A DNA stretch of 64,000 bases from Ophelia neglecta (Eukaryota), in contig OZ260662.1 in NCBI GenBank assembly GCA_965285935.1, forward strand, positions 14,942,001 to 15,006,000, written 5' to 3'. This document shows, in pieces, positions 1 through 64,000 of the stretch. The first letter of the stretch is position 1; the number at the start of each line of letters is the position of its first letter. The notes beneath the pieces were generated by a model, which was not told the origin of the DNA, did not search any database, and saw only the letters and a list, made by a program, of their open reading frames with translations. The position numbers and the translations under genes were made by a program.

Positions 1-933
1 ATATACATTAAAGACTGTGTTATGTAACTTGGCTGTTTTCTCCAGTTAGTTATTCGTAGAAATTAAAGTAAGCGTAGGTTTGTTGAAGTGTTACGCAAAA
101 TATACAGCTATTTAACTCAAGCTTTGTTTCTCCTATACATGCTGTCACATTTGTGAATCAAATTCATATCAATTTATAACACAATTTGTCAATTTGGTAA
201 ATATTCATGTTTGCATTACAAAAAGTGGTACTTCTTCAAAGTACATTTCCACGTACATACGCGTAAATTAATACAAACGCATGTGTTTTTACGCGAAATG
301 GAACTTTGAAAGGTCAGTTTATACATTCTACAAGCAAGCGTATTAAACTTTACCGGTATCCAGCTCGTCAATTGATTACTACAGTCATAAACCTGCCTTG
401 TGGCTATCATGAACTGGTATAGTAGATTGCTTTGCCACAAGGCCCATACCTACACCTCCGGCCTTTTAGTACGAGTAAGTAATTTGCGTTAAAAGACCAT
501 CAAATAATTGAGCATTGGAAGTTATCTAGCATTGACCTGACGTGTATTATTATCCATGGCAACAGTGAACTAAGGTTTTCAGATAATGAATAAGTGCTAC
601 ACTAATTATACATTAAGTATGACTAAACTTTTTCATTCGTGACCGCATGTTTCATTTGAATTGATTATGCCCATCTGTACGTTACATATTATGACATTTA
701 GTATAAGCACGCGAGAGCAAGGGGTAGAGCAAATAAACTTGTTTAAATGGTTTGGTGTTAGGAAATGTAAAATATGGAACTCATCAGTGTATAAATGATT
801 TTTTCCCGGTCAATCTTGATACCCATTGTTCCCTATGTATCAGCTTACTATTTTAAATGCAGATTTGCCAGTAGCCATTAAGTGTGTTATACATGGAAAC
901 AGAAAAAAAGAAAGAAAAATATACTGGTCTTAC

Positions 934-1006
934 CATGTTGAGCGAAAACAGGAAGTATACAATTAATGGCTGCTAGCAGAAGCCAAGACAGTAAGAGAAG
1001 CTGCAT
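934..1006 (-). CDS. First coding exon (signal peptide) of a secreted-protein gene running off the left edge of the window
   Basis: Minus strand from ATG (1006-1004) reads MQLLLLSWLLLAAINCILPVFAQH+G. It has a hydrophobic core and a V-F-A cleavage motif. The exon ends in phase 1 at a G|GTAAGA donor (933-928). Downstream exons were not identified. Confidence 0.7.
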
Positions 1007-1233
1007 CTCCTTAACCATCAGAAGTTACGTAAGCACCTAAGCCTATGGTCGTCACCGCTTCATCGCTGTCTGCCCGATATTTTGCAAGAAATTATTTCTG
1101 TAATTTCAAGAGCAATATTATTCCATAAGCTTGTATACATTGTTTACGGTGAACATATACAGAATGTATCTAGTGCTTTTCTTCTTCAATATTGGTAAAT
1201 GGCATCAGTCACATAACCCAATATGGAAGCGGC

Positions 1234-1240
1234 CTTTATA
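1234..1240 (-). promoter_or_regulatory. Candidate TATA box of the minus-strand gene
   Basis: TATAAAG on the - strand about 230 nt upstream of the ATG; supported by position only. Confidence 0.3.
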
Positions 1241-3170
1241 CACACTACGAGTTCACATATTATACTGACTCCCTGCACAATACACAAACTCATCACCTAG
1301 GATATCAAACGTACGGTCTGTAGAGTAAACGAATTGTATATTCATCAAATTGAAATAAAAACTAAACAACCCCATGTACACAGTTGATATCATAGTACTC
1401 AACGAAATCACATATCACGGAATGGGCATTGCCATTATTTCATATTCCCCGATTGGTTTGAATAAGTTGCGGCCCCCAGAATGAATTTCGGGAATTTATG
1501 AACAATTAAACGACGTTGTTACCTTCTTAAGGATAATTTCAACGAGCAGTATCACACACCTGTTTATCGGAAATGTTAACACCCTAATAGGTAGACTGCT
1601 CGGTGAATAAGAAATATCCCATGTGAATCCATGGAATCATACCGGGTGCCTTATGGTCCATGGTCATGGAAAGAGTGCACGCAAGACTTAATTGTTGGCT
1701 ATTTTGCAAAAGCTGGAACCGACCCAGAATCGTGTTTTCAGGACAATGTTACATGTCAGCGTCATTGTTGTTTTTGTCTATTACTTGGCTAACTACGGGT
1801 TGATAAAGTAGCAAGGTACTAATGACGGTTATTAACAGCACTGATGGGCATATCACACCTGAATAAGACAATGCAGGTAACTGACAGACCTAGCCTTGAT
1901 TTTAACATTAACAATGTCACGCCAAAACAAACCCACGCCAAAACAAACCATTAGAATGAATCCCAAGGTGTACCCCTTTGTTATCAGGCCGTCCTTGTCA
2001 GACTATATTAAATGGCAATTTAATTTAGGGCTCCAATCTTCGCTGATACTATGTTACGGTCTCATTTTTATATTTATATTATCATCAGGTGTATGTTACA
2101 AATATTGTTGATTTAATTCAAATAATAGTAAAGTTGCTGCGTTGAATAACAACATACTGACATTTAATTGAGGAGAATAAAGGAATTATTTGAATAAACA
2201 TTTTAATTTTTCTGTATATTTTCATGATAAATATGAACAATAAACCAGCTGTAATAATAATATTATGCATATACATAGCATGTTTTCCGTAGATATGGAA
2301 GTACAAATCATAATGAATTGTGAACAATATATAAAACGATGTACTTAATGCGTGATTTTGTGCAGTTACAAAACGGGAAGGAATGGTTGGTTGATGTTAT
2401 TTAGGTAAGTGGGTTTTCTTTAAAGAAGAACATAGCCTTGAAGTTCAAGTCTTTATGGCAAATGAGATACTTTCCATTTTCGAATAGCAAACTATTTATA
2501 CCTGGACAGCGACATTCGGATTTCCCCAGTGTATGGGGTGTATAATCCGAGACTCGTGGGCTTTGAAATATAATTCAAAAACGGGAGCGGAGCATACATA
2601 GCAAAGTGATTAGTCAAAGCATAGTCAAACACATATAAAGGCACACGTGGACTTAAACTGAAGATGCTAAAACTTATTATTATATTAGTATTATTATATA
2701 GAGATTGATTCAATATATACTTTACGTTGTAAACTGCCGCTCTCGATGATGAAAAAAAGAATGAGTATTTAAATTAAATATCATTATAGATTGGATAAAT
2801 ATATATGATAAATTCTGAACGGACACGACACCAGTATTCGATGATTTTTGTTTGAGCAATGGTACTACCATTATATATTCTTTTGTTAATGTTCCAATTA
2901 ACCCGTTCTTTACTTGTCTAAAAATAGAAGATATTGCTTTGTGCGGCACGTGAAGGTGAAACAAAACAGCGTGTGCTTTTTCAGAATCACACTAATTGAT
3001 GTATTCATGTTTGCTGTAAATAATCACAGGAGCAACAAACATAGTTCTAGGTTACAGTTTATATTAACTGTTTAATATACGAGCCACAAACATACACCAA
3101 ATTTTGATGGGTATGTTGTACGCTGCACTGACAAGACCCCTCTGTCTTACTGATGCCGTTACTACATGTT

Positions 3171-3337
3171 GATATAAATAAACACAATCTTGTACTAGCA
3201 TATGAAACATACCTAACTTAGAGACACTAAATTGCCTGCATGGTGCAGTTATTCTGATACATAGTTCAGGTGGATATAAAGAAACACAGTTGTGATACTA
3301 GCATATGAAATATACACAACTTAAAGACACTAAATGG
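3171..3337. repeat. Degenerate ~65-bp direct duplication (period ~102 bp)
   Basis: GATATAAATAAACACAAT...TACTAGCATATGAAACATACCTAACTTAGAGACACTAAAT at 3171 recurs with substitutions at 3273. Confidence 0.7.
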
Positions 3338-6300
3338 TGCTTATGTTTCGGTAAACCTCAAAAATCTAAATCCCCTGTCTTCTTTGGACAGGTAAAATAA
3401 AATATTAATACAAAATCTCCAAAAGACAACATTGGCGACCGAGGAACAGCGGACCTCCTGTAGTTTCCTTTGTGACAAAGCTCATCATTAATATATAAAT
3501 GTTAAAAGTTCAATGCGTTTCAGCCTAGTCTGCATTTTACAAGTTCACGATACATATATAGCCTCATCAAAAAATCTATACAAATCTATAAAATTGTCTG
3601 TTGTTGTTGGAACAAAGTTGCTTTAAAATGATTGAATATATATAAGAGTTTGCCAACGCAATAGCTCAACCCGTCCAAGTTAACGGAGCGTTGGGTGTTC
3701 AATGAAAAGGTCCAAGCGTCATATGTAAATAGTTACATACGGGTCATACTCCTAAAATGCTGAAAGGTTTGATGCATATCAATGTATCACTTTCTGATTT
3801 GAGTATGAATATCTTAGGTCGTGGTATTCTATATACACATTCATTTGCATTCCTTCAACTCAGACATATACGTGTTGTATATGACTGTCCTTTTCGCAAG
3901 TGCAGGATGTGACGTATAACTAAGACCTAATGAGGACAGAATTGAAGAAAAATACATACTGAAATCGAATGCTTACATGCTGCATTTTGCTCGTCGCAAA
4001 ATCTGTAGTATATAATTAACTTGGTATGTTTGAGCACTTAATATTTGCTCATCTGTTGTTGTTATGCTTCTAGTGAAATCACTAAATGCGGAGCAAGTTA
4101 GCACACTGCTCAAATATAAGGCGGCCTATATAAATAAAAATAAACAGGGACACTACTTAGACTGATGAACTATTTGATAAAACGATGACATAGTCACAAA
4201 CGCAATCAAGTTGGGTGTAACTAGTTGGTAACACCTCTGACCTACCGTACACGACATACGATCGAAGAAAATTATCCTATCAGAGACATATCCAATCAAT
4301 GCAATTTCGAAATGTCTATAGTATCACATCTGCACGACATCAGATGTTTTTTACCACGTTTCCCTCTTGCCGCTATAAGGGATTTCAGCCAATGGTTGAA
4401 TACAAAACAAGTCACAGTTTAATGAAAGGTACACCGCTGGTCACTAGCTTACCTGCTCCAAAGAAAGATTCGAAGGGATGTCCAGACTGTATTTCAAGCC
4501 GCATACCCTTTACTGTATTTAATTTGTGCAGTTTATATCAGCAATATAGCCCCGGGTAAATAGTATGGCAATTTATGATCAAATGGTCGGACGGCAAACT
4601 TTAATTTGCATACTAATTGTCGAAATGTACCCACAAAATGATGTGGCGTATACCGGTCTTAGGAATTCATACATGAAAAGTAGAATATAAACTTGATGAA
4701 TTCTAACAAAAACTGGAACAAACACCGTATTTAAGCCTAAACTCTTATATACTGACACCGAAACTAGTTAGAATGTTAGCCATACAGTGCAAATACTGTA
4801 TCAATCACCAGATATAGATAGGCGTGTATCTCATTGTATGCCAATTATGATCTGGTAGATGCGGAAATAGACGGACCCGAAATCAACCTGTTTCGTCTAT
4901 CCTAAATCATACGTTTTTCACTTCGGAGATTTAAAAAATAAACGCATTGGACAATTGCAAATTCCAATAAGCCTTACATCGTCCCGGCATGCATAAAAAA
5001 TATTAGTGCGCTCTTAAAAAGGCGTAGCATTTGATTTTCGTGCTTGTGTTTAATTGTGTTTAATTCTATTTCTTTCATTTGTGCCACAAATACATTGGTT
5101 TGAAACTACCTACTTAATAAACTTTATGAGGTTTATGAAGAAACTATTCTCAAGAAAGGATGTCGGAAGTTTCTTATATGCAAGGATGTGGTGTATGTTA
5201 TACGTGTTAATATTACATCCTTTTCCCGACAGCTGATAGACATAAATACCATTGTACATCACTGCATTTGCACTATTCACCTGTTGGTCATGGCCAAAGG
5301 GCACTATTTATGGTAATTAATAGTAAACCTTGCGTTGTGCCAGTGTCGTGCGAGACTACATTTAATGGAATGTGGTGTCTAACGCGAGCCAGTTACTAGT
5401 ACACATTCAGTACTAAACATGTGCATGCAGTATATGTTAATGTGCGCAATTGTATGTACATGTATATAGGCCAACGGAAATAATTCTTATCTTTGTGAAG
5501 AGTGAAAACTCGTTTTACAGTAATCGCTTGATTTGACGGTTAAATCAATTATGAGTTTAATATTTAAACACACATGCTCAAAAGTGGTTTGCGGTTTGTT
5601 TTAAGACTCACATATATAACACCTTCTTGACAGCTTCAGGTTGTTTGTATTTCGGCAGGCAAAACTCTTGGCAATATAAACAACCTGTTTTAAAATAATA
5701 GTTTTGGGCACCCTAGCCATACACTTGTGCACTGCATGATTCACTGGTTCCTTTTATTATAACCCACACGGGGTAACCACACGGGGTATACGTAGTTACC
5801 CTGTGAAAGTCACATGTGTATAACACAAGTTATTCACGCGGTGTCTTTTATTTAGATAAAACTTATTATGCTTACATTCAATCGGTTTCACAATGTACCA
5901 CATTATTAACATGAAATAAGTCTGATAAATATGTCATTTCTCATATTAAACAACAGTAGATTAGTAGTTATTTTTTGGTTGCTTTTATATTGTGGTTGGT
6001 CAATACATCGCCTATCCGGAAATATAATTAAATGTCGCTTCCTTGAAAGTTTTGGCTAGGCTCCCAAGTACCAAGTACTAAGAAATATTATCTGACCAAT
6101 GTATGCTACATCTCATTAAGGAAGCGCCAACACTACCTATCTCACTGGCCGCGTTACATTAGAATAGAACAATACATTTGTATTACAAAATTACCATATG
6201 TGGTCATTATCACTACACGTTTAGAATGCAAGAACTGTACCAGAAGCGGAACACAAAAGACACTCTGAACTCAAAACGTCTTCAAAGGCATTTTACCATT

Positions 6301-6423
6301 GTTTGAAATAAGATAGCCTAACACAATACCAACAACTTTGCCAAAGACAATGGGATAATTGAGGCATTTTCTCTTTATTGATTAACACATTCTCTTAAGT
6401 TGCTAACTGGCACTTTGCTGCAG

Positions 6424-6431
6424 TATATAAA
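6424..6431 (+). promoter_or_regulatory. TATA box of the PAN-repeat gene
   Basis: TATATAAA starting 57 nt upstream of the ATG at 6481. Confidence 0.6.
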
Positions 6432-6480
6432 GCTGTACATCAAAACAGGTAAGCGTAGAGGAATACGGTTTCGTATCAAC

Positions 6481-6532
6481 ATGAACACTTTCGTCTTTTT
6501 TGCTAATTTTGTTGCCTTTGCGTATGCAGGCC
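6481..6532 (+). CDS. PAN-repeat gene exon 1 (signal peptide)
   Basis: MNTFVFFANFVAFAYAG; donor C|GTGAGT at 6533, phase 1. Confidence 0.8.
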
Positions 6533-9500
6533 GTGAGTATATTGTGTTGAAACCTTACGTAGAATTTATATCAGTTAGAAAATTCTATTGACTCATATGA
6601 TTGGACTATATTACTAAAGCACTTTCTAATGTGAATTTGTTCGTTTCAGCTGGAAGAGGCATACTTGGTAAGTACTTCATTTGACGGCTTTATCGAGTTT
6701 GCAATTCGGTATATGCACAGAGAAACAAAATAAGTTTCTGGTCAAAGTCCTCTAATTTGATAATTAATGCATTCCTTTTCCTCTTTTTCATCGCAGAGCA
6801 ATATACGGGCTATCATGTTCATGGAGCTAGATTGCAGACAACAGTAAGGACTCTGAGACAATGTTTAGAGGTTGGTTTGACATGACTGGTTTCAGAGCAT
6901 TTGACCTTGACCCGCAGCATGAACTTGAGCGCGAAACCGCCTCAAACGTTCTGCATTTTCAGAACAACATGAACTATACGAGAAATGACTACTTTTATAA
7001 TCACCATTTCTATTACAGGGTTGCATTAATGATTGTATGGCAATCGACTACAACTACGAATCCAACCAGTGCTGGTATCACTATGGCGACAGCATCTGTA
7101 ACAGCCTTGTTGCCAAAGCGGGTTGTTCTCACTACAAATACGTAACCTGCGGTATGGTGTGTTATTACGTTACCGGCGGTAAAATTGTCAATGCGCTCCC
7201 TATGGTTCATCATTTTTATCTAAGACTGTGTTAGAGTTCTATCTAGATTTTTGCTTCTTTTACTTGTTAATGGAATACACTGGCCAATAAAATGGGTTTA
7301 GATTAGTGTGCGCCAGATCAAACTAGGAACACGACACTTATTAATAATTTCTCAACTTTTTTTTATTATTTCACGCCATCTTGTATCCAAAGATCTCTGG
7401 CTACGTTGCCGCACAGTTGATATGGCACTTATTAATAATTTCTCAACTTTTTTTTATTATTTCACGCCATCTTGTATCTAAAGATCTCTGGCTACGTTGC
7501 CGCACAGTTGATATGGGATAAATGGGATTTTTTTTTTACAATTTTTAGACCCGGGGCAGCATTTGAGGGGTGGAACTCTGCAGGTTAGTATCCGAGAAAT
7601 CACAGCCTGTGTAAACAGCTGTTGGAGTGATAGGTTGTGCAGCGGAATTGACTTTAATTCTAGATTTAACACGTGCTGGTTCCATCAAGATTCTAATATA
7701 TGTGGAGACACAATTGACAAGGAATACTGTAACCACATTAGGATCCGACCGAACAGCTGTGCTGGTAAGCTAACCATAGTATATATGTGTTCACTAGACG
7801 GCCCATGTGGTAACGCTGATATGTCGCCTATAATAATTACTCTATGCACTATAAGTGGGATGGAGGGGGGGGGGGGGGGTTCAAGTAATGCATTACACCT
7901 TTCGTTTTATTTCAAAACACAACGGATATGGTGCCTGAAAGCATCATTTTTCCCTTTTCCTTGGAAAACATTTCCAGTCCCTTCTCCCTCCATATCCCAT
8001 GTTTAATCACTGACGGTCACACATATTATTTATGGTCGTTCAAGTATTTTGAGTATCCATTTGACGTCTTTGTAACTTGCTCTCGTGTGCATGGTATAAA
8101 TTTAATCTTCATCAGAATTAAATGCACCGTTTGCATTATATACACCTTGTAATATGCCATATCCACCTTTCAGAGACGTTTGATGGCTATCATGCTTTTG
8201 GTGGAGCTTTGATACAGGGTATACGTGACCCACAGACGTGTGTCAGCTCATGCCGAGGGGGTTGTCAAGCTGTCGATTTTGACAAACGCTACAAAACATG
8301 CTACCACCACAGCAACGAGACCGCTTGCAGTCGGGCCAATGCCAAGCAATATTGCATACACTACAAACTAGTCAAATGCGGTAAGAATATTGATTTAACT
8401 TAAGACTACAAGCCAGTTAAATGCGGTAAGAATATTGATTTCACTCAAGACTACAAACTAGTTGAATGTGGTAAGAATATTGATTTCACTTAAGACTACA
8501 AACTGGTCGAATGCGGCAAGAATATTGATATCACAAAAGACTATTGTTGTATGACAAACCAGTGCCAAGGGACTATTGTGTCTGCTATACCATGCTTTAA
8601 GCTATATAATTGTCGAATTCAAATAAATGTTAATCGGATCAGGAGTTATATCACGCACAACATATAAATGAAAAGTGAAAAAACACTTGCCCAGCATATA
8701 TGTTGAAGGTTTTTTCTACTTAAGCATTAAGTTCACGCAATACAACCAACCGTTTACACTCGACCGATACCTCACGAATGGTTCATATTCAATGAAATTT
8801 TAAGCCATTTACAAATGATTAATCTGGATCGCTGCTGCAGATATTAATATCAGTGCGATCACAGCGGCCAAAAGATTAGTATTCCAAGAATCAGTGTGGT
8901 TTTTTACAGAATCGCCGAGCACTACTACTACACTAGTTACGGACTCGACCATCAGCACTACTACTCCTTCGGTTACGGACTCGACCATTAGTACTACTAC
9001 CTCCACTGTATCCACCACCGATACCTCCACCGATACAACCACTACAGATAGCAATGGAAACCAACTGGACGTTACCGTTCTGGGTAAGAACAATAAATGT
9101 TTCAGACATATTTGAATAATACAATATATTGAAGAACAAAGAAGAGCATACTGCATAAAAAAGGGTTTAAAGATAAAAAAATATTGCACCCGTAATAGAC
9201 CATATATATCTATCCTTTATTGTTCCTGAGGTTTCAGCAATTCAGCACTACAGAACATGAACAGGTTATGCACACAATTCAAGGAATAATGATATAATGA
9301 GTAGTATTTTGTCTCAGTATTCGACGAAAAACACGTGAGAGGAGGTGACCGCCAGCCGGTGCAAATGAGTCCCACCGAGTGTATTAATAACTGCCTGGCG
9401 CTAAGAGACTGCCTTGCTCTTGACTACAACTATGACACAAATATATGTTGGTTTCATTACTTGGCGACCGCCTGCAATACGCCAAGGGACAAGGAGGCAT

Positions 9501-9714
9501 GTGTCCATGTTAGGCTAACGGACTGCAGTAAGTTTTTAAATATAAGTAGTATTCACGTGGCCTATGACTTATGACACTAAGGAACAGTGCACATTTCTTT
9601 TAAGTGTTGTGCGTCTATATGCGTCATCAAAATATACGCGAGCAATGCAAATATTCAGTGAAGGCAATGTTTTATGGTGACACGCCCTCTGGGATTCATT
9701 TTTTTTCAGATTGA
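6481..9714 (+). CDS. Secreted protein with 4 PAN/apple-like Cys-rich repeats and a Thr/Ser-rich mucin-like linker (9 exons, 362 aa)
   Basis: Exons 6481-6532, 6650-6667, 6797-6870, 7019-7151, 7549-7764, 8174-8380, 8910-9083, 9318-9527, 9710-9714. All introns are GT..AG and the phases join into one 1089-nt frame ending in TGA. Signal peptide MNTFVFFANFVAFAYA. Each repeat reads H-x2-G-[GA]...CxxxC-x3/5-C-x3-D-[YF]-x6-C-[WY]-x-H...C...K-x2-C-x-H...C, matching the PAN/apple core. TATA upstream, AATAAA downstream. Confidence 0.85.
6650..6667 (+). CDS. PAN-repeat gene exon 2 (18-nt microexon, PGRGIL)
   Basis: TTGTTCGTTTCAG acceptor and G|GTAAGT donor; symmetric phase 1-1. Confidence 0.65.
6797..6870 (+). 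CDS. PAN-repeat gene exon 3 (repeat 1, N-half)
   Basis: Polypyrimidine tract + CAG acceptor; EQYTGYHVHGARLQTTVRTLRQCLE; donor GAG|GTTGGT. Confidence 0.75.
7019..7151 (+). CDS. PAN-repeat gene exon 4 (repeat 1, C-half)
   Basis: TTACAG acceptor; GCINDCMAIDYNYESNQCWYHYGDSICNSLVAKAGCSHYKYVTC; donor G|GTATGG. Confidence 0.85.
7335..7516. repeat. Near-perfect 91-bp tandem duplication in intron 4
   Basis: Units 7335-7425 and 7426-7516; one substitution seen (ATCCAAA vs ATCTAAA). Confidence 0.9.
7549..7764 (+). CDS. PAN-repeat gene exon 5 (repeat 2)
   Basis: TTTTTAG acceptor; DPGQHLRGG...ACVNSCWSDRLCSGIDFNSRFNTCWFH...CNHIRIRPNSCA; donor G|GTAAGC. Confidence 0.88.
8174..8380 (+). CDS. PAN-repeat gene exon 6 (repeat 3)
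   Basis: CCTTTCAG acceptor; ETFDGYHAFGG...TCVSSCRGGCQAVDFDKRYKTCYHH...YCIHYKLVKC; donor G|GTAAGA. Confidence 0.88.
8361..8543 (+). repeat. 4 x 45-bp tandem repeat of the exon 6 / intron 6 junction
   Basis: Unit CTACAAACTAGTCAAATGCG|GTAAGAATATTGATTTAACTTAAGA starting at 8361, 8406, 8451 and 8496. Confidence 0.92.
8910..9083 (+). CDS. PAN-repeat gene exon 7 (Thr/Ser-rich linker with internal 36-bp repeat)
   Basis: TTTTTACAG acceptor; ESPSTTTTLVTDSTISTTTPSVTDSTISTTT...DVTVL; donor G|GTAAGA. Confidence 0.85.
9318..9527 (+). CDS. PAN-repeat gene exon 8 (repeat 4)
   Basis: TTTTGTCTCAG acceptor; VFDEKHVRGG...ECINNCLALRDCLALDYNYDTNICWFH...ACVHVRLTDC; donor A|GTAAGT. Confidence 0.88.
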
Positions 9715-9820
9715 GTTTAAATTCCCTAGTTTTGGACACAGATAATAATGGATATGAACCTGAAAATCTGGAAACCGTCTCAGATGAAAAAAAGTAGTTT
9801 CAATAACTCGATGAAATAAA
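9710..9820 (+). other. PAN-repeat gene terminal exon (Asn-stop) and 3'UTR with polyA signal
   Basis: T-rich tract + CAG acceptor; A|AT TGA gives a stop at 9712-9714; AATAAA at 9815-9820. Confidence 0.7.
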
Positions 9821-10299
9821 ACTCATCATTCAAAGTTATGTAGTTCGCAATTTATTTATATTAAGTAAACTCTATGGCTTGTGTCAACTCAAACAATTTG
9901 AAAACTTTGGCTTTTATAATACTGGAAGTATTATGTTTGTCAAGAATTTTTCGAAATGCGTGTCTTTAAACTTAGCAGCCACACTTTATTATTGCTGAAT
10001 ATTTGTCCCTTAATAGTATCCGAAATATATTGTAATTTTCGTGGCATTTATTAACACCTAAGCTGCCCTAGTAATTATAAATTGGGTCATTTCGGATCTG
10101 GGAGATAGCTTTTGGCACTGTATCGTTAAATGTATATATAGTGCACAATAGTAAAAAAATGAGAACATTACAGCGCAAAAGACGTGGTCACATTTGAGCT
10201 ATAAGGGTGTGATTTCAGCCTTATACATAATTTATGCATGAACGTTCTATATAAGTAATTACTGAAAAGAAGGCAACTTAACTCTTCTGGCACATTGTA

Positions 10300-10400
10300 T
10301 CAAACCTGTATTCAATTGGTGGAAAAGGGAATCGCCCAGCTTCCAATGATAGCAAAGAGTTTCAATTGTCGCCAAACATCGTTTTTTTATCCCATCAAGT
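10300..10400 (+). pseudogene. Possible decayed hAT transposase C-terminal dimerisation-domain fragment
   Basis: One frame reads KPVFNWWKRESPSFQ**QRVSIVAKHRFFIPSS, resembling the hAT motif PL.WW...FP.LS.+A+..L.IP.SS. The SER.FS motif that normally follows is not seen. Confidence 0.3.
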
Positions 10401-13400
10401 ATTAAATCTTTATCCAAAACCAGTCTGTTAGCATGTGGCAACCACGATTTTGCTATTGACATCGTAAAAATAGCATCTACAATGCTAACAACGAACAGGT
10501 GTACAATATTATCACGCCAATAGGCAGACGAGACGGCTGGGGACGCATTTACAGTAATTGGAAAGTAGATTACTGCTGGGACCGGCAGGCCATCAGTAGA
10601 GAATAATAGGGGTTAACTTCTCAAAAATATGAAAAGGGATTGGATATTCGGTGGAAAAAATGTGGCTATAAATTCAGAATGTTTCCCTAAATCGGTACTA
10701 AGTTGGTTCAACGTTCGTGAATATACATTAGTGATTTCCATTAATATCTAGACAGAGAACAACAACATTGGTAAGATCACCCGAAACGAGAAAAACAGCC
10801 CAAGTTTCGAAGTATACACCTTATATGCTGGAGCAATACGTTTATGGTGCCTTTGATTAAAGCAGAGGTGTCGAGCCTTGCGGAGGTAAATCCCGAGATT
10901 AGGACACAATACTTGATCTATATAGACCGGCCCCTTAACCCAAAATTAACTCCTAGCCTTAGCCCTAGACTTGCTGACAATATTTTGCTTTGAGCCACTT
11001 AGAAATACCGAGGACGTGTTTCAATCAATATCCGAATAATGCTATTAATAAGCGAAACACGTAGCTTTAGTTTGTTCTATAAGATAAATTGTATTGAAGT
11101 CGAGGCATATAGTATCTAACGTTTAGACCTCCAATTTATTGAAAATCACTCTAGAGAAATAATCAACACTAAAATGCAATTATACAACCACGGTTTCGAT
11201 ATATCTACTTGATAGCATATCGCTGGGTCAAGGGGATTGTAATATAACTTCCTTTGGTCTTCTTAGACCCCTGTCAAATCTAGTTACTCGTTAATTTGAG
11301 TCTGACAAGGACTGGCTCCCAGGAGATCAATGTTGCCGACAGAGTGACAACGAGCTGTCTAGTGCACATCGTGTTCAATATATTTGAAATAAGTTTTGAA
11401 CATTTGGAGACACGGACATACAGGGAGCATTATAAGATATTGACGCATTTCAATTGATAGGTACTCAGCTAGAACACAAATTAATTAAATAACTCTTTGT
11501 TCTTTGATCAAAAAAATTGAACTCATTTGTTCACAAACCCAATTATTTGCGTTATGGATGTAATAGGATTCTGATATAATGCACTCATATCACAACTGAA
11601 CAAAATTGCATTTCGTTGACCTATATTTCGCCCATCGGCTATTGATAAAACCCTAATCGCGCTGTAAATATTTGAATAGATGGCATCATAAGGTGAAACC
11701 AGTTATTTGTCATCGTGTATGTGGACGTTCATGTTATACTATTGAAGAATCTCACGGGCGACAGATCCATCATTTGGACATTTGTTCATCAATCACAAAC
11801 AGTGTATCTAAAGAGACCATTGAAGCTGAATAGAATTACAAAGTAATCAAATTGTTTCCGTGACAAGGGTTGTCAACCATTGATGCAATGTGCAGCTGAT
11901 CGGGTATTCAAATTGTCTAAAGGGATTGTAGGTTATACGTACATGAAAATAGATCACAGTTAATTGGTGTGTCTTCATGCTCTTGATTAGCCATAAAATT
12001 GCTGTACAAAACGATTTCAATTTCCAAATAAAACGACCGGATTTGTTTTGATCGCTGTAATAAAATGGTAGTCAATTGCTCAAAACATTATGTTAAATCT
12101 TGTCAAATATCCGAAAACGTCGATTTTAATAGATGTGTGACAAACAAGCAAAGTGGTTGATACAAAATGTGTTGCATGCTAACGGTCTATAGTATGGTTA
12201 GTATGTTTTGTATGATTCATTTGGTATGAGAATGCACACGAATTATCTGTCTTCATTTGCCAGCAATAAAAAATGAACTTATATTGAAAGTCTGCGCGTT
12301 TTGTCAGCCTGTTTATTTGAAAAAAAAACATAGAAAATAATATGTACCATTAAGATTATCCCGTTGTAATGGAATGGGTTTGATGATATGCTCCAATAAA
12401 CCCATGGATAATATGTATTGATTAAATAATCATACAACCCTTAATTCATAACAATTTAGTGAATAATCATATGTGGTTTCATACTGTGCAAGGCGCCAAC
12501 CCTGCAATAAAACTGTACTAGCTAAATTTGCAAATATATTTGCATTATCCGGACATTTTTTCCGAGTGGTCCAGGCCGCCATTAGCAAGGCGGGAAAGAA
12601 GCCCTGGTAGTGCTCTGTCCTCATTCCGTCTGGATCTATCGGTACACTGACATGGCCAATATCTCTAAATTGCATTATGTAGGCAAGTGATAAGGTGTTG
12701 TTGCATCCGATCCTGAGGAGTTTCGCTCTAGTAGGGTTAGAGATGTATCTTTTTCACTGCTAAACGACAGAAAAAACATTTTCTTCTTTTTTTTCCTTTT
12801 CCTTGCTCTTATGTCTTATTCATCTTCTTCAAGGAATGGTGTGATGTGACAATTTTGACAAAGAATAACATAGTACGAGTCCTTCAACAGCTATTCCCAA
12901 GAAAACGTATTTACTTTAATGCGTGGTATAATAAAAATATTAAGACAGAAGCAGAGCACATATGCTTATATTGTATACCATATATCGATTACCTAACCGC
13001 ATTTGCAAACACATTGCTATGAATCAAAAAAGAAGAAAATCGATACACTGCTAAGAATTGAGTTATTTTCGGGCTTTGAAATCCACTGAATACAATCAAG
13101 ATATGACCCTCTTTGATCATTGACATTTCATCATTTACGAGTCATTCCATTATTTTTGATGTCAATGATAGTATGTCTCGTATTTTAATTAATTGCATAG
13201 AAGATTAAGGCCATAATACAATGGGATATAGCCCGGTGCTCGGGAGATTATTTCAGTCTTATTGTATCCATAAGGATTACCAATGCCACTCTTACTGGAT
13301 TGCCTCCAATAACAAACAAAGATGACCGATGCTTCTATTGTCTGACTTTTCAGGAAAACGTAAACCATTATCAATGCGCATATATAAAGAACCGTGAGAG

Positions 13401-13590
13401 TTGCTAATGGCTCTCCAGAATACGAAATGGCTGAGATAAAAACGGCTTTTTAGTTTGCGAATAATGTTGAAAAAACTGTTAATAGAAACTAGGCTTCACG
13501 TAATGAATGATTTCCAATACGTTTACAAAAAAAACTTGGTTGAAAAATATCTAGAATTCATATCTGCTTACATATTGAGATTATACACAA

Positions 13591-13697
13591 CAGAAATAAA
13601 TGGGGGTGGATACCCGGCAAACAAAGACAAAATATGAATCTATAATAATCCATTTATCGGTCCGAATTCTTCAGGAACCAGCAACCACTGCACACAC
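13591..13697 (-). repeat. Dispersed repeat family copy A (related copies at ~15817-15880 and 44277-44376, opposite orientation)
   Basis: Shared core GTGG(T/C)TGCTGGTTCCT...ACCGAT..AATGGATTATT...TTTG(T/C)TGCCGGGTATCCAC.CCC. CCTGAAGAATTCGGACC is identical between the reverse complement of copy A and the copy at 15820. Confidence 0.7.
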
Positions 13698-16600
13698 AAA
13701 CATCAATACATCATTTGACAGTAAATAAATTTGTAATGTCAATAATGAAAATATAAAAATGAATTGGAAAACATAAACATAAACAGGAAAAGGCAGTATA
13801 ATTATAAACATACTGTGAAGTAAATCGGAAGTCTGAAAAAATTAAACAGGTATTAAATAATAATTCGACTTTAACCCATACGTCAGGGAAGTGTTTCCTA
13901 CATGTGTAGCTACTGGTATGATCGAGCATTTGGCTTTCCCACCTGGCGAGGGAAAGGGTTAGCTTATTAGTTATTTGGGGGAAGATTATTTTCAGATTTT
14001 CAACCTGCATATTCCTGCAGGCACAAAATAGTCGACCTCACGTTAGGTAGAAATCCGGACGGCGAAATCTAATCGCCTTAGGCGGAAGCCGCCGTGCTCT
14101 TATTTAACACATCTCAAGTCTGATGGGGGGCGGCGGAATGCTAAGCAAATACGTGATGGCTTTGACAAGCCGAGCAAGCAAAAAGGTTTAAAAATAGATG
14201 CCGACCTGCTATTGTTGATGTATGTTTACCCAGTACGATTGGCATTTGACTTGCACTTAGATTGAAAATTAATATTGCACAGAACTGGTGTGCCATAGCT
14301 TTTTTTTGCCCAAAACCGAATCATGTAGTACTTTTGCCCTATAGAAAATAGTTAATTGTCATTGTCTGTACCGCAAGGTTTTTATGGTTGAGCCTTTAAA
14401 AAATGATAGTGCTTCTTTTATCAATAACAAGTTTTGCATGGAACATTATGCTGGAAAGTCAATGTATTCTAATCAAAGTGATTGCTTATGAAGCTGGCCT
14501 GGCAGCTGTATAGCTGAATGATTTCAGTAGATAAACCACATCCGGCCAAAGTGTTTATGGCAGCTCATTTCCTATCAGCTACCAATTTTAAAGGTTGCAT
14601 TGCTATACGATTGCGCCATTTAAATCACAAAATGGCACATTTGGTCTGTTCTGATCGTTAATATATTTCAGGACGCTGGAAATAATACTTGTCTCCAAGA
14701 AATCACTTCGATATTTGCAATACCACGAACTATTGGCCGTATCAGAACAAAATAGATACGGATCGTTATGCAGAGTACAAAAAAAAGGATGAATACATAT
14801 ATATTCGATTGGGGACGAGAAGTGCGTGTATTTTTTGTATGTGAGAGGGGGGGGGGGGGGGTGGCTATTTTCCTGCTACTAAAATGCACCTTTTGCCAAA
14901 TATTGTATTACATGCTCATTTTACTCCACTAAAACGTATGTATATTTAAATATTATCCTCTGCTCAGGTTTAATTGAATTTCCGATGAATAAGGATCGTT
15001 TCAGGTGACATTTGAAGGGAGACTTATTTTTAGTAAAAAAAACCCTAATAAACATGTACAAAGATTGAATAGGTTGTTAATGTCAAGGACAAAGAATTTG
15101 TAAATCAGAAAGAGGCAAAACAACCCTTTCCACTAACCAAATGGAACATGACATAAAAAATATATGATTTAAATTTCCTTTTCAAAGTTCAAAACTTGGT
15201 AACTGATAATATTTGTGGCACAAAAAGCGTTCATATAATATTATGAACAGTATTATTAGTTTCATGAATATCAAGAAGGCAATTTTCTGATTTAATGGAA
15301 TATTCTTGATTAAACATTTTGCTTTGATGCCGGATATTGAATCCCGCGTTTTTGAAATGAGTGATTAATTCCGCTCATAGGAAGGGTAAGGTTTATGTCC
15401 TACTGCTTCATACTGATAAAATATAGTTTATTGCAAACGCGCATGTCCAGTCGCAATAAAACGTGGCTTGTTCACTTCACAGCCTGAGTATTATGCGATT
15501 CCACTATCAATGGGGATTAAAAATAAATTGCCTCCGCCAGTAGACTGCACAGTCATTACTCAGAGATCATGAACATTCCTGAAGGTAGGAAGCCTTATAA
15601 CTAGCAAAGGAATATGGGTTGGTGTTGATTTAAAAGTTAGGGAAAGAGTAACAGTTCAGGTTATTCAAGTCTAGTGGGGGTGTCAATCTCAAAGTCACCT
15701 CCACCTTCGTTAAAACCTTATCGTTTGCTCAGTTATCTGACATCATGGGACGCTATGGACTACTTCTCATAACATTGGATATCCCTTGTTATTTATCAAT
15801 TTAGCAAGTATTGATCGATCCTGAAGAATTCGGACCAATTAAATGGAATAGAGTAACAATATTTAAGGGTTCTGTCTGGAACCCAGGATTGAAGTGCTCA
15901 GCCAACCGTTAATGCATATTATAAGCCACATAAGAGCATTATACAATTTCTGGATATTGCTTTGCTAAGTCTCTTCAATGAATGAATGTAGTAAGCCTTT
16001 GTTATTCTCAGAAGAATACCCAGTCTGTATGTTACAAGCAGAGAATTTTTTTGAAACAAATAAAATACAGCAATCGCTTTTGGATATGTTTCTCAGTACG
16101 TCGTGACAGCTTAATGCACATACAATTAACCCATATGATTGGGACCACATTTATTTTCAAAATATGCATTATTTTTTTTAGAGTTCATTGTCCTTGGAAG
16201 CATAGAGATATGTATTAGCTACATAGATTGATTTAGTTCTTGCGTGTTTCCATTGTCAATACCTCCGCGGATAGAGGGAAATACCAAGGTTTTACAAGTG
16301 GATATGAACTGGACATATTGCGTGTGTCTCGCTAATCAAAAATAGTCCGCAAAATCGGTCGGGAATTCCCAGGATCACCCGTCCCAGGCTAACAATATCA
16401 TACGTTACATACATGTACATCCCCTGCCCCCAAACAGGAAATACACTTAAAATAAATGTAAACAAATGAAATTGATATATGCAATTACATGTTGCCAAAT
16501 GTCTTCCCTGATTGGGTTAAAACGCAAAACAAACGAGTCAGTGTAAAATGTAGCACGATAATAAAATATTATGCAAGAGACGCCCATCGAGATTTATCAT

Positions 16601-17269
16601 AAATTGGAGAATTATGAAGGATTTGTCTTGAAAAACACTATACTACAAAATGATATAATTATTCTTTGCAATTGAACCATAACAAGAACAAATGTATGCT
16701 TTCTCCATGTATGAAACCAAATTTGTGTTTTTTTATTAGTAAAGACAACCTATTTATACATATCACCGGCTCAGGGTTTTCTAATTAATAAGACGATATA
16801 ATAAATAATTATCTCTGATGCCATTAGTTAGAACTTTAGGTACTTAGCCAGTTAAGTCATACCTATATATACAAATATCGTTACAGCTTACAAAAGAATT
16901 CTATTCTATGTGTTTCTAGATGCAATGCAGCTGGGCATTTCTTTATTTATATATATAAATGTTAACGGACACGTTGGAATTTTTCAGTGCTGTCACTCTA
17001 CCTTGTCCAAAATATGAACCGTCTTTAACTGTTTTATTAATCTACACTAAGGTCATTTTGACAGCAGTCACTTTGTTTCCACATCTTATAGATGCGAGTT
17101 AAGCGCGTCTTGTCTATCATCTTGGTCACTATAATGATATTCATTCCCGTGACATGTACAATATTGACAAACAAAATGTTCCGATCACGGATAGCTAGCT
17201 AGATTGTTATTTTGATTTGTTTCTTCGCAATTTATGGTCTCGACGGGCGATTGTATATATAAATATTAC

Positions 17270-17620
17270 TTTTCTCACAGCCAACCGTCTTCATCGTTCA
17301 TTCAGAGAAGAGGGTGATTTGCCGTTTCAAAACTACACTTCATGTGATAACTGAATGCTAAATCTTCTAGACGGCCTCCATTGGCTTAATGCTGAATCAA
17401 AGAACTGGTCCAGATTTCAGATATTTATTGCCCCTCAGTGTCATATCTCTGGATGGTCTTGGACGCCTAATACTTAATAGAGCAATAGAAAAGTCCCCGC
17501 TGAAAGCTTTAGTGTTGGCTGTGCAATTAGGTTTTGTATGAGGCGCCCATCTTGGTCCGATGTACAGCTTTACCCTTTAGGCCCACAACAAAACGACCAC
17601 GGAATATGGTTTTATTATTT
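17270..17620 (+). mobile_element. Highly decayed CR1/L2-type LINE ORF2 C-terminal fragment
   Basis: Collinear remnants across frameshifts: ANRLHR..IQRR..VIC, LLDGLHWLNAESK, SLDGLG..YL, SFSVG. These correspond to the L2/CR1 post-RT motifs LQ.+QN.AAR, L..LHWL, L+GL.P.YL and SFSV. Confidence 0.4.
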
Positions 17621-19318
17621 TCTGAATTGCCTACTGGTCTTACACAGTGTACACATCCATAGAGGATGGGAGTTCAGTTACTTTTGTTCCGTGGGTATGT
17701 GTTCTGATATCGGCAATCACCGATAACATGGACAGAGGCTATTCTTACCCTTAAGTCTTCGCATTGGAATAGTTTTTTCTTGCGGCCTGAATAGAAAGAT
17801 ACTGTTGCAAGGAATCAGTTACAAATCCGCTGTTAAGGCTCATTAATAGGTAGTTTATTTCGTTTTCCTTAGAGAATATAACTTAAGGACTGTGTTTAGA
17901 CGAAGTTGATTCCTATGCATTTATAATTTATTGTCTTTTCTATAAATATTGGTGACAATGCACCAAAACAAATGTAGCTTCTTACCGCTTCAAGAAAAAA
18001 TGTAACTTAAAAAATGACGGACACCACTAATATTTTAGTACACAAGCCAAATAACTAGCTGTAAGTCATGCAATGTTTTTGTGCTCTATTTCTTGGCATC
18101 TTAATTTACTCTGCAGCAATTAGAATTTTGTTGTTTATTATATAAACCTCTGAGTTGTCAGAAAATCTACCTGGATAAACATGTGCCTTGTCTTTTTCAT
18201 TTCTTCGTATTATGGAATATACAATAAAGTATACTTTAAAGCTTTCTCGCGAGAAGCCATGTAGTGATACATGCTTTTTAAAATTCCTGGTCTAAAGGCT
18301 CAACAATAATAGAGTTAAGCAATACAGTTGAGCTCTTTTCCATTTTTTTATCCATTCAGGCATTACGCTCATTACAAAAGAATAATTTATTATTGGTGAG
18401 TATACCCCAAGACGTTTCTTTAAGATTTGACTAAGACTGAAAAGTAACGAGTACGAGCGATATGACGGAGTTTAGTAGCCTCACATGCGGTGAAATAAAA
18501 GTTGTTTATTAAAGATTAACATAATATAAACTAAAAATAGTAATTTGATCTTTGAAAATGTGTTTGAAAAAAGTAGAAGGTTTCCAACAATATCGGCGGC
18601 AAACTTTTTATGATAAGTTATGCTAAGCAATTCTTAAAGCAGGAGGTACAGATTTGGAAATAATAAAGCCTCTGAAATATCAGTCGGTTTCTTAATACCA
18701 TTAAATTGAAAGCTATTTCTTCAATATTGTGATGGATGGAAAGGAATATCTTATGATGCCCAATTAAATCTGACACAACAATAATTTCTACCTGAATAGC
18801 CCACAATAATGTATGGAATGTCTACATAGTCGTTATGATTGGCGCATGGCGCCGTAATCATGCGTAGAAGCTTTCAAGAATCGGCTAAGGAGTGCATTAG
18901 AGATGTTTTAGGTCAGTGCTTAACAACATGGGAATGACAAGACAACCACAGCTGAAACTCCATAAGGCTCCATTTTCCCAAAAAAAAATAACTTGTTTAA
19001 TGGCAAAAACTGATCATTGAAACATGAATAAGGGAGTTAGAGCAGTTCCATAGGCAATTGTTGCAAATTTATACTTTTCAATTTTGCAAAGAACGGTCCA
19101 TTTCGAACTATTACCCTAAACGGGAACGATTATCGTGGCTCAATAATCACATCAAGACATTTCGCATATAATAGTTGTTTAAATCAAATTGTGGGAGAAA
19201 ATCATGCCTGCCTATGCAGTTGATGTGCAAGACGTTATTCGCATGAAACGTTATCCAAATGACACCGCGAAAATTATACGGCATCTTTACCGTGGTCTTG
19301 CATGTAATGAATATACTG

Positions 19319-20168
19319 ATTGGACAACCCACACTAATAAAGTTGGTAACAAAATATCAAAGGCTATTGGAATAATGAACAGGTTAAAGAATATATTGCC
19401 TCGACACATTCTAGTGACTCTTTATAACACATTACTACTGCCTCGCTTTAATTTTTTGTATCCTTGCATGGGGGCTTCAGTTAAATAGATTGACTAGGCT
19501 GCAGGAAAAGGCTACAATATGCTACCCGAATACTTTAGGACGTTTTCTTTTCGAATTAAAGCGGATGTGCATGCATACAATACCAGGCTGAGTGGAAATT
19601 ACCACATTGAAACCACAAGACACAGATTTGCAGATAAATTCATTAGACATAAAATTATTACAACTTTAAATGAAACTCCTGGCTTAATCAAGGACAAGGT
19701 TTATACACACAGTATGACTGGTTTCAGATTGTATGTAAAGAATGCATTTGTGTCTCGGTATGTATCAACATGTGGGGCCACCAGAATGCATTCTGCTGGA
19801 GGAAGCATATATATCGCATTTATTTATCGCATTTATTTATAAGTGTGTGAGAAAAAGGAGGAATGTATGTGATCTCTGAGCCTGCTGTTTGGTGTTTCTT
19901 TTTGTCTTTCTTTCAATTGCATTTTTTGTCCTATGATCCTCTTGACGTTATGTATGAACTGTTATTTTATTAATATATAATTCGGGTGGCTCTCACAGTA
20001 GCGACAAGTACTTGTCTTTGGTGAGAGTCTCCCTGACCTATCCCGTATACAAATGTTTGTATTGTTCATCTTATTATTTCAACATACATGAATATCTACT
20101 TTCTTTTTTTTTCATTTGTAAATTGAATTACCTTTGTAGTAGGTCTAAATAAAATTCGTCTGAATCTG
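19319..20168 (+). mobile_element. 5'-truncated CR1/L2-group (Crack/Daphne-like) LINE: ORF2 C-terminus plus 3'UTR
   Basis: WTTHTNKVGNKISKAIGIMNRLKNILPRHILVTLYNTLLLPRFN/FCILAWG..NRLTRLQEKA, an internal deletion, then MLPEYF...HAYNTR...IKDKVYTHSMTGFRLYVKN. 3'UTR hairpin ~19984-20035, AATAAA 20148-20153, short TCTGAA tail. Possible TACTG TSD (19314-19318 / 20169-20173). Confidence 0.8.
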
Positions 20169-20249
20169 TACTGCAATTTTATTATTTGAGTTTCTAGCTT
20201 TGAAAACGAGAGAGAATACTTATACGACCAACATGGTTAAGGATCTTAT

Positions 20250-22972
20250 TTTGTTATTCATTTGAAAACATAATTTTTAACTGGCGTCTTTCATCATTTA
20301 CATTGAAACGACAAAGGATAGCATTTTCCACAGTTGTGTTGGTCGAATTCCTCAAAACAAGAACAAAAATAAATTCACGTAGCACTTCATCTCTAGTCGT
20401 ATTTTTACAAGTGTGCTTAGTGTTTTTATGTTTCATTTTAGATCTATAAAGGTCACACTCTTGGTTATGTGAGCTGACTCGCATCATGGTTTTACTGCTG
20501 ATTACTATCCACGGCATATAAGTTCACTTTTTATTAATTCACCTAACTTTCAATTTCAGCTTATTTGCGGTTTTTGAGATGTGGATTGACTTGTATCGCC
20601 CAATAGATTATGGTTCCTGAAAATCAGAACGAGTTTATGAAATAATCTTGATAAGCAACTCTTTCTCTGCCTTCTGTGGTATGCTACGTACCAAAGTAAT
20701 TAAGATTCAACCGACGTAATGCAAATGATTCGTATAATTATCCATCTTAAAGCCGGCTTTATTTTATTCGACTTTCTTCGCATAGCTACTTCGTTGGCGC
20801 CGTGTTACAATCTTCCATGATATTCCTTCGCCGGTCTATACACACCGGGTTTCATCATTAATGATCTTGGCTTGCGGTAATTTATCCGCCTGTCTGAACA
20901 AGTATGGGTGCAATGCAGTAAAGCGAAATGGACAAGGATTGTTCGTTAGACCAATTAAAAAAGAAGTACATAGTTCAACATTGCATATATAGGAATTGAG
21001 AGGGAAAACATATACGTTCATAGTCTGCCCAATATAGGGAATAAAAGTTTATTCCTGGATAATGCTGATGATTTATACAACGGTTATTCGACGTTTATTT
21101 CACTCATTTGCACATTTAATTATCAGTGTTTTCGTAAATAATGAGGAAAAAAGCCATCTGTGAAGGTTTTTGTTTACCTCCATTACAGCTTAACTTCTAA
21201 CATAGGAATAACAAAATATTAGCAATTATCTGTATAAGCACTTTATAATACTTGAACCAGTTGGCCATGGATTCCTCTTAAGGTAGAGGGCATATCACTC
21301 ATCGGGTATTTATTTACTCAGTGTCCAGTCAAACCAACACGGATGGAGCTCTAACAATCTGTCCGACTATGGGTGCTGTATAATGCTGGCAAGATATATT
21401 TGATCGGTGTATGACTACACACAAAGGCACTTTCATTCATCATATCCATTTATATTTTGTAAGGCAATAACGCTATAAACTGGTGGTTTACAATATGCTT
21501 TTTATCAATGGTAGAAAATCATTCTTATTCGGTGTCCTTTTTAAACACCGGAAGTTCTAGCTTTTCGCCCATAAACGGGACAAACACACCAAGAGCAGGT
21601 TCCTATTATTCGCAATGGCTTTTGTTTGGTAATAAAACATTGCACTCTTACTCAATCTATCTGTCCTTAAGTAGGGTCTATATTTTTATCACCAGTGTTG
21701 TTCAATGCCTTCATTGGATAAAAACTACATTGCGCTAACGATTTTATGGGTGTATTTTTTTATGGCTCGTATAATGTTCCTAAAAAAATTGGACTGGCCG
21801 GATTACTGAATCCCAATATCAATAGACAGAAACGAAAATAATTCGGTTTTAGCTCGGGATAGTCTGCAAAGTTTGACATTAATTTGTTTTTGTTGCCGCT
21901 TAGGCTTTTAGCGAATATGGCACAAAAGTCTGTAACGCTTGCAAGAGCGCGTAATGCATGACAAGTTGACATGTTTTATCGGTGTTAATGCACCGTTTTG
22001 TTCAACTACCAGAATAAAAAAGGTAACAGAAATGCAACACTGAGTCGAAAGTGATAAAAAATGTATATGCTGGCTGGATATTTAACACAAATAACCCAAG
22101 TACTATGAATTGAACTTGTAAGGAGTCACCCACTGTTAATAATTGGTTAATTGTAATTGTACTGGTTAACAGAATCATTCACCCTAGGGGCCCTGACAGG
22201 CTCTCTCAGACCTGAGTAATTTTAGCATCCCTGAAGTCTGTAAAAGCAATTCTGCTAAATTTCGTAACAATGATTTCATTTGGCTCTGATAATGCCTATA
22301 GGATGTTTATTGTTTTAAACAGTGGTGTTCAGAAAATATATCCTTCACTGAATTCTAACCATACACAAACTGTTTATTTTCACCGCCGATGATCTAGTTA
22401 TTCAGGTAATCTGAGAATATATCAACAATTTGTCTAACTGTCAAGCCATTCCTTGTCGGGGGAATGGTCTGGTAATGTCTGCGAGGTCAAAAGAATAGGA
22501 TGCAAATCTTTAAATTGACAGTCAACGGTGGCTGAAAAAAATAATGCTAGTTCTAGATTTAAACAGAAATACCCATTAATAACATTCATGCGAGAAATAC
22601 AAATTAGAATCTTGACAATACAAAGGGTATGATTTCATGTTCAGAACAAACGTCTTAGGATTTGATCATTTCAATCTGTCAAGTGTGCCCAACGGGTCAA
22701 TTTGCAACATGAGTTTTTTTCTAGTTTTATTGCGACAGCTGCGAATTATCTTGAGCCAAAACTATAGACCAGAAACAATGGTTAACGTACTTATGATTCT
22801 GCTTGAAATGCTAGCACTGACTACTCAACAAGGCAAGCGTGAGAATCTTACACCTGTTATCAGCTCATTAGGCACGGCTATCATGTATGTTTGGTAGTAG
22901 CATTTTATATATATTTAAGTCACAACCCGATTAATGGGCATAATGCATACACTTACAAGAGCTGTGTTAGTA
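20250..22972 (-). mobile_element. Ancient decayed Ty3/Gypsy-type pol remnant (two integrase remnants, then RT and RNase H)
   Basis: Hand translation across stops and frameshifts. IN-1: IAVPNEL, STLTIVSGL*FWLKI, DITRPFP/PTRNG...IVDIFSDY. IN-2: FW*LNKTV..KTCQ/CH, VTDFCAIFAKSLSGNK...FADYPE, KIVS(D)N(G)SF, VYGRKAR, GPY-like. RT: GLTNNPCPFR, KAGFKM..LHYVG. RH-like remnant near 20320-20385. Confidence 0.55.
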
Positions 22973-22977
22973 CATAC
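22973..22977 (+). repeat. Target-site duplication CATAC (left)
   Basis: Identical CATAC at 31705-31709 immediately after the 3' LTR. Confidence 0.85.
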
Positions 22978-23124
22978 TGTAATGTACCTCCTGTTTTTTT
23001 TTGTGTTTTCTTATAATAATTTGTTTTGTAAACCTTTAATGTCACTATGACACCTAGTTATTTCTCAGATTAGTTTCCCTCCATTTTAAACCGGATATGG
23101 ATAAGCCCTGATGCTGCAGCCCCC

Positions 23125-23156
23125 TATAAGTAGATTAGGCATTAGGCGTCAGATTG
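23125..23156 (+). promoter_or_regulatory. LTR core promoter (TATA-like + Inr-like TCAGATT)
   Basis: CCCCTATAAGTA, then TCAGATT with the A at 23151, 26 nt from the first T of the TATA; copy at +7462. Confidence 0.5.
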
Positions 23157-23176
23157 TAGGACTAGCCATTTTGTTA

Positions 23177-23239
23177 TAGGAACATTGCCCCAACTAAGAC
23201 CCCTTAGGAACATTGCCCCAACTAAGAACCATTAGGAAC
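23177..23239 (+). repeat. 28-bp tandem repeat (2+ units) in LTR
   Basis: TAGGAACATTGCCCCAACTAAGA at 23177 and 23205, partial TAGGAAC at 23233; copy in 3' LTR. Confidence 0.9.
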
Positions 23240-23257
23240 CATAATACCGCCAAAGAT

Positions 23258-23970
23258 GTAAGTAGAAGTTACAAGTTATATATGTGTCAAGATGTAGGGT
23301 TTGTGCTCAAGGTCAGATCTCATATCACTCTATTATATTTTATGTCAAATTTCTTGTATTTAAATCCATGTTGTAGAAGGCCACTGTAATACACTGGTCA
23401 TAGCACGAGCTCATGTATGCATGTAGCTGCCCACTTCTATGTACATGCATTCGCTCAGTTGAGTTATATTTAGAGTAGCCACTGGCCTCCCTGAACCTTA
23501 TGCAGAGTGAGATGCGGGTCAGAAGGTCATAAAGTTTGTCGTGGGTGGTAGACTGCACACCAGTGTGGACAATTCTTAGATTAATCTAATGTAGAACCAA
23601 GCATAGGCCTATATATATAGTTCTGTCAGTAAAGTACCATGTAAATGGATAAAGTTTATGTATGTGTATATGTATTCCATAGCTAAACTTTTAACATGCC
23701 AGACAGGCTTAATTTATTTGTATTGCTTGATCTGTATATCTGTGCAGTATGTAGGCACATATATTATCTAGCTGTCATTCAATATCTTCTGTGTTAAGGC
23801 CATTTTAACTCTCACTACAAACATATGTCTCTGGATAGTTCATAACCCTTCTGTTTTTGCCTATATGGTTTATTATTATGTGTTATTCTGGCTATCTCAC
23901 TATTATAAGGAGTGCCTGTATTTTCTAATGCCTATGGACATGTATAGTATTGGTTTTTCGCTCTTTGCAG
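23258..23970 (+). other. Predicted spliceosomal intron inside the LTR (713 nt; copy 30720-31432)
   Basis: Donor GAT|GTAAGT, branch-like TTCTAAT at ~23923-23929, acceptor TTTTTCGCTCTTTGCAG. Confidence 0.55.
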
Positions 23971-23977
23971 TTGTAAC

Positions 23978-24026
23978 CGTCAATCGTCAATCGTCAATCG
24001 TCAATCGTCCATCGTCCATCGTCAAG
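23978..24026 (+). repeat. 7-bp tandem repeat (CGTCAAT)4(CGTCCAT)2CGTCAAG in LTR
   Basis: Read directly; copy at 31440-31488. Confidence 0.95.
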
Positions 24027-24356
24027 CCTATATCTCACCATTTTCAATTACAAAATTTATAACATTTACCATTCAATTAACACACCATTCAATTGCATCC
24101 AAATTCCATAATGTCTATGTCCTATATATCATAATAAATTTTTATAAAAGTAAGACGCGTATACATTCTTTGGCAAACTTTAACTTCTAAATGTAACACA
24201 CCTAAACAACTCCTCTAACGACAGCACGGGCTGTGCGTTATAGTTACAAATCTACGCATAACACCATCTGTTACAAACACCTACTTGATACACTTACGCC
24301 TTATATACCTTGTAACATTATACTTATTCCACACTTATTCACACCATATGTAAGAG

Positions 24357-27300
24357 ATGAGTGGTGGTGATACCTTGGCTGAAGGGCAGACGACTAAGAT
24401 AGAACGTGGTCGAGCAAGGGCCAGTGTTACCAGAAAGATCACGGCGATTCAAGACCTCATCAAAAAGAACAAAGAAGAAGATGAGCCATTGCAAGATTTA
24501 GAAGAGGAACTTGATGCCATATTTCTCGAATTTGTTGAGGTTTGCACTAAATACGAAGCAAACCTGACAGATCCCGCTGAGTTGGCCGAGGAAGCCAGGT
24601 ATAGTGAAGCTTTAAAAGCCCATGTCACCCAATGTAAAGCTGATGTGAAAAACTGGCGAGAAGCAGAAAGGCAATCTAATTTGAAAGAACCAGAGACGGA
24701 GCAAAATAATACGATGATCCATGATGAGAATGTCCAGCTGTCTGAAGCAACCCTAGAGGCTGCAGAGAAAAACAGACGTGACCAGGAAGAGGTACTTAGA
24801 CGTATCGAGAAGCAGGAAGAAGAGGACTACAAGGCACATCAGCTACGTCAACTTGCTATAGCGAAGCAAGCAGATCTTGAAGCTCGTCAACTTGAGTACC
24901 AAATTGAGGAGTTAGAGCAGAGGCGAAAGCGAGCGCAGGAGATAAGGGACAAAGAGTCATACCTACAGCAGCTACGGGAAGAAACCGAGATGCTGGATCG
25001 CACCCCAAACCGTAACCCCCCTCTGACATCCCGGATCAATGCCTCCACGCCTGACAATAACCCCGCCATGGGCAATGCAACGTTCCGCTCCAGTCGTCAA
25101 TCTTGGGACCCCACCATGATAACCAACACCTCAGCACCAGTTGATGAAACCTCTCGCCTTGCATCCGTGTTTGCTGATGCCCTGAGCCAGGTCCTAAATC
25201 AGAGTCAGGCAAGTAGCCAGTCGGTAATAGACGCCCTCCAGATACCCCAAGGGTCCCTTATGAAATTTGATGGTGACCCCTTAAAGTTTTGGACCTTTAT
25301 GCGGACGTTCCGTTCCAATGTTGATAGCCGATCAGTAGATGCCTCCACTAAGCACAACTGTTTGATGCGACACCTTACTGGACACGCTCTCTCCATGGTG
25401 GAGTACACCAACAATATGGACCCTGAAAGTGGCTACCCTGAAGCACTTAAAACCCTTGAGGAGAGAAGTGGGGATAAATTCCATATAGGCCAGCTGTGGG
25501 TAAAGAAAATAATTTCCCATGAGAGTGTAAGCACACCAGAAGAAATCAGAGAGTTTGCTGACCTCCTGAGAAACTGCTCAGAGACCCTGACTGCCATGAG
25601 CCGTATATCAATCATGGACAACACTCAAAGTATACAGACCATTTGGCTGAAACTCCCACAATACCTTCGCGATAGATGGGCACGTAAGAGCCTTGAGGTC
25701 CAGAGAACACAAAAACGAGAGACCACACTTAAAGAGATGGCTGAGTTTGTTGCACAAGCAGCTGACGAGATAAACCACCCGGTATATGGGAGAAACGTAA
25801 CAGCGAAACCCAAGGAAGATAAAGGAGGAAAGAACTCTCAAAGTAAGACCGCTCAAACCCGTAACCGTCAGAGACAAGCTGGAAGCTTTTCTGCCCAAAC
25901 TACTCCCCAGCAGGTCTCAAGTGGTACACCCCGATCGGGAAATAACTCTGAGACCAAATGTGCTAAGTGTAATGCCAGTCACCCAATCTGGACATGCGAG
26001 GATTTCAAAGGCCTGCGCATCACAGCACGGAGAGACTTGGTAAGAGAGAAACGCCTGTGTAACTGCTGTCTACGGGCTGGACATGTACAGGCAAGTTGTG
26101 CCAAAAAGCGTACCTGTGGAATAGATGGCTGCACCGAAACTCATAGTCGCTTCCTACACCTGCGTCCAAACCCAGGACCACCTGCATCACGTCAACAAGC
26201 AGCTAATTCTGCATCACAGCAACCGGCTGTCAGTACTCCTGCACAACCAGCAGCACCAAGCGCTGTCTTGCCGCCGACATTAGTAACCCCAAGTGAAACA
26301 AGAACCAGTAGTTTTGTCCGTGGTGTAGGTAGTAAAGTGGCACTGCCTATAGTACCAGCTCGAGTAAGATGTCCCAACAGTAATACCGTCATAGATACCT
26401 ATGCCCTGTTAGACACTGGAACAGACGCTACCTATTGTACTGAGGAACTTTGCGAGAAACTTGGTGCAAAGGGATCAACTCGGAAGTTTGAGCTTACTAC
26501 CATGACCCAGTCAAGAATGTCATTCGAGGCTAAAGTTGTCACCTTGATGATAGGGGACCTAGGAGACAACCAACAATTTACCATACCAGAAGTAACAGTC
26601 CGACCTGGACTAAATATATCATCGGCAAGTATGGCACGCCAAGTTGATCTCGCAGAATGGCCGCACCTAGCCGACCTACAGATACCAGATTTGGATATCA
26701 ACCAAGTCGACTTACTGATTGGCCAAGACTGTCCTGATATACTTCTACCTACCGAAAGACGTACAGGCAGTCCTGGTGAGCCATTTGCAGTACACACTCC
26801 CCTTGGATGGGCTGTCAATGGTCCTGTGGGACCTCCTATACCCCACAAGAATACCCGTGTTTCTAACTTTGTACAGCGCCCACCACTCGAGAGCGACCTT
26901 GCCCGACTTTGGGAACTAGAAGGATCTCAGTCGGAGGAAGTAGGAATGTCTATTGATGACCAAAAGGCTCTAGATATATGGGAAAACAGTAAAACCCTCG
27001 TGGATGGACACTACACCCTTGACATACCGTTTAAAGCAAAAGAGCCTGCGCTGGCAAACAATCTTCCCATGGCAGAAAGAAGACTAGCCCTCCTAGGAAA
27101 GCGCCTAGATCGTGACCCTGTACTTAAGGAGAAGTACACCGCCGAAGTCCAGAAATTAGTGGACAAGGGATATGCTGAACGAGTCGCCGAACCTGAACTT
27201 CAGCGTTCTGACAACAAAGTATGGTACCTTCCACACCACCCGGTATTCAATCCAAAGAAACCCGAGAAAACTCGCCTCGTATTCGATTGCGCCGCTAAGT

Positions 27301-30164
27301 ACCAAGGGTACTCCCTGAATGACAACATACTCCAAGGACCGGACTTAACAAACAGTCTTGTAGGAGTACTGTTAAGGTTCCGAAAGGGCCTTGTAGCTTT
27401 CATGGCCGATGTTGAAGCTATGTTCCATCAAGTCTTGGTAACTCCGAAGGACCGAGATGTACTACGGTATATATGGTTTGAGGATGACAACACCAAGAAT
27501 ACCTACACCACATACCGTATGACTGCTCACTTATTTGGAGGAGTCTGGAGCCCGAGCTGCGCCAACTATGCATTGCAGAGTGTAGCTGAGGAGTTCAAAG
27601 ACCAATATAACTCAGAAGTTCGTGAAGCAATTGTCCGTAGCTTCTACGTTGATGACTGCCTTAAATCCGTCGACGACATACCTTCAGCCATTCAATTGGC
27701 CACCGAGCTTCGAGAAGCACTATCCCGTCGAGGCTTCAACCTGACAAAGTGGATATCAAATTGCAAGGAGCTAATTAACGTAATCCCACCAGAAAATTTG
27801 GGAAAGGCTTCATCGCCCCTTGATGTTTGCCTTGATGCCCTCCCGAGTGAAAGAGCACTTGGTATGCTCTGGCACGTTGCCGAAGATGCATTTGGATTTG
27901 ATGTCCAAATTACACCAAGACCGGACACCAAACGAGGAGTCCTCAGTACCCTTAGCGCCATTTACGATCCCTTGGGATTTGTTAGCCCGTACATACTCCA
28001 AGCACGAAGGGTGTTCCAGATGTTATGCCGACAGAAGCTAGAGTGGGATGCACCCCTCCCAAACAACTGGAAAGAGCCATGGGGCCGGTGGAAGCAGGAC
28101 CTCCCATCTCTACAGGATTTTACTATTCCTAGATGTTTCAAGTCTGAAGACATCAAAATTAAATCCGCTCAACTCCATCACTTCTCAGATGCATCTGAAT
28201 ACGCATTTGGAGCAGTTTCATATTTACGCCTTGTCGGGGAAGACAATGAAGTCGAAGTAAACCTTCTGATGGCCAAGTCCAGACTTGCACCCCTAAAAGG
28301 ATCTACCATCCCAAGATTAGAGCTAGCCGGAGCCCTAGAAGCAGTCCGCCTAGACAAGAAAATCCATAGCGAACTTGATATGCCAGTCTTGGAGGAGTCT
28401 GTGTTCTGGACAGACAGCACCATAGTGTTGTGGTACATAACCACCACTGATAAACGATTCCAAACATTCGTAGCAAACCGAGTCGGAAAGATACTAGAGT
28501 ATACCGGCGCATCTCAGTGGCGACATGTACCTACCGATCATAACCCTGCTGATGACGCCTCAAGAGGAATGACTGCTGAGGAACTCCTACAAGACCGTAG
28601 ATGGGTGAAAGGACCAAAATTCCTATATCGTGACCCAGAGAGTTGGCCTGAATCTCCTAGAGTGTTTGCGGACGATATAGAGTCAAAGGCTGAGTTGAAG
28701 AAATCACTCGCAGTCTACTCTGCAAAAACAGAGATCGATTACACCTCAATCATACTGAATTACTACTCCTCATGGTTCCGATTGAAGAAAGCCGTTGCCT
28801 GGTACCGGAGATGTGGGAAATTGTTCCGTAAACAGAAACCGAGTCCCGGACCACTAACCACTGATGAACTGCAGTCCGCTGAAACTGCCATACTCCTGGT
28901 AGTGCAGAGAGCTCTACCACCGATACAGTCACTCCGTAGATTCAACCCTACAGTACACCCTGATGGTCTAGTCCGTATTGGAGGAAGACTTGAGAAGTCC
29001 TACCTTCCTTTGGATGCAAAGCACCAGGTAATTCTACCAAACAACCACCATGTTGTGAAAATCATAGTTGATGCCGCCCATCGACGGGTATCCCATGCAG
29101 GTGCTGAAAGAGTACTCGCCGAAATCAGGCTGAAGTATTGGATCCTAAATGGACGACCCCTCATACACTCAGTATGCAACAAGTGCATTATCTGCAACAC
29201 CATTCGAGCTAAACCAGCAGTACCAATGATGGCCGACCTACCTGAGTCCCGAGTAACCCCTGGAGAACCACCCTTTACCAGAGTTGGAGTTGACTATTTC
29301 GGCCCATTTTTGGTGAAGAGAGGAAGATCCGATGACAAGCGATATGGTTGCCTGTTTACCTGCTTTGCAACCAGGGCAGTCCATATAGAAGTAGCCCACA
29401 AGCTAGACACTGACAGTTACATCAATGCACTCCAAAGATTCATCGCAAGACGAGGCGAACCAAAAGAGATATGGTCCGACAACGGGACCAACCTTGTTGG
29501 AGCCCGTTCTGAGCTGTTAAAGTCTCTCAAACAGTTCAACAGTGAACAGATACACCAGCACCTCCTGAAAGCCAACATTGACTGGCACTTCAATCCACCG
29601 AACGCCTCTCATATGGGTGGAGTTTGGGAACGCCAAATCCGCACCGTCCGTTCCGTACTGGCAGGTATGGGAAATGAGAAGATCCTAGATGATGAAGGAC
29701 TCCTGACTCTGATGACAGTGGTTGAGGGCATAGTAAACGGCCGCCCCATAACCAAGCTGTCGGAGGATCCCAGCGATGATAGACCCCTGACACCAAACCA
29801 TCTGTTGAGACTGCAACCCTCAGTTGATGCGTCCCCCGGTGTATTTGATTCATCCGATATATACCGAAGAAGATGGCGACAAGTTCAAGGCATGGTTGAT
29901 ACCTTCTGGAAACGTTGGATACGAGAGTATCTACCAACCCTACAGTCACGAACGAAGTGGCAGAAACCCCAGAGAGATATCACCAAGGGCGACCTTGTGT
30001 TGATCAGACAAGACACCCCGCGCAACCAGTGGCCCCTAGGACTCGTGGTTGATGCCTACCCAAGCGATGATGGCCATGTGAGATCCGTAGCAGTAAGGAC
30101 CACAAGTGGAGTGTACGATAGGCCTGTGGCCAAGCTATGTTTGCTGGAAGCTGCATCGCCATGA
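24357..30164 (+). CDS. BEL/Pao gag-pol polyprotein (1935 aa): Gag with three Zn knuckles, aspartic protease, reverse transcriptase, RNase H, integrase
   Basis: Gag KFDGDPLKFWTF; knuckles CAKCNASHPIWTC, CNCCLRAGHVQASC, CGIDGCTETHSRFLH. PR ALLDTGTD. RT YLPHHPV, RLVFD, DVEAMFHQV, FYVDD. RH FSDASE, IPRLEL, FWTDS, NPADDASRG. IN H..H..CNKCIIC, VDYFGP, SDNGTN, GGVWERQI; C-terminal WPLGLV..D..VRSV..RP. No env ORF. Confidence 0.97.
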   Translation: MSGGDTLAEGQTTKIERGRARASVTRKITAIQDLIKKNKEEDEPLQDLEEELDAIFLEFVEVCTKYEANLTDPAELAEEARYSEALKAHVTQCKADVKNWREAERQSNLKEPETEQNNTMIHDENVQLSEATLEAAEKNRRDQEEVLRRIEKQEEEDYKAHQLRQLAIAKQADLEARQLEYQIEELEQRRKRAQEIRDKESYLQQLREETEMLDRTPNRNPPLTSRINASTPDNNPAMGNATFRSSRQSWDPTMITNTSAPVDETSRLASVFADALSQVLNQSQASSQSVIDALQIPQGSLMKFDGDPLKFWTFMRTFRSNVDSRSVDASTKHNCLMRHLTGHALSMVEYTNNMDPESGYPEALKTLEERSGDKFHIGQLWVKKIISHESVSTPEEIREFADLLRNCSETLTAMSRISIMDNTQSIQTIWLKLPQYLRDRWARKSLEVQRTQKRETTLKEMAEFVAQAADEINHPVYGRNVTAKPKEDKGGKNSQSKTAQTRNRQRQAGSFSAQTTPQQVSSGTPRSGNNSETKCAKCNASHPIWTCEDFKGLRITARRDLVREKRLCNCCLRAGHVQASCAKKRTCGIDGCTETHSRFLHLRPNPGPPASRQQAANSASQQPAVSTPAQPAAPSAVLPPTLVTPSETRTSSFVRGVGSKVALPIVPARVRCPNSNTVIDTYALLDTGTDATYCTEELCEKLGAKGSTRKFELTTMTQSRMSFEAKVVTLMIGDLGDNQQFTIPEVTVRPGLNISSASMARQVDLAEWPHLADLQIPDLDINQVDLLIGQDCPDILLPTERRTGSPGEPFAVHTPLGWAVNGPVGPPIPHKNTRVSNFVQRPPLESDLARLWELEGSQSEEVGMSIDDQKALDIWENSKTLVDGHYTLDIPFKAKEPALANNLPMAERRLALLGKRLDRDPVLKEKYTAEVQKLVDKGYAERVAEPELQRSDNKVWYLPHHPVFNPKKPEKTRLVFDCAAKYQGYSLNDNILQGPDLTNSLVGVLLRFRKGLVAFMADVEAMFHQVLVTPKDRDVLRYIWFEDDNTKNTYTTYRMTAHLFGGVWSPSCANYALQSVAEEFKDQYNSEVREAIVRSFYVDDCLKSVDDIPSAIQLATELREALSRRGFNLTKWISNCKELINVIPPENLGKASSPLDVCLDALPSERALGMLWHVAEDAFGFDVQITPRPDTKRGVLSTLSAIYDPLGFVSPYILQARRVFQMLCRQKLEWDAPLPNNWKEPWGRWKQDLPSLQDFTIPRCFKSEDIKIKSAQLHHFSDASEYAFGAVSYLRLVGEDNEVEVNLLMAKSRLAPLKGSTIPRLELAGALEAVRLDKKIHSELDMPVLEESVFWTDSTIVLWYITTTDKRFQTFVANRVGKILEYTGASQWRHVPTDHNPADDASRGMTAEELLQDRRWVKGPKFLYRDPESWPESPRVFADDIESKAELKKSLAVYSAKTEIDYTSIILNYYSSWFRLKKAVAWYRRCGKLFRKQKPSPGPLTTDELQSAETAILLVVQRALPPIQSLRRFNPTVHPDGLVRIGGRLEKSYLPLDAKHQVILPNNHHVVKIIVDAAHRRVSHAGAERVLAEIRLKYWILNGRPLIHSVCNKCIICNTIRAKPAVPMMADLPESRVTPGEPPFTRVGVDYFGPFLVKRGRSDDKRYGCLFTCFATRAVHIEVAHKLDTDSYINALQRFIARRGEPKEIWSDNGTNLVGARSELLKSLKQFNSEQIHQHLLKANIDWHFNPPNASHMGGVWERQIRTVRSVLAGMGNEKILDDEGLLTLMTVVEGIVNGRPITKLSEDPSDDRPLTPNHLLRLQPSVDASPGVFDSSDIYRRRWRQVQGMVDTFWKRWIREYLPTLQSRTKWQKPQRDITKGDLVLIRQDTPRNQWPLGLVVDAYPSDDGHVRSVAVRTTSGVYDRPVAKLCLLEAASP

Positions 30165-30430
30165 GCTACCTGCAGTGACCTCTGATGAACTTAATTTGTA
30201 GAAGGCCCTTGGACAATGAGATTTGGAACCGATTTGTGCTCACTGTATAATAGGTTGAGGAAATGTACGCCGAACGCTGTTTCCGATGCCACTGTGGCTT
30301 TTTTTTTATTAATGTCATACCTCATTTATATATGCATTAGTTGTCATTACTAGGTTTTTTTCTTTTTGCTCTTCTATATTGTATTTTGTCGGTACTTATT
30401 GTATTGGAATGCATACCTATGGTAGTGCAT

Positions 30431-30439
30431 TGGGGCCGG
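30431..30439 (+). promoter_or_regulatory. Polypurine-tract position (TGGGGCCGG) preceded by a hairpin
   Basis: Abuts the 3' LTR start at 30440; stem AATGCA-TACC/GGTA-G-TGCATT at 30408-30431. Confidence 0.7.
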
Positions 30440-31704
30440 TGTAATGTACCTCCTGTTTTTTTTTGTGTTTTCTTATAATAATTTGTTTTGTAAACCTTTA
30501 ATGTCACTATGACACCTAGTTATTTCTCAGATTAGTTTCCCTCCATTTTAAACCGGATATGGATAAGCCCTGATGCTGCAGCCCCCTATAAGTAGATTAG
30601 GCATTAGGCGTCAGATTGTAGGACTAGCCATTTTGTTATAGGAACATTGCCCCAACTAAGACCCCTTAGGAACATTGCCCCAACTAAGAACCATTAGGAA
30701 CCATAATACCGCCAAAGATGTAAGTAGAAGTTACAAGTTATATATGTGTCAAGATGTAGGGTTTGTGCTCAAGGTCAGATCTCATATCACTCTATTATAT
30801 TTTATGTCAAATTTCTTGTATTTAAATCCATGTTGTAGAAGGCCACTGTAATACACTGGTCATAGCACGAGCTCATGTATGCATGTAGCTGCCCACTTCT
30901 ATGTACATGCATTCGCTCAGTTGAGTTATATTTAGAGTAGCCACTGGCCTCCCTGAACCTTATGCAGAGTGAGATGCGGGTCAGAAGGTCATAAAGTTTG
31001 TCGTGGGTGGTAGACTGCACACCAGTGTGGACAATTCTTAGATTAATCTAATGTAGAACCAAGCATAGGCCTATATATATAGTTCTGTCAGTAAAGTACC
31101 ATGTAAATGGATAAAGTTTATGTATGTGTATATGTATTCCATAGCTAAACTTTTAACATGCCAGACAGGCTTAATTTATTTGTATTGCTTGATCTGTATA
31201 TCTGTGCAGTATGTAGGCACATATATTATCTAGCTGTCATTCAATATCTTCTGTGTTAAGGCCATTTTAACTCTCACTACAAACATATGTCTCTGGATAG
31301 TTCATAACCCTTCTGTTTTTGCCTATATGGTTTATTATTATGTGTTATTCTGGCTATCTCACTATTATAAGGAGTGCCTGTATTTTCTAATGCCTATGGA
31401 CATGTATAGTATTGGTTTTTCGCTCTTTGCAGTTGTAACCGTCAATCGTCAATCGTCAATCGTCAATCGTCCATCGTCCATCGTCAAGCCTATATCTCAC
31501 CATTTTCAATTACAAAATTTATAACATTTACCATTCAATTAACACACCATTCAATTGCATCCAAATTCCATAATGTCTATGTCCTATATATCATAATAAA
31601 TTTTTATAAAAGTAAGACGCGTATACATTCTTTGGCAAACTTTAACTTCTAAATGTAACACACCTAAACAACTCCTCTAACGACAGCACGGGCTGTGCGT
31701 TATA
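30440..31704 (+). repeat. 3' LTR
   Basis: No differences from the 5' LTR seen by eye; the two short ORFs inside translate identically. Confidence 0.93.
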
Positions 31705-31709
31705 CATAC
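31705..31709 (+). repeat. Target-site duplication CATAC (right)
   Basis: Matches 22973-22977. Confidence 0.85.
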
Positions 31710-31759
31710 CTTTTCATGGCTTCAATGGGAAAATATTTGTGTATCATTTACAGCAAAAC

Positions 31760-31870
31760 ATTGAAGGAGTTGCTTTGTCGACTTAAGAATAATATAGTAC
31801 ACACAACCCAGGCAAATCTGCTCGTTAGGCAATCCTTTCTGTGTATATGTCCGCAGGCGCCAGCAATTAC
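31760..31870 (-). pseudogene. Possible gag Zn-knuckle and protease remnants of the decayed Gypsy-type element, on the far side of the BEL insertion
   Basis: CWR../GHIHRKDC (31865-31829) and L/VDKAT (about 31790-31768), both read across frameshifts. Confidence 0.3.
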
Positions 31871-32205
31871 TCTTAACTAAAAGTGGGCTCATTCTAAGGC
31901 ATAAAAGAAAAGGTGACTCAGTAGGTTCCTATAGCCGCCTTTGGCGTATTAGCTTCCATAAAGGTATCTTCAAAGAAAGCGAAGACAGAAGTTTATGCTG
32001 CTGTATAGCTTGAAAACACCGGCTTGAAACAGGTTCCTTGTTGGTATTATAAAAGAGCAAATTGCAAAGTGGACACAACATTGTTCTTGTCTCATTAAGG
32101 GATAAACCTGCCTTGCCCTCTGGTCCTGTAAGGGGTTACATCAAATAAAGTATTATTTTTTCGTTTATTGAAGGTGCAATTAAATGGCTTACATTTATTA
32201 TTATA

Positions 32206-32384
32206 CAGTGAAACCTGTCTAATCAGGTCAGTCAAGGGACTGGAATAAAGTGAGCATGTTAGGCAGGTGAACTTATTAGGGAGGTCATTTAATACAGGGA
32301 TAGATGAGGAGAAGGCTATTATGAAGTGACCTTTGATGGCAGGTGACCCCATTACACAGGTGACCACAAACACAGGTTTCACTG
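32206..32384. mobile_element. Tc1/mariner-pogo type MITE (179 bp)
   Basis: Perfect 13-bp TIR CAGTGAAACCTGT...ACAGGTTTCACTG flanked by TA on both sides; internal CAGGTGA repeats. Confidence 0.88.
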
Positions 32385-33734
32385 TATACGGTATACGTTT
32401 TGGAGAAAGTATATATTCTGAGCGTTAATATGTCATCCTTAGACGTCGTTGTTCCACCAAATCAAAATGAAGTTCCGTTGATAAACATATGGTTGTAATT
32501 TACGCTGTCCTGTTTTCCACTACAATGCAGCACATCATTCAACTTCTTGTCTCTTCTTGGGGTTCTTGTCGCTTTCACTATACACCTATTGTTATGTGCT
32601 TGCTTATAACTCCGAAACGTGGTTTCACTGGGCGAGTGCAGAATGGTTTGAAAATAGAAAAAAAACAGTGCATGGAAAGCACCATCAACCTGCCTCAAGC
32701 GATTACATTAATTCAATGCCTTACTTCAGTAGTTGTTTTTTTTCCGCTATGCCATTTTCCCCATTAGTGAGCAATATATTTCAAAGAACATGCGGTCTTG
32801 TTCAGCCTAAGGGGGGAGAGGGGTGAGGGTCGTTCTGTAGAAAGTCTCTTAAAATCTCCAACTCATCAATCACCAGCACAATTTGTATTATCAGTGGTGA
32901 TTCCTGTCAGAATACTTATTTATGCCTTAGATTATCCATTATGCGATGGTAGAAGATTCGTCTGTTTATCGCATTTAACCATTGCATAAACACCGGAGTG
33001 GATAGCAGGCAGAAAAAGAAAATCATCACTCAAAACAAGTTCATGTAATGGGTTCAAAATCTTTAGGAACCAGCTGCTCCACAAACGATAATCCCCTGCT
33101 ACTCACTAGTAAACAAATTTGTCCAACCTGTACTGATATAAAAGATAGAGATAAAATTGATATCACTTGCAGTAAGAACTAGTAAACGTTTACCCATCCT
33201 AAAAGTCAGAGCACAAAATAGACCAGTTGGTGGGCAACGTTGGACCAATGTAAAACCTTCCATGAAAGGTCTAGAATGGACGAAGCATTCAAACATATGA
33301 AGGTACATATGCAGTTGACTCTATTAACACATGACCGACTAAGGATGTAAAAGTTCATTGCTGTCTAAAGAGGAAACTTGTTTTACACATTCACATCCAT
33401 ACTGATAAAACATCGTTTGTTTCAGAGGCGCTCCTTTAGTCAGAATACAAAGGTGATTGCTTCATTTTATCTAGTAAATATTTTACTGTACTAACAAGAG
33501 ACTTTATGCCCATTTCCTCATTAATATACAAGGACCTTTCCTTCTGGTTCTTGTATTGTATTTATTGTTATAATTACACCCTTGATCACTCTCCCAGAGC
33601 ATATTTCATGCATATCTTATGTTGTCCACTGATACATTTGTGTTGTCCTTTAATCGCTCCTTGTGAAACTTTGGACTACTTCTCATTGAAGTATTAATAT
33701 TGATTAAACCATTGATTTACCATTAGTTAAGTGT

Positions 33735-33810
33735 AGCGTGGTTTGAACTCTCCAGCCAAGACCTCTACCAAGTTTGCCAAAGGGGTTACCCCTCTAGCCA
33801 AGCTAGTAGG
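33735..33810 (-). mobile_element. Degenerate tRNA-derived SINE head
   Basis: A-box-like TGGCTAGAGGG (33800-33790) and B-box GAGTTCAAACC (33750-33740) on the - strand; no cloverleaf. Confidence 0.35.
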
Positions 33811-36800
33811 AGTGTGCTGTATCATGGTTGAATGACCATGATCTGCTCATATATCCCTGTTACACGTATTTACTGGGGGGGGGGGGGGGTAAGGCTGGGA
33901 ATTGATGTTTGTGGGCCGGTAGCTGACGTCCCCTGCTGATATTGGACCGATTTAGTTCACAATTTTTATTACTGATTTTGCATTCCCTGCCTGGTATTCA
34001 TTCCAGTGTGTTCGAGAGTAGAATAGGATGAAAGTAAAAGCTATAAACACAGCTGAGGCGCGACTGGTAAAGATTGTATGATAATGGATTTCTTCATGTA
34101 ATATTTATTTATGATCTATATACTTCTCTGTCTTATGGTGTGTTCGTGGTTGAAGTTTAAGTCACCAGAACAGTAATGGGAGTTTTGATTAGTTTTGATA
34201 TAATACATCATACTGAAAATCACCTCTCGGCAAGCCAGTGCCCATATTTGTGGCATGAAGAATCGTCCACAGAAATTTACTGTTCGAAACCAAAAATCTT
34301 ACCTATTCTCACTGATTATTTCACTAAAATATTCAGTGAATTAAACAATCTGTGGGTAAAAACTGGTTTTGAAGAATCCCCCGAGATGTACTTGTAGCGG
34401 TTTTGTAATCTATCACGCATTAATTGTAAATTGATATTCTTAGTGCTAGCTACCTCACTGGTCGAAATAATTCAAATGGGCTTGAATAATCACCATACAG
34501 GATACAAAGGGGTATTGATTCAGACAAATAACGCTGAGCAATGATTACGCAAAGCAAATGCTAATCCCCAATTAACCCACTGTCCTTCAACTGTCTGGCT
34601 AAGTTGTGTTCTTGACTAAGATTGATGGGGAATGGTTCACAACCAAACCCAGAAGAGATAAACGTTGGGCCGGCACAATTTTAACAAGTAAACAGCTCCA
34701 ATTCGTCAACTTCCAAAACACATTGCCGCCTGGATGAAAAACACCATCGGGCTAGTCGCAAAATTAAGGAAGATCCCTTCATTGATTAGGGAAACTAGGA
34801 CATGCTTAAACGGATAGTATAAATAGTGGGAAAGTATCTCAGTATTTTTTAGTGTTGGAAAGCCAAAAAAACCGTACGAAGTGAACCAGTTTAACACCAA
34901 CATGTTACATATTGATACATTAACACTGGTCCGTTAACGTATCCCCTTCAAAGACTTCACACCAAAATATATTACACCGACCGTAGGTAACATATGTTAT
35001 TTCTCCTTTCTTATTAGTAAGACGCAAAGCATATAACCATTGGTTACTGCAAGATTTAACACAGGTTATTTTACTGAGCCCTTATGTGAGTGTGCTTCTT
35101 GGATACACTTACGGGCATATATCCACAAGCTGTCATTTCGGCAAAGTGTTGGATCATGTATAATTATGCATTTACACCGCCAGCACTTATTGAGCGGTTT
35201 TTTAACATTAACAATCAGACAGGGCTTTTAAATTACCAGTAAAACATTTGTGTCATGCATTATGTCTTGTGCAAGGCGGTCTCAAAATCTTTATCACAAC
35301 TAGCAAATGGCCCAACGAATGTGGGAGGCGAGTATTTAAGGCAATCTATTGGGTATCATGCACTGAACACTGAAACTTACTTCATATGAATGGCACATAT
35401 GTCGTTGTAACTGGAACGTACTACTCCCAATCCGGACTTACGATCACTGTAAATCATGCTGCAACCCTTTTTACGTCCTTAATTTTCATACGAAGTGGAC
35501 ATTGGGGTTTCTCATTACCTCGTTTAATATGCAGCTTCCACATTTTATGGCAACGCCCTGCTATATGATTCAGCGTGGACAACATACTCGGTGGGAATAT
35601 GGGTGATGCAAGCATGACATGAACTTTAATTCGTGGAAAACTTGTTCTGCTATCTGAATGAATATTGTTTTTGCATCCTAGATGCATCCTATATACATCC
35701 TATACACTATGCTAGGTAAAATGGTAAAAGCACGGGGCATAGGATAATAATACTTGGAAGACGGGCACCTCGGCCCCTTGAAGAAGGTCTGATATATATC
35801 TGGCTATATTCAGCATAGCTATGCAAACTAAACCCACTGGTCAATCTATGACAGTTTGTGTTTCGTATATATATCGTTTCAATCTAAGAAAGAAAAAAAA
35901 TCAAGAATATAGCTTAACTTTTCTTACAGAACATGTTCGTCTGGCAAGACAGAACAAACGGTAAAATAGCAATCAATGTTTATAGTTCGAAACAATAGAA
36001 CCGATCAATAACGAAAACTACATGCGCACTGATATGTAGAAATAAATCGATAACTTAAATCGTTAACTTAATTTTTTGCGGAATAGGAGAGCGTGTGTCC
36101 AATTATACCCTCCACCTAAATAGGGTATATATTGCGCCCCTACACAAATACCAATATGGCCTACTCCGATAGACAAAGCAACAAGCGGTTAACTAAATGA
36201 AGACTATACTAATTTCTTTGGGTGTATCAGGTACATTGCAAACTACTGTTTCGAGTTCGAAAGCCTGCTGGCCATTTCTAATCACCCACACCCTCCATGC
36301 GTTCAGCAGTATCTAACATAAAACCGGGCCAGACGGCTGCTTCTATGAGACAGCCTTTAAAGTCAACAGAACCGAATCGGCAGGATGACCGGTTATCGCG
36401 CCCGGATACCCACCCTCATTCCACCCGTTTGCTTTATTAACTCTTGGGTTATTTCATTTTAAAAACTTTCCATTCCAAACTTGCTTCATGATACTATCGA
36501 TTTTCTATTTGTGTGGTGGTAAAACAATGTTGATTTGAATATAATGTATGAGTTTTCCAGCTTATGCTCACTGACTGTTATTATCTTCAACCATGTAATA
36601 GATTTGTCATCAAAGTAGGTGGTTCTCCATCTTTATGCAGAAACGTATTAGGAGACACAATTATTTATATATTAGTTGTGCTTTTCACATGACCACTCAC
36701 TGTGTTTATACAGTACAACTTACACTGAACGTGTTCTTTCCAATCAACTAAATACACATTTTGTTCTGTCGCCAAATTATCGTAACAGACGCACCAAGCA

Positions 36801-36819
36801 CACATTTATTATACCTGCC

Positions 36820-36975
36820 ATAAATCCACCTCTTTATTCAGACCACCTGTCAATACAGACCATTTATATGAAGACCATACTGTGCTGTGTACTTTCAATG
36901 AAAAATAAACTGGGAAAAAGACCACCTCGGCAAACAGATTCAGCATTGGGTGGTCTCAATTCCAATGTTTAACTG
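36820..36975. mobile_element. Degenerate MITE of the Tc1/pogo type
   Basis: GACCACCT repeats with an inverted GGTGGTCT and a right end ...GTTTAACTG|TA; left TIR eroded. Confidence 0.4.
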
Positions 36976-38819
36976 TATATGATACTCGCCAAAATTATAT
37001 ATTAAAATAGATAAACATTTACAAAAAATTAAGTACTATTTTTGCTAAAAGGCTATTGTTGCAGTTTCTGATAGTTTTTCTGGGGTATCCTGATTACTAT
37101 CACCGAGCATGCCGTTTGAAATATCAATACTAACCCAAGTTGATATAAAAATGGTTTTCGTCTAAAAAAGAATATCCTCAATGCCCCCTGTTTGGACATT
37201 ATCATAAAACCAATTCACTTTTTGCATCCCTTGATCATAAAATAATGACTGTAACAGGCGAATAATGTTGCTGGTAATGAGGGTTACTCTCTTTGAACGT
37301 GCCGCCAATCATTATTAAATCATGAGACTGTGCCCAAAGCTCATTTAAGACACATAAAAAGAACATAAGGGGAGACTTTAGTTTGATCACAATGCAATGA
37401 GCATATTCTATCATCATTAAAGACATAATTGGATTCTTACGAAGCATAAAATACATCTAACAACACAATCACAAAACCATAATTGTGTGTTTAATACACA
37501 TCCCAAACCTCAATATGCCGATAAGGGGAGATTTATCTTAGCTTAGTATGCGCAGTCTGGGTCGTTCAGCGAGGGTCTAACAGTCTTAGATTAATCATTA
37601 TGTATTGATTATGCCCGGTTATGTGCAGCAGCAGAGGGTGCTTGACAACACTATCAAAGCTATCATTATTGTTAAGTCATCAACAGCATCATTGATATAC
37701 TTATTACTGCAATATTTTTTATGTATTAGTTATATAATGAATACAGACAAAAGTATCTTTTCCTCTTTTTACTGCACGTGTATGAAAAACTGCGCCATTA
37801 CTTTCAACCCTAATAAGGGTGATAGGATGTTGTTTAGAGCACAATGTATTATTATGCCGCGACCGCTAGTGCGGGAATACCACACACTTAAGTTCGAACG
37901 AATTGGTTCACAACTGAAGCATATTGATCGAAATTATTATTCATGTGGTAACACGGCCATTTTCATTAAAGGAAGAGGCCACTGATTTTTATGACCTTAC
38001 AGGTTAAAGTTAAAAATGTTTTCGGACTGAATTAATGTTATATTCTTGGTTAATAAAGTAACGTAATCCGACGGCTACCAATCCCGTCTGTTGGCTATGG
38101 TTGTCGTATTCGTTTATAAATATAATACATTCCATTGCCTGAGAGGTATCTTTGTGTTTGTCATTAATTTATCATTTCAACAAATGAGTCTAATTTATAA
38201 ACCATTGTACTATTATCTCATGTACCCGTTAATACAGAGTGGCTGTTAATTGTGTAGGTTTTTCTACTTTAGTAACATGATAATATTTATTATACACACA
38301 AACAAAATGAACTACTGATGTAGTAAGAACTTATCCTTGAAGAATATTTCGACCAATGACTTTAATAACCAAATTATGGTTTAAGAATAGCTGCAAAATA
38401 GCTTACTACAACACATGTAAACACTAATAACCAATGTAAACTGTAAAGCCTATCATATGATACCAGTGATAAATATAATTACGACATAGTTGAACTTGTA
38501 GCAAAAAGAAAGAGAAGACTGATCCCTATTTCATCAGATTTAAAGGTATTGATGTTTTATATGCAATGTTGGAAACACAAAGCTATTTACTGAACCCTCA
38601 AACCGCAACCTAACTAACAAATGTTATGTATTAATTATTCTACTTTAGAATGCATGATGGATTATTTCTTTATCCTAACGAAAGTATACATCTAAAGACA
38701 AGACAAACCGCCAAAACGTTGAGAAATTTCACAGAAATTTAGAACTGCATATTACCATTCAAAAGAATATTTGCGGCAAGACTATATAAATCATGACATT
38801 GCTAACACGCGACAACAAA

Positions 38820-40330
38820 AGATGGCATCCCCGCAGCTTACAATACTTCACAAGAAACACTGCCCCCCACCGCCGCAGGGTAGAATACGTGACAAGACAA
38901 AACAGGACAAAACAGGACTAAATACTGAAGTGCATCTATAAAAAACGCATATGCAAGTGGCTGTTATTTCTTTCTAAACTCGGCCTGCCTATATTTACAA
39001 TAAGTATATTACGAGACGTTGTTCAAGGACGTGATAGAATTTTAGGTCAATAAAAAAAGTTTGCTGCTGGAATTTTTCCACCATTGTGGATTGGTGGATA
39101 ATAATCTTACCTCTGATCTCAGTGAATGTAGAGTCAATCATCCATCAGTATAATAAAGGCATTTTTGTAGTATATGCAATGCGGCATAAGACTTGCATTC
39201 GACACTATATTACACGTTATTTTTTAATACTAGATTGTTTCAAGCTCGGCAGAAAATCATTTTGAACCGTCTCATCAAAACTGGGATGCGCTGACCTACA
39301 TTTTATTCAGTAGATGTTCAAGAATTCATCATCAGTCAGCCCCCGAGGGCCATCGGTTACAAAAGACATTTGTCCAAGGATGGATTAGCGTCACAATTGT
39401 GAATAACTCATGTAACATTTTGAGTTAGTAATAAGCCATCGTGTACTCGATAGTCGGGTTATCAATAAGTAGCACATAATTTGTCAGATATTGAACCATA
39501 ATTCAATTGGGAAAAAATGATAAGCAGGTTGCCAATCTCGGGGAACTGTTTTCAGGGACACGGCGTTTCATATTAAACTATATAAACATACTTTAGATTT
39601 AAAAGCTTCATAAATTACAACCATCAGTGCCAGTGGCATTCTAATAAAAAATAAAAAAAATATATTTTGATTTATACTGGAGCTTTTGGTTAATATTGGA
39701 GCTCTGTTCTAGTGCAAGGTTTGGAAAAAAGTCGTGTCTAATTTCTGTTAAATTGCATATTCCTGAAAGTACATAGTTTACAATAATGATGCATGTGCCT
39801 TGGTAGAATTGTTATATCCGTGTTTGCGAGATTTAGTGATCTTATTATTTCAAGTAAATGTATTGACCAATGACATGAATAACGAGATTGGGTATCCTGA
39901 CCTACTCAATCAAACGTTCTATAATTTACACATTCAGTCCTATGGGTCTATACACCTGCAACTAAGTTTAGAAGGCGCAGTCTCCGCGGAATTGATAGTG
40001 ATAAATCCCAAACTAACGAGTATTGCAGTTGGGGTTCATGATGTATTCAATCTAATGGTCGAACCTTTATCAATGTTGACCTCTGGGGCTATATATTTCC
40101 ATCCATGTCAATTTCAACGCAGTCATTCTCTGTTGCAATGCGGGACGATCATTTTCGGCAGAAAGCCCATTGTGTGAGGCATTTGAATCTAGGCCTTTTG
40201 GTCTCCGCGTCGTAATACTACTAGGAAGGGAGCTGATTCAAGAAGATAATCACACCAGTTCCATTTACCTAAATGTTTTCTAAGAGTTTCAATAGGAAAA
40301 TTAGATAGATGCAAGTACCATTTAAGCATA
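38820..40330 (-). mobile_element. Ancient decayed DIRS/Ngaro-type (tyrosine-recombinase) retrotransposon remnant
   Basis: Collinear minus-strand remnants: FPIETLR, QK./LRF, FKCL/NGLSA, LVSLGFITIN (RT); KVCLYS..NAVS (RH); PTIE..NSKC, DA../IHPWTNVFCN (methyltransferase-like); LRRWGA (cf. YR HSLRRGGA). All read across frameshifts. Confidence 0.45.
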
Positions 40331-43300
40331 GTTAGAAAGACTACGCCTGTGGCATTCTTATTAATTTACCTAATCCTGTTATAGTCGAAACACCTATTAT
40401 AGTTCGCAGGGCCACAGAGCTTAGCGTATACGGAAATCATCGGGAGACAAACGCTCTACTGCCACTGCAATGACTGAATCTTACTTCGAGTACGATAATA
40501 AACTCAGGCATTCGGCAATCGTACTGCTAATGCCACATGATGACTTGTCAGCTGAACAGACCGCAATGTGAAGTTTTCCACTGGAACAGTTGACCGATCT
40601 TCAAGTGCACTTTCAAGGATCATTGATCCGTTAGCGTTGCATTTCTCTTAGACAAATGCGCGTATAATCTGTCGCTGCCCAGTAGTTGTAAAGCCAGTCG
40701 AGTGCTCAAGGCCGCAGGCAGTCTGGCTGGGTGCTTAGCACATCTTGTTAGAACAAGTGCTTAGCAACTAGAGTTCTGCACCCAAATCCAAAGAGCAGGA
40801 GTATACGTTACAGTGATAGTATGGACATTTCGGTATCGTATTTATGGGGAATGGGATATTTAAAGTGACTTACTTTGGAAAAGCACAGCATATTCCTTGG
40901 AAAGAGTAAAGTGTTGAGTACTGAAGTATCATATTCTCCGAAGTTCACCCACCAGAATGCAAACGGACCATGTAGAGAAAAACTCTCACATCGTATAACT
41001 TTCCATTCTTCAGCTCTGCCACTTCCTTTCATGAAAGAAATGCGTTTTATTTGACGGATAGCATGAAGCAATAAGAATCGTCGTTCCCAGCAGCAGTAAC
41101 AGGTAGAGTAATATTTGTTATGTATATGAGAATAGTTCAGCAGATCTGTTCATATGCAATGCAGAGCACAAGTGTGTGTGACGCTCTGGTGGTCTGTCTC
41201 TGCTATATTGCTGCTTTAATACGTACATGCGAAATATAACGCTGATGCGTAAAACGGATTTTAAGCATTGGACAGAGAACAGTAAAAAAAGAGAAAAAAT
41301 CATACAAAAGCTGTATGAAGTCCCATCATAGTTACTAGAAGTTCACGTTTCTCGTAAACCACGCAAAATGCAGTATTTTGGGCCATTCCTCCATGTGTCT
41401 CCTCTACGAAAAAGCAAGTATCTATTCAGAACCGCGCTCACTTGAAGCCCATTGCCAGACCAGTAATAAATGGCCAGGGCAGAATGGTATTGCCGCTTCA
41501 TTGCTCAAGTGTATATAAACGCTACCCAACATCAATGTGATAATCTACAATAGTTTCTAATTATAAATGGCTGGCTGACGTCTCCAGGTCGGTATAATCT
41601 TAGTGACAGGCGATAATATTCTAGGTTTTATTTACAATTGAAAAACATCAACAAGCATCCAATTTTAAGGTTTGGAAATGGGTGCACGTTGATGTGCAAC
41701 ACGAATGCAATTGCATTCCCGAGCGAGCGGATGATTACAAATCGATATTGCATTGTTTTCTCACAAACAGCCTTTTTGGCCTATTACATAAATAATAGTT
41801 AAAATTCATTTATGTGTCCATGAATGAAGATAGGGGAATGGATGCCTGGGAGACAAAAACCTAAACCCCATAATCAAACTATTATATAATTCCAACTACA
41901 AGATCGACACCTGTTTACTCTGACGTCTTTGAATTCTGTTTTCCCGAAGTTAGAGAAGTACTGAGAACTAGACTTGCTAAAGCTAATTTCATCCTAGCGA
42001 TGAAAACATATAGCTTGACGTTATGATTTCTAAGTCAGATAGTAACGATGGACTTGGGTAAATTGGCAATACATTATTGAAAGAAAGAACTTTTTGTCTT
42101 ACGTTAAAAGTGGTTTTCGGAATAATTTTGCTGTTTTTTTGTCGAAACTACCTCAACTTGTTTTCCCTTGATTCAATTTTTTAAATTGTATAGGTAAACG
42201 ACAGTGATGAATTTCTGTAATGTTCTTAGTATGAAAGGAGTTTAACAATCAAACATACTTAAATATTTTATCGTAACCACTGCATTGTCTCGTCGTGGAG
42301 ATGTGAATAACCCTGCGCGGGCGTCCCTGAATAGCAAAGTTATCTACACACACTGAGCTCATTTATAGATATTGTATGGCCACTGTAGGGACCCTAATCG
42401 GGGTAGTCGTGATCAGTCTAACTTTGAATTATCCAAGGAATGAGATGATTGTGATCCAGAGCTATGACGATCAGCTGGTGTATCAGACTTGGTGCGAGAT
42501 TGAAAGTTTCCGGATTCAAAGTGATAGTACAGAACGACATAGTGCACGAAAAACACCCCATAATAAACTAGGATTTTGCATAGTAGAATTTCCAGACAGG
42601 CGGACTTAAAATGTTTCAAAGCCGGAGGACTCCTAGGTTTTGCAAACTTTAGTTAAAACAGTCAGGGGTGACCTTTTTACCAGAGGACTCAATTATTATC
42701 ACAAAAGTAAAAGGCACGAATCCGCCAATGAATCTTTCCTTTTTGTCTCATTCTACGTGATAATGTGTAATTTAAAGGTAAGCCCAAGGTACTTTCAGCC
42801 AGTCATCAATCACTTGTAGCCAGACAGCTTGGCCTGTTCGACAGATTATCGGATTGTAAAAAAGTTAAGTTGTTCTAAATTGAGGCAGCGCTGGCTGCAA
42901 AGAAGGCACTAATGTTCTTTGTTTTCATAAGGCGCTGTCTCGTGTTCGCGGTTCAATTTATATAGATGTGTCTCTTCATTGCATGCAGCACATATTAAGG
43001 TCATTCCCTAATTGAAGAGATGTGCAATTGATTGCTGAGTGACAAGAGCATAAGCCGAATATTGCACCACGCAAATAGAATGTTGACAGATACTGGTGTA
43101 TTCTACCCGGATTAACGGATTGTTCTTGAATTGCGATTTGCATTTTTGCCGGCTATTCACATCGTTTTAACACTCTTAGGCTTTTCCTCTTTCCCCTGGT
43201 TTTTTGTTTCTACCATTGTTTACTTATTCGACCTATGCATACGTCCTTTCTCTTGCACATATCTGCTGTAAAAATACGCCATGAGAAATGTTGCTTTAAA

Positions 43301-44276
43301 TCAATACATAATTGTGATTTTTCAGTCGTTGTTTACTATGTTTTGAGTTTCCTAAAACTAAGAAAACATAGTCTGCAAATTAAATCAGAAATGGTAAATC
43401 ATTTCAATTCCGTTTCAAAAATGTATAGCACGCTTGGGGTTACTAGTATAGTTCAGAATGAAAAATTTATATCGTAGAATTAAAAAAACATGTTTCGGCT
43501 AGAAGTATGATTATTGCATCCGTATTATATCATTCGGAAAGTGGCAGGAATTTATTTACCTTTTGGTTTTCATCATTTGACTCACTCTCATCAAAGCCGA
43601 TTTCCATTTGCCTCAAAGGTAAAAATATGCAAGGTGAACCTGTCTTGTATTCGGGATCGTGAGCTCCACTACCGTGGTCGGCACGATATAAAATTGTGGC
43701 TGGAGAACAAAGATCTCTTTCAATCACCCTGGCTAGCAGACTTACAGTTCTAAGGAATTGCATTATATCTATCATCATAATAAGCGTTCGAATGATAGTG
43801 ATAATATTTCGATTTGAGATTCATGCCTTTATTAGATCATCGATGATTTCGCTTCATTAAATGAGCACATGTAGATCTATATAAAACATCAATGGCAACC
43901 AGACGCTGTCAGTGTCGAAGGGCAAAACAGGGAATGGACCTATAACGGTTCACTATTTTCGAGTATATTTTCGAGTATATTGTTGGTGCCCAATGTGCAC
44001 ATCAGGGACCTTTCACACCTCTGTTTGGTCTTTGTTTAGTGGGACACTTTCATCTATAGTCTCTAAATATTATGGGAGTGATTACACAATCACAGCTATT
44101 CTTACGGTATATTTCTTCTTGTACGCTGACCAGTTTTTCATTTGTTTTGTTATCTGACTTGTGTCAGAGAAAACTACTGACTACTACTTAAGTTATATCC
44201 ATTTTTTGTTTTAGAATTGTTTAAAAAATTTAACGTTTTTATGTTCTATTTGGGAGCTGGGGATTGACATATAAAT

Positions 44277-44376
44277 CTGTGTGCTGCTGTGGCTGCTGGT
44301 TCCTTATGTTTTTGCACCGATTTAATGGATTATTCTTGACTTGGCTTTGTCTGCCGGGTATCCACTCCCGTTTCTG
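44277..44376 (+). repeat. Dispersed repeat family copy C
   Basis: Aligns by eye with the reverse complement of 13591-13697. Confidence 0.7.
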
Positions 44377-47300
44377 GTATGGCGCTGAGATTACTGATGA
44401 AGTTAACCATTCATACTGGTGTCATGCAATAGTGCTTTCTACTTAAGGGAGTACGCCCAGTTAGTTAGTCTGCTCGTTTGCTGTCAGGTTTCGGCTTCGA
44501 TCAAACGGGTTGCATTTGATTTCATTAATGGCCGATTGAATTTTGAAAACCTTGTGGTTTTGCAAGTGAGAACAAGAAAGGCCATTTATAAGGCAATGTC
44601 TTTGAATACTGTACGAGGTACATTTATTATCCTGTTCATATATCACCCTCCGTTTAAATACTAAATATTAATTATCAACAGATTTATTTATTCTTTCTGG
44701 ATTACTGACAAGAATATAACTTGTTGAGAGTAAGTATAAACTGGTGTAAAAAAGACCCCCGGACTACATTTCCTAACCATGGCCGAAACCCGGAATTCCC
44801 CTGATTTTGAAATACTGGTACTTTAAGGCCTCCGGTCTAGATAGTCTAGTATATTTGGTATCCGGTCTCGAAATCCTGGTTTATTAAAATACAGGTATGT
44901 TTCGTCTCCAGGGTCTTATTACCGTAGTGTTTTGAGTTCGGGGGACTTCACAGTCGGGGAGCCAAATAATCTCATACACCTGCATATAAAGCAAGGTTAA
45001 TATATGCATAGTACAGGAAGCGGAAACGTCACATTTTCCCATTGTTGTTTCCATTACAAAGATTTTGATCGACAAAAATTAGGTGGTGATACCAACCAAA
45101 CCATATAAAAAGTCCATTAATCAGGAATTATCTTTTAATTTGGTCTGAATTTATCAAGAACCGTAACAAAAGAATGAACAAATGCACTCAATTGTATCTG
45201 CTGACGTTAAGATAAAGGCTCCATTGGCCAGCGAGTAACTGCCTTAACGCACATTTTCGGGGTAATCGCTTTGAATTATAGGAAATGATTTAGTTGCAGA
45301 GCGAAGGTGCCCCCTTGGAACTGTTCTATCTATCAATCGGCGAATTGTTTCCTTTGAAACATGCACTGTTATAATAAAAAGTTAATGTCCGCATTGGAAA
45401 AGAATGAGTTTGATTGATATTTACTAACCACACCCATCTATACTATTGTACATGTGTGAGAAAAATCGGGTCTGGTTTATGTGGATTTAGCACTCTTCTC
45501 TCAATAGTTATAGCATTTTTTAATCATGTTATATTCCAAAACATTGTAAGTTTTTGGCTAATGCCGTGAATATATATATATTTAAAAACAGATGATTTTT
45601 ATCAATATCAATGTAGTCTTGTCTTTATGTCAATTGCCAATTGCATTGATTCCATGGCCATCCATCAATCAAATTAACACAGAAACGTTAGACCTACCAC
45701 ATGATTGTCATTGAATAAGTTGCAATAAGATAAAGTTACATTTATTGCTTTGTATACTCGTGCTCACAATTATTTAGAATTGAGGGGGTGAAAAATTGTT
45801 TTGTCCTTGACTTATTGTCAAAGATAATTCTGATAAAATGATGGATGGTGATTTATGAAAACGCTACAAGCTGCCACGCTCGAATGTTAACATCGAAATT
45901 GGAGAAAAAGGCTTTTAATTGGTCGAACTTAGGAAAACAGCATTAATGTTACAGTGCAACAAATAATGAACCTTTTGATAGCACTATATACCAACAACAA
46001 TAGAGAATCTCATACGTAAAAGATTTATGTCCTCGTGGTCCTTATATACAAGTGACTAGTTTAATTATTTGTTTATGCCTTTTTTAAAATCGAAAAATAA
46101 TTATTTCTTATTTGTAAAGTATCTGCTGGTTAAGTGCATTGTTGTTATGCAACATGACAGTGGCATTAACGATGCTCAGAAATGACATCTGTGCTCTTGT
46201 GTTCATGGTTAGGTACTAAAAAAATATAGCATTTGATCATGAAGGCAGAATGGGTCGTAGAAATATCGATACATGTGGGTAACGCGGGTGCTTTATCTGC
46301 CTGGCATGTTGATAACAAAAAATAATCAGTTTGATAACAAGCATGTGCAACAGGGAATGGTCTACAATAGCTGGCTAGATTATATCAAGGGTGAGACCAC
46401 TACTTTCATGAGCACTAGACAAGTGACTATGACATATACAAAGATTCATAATTCGCAGTTAATATTGCAATTAACAGCTGTGTACAAATAAGCTATGGAC
46501 CAACTGTCCTTAGGTCTGTACATCATGAGAGCCAGCAGTATACAGATTTTTGGAACAGCTACCTGAAATGTACTAAATTCCGTACTATTCCGAATCGTTT
46601 AGACATTTAATCCACTGGTTATATTGGAGCACGCTGCTGAAAACGTTAGTTCATTATATGTTCCGCCTCATCCACATTCCTTTACATCGTCTTCGAATGA
46701 TTTGGGCTGTGTGGTCGATACATGTAAAACATCCTGCTAATTGGGTGGGTCCTGGTCACAGGCCAATGTTTTTGAATGCTTATTAGCCAATCACTACATC
46801 TTTATCCTTGTGGATGCGCCAAATACCTTCACTATATATATTGGGTTGGTCCAAATTGTGGATAACTGCCAAGTTGAATCAATTGTGTTACATGTAACGG
46901 TCTATTTATGACAGCTTATACGTAATGTTACAGCTATTATAAATCATAATGATAACATATGATTTGACAATTTGCTTGAACATGATCAGTGCAATGAGTA
47001 CTCAATTAGTGAGAGAACAATTGCCTTTGTTGCACTGCCGGTAAACGCGCACGCGCACTTGGAGGAAGTAAAAATTTAAAATGCCAATGCCAATGCATAA
47101 TGGGTTTAGGCAGTGTCTAGAATGCAAGAGCTTGGCGAATCACTTGGGCTAGGATAAGCTATGTGGCAACGATAGGTATTATGACTGGTCTAGACTAGGA
47201 AAGGGCTTTCTCATGTAAGAGGGGAATTAGAGGGGGACTTGAATTGCCAATTAGCTATATATTACACATTTTACCCTCACATTTAACCTGAAATGGCGAC

Positions 47301-47523
47301 CAATTTGTCCCTGTCAAACAGTCTGTAAACGAGCCAAGCAATCGATTGCTCGTTACGTCATGTCCCTGTAAACATATTATCAAACAGATCCGCGTCAGTA
47401 TGTATAGTACAAGCGAAACCTAATTATCCAAAGAGGATGAATGTTAGACCATTTTCTATCATAATACATTGGATTGGTTTCTTTAATTGTGAATGTTTTT
47501 AACCAAACCTAACACGGGCAGTC

Positions 47524-47525
<2 letters not shown>

Positions 47526-47559
<34 letters not shown>
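47526..47559. repeat. (AG)17 microsatellite
   Basis: Read directly. Confidence 0.97.
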
Positions 47560-47562
<3 letters not shown>

Positions 47563-50500
47563 TCATTTGTATATTGACTCTTATTAAGTCCAATTGAACG
47601 AAATGAAGTCCTCAAATAATGTTGTACTTAGACATGTTAATGCAATATTCATCTGTGGTTTTGGTAAATGCCCATTTTGACCTGTAGAGTTTCTTTTGGT
47701 CAATAATTTAGTTATCACGGCAACTTGTCCGTAAATATCGAGACGAAAAGCCAAGCCTCTTGCAAATGCCACACGCCTGGAAGAGGGCATACCGTAGAAG
47801 TTTGGGAAATAGGAAATTTGTTGTCAGGAATGGGAAGTTTATTATTGACCAATCATAGTATTATCTTGTGATATTAATAGACAAGAAATAGGTAACCCCC
47901 TGTTTTTCGGTTGTTCCTTTCAGTTCCAGATGTAGTGGATTAATGCACTGACATAATTTCTTAAGTTTTTGTTGTTGAAAGAAAATAAATACAATACTGA
48001 TCAGCCTGTGAATGAAAATTTTCTGTCTATGTGTAACTTTCCATGCTTCGTCAAATTTCTCCTATAAAGTCCAACTCAAAACGCTAGAATAACAAGACGC
48101 CTTGAAGAGGCAAATCAATGTTTATGACCGGGCGAAGGTAATAACCCATGATCCTTGGTAGTTCCTTTCGTAACTGTAAATATTTCATAGTTATAATTAT
48201 GTGTAAATATGATATATATTATTCAATACATATAATATAAATGATAAGAATAATGTAAGTTAAAACTTGTTAATTTCGGTTTACTCAATATCTTAGCGAT
48301 ATATACTATATAAGTCATTCAGTTAGACATATCTGATAAAAAGAAACTAATTATAATTCGAAGAAAGGGTTATTCTTTAAAAAAAAATTGTTTTGCTGAT
48401 ACAGACAAATAATCGCTTCCGCAGCATGAATGGCAAACATCTAGCTAGTGATGTTCTCAAGGACAAACTGACCCCATAAGCTTATAACTTTTGCTGACCA
48501 TATTTTATATATAACGGTATGCTGTATCGGCGAAACATATAGATCGGTCATTATTTTGCTCTAGTCTCGTGTCGGGGTTTCATTTTATTTCGTCACACTA
48601 ATAGTAAACCTATGATATTAACGTTTATCATTTACCTAATATTCAATGAACATAACTAAATTATATTCTTGAAATAAGTTCGTGCCCTGCAGGGGGCTAT
48701 ACTCGATGTACCTTGATTAAACCAGGGAAGGTCTTTCTTAAGCGTAGGCTACAATCCGAACATGTATTCAAATATTTCGCTACGGCAAAAAAGGCATTTC
48801 TAGACACACTAGGCGGGTACTGCTAACTCTACTTTGTTGATTGTGTTCTCAACAGTTACTCTAGACAACTTTCCCTGTGCTTTTTACTAGGATCCATATT
48901 AACGACGAGGGAGTCTTAATTCTAGTTTCCAGACAATAGCGAAGTGCAAAGGAGTGGTAATAAGTTAATAACCAAGGCCGTGAAAATGAATTCATGACTC
49001 TAAAAATCCCATTAGTGTCTTCTCATGACGTATAATTTCCAGGAAGCAAGTAAATTGCATTGTATTTGCATCCAGATGTATAGTAAGGGAAAGTATTATT
49101 TGTTGAATATTACTGAATAATCACCAGACATATAATACAAAAGATGAAATAATAGAAGCAAATACCCTTTGTATTGTAATGGCCAACCTACAATAGTGAC
49201 GTGCGGTAAATGTTTATTTCTCAATTTAGCCGATGCATCGAGCTGTCGGTGTGAGTGGATGTAAGATGCAAGGATGAAAAACACAGACTATAAAACTAGC
49301 ACGAGATAGCCTGTCGGTAGGATCATTTGTTACAATTTGACACCATTCTGTTATTAACATTATTTATATTTAACATTTTATTGGATGCGTGGAATAAGCT
49401 CGCCACCGAATATAATTGTGAATTACAAGCATTCGACGTTTCTGTACCCAACGATCATGTGTCTCATTCAATCGAAGCAATCAAGCGGACAATGAAATAT
49501 TTTCTACAACAGAAAGTTCGCCTTCGGGGGTCAAAAATATGCAATTTTCAACTTGCTTTTGAGGGCTCTAATTTTTGAAGTCAGTGCTCACGAAATCAAA
49601 CATCACGAGAAGATGACAACCGCCCAACTTGATACCATGTATTATGTTTTAAGAAATGTTGGATGGCAAGATGCATATATACAGAAAAACACATATACAT
49701 ATAACTAGATAAGTTTGGCAATATGTTCCTAGAAATTAAACTTTCTTATCTACTCAGGAATTGTTGACCGTAAGAAAAAATAAATTTGACTAGCTGTCGT
49801 GAAAGACTTTTTACTTGATAGCATGATAGTGTTCACTGATGCAAAGAAAAGAAATGATTCTCATTATCCCCTGGATCAAGTGAAGAAGCATGGCATGTAC
49901 AATCAGAGGTATACATCCACTGAAATAGCTGAATTCAATTTTGAGAGGGAAGAACTCTCCAGTCCTATGTTCGCCCCTGCCGTCTATAAGATGTAGAAAC
50001 TCCTCCCTTTAACTAGGCAAAGAGGTTATCATTGTATTTGATAATATCAAAATAGATTCATAAGCCCGGATGACAAATTGTTCAAAAAAATTTTTTATGT
50101 GAATACGAAGCTGATCTATTGCTCAAAGATCAGCCTTCAATTTATGTTCAACGCACGGATATATTAAACTCATTAATCTAGTTTAATTTTGGTTTGATTA
50201 ATTAACCAGGAACTGATAATTTTATAATGGCTTTCTGTCATTATGCAGGTGTTTGCTCATGTAGCACCATTGAAACCGTCGAAAAGGCACTTAACATTCT
50301 TATTGCCATACTATTTAAATTTACGATTGAAACCGTTTGTCCAATTAGCATAAAAGCATTTTATCAATTTTATGAAGCATCAAATTTACATTTAAACCAC
50401 ACTCGACATACTAAAGGTTCTTCTTAGGCGTAAGAAGGATCTAAAGACACACTGCGTGGACAATATACACGGCAATCCAATCATACTAAAGACACGTATG

Positions 50501-53500
50501 CCATTGTAACCTAAAAGTATCGCCCTCGATCGAGAGCTCACCACTGCTGTTAATCTGGTGGAATGTCTGGATAGTCCGCCATTCCTATCATCACGGCACT
50601 TTTCAGATCCCTATTGACACATTCCACGAGCTTTGTTGTCTATATGGTTGTGTGCTGAAGGATCATTATATTCTATATTTTGAAATAAGAATATTTCAGT
50701 TTTATAGATAGCAATAACTATTAAAATGATCCTCTGGCACTTCGTATGGATGTTTCATTATAATACCTGTTCAATTATGTATCGACTTTTTAACGGAATT
50801 TCACCATTTCATATTTGTCAGTATAACAGGATTATTATCTATTTCAAAATTCAATGATGGAGGTAATCGCCTGTGAATAGCCTTCGTAAAACGAATCTTA
50901 TAATGATACACAGATGCCAAGAATGAAGGCGAGCGCAACTTCACGCCATATTTGGTGTTCTTTTTATCCTTGTTGGAAATTTGATCCACATTTCCTTGGT
51001 GCCACTGGAAATAAATATTACCAGTTTGTTAAGCAGGAAATTGTTAAATGGGCACACCGAGCTTTGCTCTGGGAAACTTAGAAATAGGAAATTTGCCTGT
51101 GAATCTTCTCTGTTGACAATTTCTCAGTACAAGCGAAATCAAGTTTATCTTTTCGGTTTTTGCAGTACAATAGTATTTACTGCTTGGGAGGCGCTGAATG
51201 ATATATTGATATATATGGGAATGTGGGTGCAGACTCCTGATGTTTTCGGACCTATTAACGGCTTTTGTCTGTTTTGTTTTTCCTGAGTGGGTTCAGTATA
51301 GGTTAACAGGAAGGTAGGAAATGTAAGTAGTATTCCAGCCTTTTGACGAGCGTCGGCAGCAGATACTATGCGAATGGAAACGCTCCTCTGAGCGACCTTT
51401 TCCGACCTGTCCTGTGAAACACACTCTATTTAACGCAAAATCGGTTTGCGTGTCTTCGTAAAAGAATTCGTAGGCAATAAAAGGCAAATATCGTTAGAAG
51501 AGGACCGTTAGTGATACTTTGCTAAATGGGCGCCCTAATCAACCTTCATGAAAATGATTTTGTCTTCTACAAATACTTGCAGCGTTGTTCACACGCTGTT
51601 AAGACATCCACTTACACCAAATACAAGTAACCTAGGCTAGGCTTATTCAAAGAAGGCAATGATTTTAAATGCTCCAGCTTTTCGGCCCACCTAATTGGCA
51701 TTCAGCTTTGAACAGAGCGGGACTCATAAAACCAGACGAACGAGATAACGTCATCTTACAGCAAATTTCAGTTTGGCGAGACAAGGAAAAAACGTATTGA
51801 TCATAGGGTGCCAAGAAAAGACGGCAGTATCAAAATCGTAGTCTCTTGTACACAAATTTGCACAGAAAGGAAAGGTTTTTTAAACTGATTTAAATAAAAT
51901 TGCATCCAAAAGGTTAGTCATTAATGCGTACTATTTTTATCAAGAATTTCTTTTCTATTTTTATTTATAAAATTGTATTTTAATAATAAACGTGGTCATA
52001 AATATGATGGCACGATTCATATTCAAGACGGAATCGTCCAGCTTAGGCTCAACGGGAAAACACGGCAACTTTATACACCGTATTGTTCTGGTTCGTTCAT
52101 TTTTAGTTATTGCTATACTGTGTATTTAACGAACGGTGTTTTGGAAATAAGGGATGATCTTTGATTTCAAAATGATTAATAAGGTTTTCCTGGTCAAGTA
52201 GTTCAAGTAATTAATCGCTTTCCATAATATTGCAGGCTAAGTTATATCACAGTGCAGTTGGTACTAATGATTTTCCAACTAAAAGCTGTATCGTCACTAG
52301 CAGTGTGCATTCACTACTAAAGATTATCTTACTTTGGAAATATGAAAGGCCCCTTTTATTTATAAGTTCTTCATGAGCAAAGGAGGTCGTTCCAATCGCC
52401 TCATTACTTCGATAAACAATCAACCGTTAATACATATTAACCAGACATTATTGTTTCCACATTGCCCATGTACATTTACCTGTGTATATTAAAGCAGTAA
52501 TCTTTCTATTTGCAACATGTAAGATGAATCTTTTGGGAAAAAATATGACATCTGTTTTTATCTTCTCGCATAGGCTATTTGGAATGACTATTTGAATAAA
52601 AATGTCTTCTTTTTGAACTATGTATTTGTTTTACGAATACGTAATTTAAAGCAAATTGCACTGTTTAGTAAGAAATGGATAGCCCTAAATTGCCCTCGGA
52701 GAGAGTCGGGAGGATCTTCATGTGATTTGACCTTTTCGAAGAGTACGTTTTTTCAACACGAGTAAAGTTTTTTCTGGACTTTAAATAGATAATGGTCGGC
52801 AGAAGGTTTCCCAGACGGTTGTGCCACTGTCTGGCACGATATGTAACTGACTGATTGCCGGCCTGTGACAACCTTTACAAGTGAGGAAGTATTCTGGGCT
52901 CGAGGGTCTTTCCAGGCGACTATTATTATGAATAATTCGGAACCTCAAACAAGCTTTCACAATAAGAGTCCTCCACCAGCTTTCGTGCTTTACTACATTA
53001 TGCAGGGCAATATTATTGTGTGATAGCAGTTAAAAGTATGATGGCATTTACTGTCTGCATTGTATGAGGCGCCAATGCACTTCTTATCTTCCGATAATAT
53101 GCAATGTCTCTTCACCAAAACGCATTGATTTGCCATTAATCCTGGAAAATAAAATGTTGCCACCACGAAGTTTAATTATTTGTCACTGAATGTCATTGCA
53201 ATATGAAGTACTATTTGATTTTAGACTCAATTTGCTTCGCCAGGGCTTTCAACTCTAGTTTCTAGTGTTTGCACTCAATTATATTTCTGTCAGTGTAGCT
53301 GGGCCATCCTGCCATCAACATGGGTGGAATTTTGTTATAAGGCTATTTCGGGAATAAAAGGCATGGCATCCATGCAGTAGAGGCTCCATTGCTAGTATTG
53401 TTTGTTTTCTGAGCCTTTTGATCTTGTCTGATATCTGCGGTTTTATTAAAACAGCAGAATAGCATTCTGTATCAGAAATTTACTTTATAATGGTTTCAAA

Positions 53501-56500
53501 GCATATCCTGCTTTGAAACCATAGATAGTGCAATATAATATTTCACTTGGTGTAGAAAACCAGTCACGCTTGTATTGTGACTGAACACGTGCATCTACAA
53601 CATAAGATATAAGTATACACTAGATGCGCATGGATGAGCGAATGAAATCACAGCTATGACAGTACTTCATTGCGTGTTTAAAGGAGTTTGGGTGTCTAAG
53701 CAAGGGGTCTATTGTTAAAATCAGATAGAAAATCACATGCCCTAAAAAAGGCCACTAGTCTCTAAGTAAACAACCCCGTATGCTGGGCAAATTAAGGAAT
53801 AGTAATTTTACTAATGGAAAATCCTAATAACCACTTGTGTCGCACGTATATACATATGCCTATGTTGTGGCTACTAACACGTACGAACAATATTTCCGGT
53901 CGCTTATGTTACAGCTTATATTCAGATTTCACAAGAAAGCTTTCATTTACCTGGTAATCTGATCTTTTATGCTAAAAACTGGTACATTGTTATGAGGGAA
54001 AATACCAGACTGTACAGCTTCTCCATATAAAGTGCAGGAGGACCCCAGTATTATTGTGGCACCGCCCGTCTTGGGGCAAATTGTGCAACAATGACCTTGG
54101 GTTTCACCCATGACTATAATTGACTCTTAAAACGCATAGGGATAAATTATAGACAATGACCACCGTCTCAGAACGGGACATTTTTCTCGCCTGTGATATT
54201 TAAATGTGTACACTATTTCTGCACGGTTGTATAATGTTTTTCCCCAGGTCATGAAACCTCCAAAAATATATCAATCGCCAGGTTGTCCTACTAGACTCTG
54301 GAATCGCTTTGGTCGCCCTAGGTAGGGCCTTTCTGAACGAGTACAGGTGTAAAGAAGAAACGGGAATGACAAAGTTGTTATTTAAGTGCAATGTATAAAC
54401 ATCGACGGTTTATGGTGTATATGGCGTTTATGGTGTTATGACGTTATTTTTACATAAAGGAGGCCGCTGCCGTTTTTGATCCGCAACCATGACACTACAA
54501 TTATTAATTAGACATTGGCAAAGAAATCGGTAAAATCCTTTTGCTGTAACTATCGTTGATTAATGGGAGGCGTCGTCCATGCTTTCAATATTGGATTTCA
54601 GAGAGAGCTTTAAAAAGGTCAGTATGAGGATTATGCAGCAATGACCTATAAAATATTCCTCTTACCGCATTGGAATAAAAGTTACATACTCTTACTGGGC
54701 TTCTGATATACGCTGCACAGTATCACTGATGCAAGGAGTCGGACTTGTTGCCAGACATCAATGGTACCATCCGCAAGACCTTAACATGGCTGAGTAACGT
54801 GTTCAGAAATCAATACTACAATACATCTCGCGTAGAAAAGAAGTGTGCATAACAACGACAAATGTCAGCTATGATCCATATATATCGCTCAAATCCTCAG
54901 GAAAACTGGAATGATCAATGTAAGTAGTTACATCTAAGCACACAAGGTATTTGTTTTCACCAATTGTATTCATCTGCATCTATGGTTACATATCAGTTAA
55001 CTCAGTCAAGGTGCCATGGCACTGAAAACAAGTCTGCGTATAGCGTCAGTAAGTAGTGGACGGGAGCACTTAAAACAGAAATGGGATCATGAAACTCTGC
55101 AGAGCTAGACAGATATGTGCGAGCTAATCGAGATATATGAGTTATTAATAAAACAGAAACGTGTTGAGGTCTCTATCTTAGTCTTTACAAGATAAATTTT
55201 ATTAAGTAGACCTTGCTCTCATTATGATGATGTGTGTAGCAAAATCATTCAGGTATATTCACTGTATGAAAAGTATTTAACGTTTTTCCACTGTAAAAAT
55301 TCTTCATTTTATTCTGCTTCGGCGTTGAACCTGCTTATTACGCTACTACAGCAATGAATTGGTATGTTTGCCACTGTTAACAGTAAATATGGAAGACATC
55401 AATAAGAGATTAGAGACTCATTTAGTATGATTTGGTCCCATTAATTTGACGTTTGTCAAAGGGTTCAGCCCTATTGAAGTCAATCCAGGTAACACGATAC
55501 AGGCCTTGTCTGGCGATAGTGCAGCCACCAGGACGATCAATTTTCCATTTTCCGTAAATAAACTATCGGATTAATTAATCCATCTCATAGTCAGTAAAAT
55601 TTCCATGTATTTGTGTGTTGACCTTCTGTATGATTTATGTCATACAAATGCTGTTCGATAAGAAAACTGCCAGGCATTTGCTTTAAGCATGACATACTGT
55701 GTAGATTTCTTCAATGCAAATAAAATGAAGTACAAACTAATCGATGGAGAATTTATTTACAAAGGTTATGAAATAGGGCCAGGGTGACTTCAAATGAAGA
55801 TCCCACGATTTGAAAGATTTGTGACGATATATCTTCAGCTATACTAATCCGTAACTGTCAAAAAATTACCACACTAGAATGAGGATGTGACAACACTGTC
55901 ACTAGCAATCTATTTCGTGAGGGAAAGGGGTCTGAAAATATTGTACACGATCACCTATCTTCTGTTATCTGTAGTTTAGGATAGTGGACGCCTGAGTGAT
56001 GTTTTCTGAAAACATGCAATGCTTTGATGATCTTATTGTGGATTCTCTGTCCGGTATCCTGTCCCGATATTTAAATTATCACCAGCACACCCAGAGTGTT
56101 ACAACGAACTTTCGACGCACCACCAATACCTAAGGTATGTGCCTCAAACAGCGTTAGGTTGATTGCCTCCATTAAAGTCTACACTCCTGATGTTGTTTCC
56201 TATTGTCTTGTGTAGTTTGAATGTAAAAAAACGATGGTTTTGTACCTTGGAGCTGAATGAACCAGGTGTTATTTTCGTGATTTGCAGTCCTATCCAAAGA
56301 TGTTAATTCTTGTATGCATATATATACATATGTTGTTCATTCTCATATAGGCAAGTAGTTGGCATTTTACGCCCAAATTTGGTCAACTGTGATGTAGCCG
56401 CCAATTTTGATGCCGCCGATTATTTCATTTAATATCAAAAGAATTGTACTTTCCACAAATACTCTAAGTAGCGATCGCTATACATTTCCCCTAAGCAATA

Positions 56501-58959
56501 TTTTCCGACAAACTCGAGAGATTAAACCTGGTGGACCGACATAATCCATTGTTTTAAATATAATATTTGCTTTGGCGATTTCGATGGAAAAAAGAAGCCT
56601 TGCATTTATTTCAGCAGTTAACGCTGTGAATCCTTCATTGAAAGGTTTTCATGTGTAGTTATTTCAAACATACTGCTTTTTTATGATTATCGGGACTGCA
56701 TTTCCCTGTCAAACCTGATTTCATCTAACTGCGGAAAGGCTCATTTTGTTGTCAGCAAAATCTGTGCCAGTCCACAACTGGCATTTAATATGCACTTTCA
56801 CGTTACATTACACTTTCAATTATAGTTGAATATTAAAGGCTTTCGTGAAACAGTTTAAGGGATGGATGGCAAACACGGAAGCGAGTAATCCTTCCTTTCA
56901 GATTATTACAAGCTACAATGGGATGTCCTGACTGGTCTTGTTGGCGAATATATTCCCGCGTGCTGGTGTAAAAATATATTTCATTCGCGACTAGTCATGA
57001 CCTGTGGCTGCTCTTTTGAGATAACAGGCTTTATTTTTTAGTAATAAAAGGAGGGAAAAATGACACCTATTGTAAAATATCTCTTATGCATAAAACAGGT
57101 AGTTATGAGCAACCGGCTAAGAAAATTCATCCCGGAATAAGACTGGCATGATTGTACCATTGTATGTGTCTATGACCTAGGATCAATAATTGGTTATTTA
57201 TGAAGTAATGACGTCTGGAGAAATATTAACATGTAACGAAAAAAACATGAATCGGCCCGGCCATGTCGTATATATGCAAAGGCGAGCACTATAAAAAGGA
57301 TTGATAGGCAAATGTAGAGGCAACATGTGGTGTACAGTTTATTAGCGACCATACTATAAAAAAGTTCCAGTTTCATCGTCAATCTATTAATGTTAAAACG
57401 TTTATGGGTCTAATAATAATAGTGATACTAATAATATTATTATATTTTTATTTTAATGAACTGTATGGCTATTCAAGGACACGCAGGCCAACCATAAATA
57501 GATATTACCTATATACCCATAATAAGCGACCTCTCCAGGCTATTAGCCACACACAATCCCTGGCCCCGGCGTCTATCTCATTCCCGTTCAGCCACCTTTA
57601 GCATATACGGGATATATGTAACAACATATAGTAATTCATCGTTTATGTATTATCATGAATATAACGGTTAGTTACTAGCCCTACGAACTAAGTACTAAAA
57701 CTACAAAATTATTTGTGTCGTTCTCCAATGTTGTCCTAGTAAGAACACAATCCATGCAATTTGCGTGCAAACGCCCCTCTATTTATTACATTGGTGCCTG
57801 AACGCCGTTGGTGATTTAAATCGAACGCATCTCTTTATCGACGTTGGCTTCGTGTGCCATCCTGAAATTAATTCTTTTCCAGTGAAAATGATTCCGTACT
57901 TTTGTGCAATGGCGTTAGTAATGCAAAAAAAACATTATCTAGAAATTCGATCGTCTTTTATCACACACCTCGGCACTTTGTTTAAAACAAAGAGCCACGA
58001 AAATACAATTACAAATTGTTATTGAGGTTGGGATGAATGCATTGTTGGGAACAACTAAACGAAATAAGCCGGGCTTTCTATAAAATATGCTTCCCCTTTC
58101 CACGGATAAATATTGTATCATGCAGCAAAGGATAGGAATTGGGTAAAATAAGTTCTTTTTTTGTAATGTATATGTTCTTCTTAAGCCATGTGTTGAGTTT
58201 TTGCATCGATCTACCATATTGAGTAAAACATCAGAAACTAAAGAGGCAACTCTTTTTTCACATTATGTATTGTTTATTGTTTTCTTTCCCATTTCATTGA
58301 TCAATTAAACGGCTTTGTTAGACAACAAATTGAATACTTTCGGAGAACCAATTGATTTGGCTATAGTGAAGGTTTCTAGCAAGAGCCAACTCTGGTTGGA
58401 AGTATGCCTTAATTAAGCCGAATGAGTTCTGTCACCGCGCGATTGTTCGGCTGCATTTTAGTCATACGTTGACATTCACATTCTCGAAATATCATAATTC
58501 AAAACTCTCAGGTAAATGGCTATCAACTCTGTAACAGCGTTCTTCTCTTGGCTTCACCTAAAATTTTGTCAGATGACACAACGAATTTGGTGTAAACATA
58601 GCTTTTCTTAGCAGTACACAGATTATTTGGCATTTAATGTTTACTCATAAGCTATTTACATGACGAAAAATTTAATTAACTAATTCATTTGAGCCACAGT
58701 TGGCTTGTAGTGGAAACTGGTATATGGAACATATGTGTTTTAATAGTATGTTTTATATAAGAATCGGCTTTCGACTGTTATTTTCATACAGTCGATTATA
58801 CTCAATAAGAACATACCATTGGCCAACTCGTATAGCTAATAACCATATGTATAATCATGTATAAGCTTTTGTTGGATGCAACCACTTGTTTGAGCCAAGT
58901 ACTAACGGACTTCTTAAGTGCAACCGCGTGCCTGTGACAGGGTTAATGTTAATTAACAA

Positions 58960-59178
58960 GGGGAGTCTCCGTGGTCCAGTGGTAGCGTGCTGGACCTCCG
59001 ACCTCCAAGGTCTGAGTTCGAACCCAGCCTGAGAGGGCTGTTTTCAACCTAACCTTGTGTCGGGGGAGTGATTCATCAGACCTTCGCCTCATTATTCCAA
59101 GAGACTCCCTGTCCCGATATGACCTCTCAAGTGTTGAAAGGGACGTTAAAACCCATACATTTAACATTTAACATTTAA
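58960..59178 (+). mobile_element. Young tRNA-derived SINE with (CATTTAA)3 tail and 13-bp TSD
   Basis: A box TGGTCCAGTGG 58972-58982; B box GAGTTCGAACCC 59014-59025; Arg(CCG)-like anticodon arm; 3' stem-loop followed by GGGACGTTAAA; TSD ACAGGGTTAATGT at 58937-58949 and 59178-59190. Confidence 0.9.
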
Positions 59179-62100
59179 CAGGGTTAATGTCTAGTACAAC
59201 TATAAATGTAATACTTGCCTGGCCCCGATTTACATCTAAGCCTCTGGCAGAGTAAGTGAAACCCACATATATTATTTCAAGTCAAGTCAATACATTAATG
59301 CTCCCCTTGTTCAAGGTAAACCAGGGATAAACTTTTTAATAATTAGTTGGTAACATAACATTGATAGTGTGCTTTGGTTAGGCTCAAAATAACTGCAATC
59401 CTACTAGTTCACATTTTTATTACTCGGCCACCATTAATATGAATCCTCCAATAAGGATGTTCTGGCGCAACCTTTTATATAAATAAGTGATTATTATATT
59501 GTTATATGGTTTTATTTTTTGGTTATGCAATCATCCTTATGGAGTGTTTACGTTGCTAGCACATTAAACAATAAATTTAAAACCAAAGCCATGTCTACAA
59601 TTACAAAACTACAGCTTACCAGTTGTGCTTATTTAAGAGCATGTATATACACAAACTCAATATCATTGCATAAGCCTTCAAACTGATAAAATCACAATGC
59701 TTATTGGGCGGGGGAGCATGCCAATAACGGTTCATTTGAGTACTTCAATCGAGCACTTTATTCTATTGGTGATGTGTCATGCCCTATCAAATTATTAACC
59801 CAAATAATTTGTTGCTATATATAAAATATCATGTAGCGCATCTGCGAGATATCATGTACACATGCGCACCGATAATCGATAAACGACGGTGTAGTGGTCG
59901 GGAAAGCTAAGGAAGGAACATCGATACACATCATTTGAATTGCAAGAACTCTCGTGCTGTGTGTAGCGGCAATTTATTACTGATGCAATGGGACTGAATT
60001 CTTATATACATTTTATAACAATATCGAGTAGAATCGATTAAAAACAATTTTACTGCATCTATTGTCTCACATTCACTCCATATGAAATAAGCTAAGCCCA
60101 TACTAGGATATATTGAGGCGTTGTCCTATGTTCCAATTGACCATTGCATCTTGTGTTTTGTAGTCTTATGTACAACCCGGGAAACGGTTAATGTTATTAT
60201 GCATTTGCTTTTTGACTGCATTGAAGGCTTGCAGCTAACGGTACTTTATGATCTTTATGAAATTTGATTAATGATCCTTTCCGACTCCCGACCCCCAGCT
60301 CTCGCACCTTCCATCTTGAAGGGGTGTTGGAAAATTGTTTTTGCAATGCTATTGACAGGAATAATAACTAAAAACAGCTGATCCGCAAGTATTATTGTGT
60401 ATTGCAGAATGAGTTGATGATTAGTAATTACTTGGCTGATCTTTATACTTCTTAGCATACTAATCACCATTTTAAGTACTTTGATGCCAATGAATCAATC
60501 TTTATTATCTCATCCATTCCGCATCATGAGGTTCAATTTCAAGGAGCATCTAAAAACACCTTCAACTAGTAATCAATCAGCGGTAACTAGACAGCTTGGC
60601 CTCGTCTGCAGCTTATCGCCTAGTAGGATCGGCAACTCCGTAAATAGGCGGCCTTGGTAAAGGACTAGGCACTAGGTTACTTATCCCCAAAAAGGGAAAT
60701 TTTTCCATTAATTACCGCACCAGCCCATTGTTTGTCTATCGAAATTCGCCAATGATTGTAAACGAATTGAAAGGCAGTTGCAAAGAATCGACTGGGTCTT
60801 ATGTGTTTCCAAATAGTACTAACTGTAACCTTTTAAACTAAAATTTCCTTTTTTCTTGCATATTAGTGCGGTGAGATGGAAACAAAAAAACTGATCTGCC
60901 CATGCACCACCATTATTCTCCGTCTGCCACTCCGATGTAGGAGTACAAAATCAAATACTTTTTGTTTAATTTCTTTCACGAAAACATGTATCGATCTTTT
61001 GTTATGTTCTGAAGTCGTATCCATATGGCGAGATTCTTTTGAGAACGGTTTAACATCAGCAAGCGCCTCACCCGAAGACATTTTGGTATATAAGCCAACC
61101 CGTACTGTTTAGTATATTTAACGTAACATAGACAGCCAATGGAATTCGTTAGTAATGTAAGGTTCCAAATTAAGCATTCGTGCCTTGATACCTGAAGTAT
61201 TTAGTAAATTTCAATGAGTGTGAAGGGAGTGCTCATCAGTCATCTGCCTACCCTAGTCAGTGATATTTAAATCTATTAGGGTAGATTTGTTTTTCTCCAT
61301 AATCTATGTTCAACTTGAAATGAAATCTGTTCCATTTAAAATAGATTTCAGACTAGAAGGTTTTTTGGTATCTCAAGGCGCTAAAACGCTCTGCGGTGAA
61401 ATGGTCTCTCCTGCAGATTTCTTGGTGCACGAGAAAGTCGCACTTACACTGATTAGCAAGCAAAACGCACTTATGTATGTGCATTTTTCTTGTAACGCGC
61501 GATGTAAGGCAATAACTTCGAATAGAAACATACACAAAGTCGAAATTGGCAACACCCGACATTTGGTTTTCTATCAATGAAAAAATCCCCCTAGGTGTTT
61601 TTTATATTTTTTTTTTACTAATATTTGTGTGTTTTATATAATATAAAATATCCCACAGATCAACAGAAAAAAATCTATATGGGTGTTGTTGCCATACACA
61701 TTACAATTTATATAAATGTATTTAGCTTTCAGAAACACCTTCCTCTGTACCATGCTTGGCTCCAAATCTGCATATTTGTTAGAAACGGAAATCCTTCGCG
61801 ACTGCACTAAATTGAGTTTTGAGTCACTGTACTGTCTGCTCAGGCATTATGAGTTAAAATTCAAACTGAAATATAATAACAGGCAGGCATAAAATCGCAT
61901 ATTAACGTGGACATATATTCTTGACCTACTCTTGGAGGGTTATGATCGAAGCAGAGTCACGTGTATAGTGTCCATTTTGAAAGTGCAACTTCGCTAGCAA
62001 ATAAGACGTGCTTTCCCTTTGCCTGCATTATGTATTACATTACTAAGGCTCGGATATCGGGCCGGTGGGTTATTTTTGTATTTTCGCTGCCAGTGTAATA

Positions 62101-64000
62101 TTTCCCATTGTATCACAATGATGAATGGCGCCCTCAAATGCAGGACGTCAACCTCAGTCCTGCCTTGCGACTGCCTTAAGTATGATTGGGTCCCGTAGGC
62201 ATTGTTGGTACTGAACACTGTCTCATCTCATCTGTATAATTGAATGGGTTACCATGAAGGGGGGAATGACTAGCATACTATATTGGAACACTGCAGTATA
62301 CTCTGCAAGGGAGATTGTTTACCAGTATCATTATTTTGAATCTATTTCGCAACATAACGGCCTTGCCACTTAAAGTTATAATATGCATATTTCAATTACA
62401 TTGGTTTTCCGCAGCTTCGTTAAAAAATTTCCCTTCTCGGTTTCGGAAGAGCATTTTCGATTCTTGCATATTTTCCTTTTGGACAATTGTCCATATTTTC
62501 TACTGATCATCTATATAATTGTATCCTTAGGCGCAGCTACTATACTTTTGCTCAGTGGAAAATACACATGACACATATGAAGTGTATCAAATGTATGCAT
62601 TGGCATTTAGTAGATGGCATTTACTGATCCACAGTGATTTGTAATATCCAGACTTTAGATTACAGATTAATATACCGGCGGAGACTTTCGGGCCAGCAGC
62701 TGACGGTTTCGGATGGCTAAGATCGAATTAAATAGCATAGTCTTGATTCCTGATGCTACTACCAACTTTTCCCTCTTTGAAACCTCAAATTGACGTTATA
62801 TTTACTTTATTGAGGTTAAGGGCACTGTGTGCCTTATATCTGCTACGACAGAAGACGATATTTTGATGGTGTAAGGATTTAATGAAAACTACAATACTGA
62901 GACTGTACCCGTGGGACAACGAGCGCTATGACACGGTGCCAAAGTTGGCCCCAATAGGTGGCTCTAAAACATGTTTGTTGTTAAATTAATATGAACCTGA
63001 AATATAAATTTACCTATACCACCTTATTCTTAAACCAGCTTGTAGCTTTTTTTACTCATCGCCTTGATATTGATTGAGATATTTTTCTGTACAAAAGAGC
63101 GCACTGCAAACAAATTTAATTCGACTTGACCTTGTAATGTTTAGTGGTAGACAAATAATAGACGCTACGCCAACACTCTTTAAATTGGAGATATAATGTT
63201 TCATTCATACGTCTTTTTGTACACACGAATAAAACTTTGAGGAGAGTCCCAAGTACTGCACACAACTTTACTTGAATCTATCATCCAAAAAACGATAATG
63301 CAAAGGTGAAAGCTATTAGCCATAAAATAACAAAGGGAAGACGCGTATCGTGTCAAGAATGATATAATATTATCTAAGAAAGAAGTATATGGCGCTTGAA
63401 TATGACCTCGTCGTAATCAATATTTTCTTGTACATTCAGCATATTACCTCAAACAAAGTCGATGTTTAATGAAATAAATACAGGAAGGTGATAAATGAAT
63501 TCATGCTCACGTCATTAGGTTTGTTATGATTATAAAAGGTTAAAAGCTATGCCAACGGATGTGACATTGCAAGCATAAAAAGGGTGACGTCAAAATGACT
63601 ACAAAATCAAGTAAATTGTTAGCGTTGTACGTGGCTGATAACCTGTCTGTACCAATAATTCCGAAATATTTATGCAGTGAGTATCTTATAAAATATTTGC
63701 AGAGCTACGCTCAGTCTTAAATTAACCACTAGACACAGCTATTACTGAATGTTGTTTTCTTTCTGGGATGGCTTATTCAGTGTTTATTTCTAAGATGGCT
63801 TACTCATTTCTTATTTCATAGGCCTCTTTTTGTTCTTGGTGCTATTTTGGTGGGGTACATGTGATTGTTTATTCAGCAACCAAATATATTATTAAATATA
63901 CGAGAGCTATTGAAAAGTACATCAAATCTCATTCACGTAGCACATATGCAAGGTCAGTCATTGCAATCCATGCGCTATTGCAAAGCGTGTTCGAGCATAG

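What the first reader, a model, noticed from the sequence alone, without database searches (positions are those of the whole stretch)
23142..24262. BEL/Pao element lacks a tRNA PBS; the PBS position is complementary to its own predicted transcript 5' end (candidate self-priming)
Seen: after the 5' LTR (ends 24242) the sequence is GTTACAAATCTACGCATAAC, with no TGG and so no complement to a tRNA 3' CCA. The reverse complement of 24241-24261 (TTATGCGT-AGATTTGTA--ACTA) aligns with 23142-23164 (TTAGGCGTCAGATT-GTAGGACTA): 19 matches, 1 mismatch, 3 short gaps. That segment lies exactly at the TATA/Inr-predicted start (A23151). The first 9 transcript nt, AGAUUGUAG, would pair with 24253-24244 (one bulge, one G-U), ending 1 nt from the LTR edge, where a minus-strand primer 3' end should sit. 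Established: fission-yeast Tf1 primes with the first 11 nt of its own RNA annealed to the PBS. Inference: this intact element may use a comparable tRNA-independent mechanism, which I do not know to be described for BEL/Pao.
Basis: partly seen in the sequence, partly recalled or inferred. Interest (0 to 1): 0.8.

Follow-up and report, generated by a model that had tools for sequence, protein, structure and literature searches.

The report
Retrotransposon primer assembled by LTR splicing

Summary
The LTR ends at 24242, GTTACAAATCT... follows it, and there is no TGG before the ATG. The gapped match to 23142-23164 exists but is no better than chance: 48% of shuffled sequences pair as well somewhere in the LTR.

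The real partner of 24243-24253 is split in two: AGAT (23254-23257) and TTGTAAC (23971-23977). Between them lies a GTAAGT...polypyrimidine-CAG intron (23258-23970). Three LTRs of this family elsewhere in the genome lack exactly that stretch, so the intron is spliced and spliced RNA has been reverse transcribed.

Joining the exons gives an 11-nt perfect complement that abuts the LTR. Ten other intron-bearing BEL/Pao families of this genome (47-56% RT identity) have the same design, with 10-19 nt of complementarity that covaries in both halves (0 of 200,000 permutations). An intron-less family has 14 nt contiguous, and one element in an unrelated public assembly has 12 nt. More distant BEL/Pao elements have ordinary TGG sites.

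Best reading: Tf1-like self-priming with a primer assembled by splicing. I did not find this described in the literature searched. No RNA data exist, so the transcription start, the cleavage and the priming itself are inferred. First-stage readers of this scan noted the same idea on other elements of this genome.

The parts
22973..22977 (+). Target-site duplication CATAC (5' copy); the 3' copy is at 31705-31709
22978..24242 (+). 5' LTR, 1265 bp, TGTAA...GTTATA, identical to the 3' LTR
   Evidence: The ends are confirmed by target duplications of solo LTRs.
23125..23130 (+). TATAAG box, 26 nt before A23151. It is conserved in the diverged LTRs of this family.
   Evidence: Promoter function not tested.
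23142..23164 (+). Its complementarity to the PBS is at chance level. It is probably a degenerate copy of the C-rich CA / short exon / donor module (CAGATT|GTAGGA).
   Evidence: comparison with other families
23177..23239 (+).
23254..23257 (+). Last 4 nt of LTR exon 1 (AGAT): the 5' half of the self-primer, complementary to 24250-24253
23258..23970 (+). 713-nt spliceosomal-type intron inside the LTR: donor GTAAGT at 23258-23263, polypyrimidine tract plus CAG ending at 23970
   Evidence: Three LTRs at C12:43.913 Mb, C12:43.920 Mb and C12:60.204 Mb lack it precisely. Read laying reports the joint 23257->23971 with ends GT..AG. It is the best donor score of 71 GT sites in the LTR.
23971..23977 (+). 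First 7 nt of LTR exon 2 (TTGTAAC): the 3' half of the self-primer, complementary to 24243-24249. The predicted primer 3' end is C23977.
23978..24025 (+). CGTCAAT heptamer array (6.9 copies) that starts exactly after the predicted primer 3' end. Copy number differs between copies of the family.
   Evidence: a 7-nt deletion variant
24133..24138 (+). AATAAA polyadenylation signal, downstream of exon 2 start and 104 nt before the LTR end
   Evidence: function inferred
24243..24253 (+). Primer-binding site GTTACAAATCT, abutting the LTR. It is an 11-nt Watson-Crick complement of the spliced junction AGAT|TTGTAAC.
   Evidence: It is unchanged in the C12 and C5 copies; the C5 copy differs only at 24254, one base outside it.
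24357..30164 (+). Single gag-pol ORF of 1935 aa, BEL/Pao type
30427..30439 (+). Polypurine-type tract GCATTGGGGCCGG before the 3' LTR. The GGGGCCGG motif is shared by the related families.
30440..31704 (+). 3' LTR, carrying a second copy of donor, intron, acceptor and both primer halves (all coordinates +7462)

Best explanation
The element starts minus-strand DNA synthesis with a piece of its own RNA, as fission-yeast Tf1 does, and not with a tRNA. The primer sequence is split in the DNA. Its 5' part is the end of a short LTR exon (AGAT, 23254-57). Its 3' part is the first 7 nt after a splice acceptor 713 nt further on (TTGTAAC, 23971-77).

Splicing of this LTR intron makes AGAUUUGUAAC, which pairs perfectly with GTTACAAATCT (24243-53) directly after the 5' LTR.

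Inferred steps: the RNA is cut after ...AAC, by the element's RNase H by analogy with Tf1. The 3' OH is extended through U5 and the rest of exon 2. The strong-stop DNA then jumps to the 3' LTR copy. Because everything upstream of the cut, intron included, is copied from the unspliced 3' LTR copy, progeny normally keep the intron. If the 3' copy is also spliced, or the jump lands in exon 1, intron-less LTRs such as those on C12 result. Priming in trans by a separate spliced RNA is an equally possible variant.
For: 1. There is no TGG or tRNA-type PBS here. The same holds in 12 related families of this genome.

2. The intron is real. It has a GTAAGT donor and a polypyrimidine-CAG acceptor. Both LTRs of a transposed copy on C12 (target duplication AATAA) and a third, roughly 85%-identical LTR lack it exactly and unambiguously. 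Read laying independently reports the joint with GT..AG ends.

3. In 11 intron-bearing families the exon-1 end plus exon-2 start gives 10-19 nt (mode 11 = 4+7) of uninterrupted Watson-Crick complement to the stretch 0-6 nt after the 5' LTR. The unspliced sequence gives only 7-8 nt.

4. Both halves covary with the PBS. Exon-2 cores are TTGTAAC, TTCAAAC, TTTAAAC, TTTAAC, ATTGAAC, ACTGTAC, ACTGAAC and TTTCAC. Exon-1 ends are AGAT, CGTA, AATC, TATT, TGTC, AGTT and others. Cognate mean is 11.7 nt against 3.9 nt for non-cognate pairs, and 0 of 200,000 permutations reach the observed sum.

5. In 7 of 8 families examined, the GT that maximises complementarity is also a top-scoring splice donor.

6. 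Family Fl has no intron and 14 nt of contiguous complement. That helix closes both the MFE and the centroid fold (z=-2.1).

7. An element at 41% protein identity in an unrelated public assembly has the same layout with 12 nt. Elements at 29-31% identity have ordinary TGG sites.

8. No tRNA or Rfam family matches the PBS.

9. The helices contain no G-U pairs or mismatches. This is expected if the PBS is rewritten from the primer at each replication cycle.
Against: There is no RNA evidence. The transcription start, splicing in vivo, the cut after AAC and the primer itself are all inferred.

No intron-less LTRs were found for families F1, F2, F4, Ff or Fk.

For this family, the 401-nt fold of the natural intron-less LTR does not choose the junction-PBS helix. 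It prefers CCAAAGA/UCUUUGG with 24156-24176, and the whole fold is no better than shuffles.

Eleven A/U-rich base pairs make a weak duplex.

If the start is at the conserved C-rich CA just before the donor, exon 1 would be only 4-7 nt, which is unusually short for splicing. If the start is at 23151, the primer would carry a 100-nt 5' tail, unlike Tf1.

LTR ends of Fc, Fi, Fg, Fk and Fm were placed by motif only, not by the 3' LTR.
Confidence: 0.72

Rival explanations
1. The junction-PBS helix is real and selected, but it is a structural or regulatory RNA element. It could mark or silence spliced RNA, control use of the LTR acceptor, cyclise the leader or help packaging. The true primer would be something not yet identified.
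For: Covariation shows pairing, not priming. The exon-2 half begins exactly at the acceptor, so pairing could mask or report splicing. An alternative helix competes with it in this family.
Against: The helix always ends 0-6 nt from the LTR edge, exactly where a minus-strand primer 3' end must sit. No other candidate PBS exists in leaders as short as 21-35 nt. The roughly 140 helix positions have no G-U pair, which fits templated copying better than selection on RNA structure alone.
Confidence: 0.15
2. One reading: the unspliced 5' end of the transcript (AGAUUGUAG from A23151) anneals to 24244-24253 and primes.
For: TATAAG and TCAGAT are correctly placed. In a 46-nt window the duplex is better than 94% of shuffles. 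The MFE fold of the intron-less LTR pairs CAGAU/UGUAG with the region just after the PBS.
Against: The pairing needs a bulge, a G-U pair at the primer 3' end and a mismatch, and the longest exact word is 5 nt. Across the whole LTR it is at chance level. No comparable unspliced pairing is conserved in other families, whereas the spliced junction is perfect in all of them. A self-primer should stay perfectly matched, because the PBS is recopied from it.
Confidence: 0.04
3. A host RNA is the primer: a tRNA half, an internal tRNA fragment as in copia, or another small RNA.
For: Half-tRNA priming exists in Ty1/copia elements (PMC6317226). The PBS reverse complements resemble anticodon-loop-like U-rich...AAC strings.
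Against: The genome has no tRNA gene within 2 mismatches of the 18-mer, no tRNA in the window and no Rfam match. The PBS differs between families and tracks each family's own LTR sequence, which a shared host RNA cannot explain. The full host tRNA set was not scanned.
Confidence: 0.03

Closest known systems
Tf1/Tf2 of Schizosaccharomyces pombe (Ty3/gypsy; self-primed reverse transcription; Levin 1995, Lin & Levin 1997, as cited in PMC5341516)
   Same: No tRNA PBS. About 11 nt of the element's own RNA anneals to a site just after the 5' LTR. By analogy, the RNA is cut by the element's enzyme to give the primer, and the removed 5' part is restored from the 3' LTR copy.
   Different: In Tf1 the primer is the contiguous first 11 nt of the transcript. 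Here the 11 nt are interrupted in the DNA by a 113-932-nt intron and exist only after splicing. The superfamily is also different (BEL/Pao, not Ty3/gypsy).
Predicted self-priming lineages: Tf1/sushi and Tcn1 chromoviruses, TAR (Houba, Osr-1) Ty1/copia (PMC6317226; list in PMC6934838)
   Same: Recognised by the same signature: an LTR-internal stretch complementary to at least 10 nt starting 0-5 nt after the 5' LTR.
   Different: By that criterion the unspliced LTR here fails (7 nt). It passes only after the intron is removed. None of those lineages is BEL/Pao, and I found no report of an intron splitting the primer.
Canonical BEL/Pao (Belpaoviridae) priming
   Same: Same gag-pol architecture (DUF1759, RVT_1, Peptidase_A17, integrase, DUF5641), LTRs and 5-bp target duplication.
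   Different: The ICTV profile states an 18-nt PBS complementary to the 3' end of tRNA-Arg or tRNA-Gly and tRNA-primed replication (PMC8742986). Achilles uses tRNA-Tyr (PMC4580426). Two distant relatives fetched here have TGG sites. This clade has none.
Regulation of Tf2 by choice of transcription start (PMC5341516)
   Same: Whether the RNA carries the self-primer decides whether it can be reverse transcribed.
   Different: There the switch is the start site. Here it would be splicing of an LTR intron.

Membership tests
BEL/Pao (Belpaoviridae) | Pol of Pao type with gag DUF1759 and C-terminal DUF5641 | tested here: met
   Pfam: Peptidase_A17 7e-48, DUF5641 1e-32, DUF1759, Integrase_H2C2, RVT_1, rve
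BEL/Pao (Belpaoviridae) | LTRs with short target-site duplication | tested here: met
   1265-bp identical LTRs and a 5-bp duplication
BEL/Pao (Belpaoviridae) | PBS complementary to the 3' end of a host tRNA (ICTV description) | tested here: not met
   No TGG in the leader. No tRNA near-match in the genome. The same holds in 12 related families.
Self-priming LTR retrotransposons (mechanism of Tf1) | Own-RNA stretch complementary to at least 10 nt starting 0-5 nt after the 5' LTR | tested here: met
   11 nt at offset 0, but only in the spliced form. It is contiguous in the natural intron-less LTR copy L002. The unspliced form has 7 nt.
Self-priming LTR retrotransposons (mechanism of Tf1) | The complementarity is conserved through covariation in relatives | tested here: met
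   12 families plus one external element; permutation 0/200,000
Self-priming LTR retrotransposons (mechanism of Tf1) | The primer is the extreme 5' end of the transcript | not testable with these tools
   No RNA runs. A conserved C-rich CA lies 4-7 nt before the donor and TATA-like boxes lie 25-34 nt upstream of it in 6 of 11 families. This is suggestive only.
Self-priming LTR retrotransposons (mechanism of Tf1) | RNase H cut releases the primer; primer found on strong-stop DNA | not testable with these tools
   Needs biochemistry
Tf1/sushi lineage (phylogenetic membership) | Ty3/gypsy chromovirus pol | tested here: not met
   The pol is of Pao type
Half-tRNA primed elements (copia type) | PBS complementary to an internal part of a host tRNA | tested here: inconclusive
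   No tRNA at genome hits within 2 mismatches and no Rfam tRNA match. The full host tRNA set was not scanned. Covariation with the LTR argues against it.

The most novel reading that the evidence does not exclude
Splicing of an intron inside the LTR is an obligatory step of replication in this BEL/Pao clade. It assembles the reverse-transcription primer from two exon ends, and the intron is restored each cycle from the unspliced 3' LTR copy. Retrotransposition would then be coupled to the host spliceosome, and the LTR would carry a self-perpetuating intron.
Probability: 0.5. Interest if true: 0.92.

Novelty: new variant of a known kind. Interest (0 to 1): 0.82.

Why it matters
Self-priming has been shown only for Tf1/Tf2. 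It has been predicted for a few Ty3/gypsy and Ty1/copia lineages, while BEL/Pao elements are described as tRNA-primed. Here a whole, currently active-looking clade of BEL/Pao elements shows the self-priming signature: identical LTRs, open frames, and an empty-site allele in the reads.

There is also a twist not found in the literature searched. The primer exists only after an intron inside the LTR is removed. If this holds, it has several consequences:
- Self-priming would be known in all three LTR-retrotransposon superfamilies.
- It would explain why standard PBS finders fail on these elements.
- It would be a clear case of an LTR intron maintained through reverse transcription.
- It would suggest a new control point, splicing, for retrotransposition.
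- It gives an annotation rule that can be tested on other animal genomes: C-rich CA, 4-7 nt, GTRAGT ... Y-tract, CAG, 6-7 nt ending AAC, then usually CGT (directly after it in 8 of 13 elements).

Tried and rejected
- **RNA evidence.** The look-up of sequencing runs returned only 3 runs of one sample. They behave as DNA: flanks and the empty site are covered. The start site and splicing could therefore not be observed.
- **tRNA or half-tRNA primer.** The 18-mer was searched with up to 3 mismatches. ARAGORN found no tRNA at the 20 loci checked with 1-2 mismatches or in the window, and Rfam found nothing. Rejected.
- **The T-rich CAG as an initiator or transcription start.** I held this reading. 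I dropped it when the C12 LTRs showed exact GT..AG removal.
- **TATAAG as a conserved promoter for exon 1.** It is inconsistent across families; in F1 it lies inside the intron.
- **Closer relatives for within-family covariation.** Only 3 copies carry the LTR-PBS junction. An older copy on C5:34.25 Mb is rearranged. The protein database gave nothing closer than 41%.
- **Intron-less LTRs in other families.** Junction patterns for F1, F2, F4, Ff and Fk gave none. The one Fk hit is an unrelated satellite.
- **Family Fe.** The fetched piece showed no recognisable LTR end, so it was left out of all counts.
- **L094.** The flank is too short to judge.
- **Joined exon sequences.** None was sent to a database search. 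Joined models were used only in scripts (junction windows and a fold) and as 23-24-nt junction patterns within this genome. For the fold tool, the natural intron-less copy was used by reference.

Full report
**1. What is at the coordinates**

The window holds a complete LTR retrotransposon.
- The LTRs are 22978-24242 and 30440-31704. They are 1265 bp long and identical at every base.
- The element is flanked by the 5-bp duplication CATAC.
- The LTR ends (TGTAA...GTTATA) are fixed independently by the 5-bp duplications of three solo LTRs elsewhere in the genome.
- One 1935-aa ORF (24357-30164) carries DUF1759, RVT_1, Peptidase_A17, integrase and DUF5641, so this is a BEL/Pao element.
- After the LTR comes GTTACAAATCTACGCATAAC, and there is no TGG anywhere in the 114-nt leader.

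**2.

It is not.
- The duplex with 23146-23160 has -12.3 kcal/mol. It is second to another site at LTR position 296 (-13.3).
- Shuffled PBS sequences reach -12.3 somewhere in the LTR in 48% of trials, and random internal 20-mers in 86%. Even limited to 46 nt around the proposed start the fraction is 0.06.
- Gapped local alignment gives p=0.10.
- The longest exact shared word is 5 nt.
- A self-primer should stay perfectly matched to its PBS, because the PBS is recopied from the primer. A bulge, a terminal G-U pair and a mismatch therefore argue against this site. This last point is an inference from retroviral PBS behaviour.

**3. Related families**

The genome (762 Mb) is rich in intact BEL/Pao elements. 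I fetched the 5' LTR/leader of twelve further families with 47-56% identity in the RT region.
- LTR ends were fixed by both LTRs and target duplications for F1-F4.
- For Ff and Fl they were fixed by genome hits that stop at the predicted base.
- For Fc, Fi, Fg, Fk and Fm they were placed by the ...ACA motif only.
- None of the families has TGG after the LTR. The missing tRNA site is a property of the clade, not of this copy.

**4. The real partner**

An unbiased scan for complements of the post-LTR stretch turned up a conserved motif in every family, 47-272 nt before the LTR end. The motif is a T-rich tract, then CAG, then a 6-7-nt core ending in AAC (AC in families Ff and Fm), then in most families CGT.
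- The core is the exact reverse complement of the first 7 nt of the PBS.
- It differs between families: TTGTAAC, TTCAAAC, TTTAAAC, TTTAAC, ATTGAAC, ACTGTAC, ACTGAAC.
- Cognate pairs have at least 7 bp in 9 of 9 families, against a mean of 3.1 bp for non-cognate pairs. Only 1 of 100,000 permutations matches this.
- In this element the motif is CAG|TTGTAACCGT at 23968-23980.

**5. The T-rich CAG is a splice acceptor**

Both LTRs of a transposed sister copy (C12:43.913-43.920 Mb, target duplication AATAA) lack exactly 23258-23970. So does a third, roughly 85%-identical LTR (C12:60.204 Mb).
- They read ...CCGCCAAAGAT|TTGTAACCGTCAA....
- The deleted stretch begins GTAAGT and ends with a polypyrimidine tract plus CAG.
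- The breakpoints are unambiguous because there is no shared base at the edges.
- Read laying independently lists the joint 23257->23971, 'skips 713, GT..AG', in a DNA run.

This is the signature of a spliced RNA that was reverse transcribed. The LTR therefore contains a functional intron.

**6. Splicing completes the complement**

Exon-1 end plus exon-2 start gives AGAT|TTGTAAC. This is an 11-nt perfect complement of 24243-24253, with no spacer to the LTR.

The same holds in all ten other intron-bearing families:

| Family | Junction (complementary part) | Length |
|---|---|---|
| F1 | CGTA\|TTCAAAC | 11 |
| F2 | CGTA\|TTTAAAC | 11 |
| F3 | AAAGAAG\|TTTAAC | 13 |
| F4 | AATC\|ATTGAAC | 11 |
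| Fc | TATT\|ATTGAAC | 11 |
| Ff | ATC\|ACTGTAC | 10 |
| Fi | AGTT\|ACTGAAC | 11 |
| Fg | TGTC\|ATTGAAC | 11 |
| Fk | (12 nt of exon 1)\|ATTGAAC | 19 |
| Fm | AGAG\|TTTCAC | 10 |

- Introns are 113-932 nt long. Donors are GTRAGT (GTATGT in Fm, GTAAAG in F3).
- Unspliced sequences give only 7-8 nt.
- The cognate mean is 11.7 nt against 3.9 nt for non-cognate pairs. None of 200,000 permutations reaches the observed sum.
- Among families that share the exon-2 core ATTGAAC, the exon-1 ends still covary with the distal PBS: AATC/GATT, TATT/AATA, TGTC/GACA.
- In 7 of 8 families examined, the GT that maximises complementarity is also one of the few best donor matches in the LTR. In this element it is the single best of 71.
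- Family Fl has no intron and 14 contiguous nt. That helix closes the MFE and centroid folds, with a U5 hairpin next to it (z=-2.1).
- Models with 6 nt of exon 1 joined to exon 2 close the junction-PBS helix in the MFE in 8 of 9 families (in script only).

**7. Outside this genome**

The closest database protein (41% identity, ENA assembly ERZ17098432) lies on a contig with the same layout:
- donor CACAGAAT|GTGAGT;
- acceptor TTGTATTGCAG|ATATTACCGT;
- an AATAAA signal;
- LTR end ...CGCTACA followed by GTAATATATTCT, which is 12 nt complementary to the junction.

Two more distant elements (31% and 29% identity) have ordinary TGG sites directly after short LTRs. The trait therefore marks a sub-lineage of BEL/Pao.

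**8. Mechanism**

Shown:
- absence of a tRNA-type site;
- a real intron in the LTR;
- a covarying, perfectly Watson-Crick complement between the spliced junction and the position where a minus-strand primer must end.

Inferred by analogy with Tf1/Tf2 (PMC5341516 and the papers it cites):
- The duplex forms and the RNA is cut after ...AAC.
- The 3' OH is extended.
- After the cut, the template 5' end is at 23978, so everything upstream, including the intron, is restored from the 3' LTR copy. This explains how most copies keep the intron although the primer needs it removed.
- Intron-less progeny arise when the 3' copy is spliced too.

Three details fit this model:
- The helices contain no G-U pair.
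- Their usual length is a fixed 11 nt.
- The CGTCAAT array, whose copy number varies between copies, begins exactly at 23978. That is where misaligned strand transfer would act.

Trans-priming by a separate spliced RNA is an equally open variant.

**9. What remains open**

The transcription start has two candidates.
This would give a 107-nt exon 1.
- The other is the conserved C-rich CA 4-7 nt before the donor (A23252 here). It has TATA-like boxes 25-34 nt upstream in 6 of 11 families. It would make the primer the extreme 5' end as in Tf1, but it implies a very short first exon.

It is probably a degenerate duplicate, which would account for its partial likeness to the PBS complement.

In this family the 401-nt fold of the natural intron-less LTR prefers another helix for the junction region and is no better than shuffles.

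**10. Literature**

- The ICTV profile describes Belpaoviridae as tRNA-primed (PMC8742986). Achilles uses tRNA-Tyr (PMC4580426).
- Self-priming is described or predicted for Tf1/sushi, Tcn1 and TAR lineages (PMC6317226, PMC6934838).
- Searches combining self-priming with BEL/Pao, or with splicing and introns, found no description of this arrangement. The library searched is incomplete, so this is not proof of novelty.
- First-stage notes of this scan on other elements of the same genome propose the same idea. I saw them only after reaching it. They are not independent evidence.

**11. Verdict**

The phenomenon behind it is a new variant of self-priming and is of high interest.

Noticed in passing
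window 22977/22978 and 31709/31710: Contigs of the DNA runs join the 5' flank directly to the sequence after the 3' target duplication (loose end CTTTTCATGGCTTC...). The sample therefore also carries the empty site, and the insertion is polymorphic or heterozygous and very recent.
   Followed up: partly
window 23978-24025: The CGTCAAT heptamer array starts exactly after the predicted primer 3' end. Its copy number differs between copies of the family (roughly 2 to 7 units) and within the reads.
   Followed up: partly
window 23978-23980 and the same place in other families: CGT (or ACGT/CACGT) follows the primer core in most families (CGT directly in 8 of 13). Its role is unexplained; it could be a cleavage signal or the start of the transfer repeat.
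   Followed up: no
window 24241-24242; family F2: LTRs of this family and of F2 end in TA, not the usual CA. The other families end in ACA followed by a 2-6-nt spacer, while this element has no spacer.
   Followed up: no
L002:1630-2030 (-), equivalent to window 23247-23266 with 24156-24176: In the intron-less LTR the junction region GCCAAAGAUUUGUAACCGUC can also pair with GACGCGUAUACAUUCUUUGGC near the poly(A) site. This may be a competing or switching helix.
   Followed up: no
L048 (G000:C5:34252324-34256157): An older copy of the family (94% in RT, with stops) has the first 225 nt of an LTR joined close to pol. It is a rearranged or truncated copy.
   Followed up: partly
G000 genome-wide: More than 1000 candidate BEL/Pao RT matches were found. 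Many have open frames of 1900-2080 aa, and the four families for which both LTRs were compared are 99.4-100% identical between LTRs. The superfamily looks recently active in this genome.
   Followed up: no
L096 (G000:C1:61649450-61649950): A roughly 30-nt satellite (CCTCCATGTCATTCAACCCTTCATATACAC...) matched one junction pattern by chance. It is unrelated to the element.
   Followed up: yes
L092:3643-3665; L095:~40-60: Distant BEL/Pao elements from other assemblies carry ordinary PBSs: TGGTCCTTCGAGCCGGA (from memory, tRNA-Tyr-like) and TGGTGCCGGAACCCGGG.
   Followed up: partly
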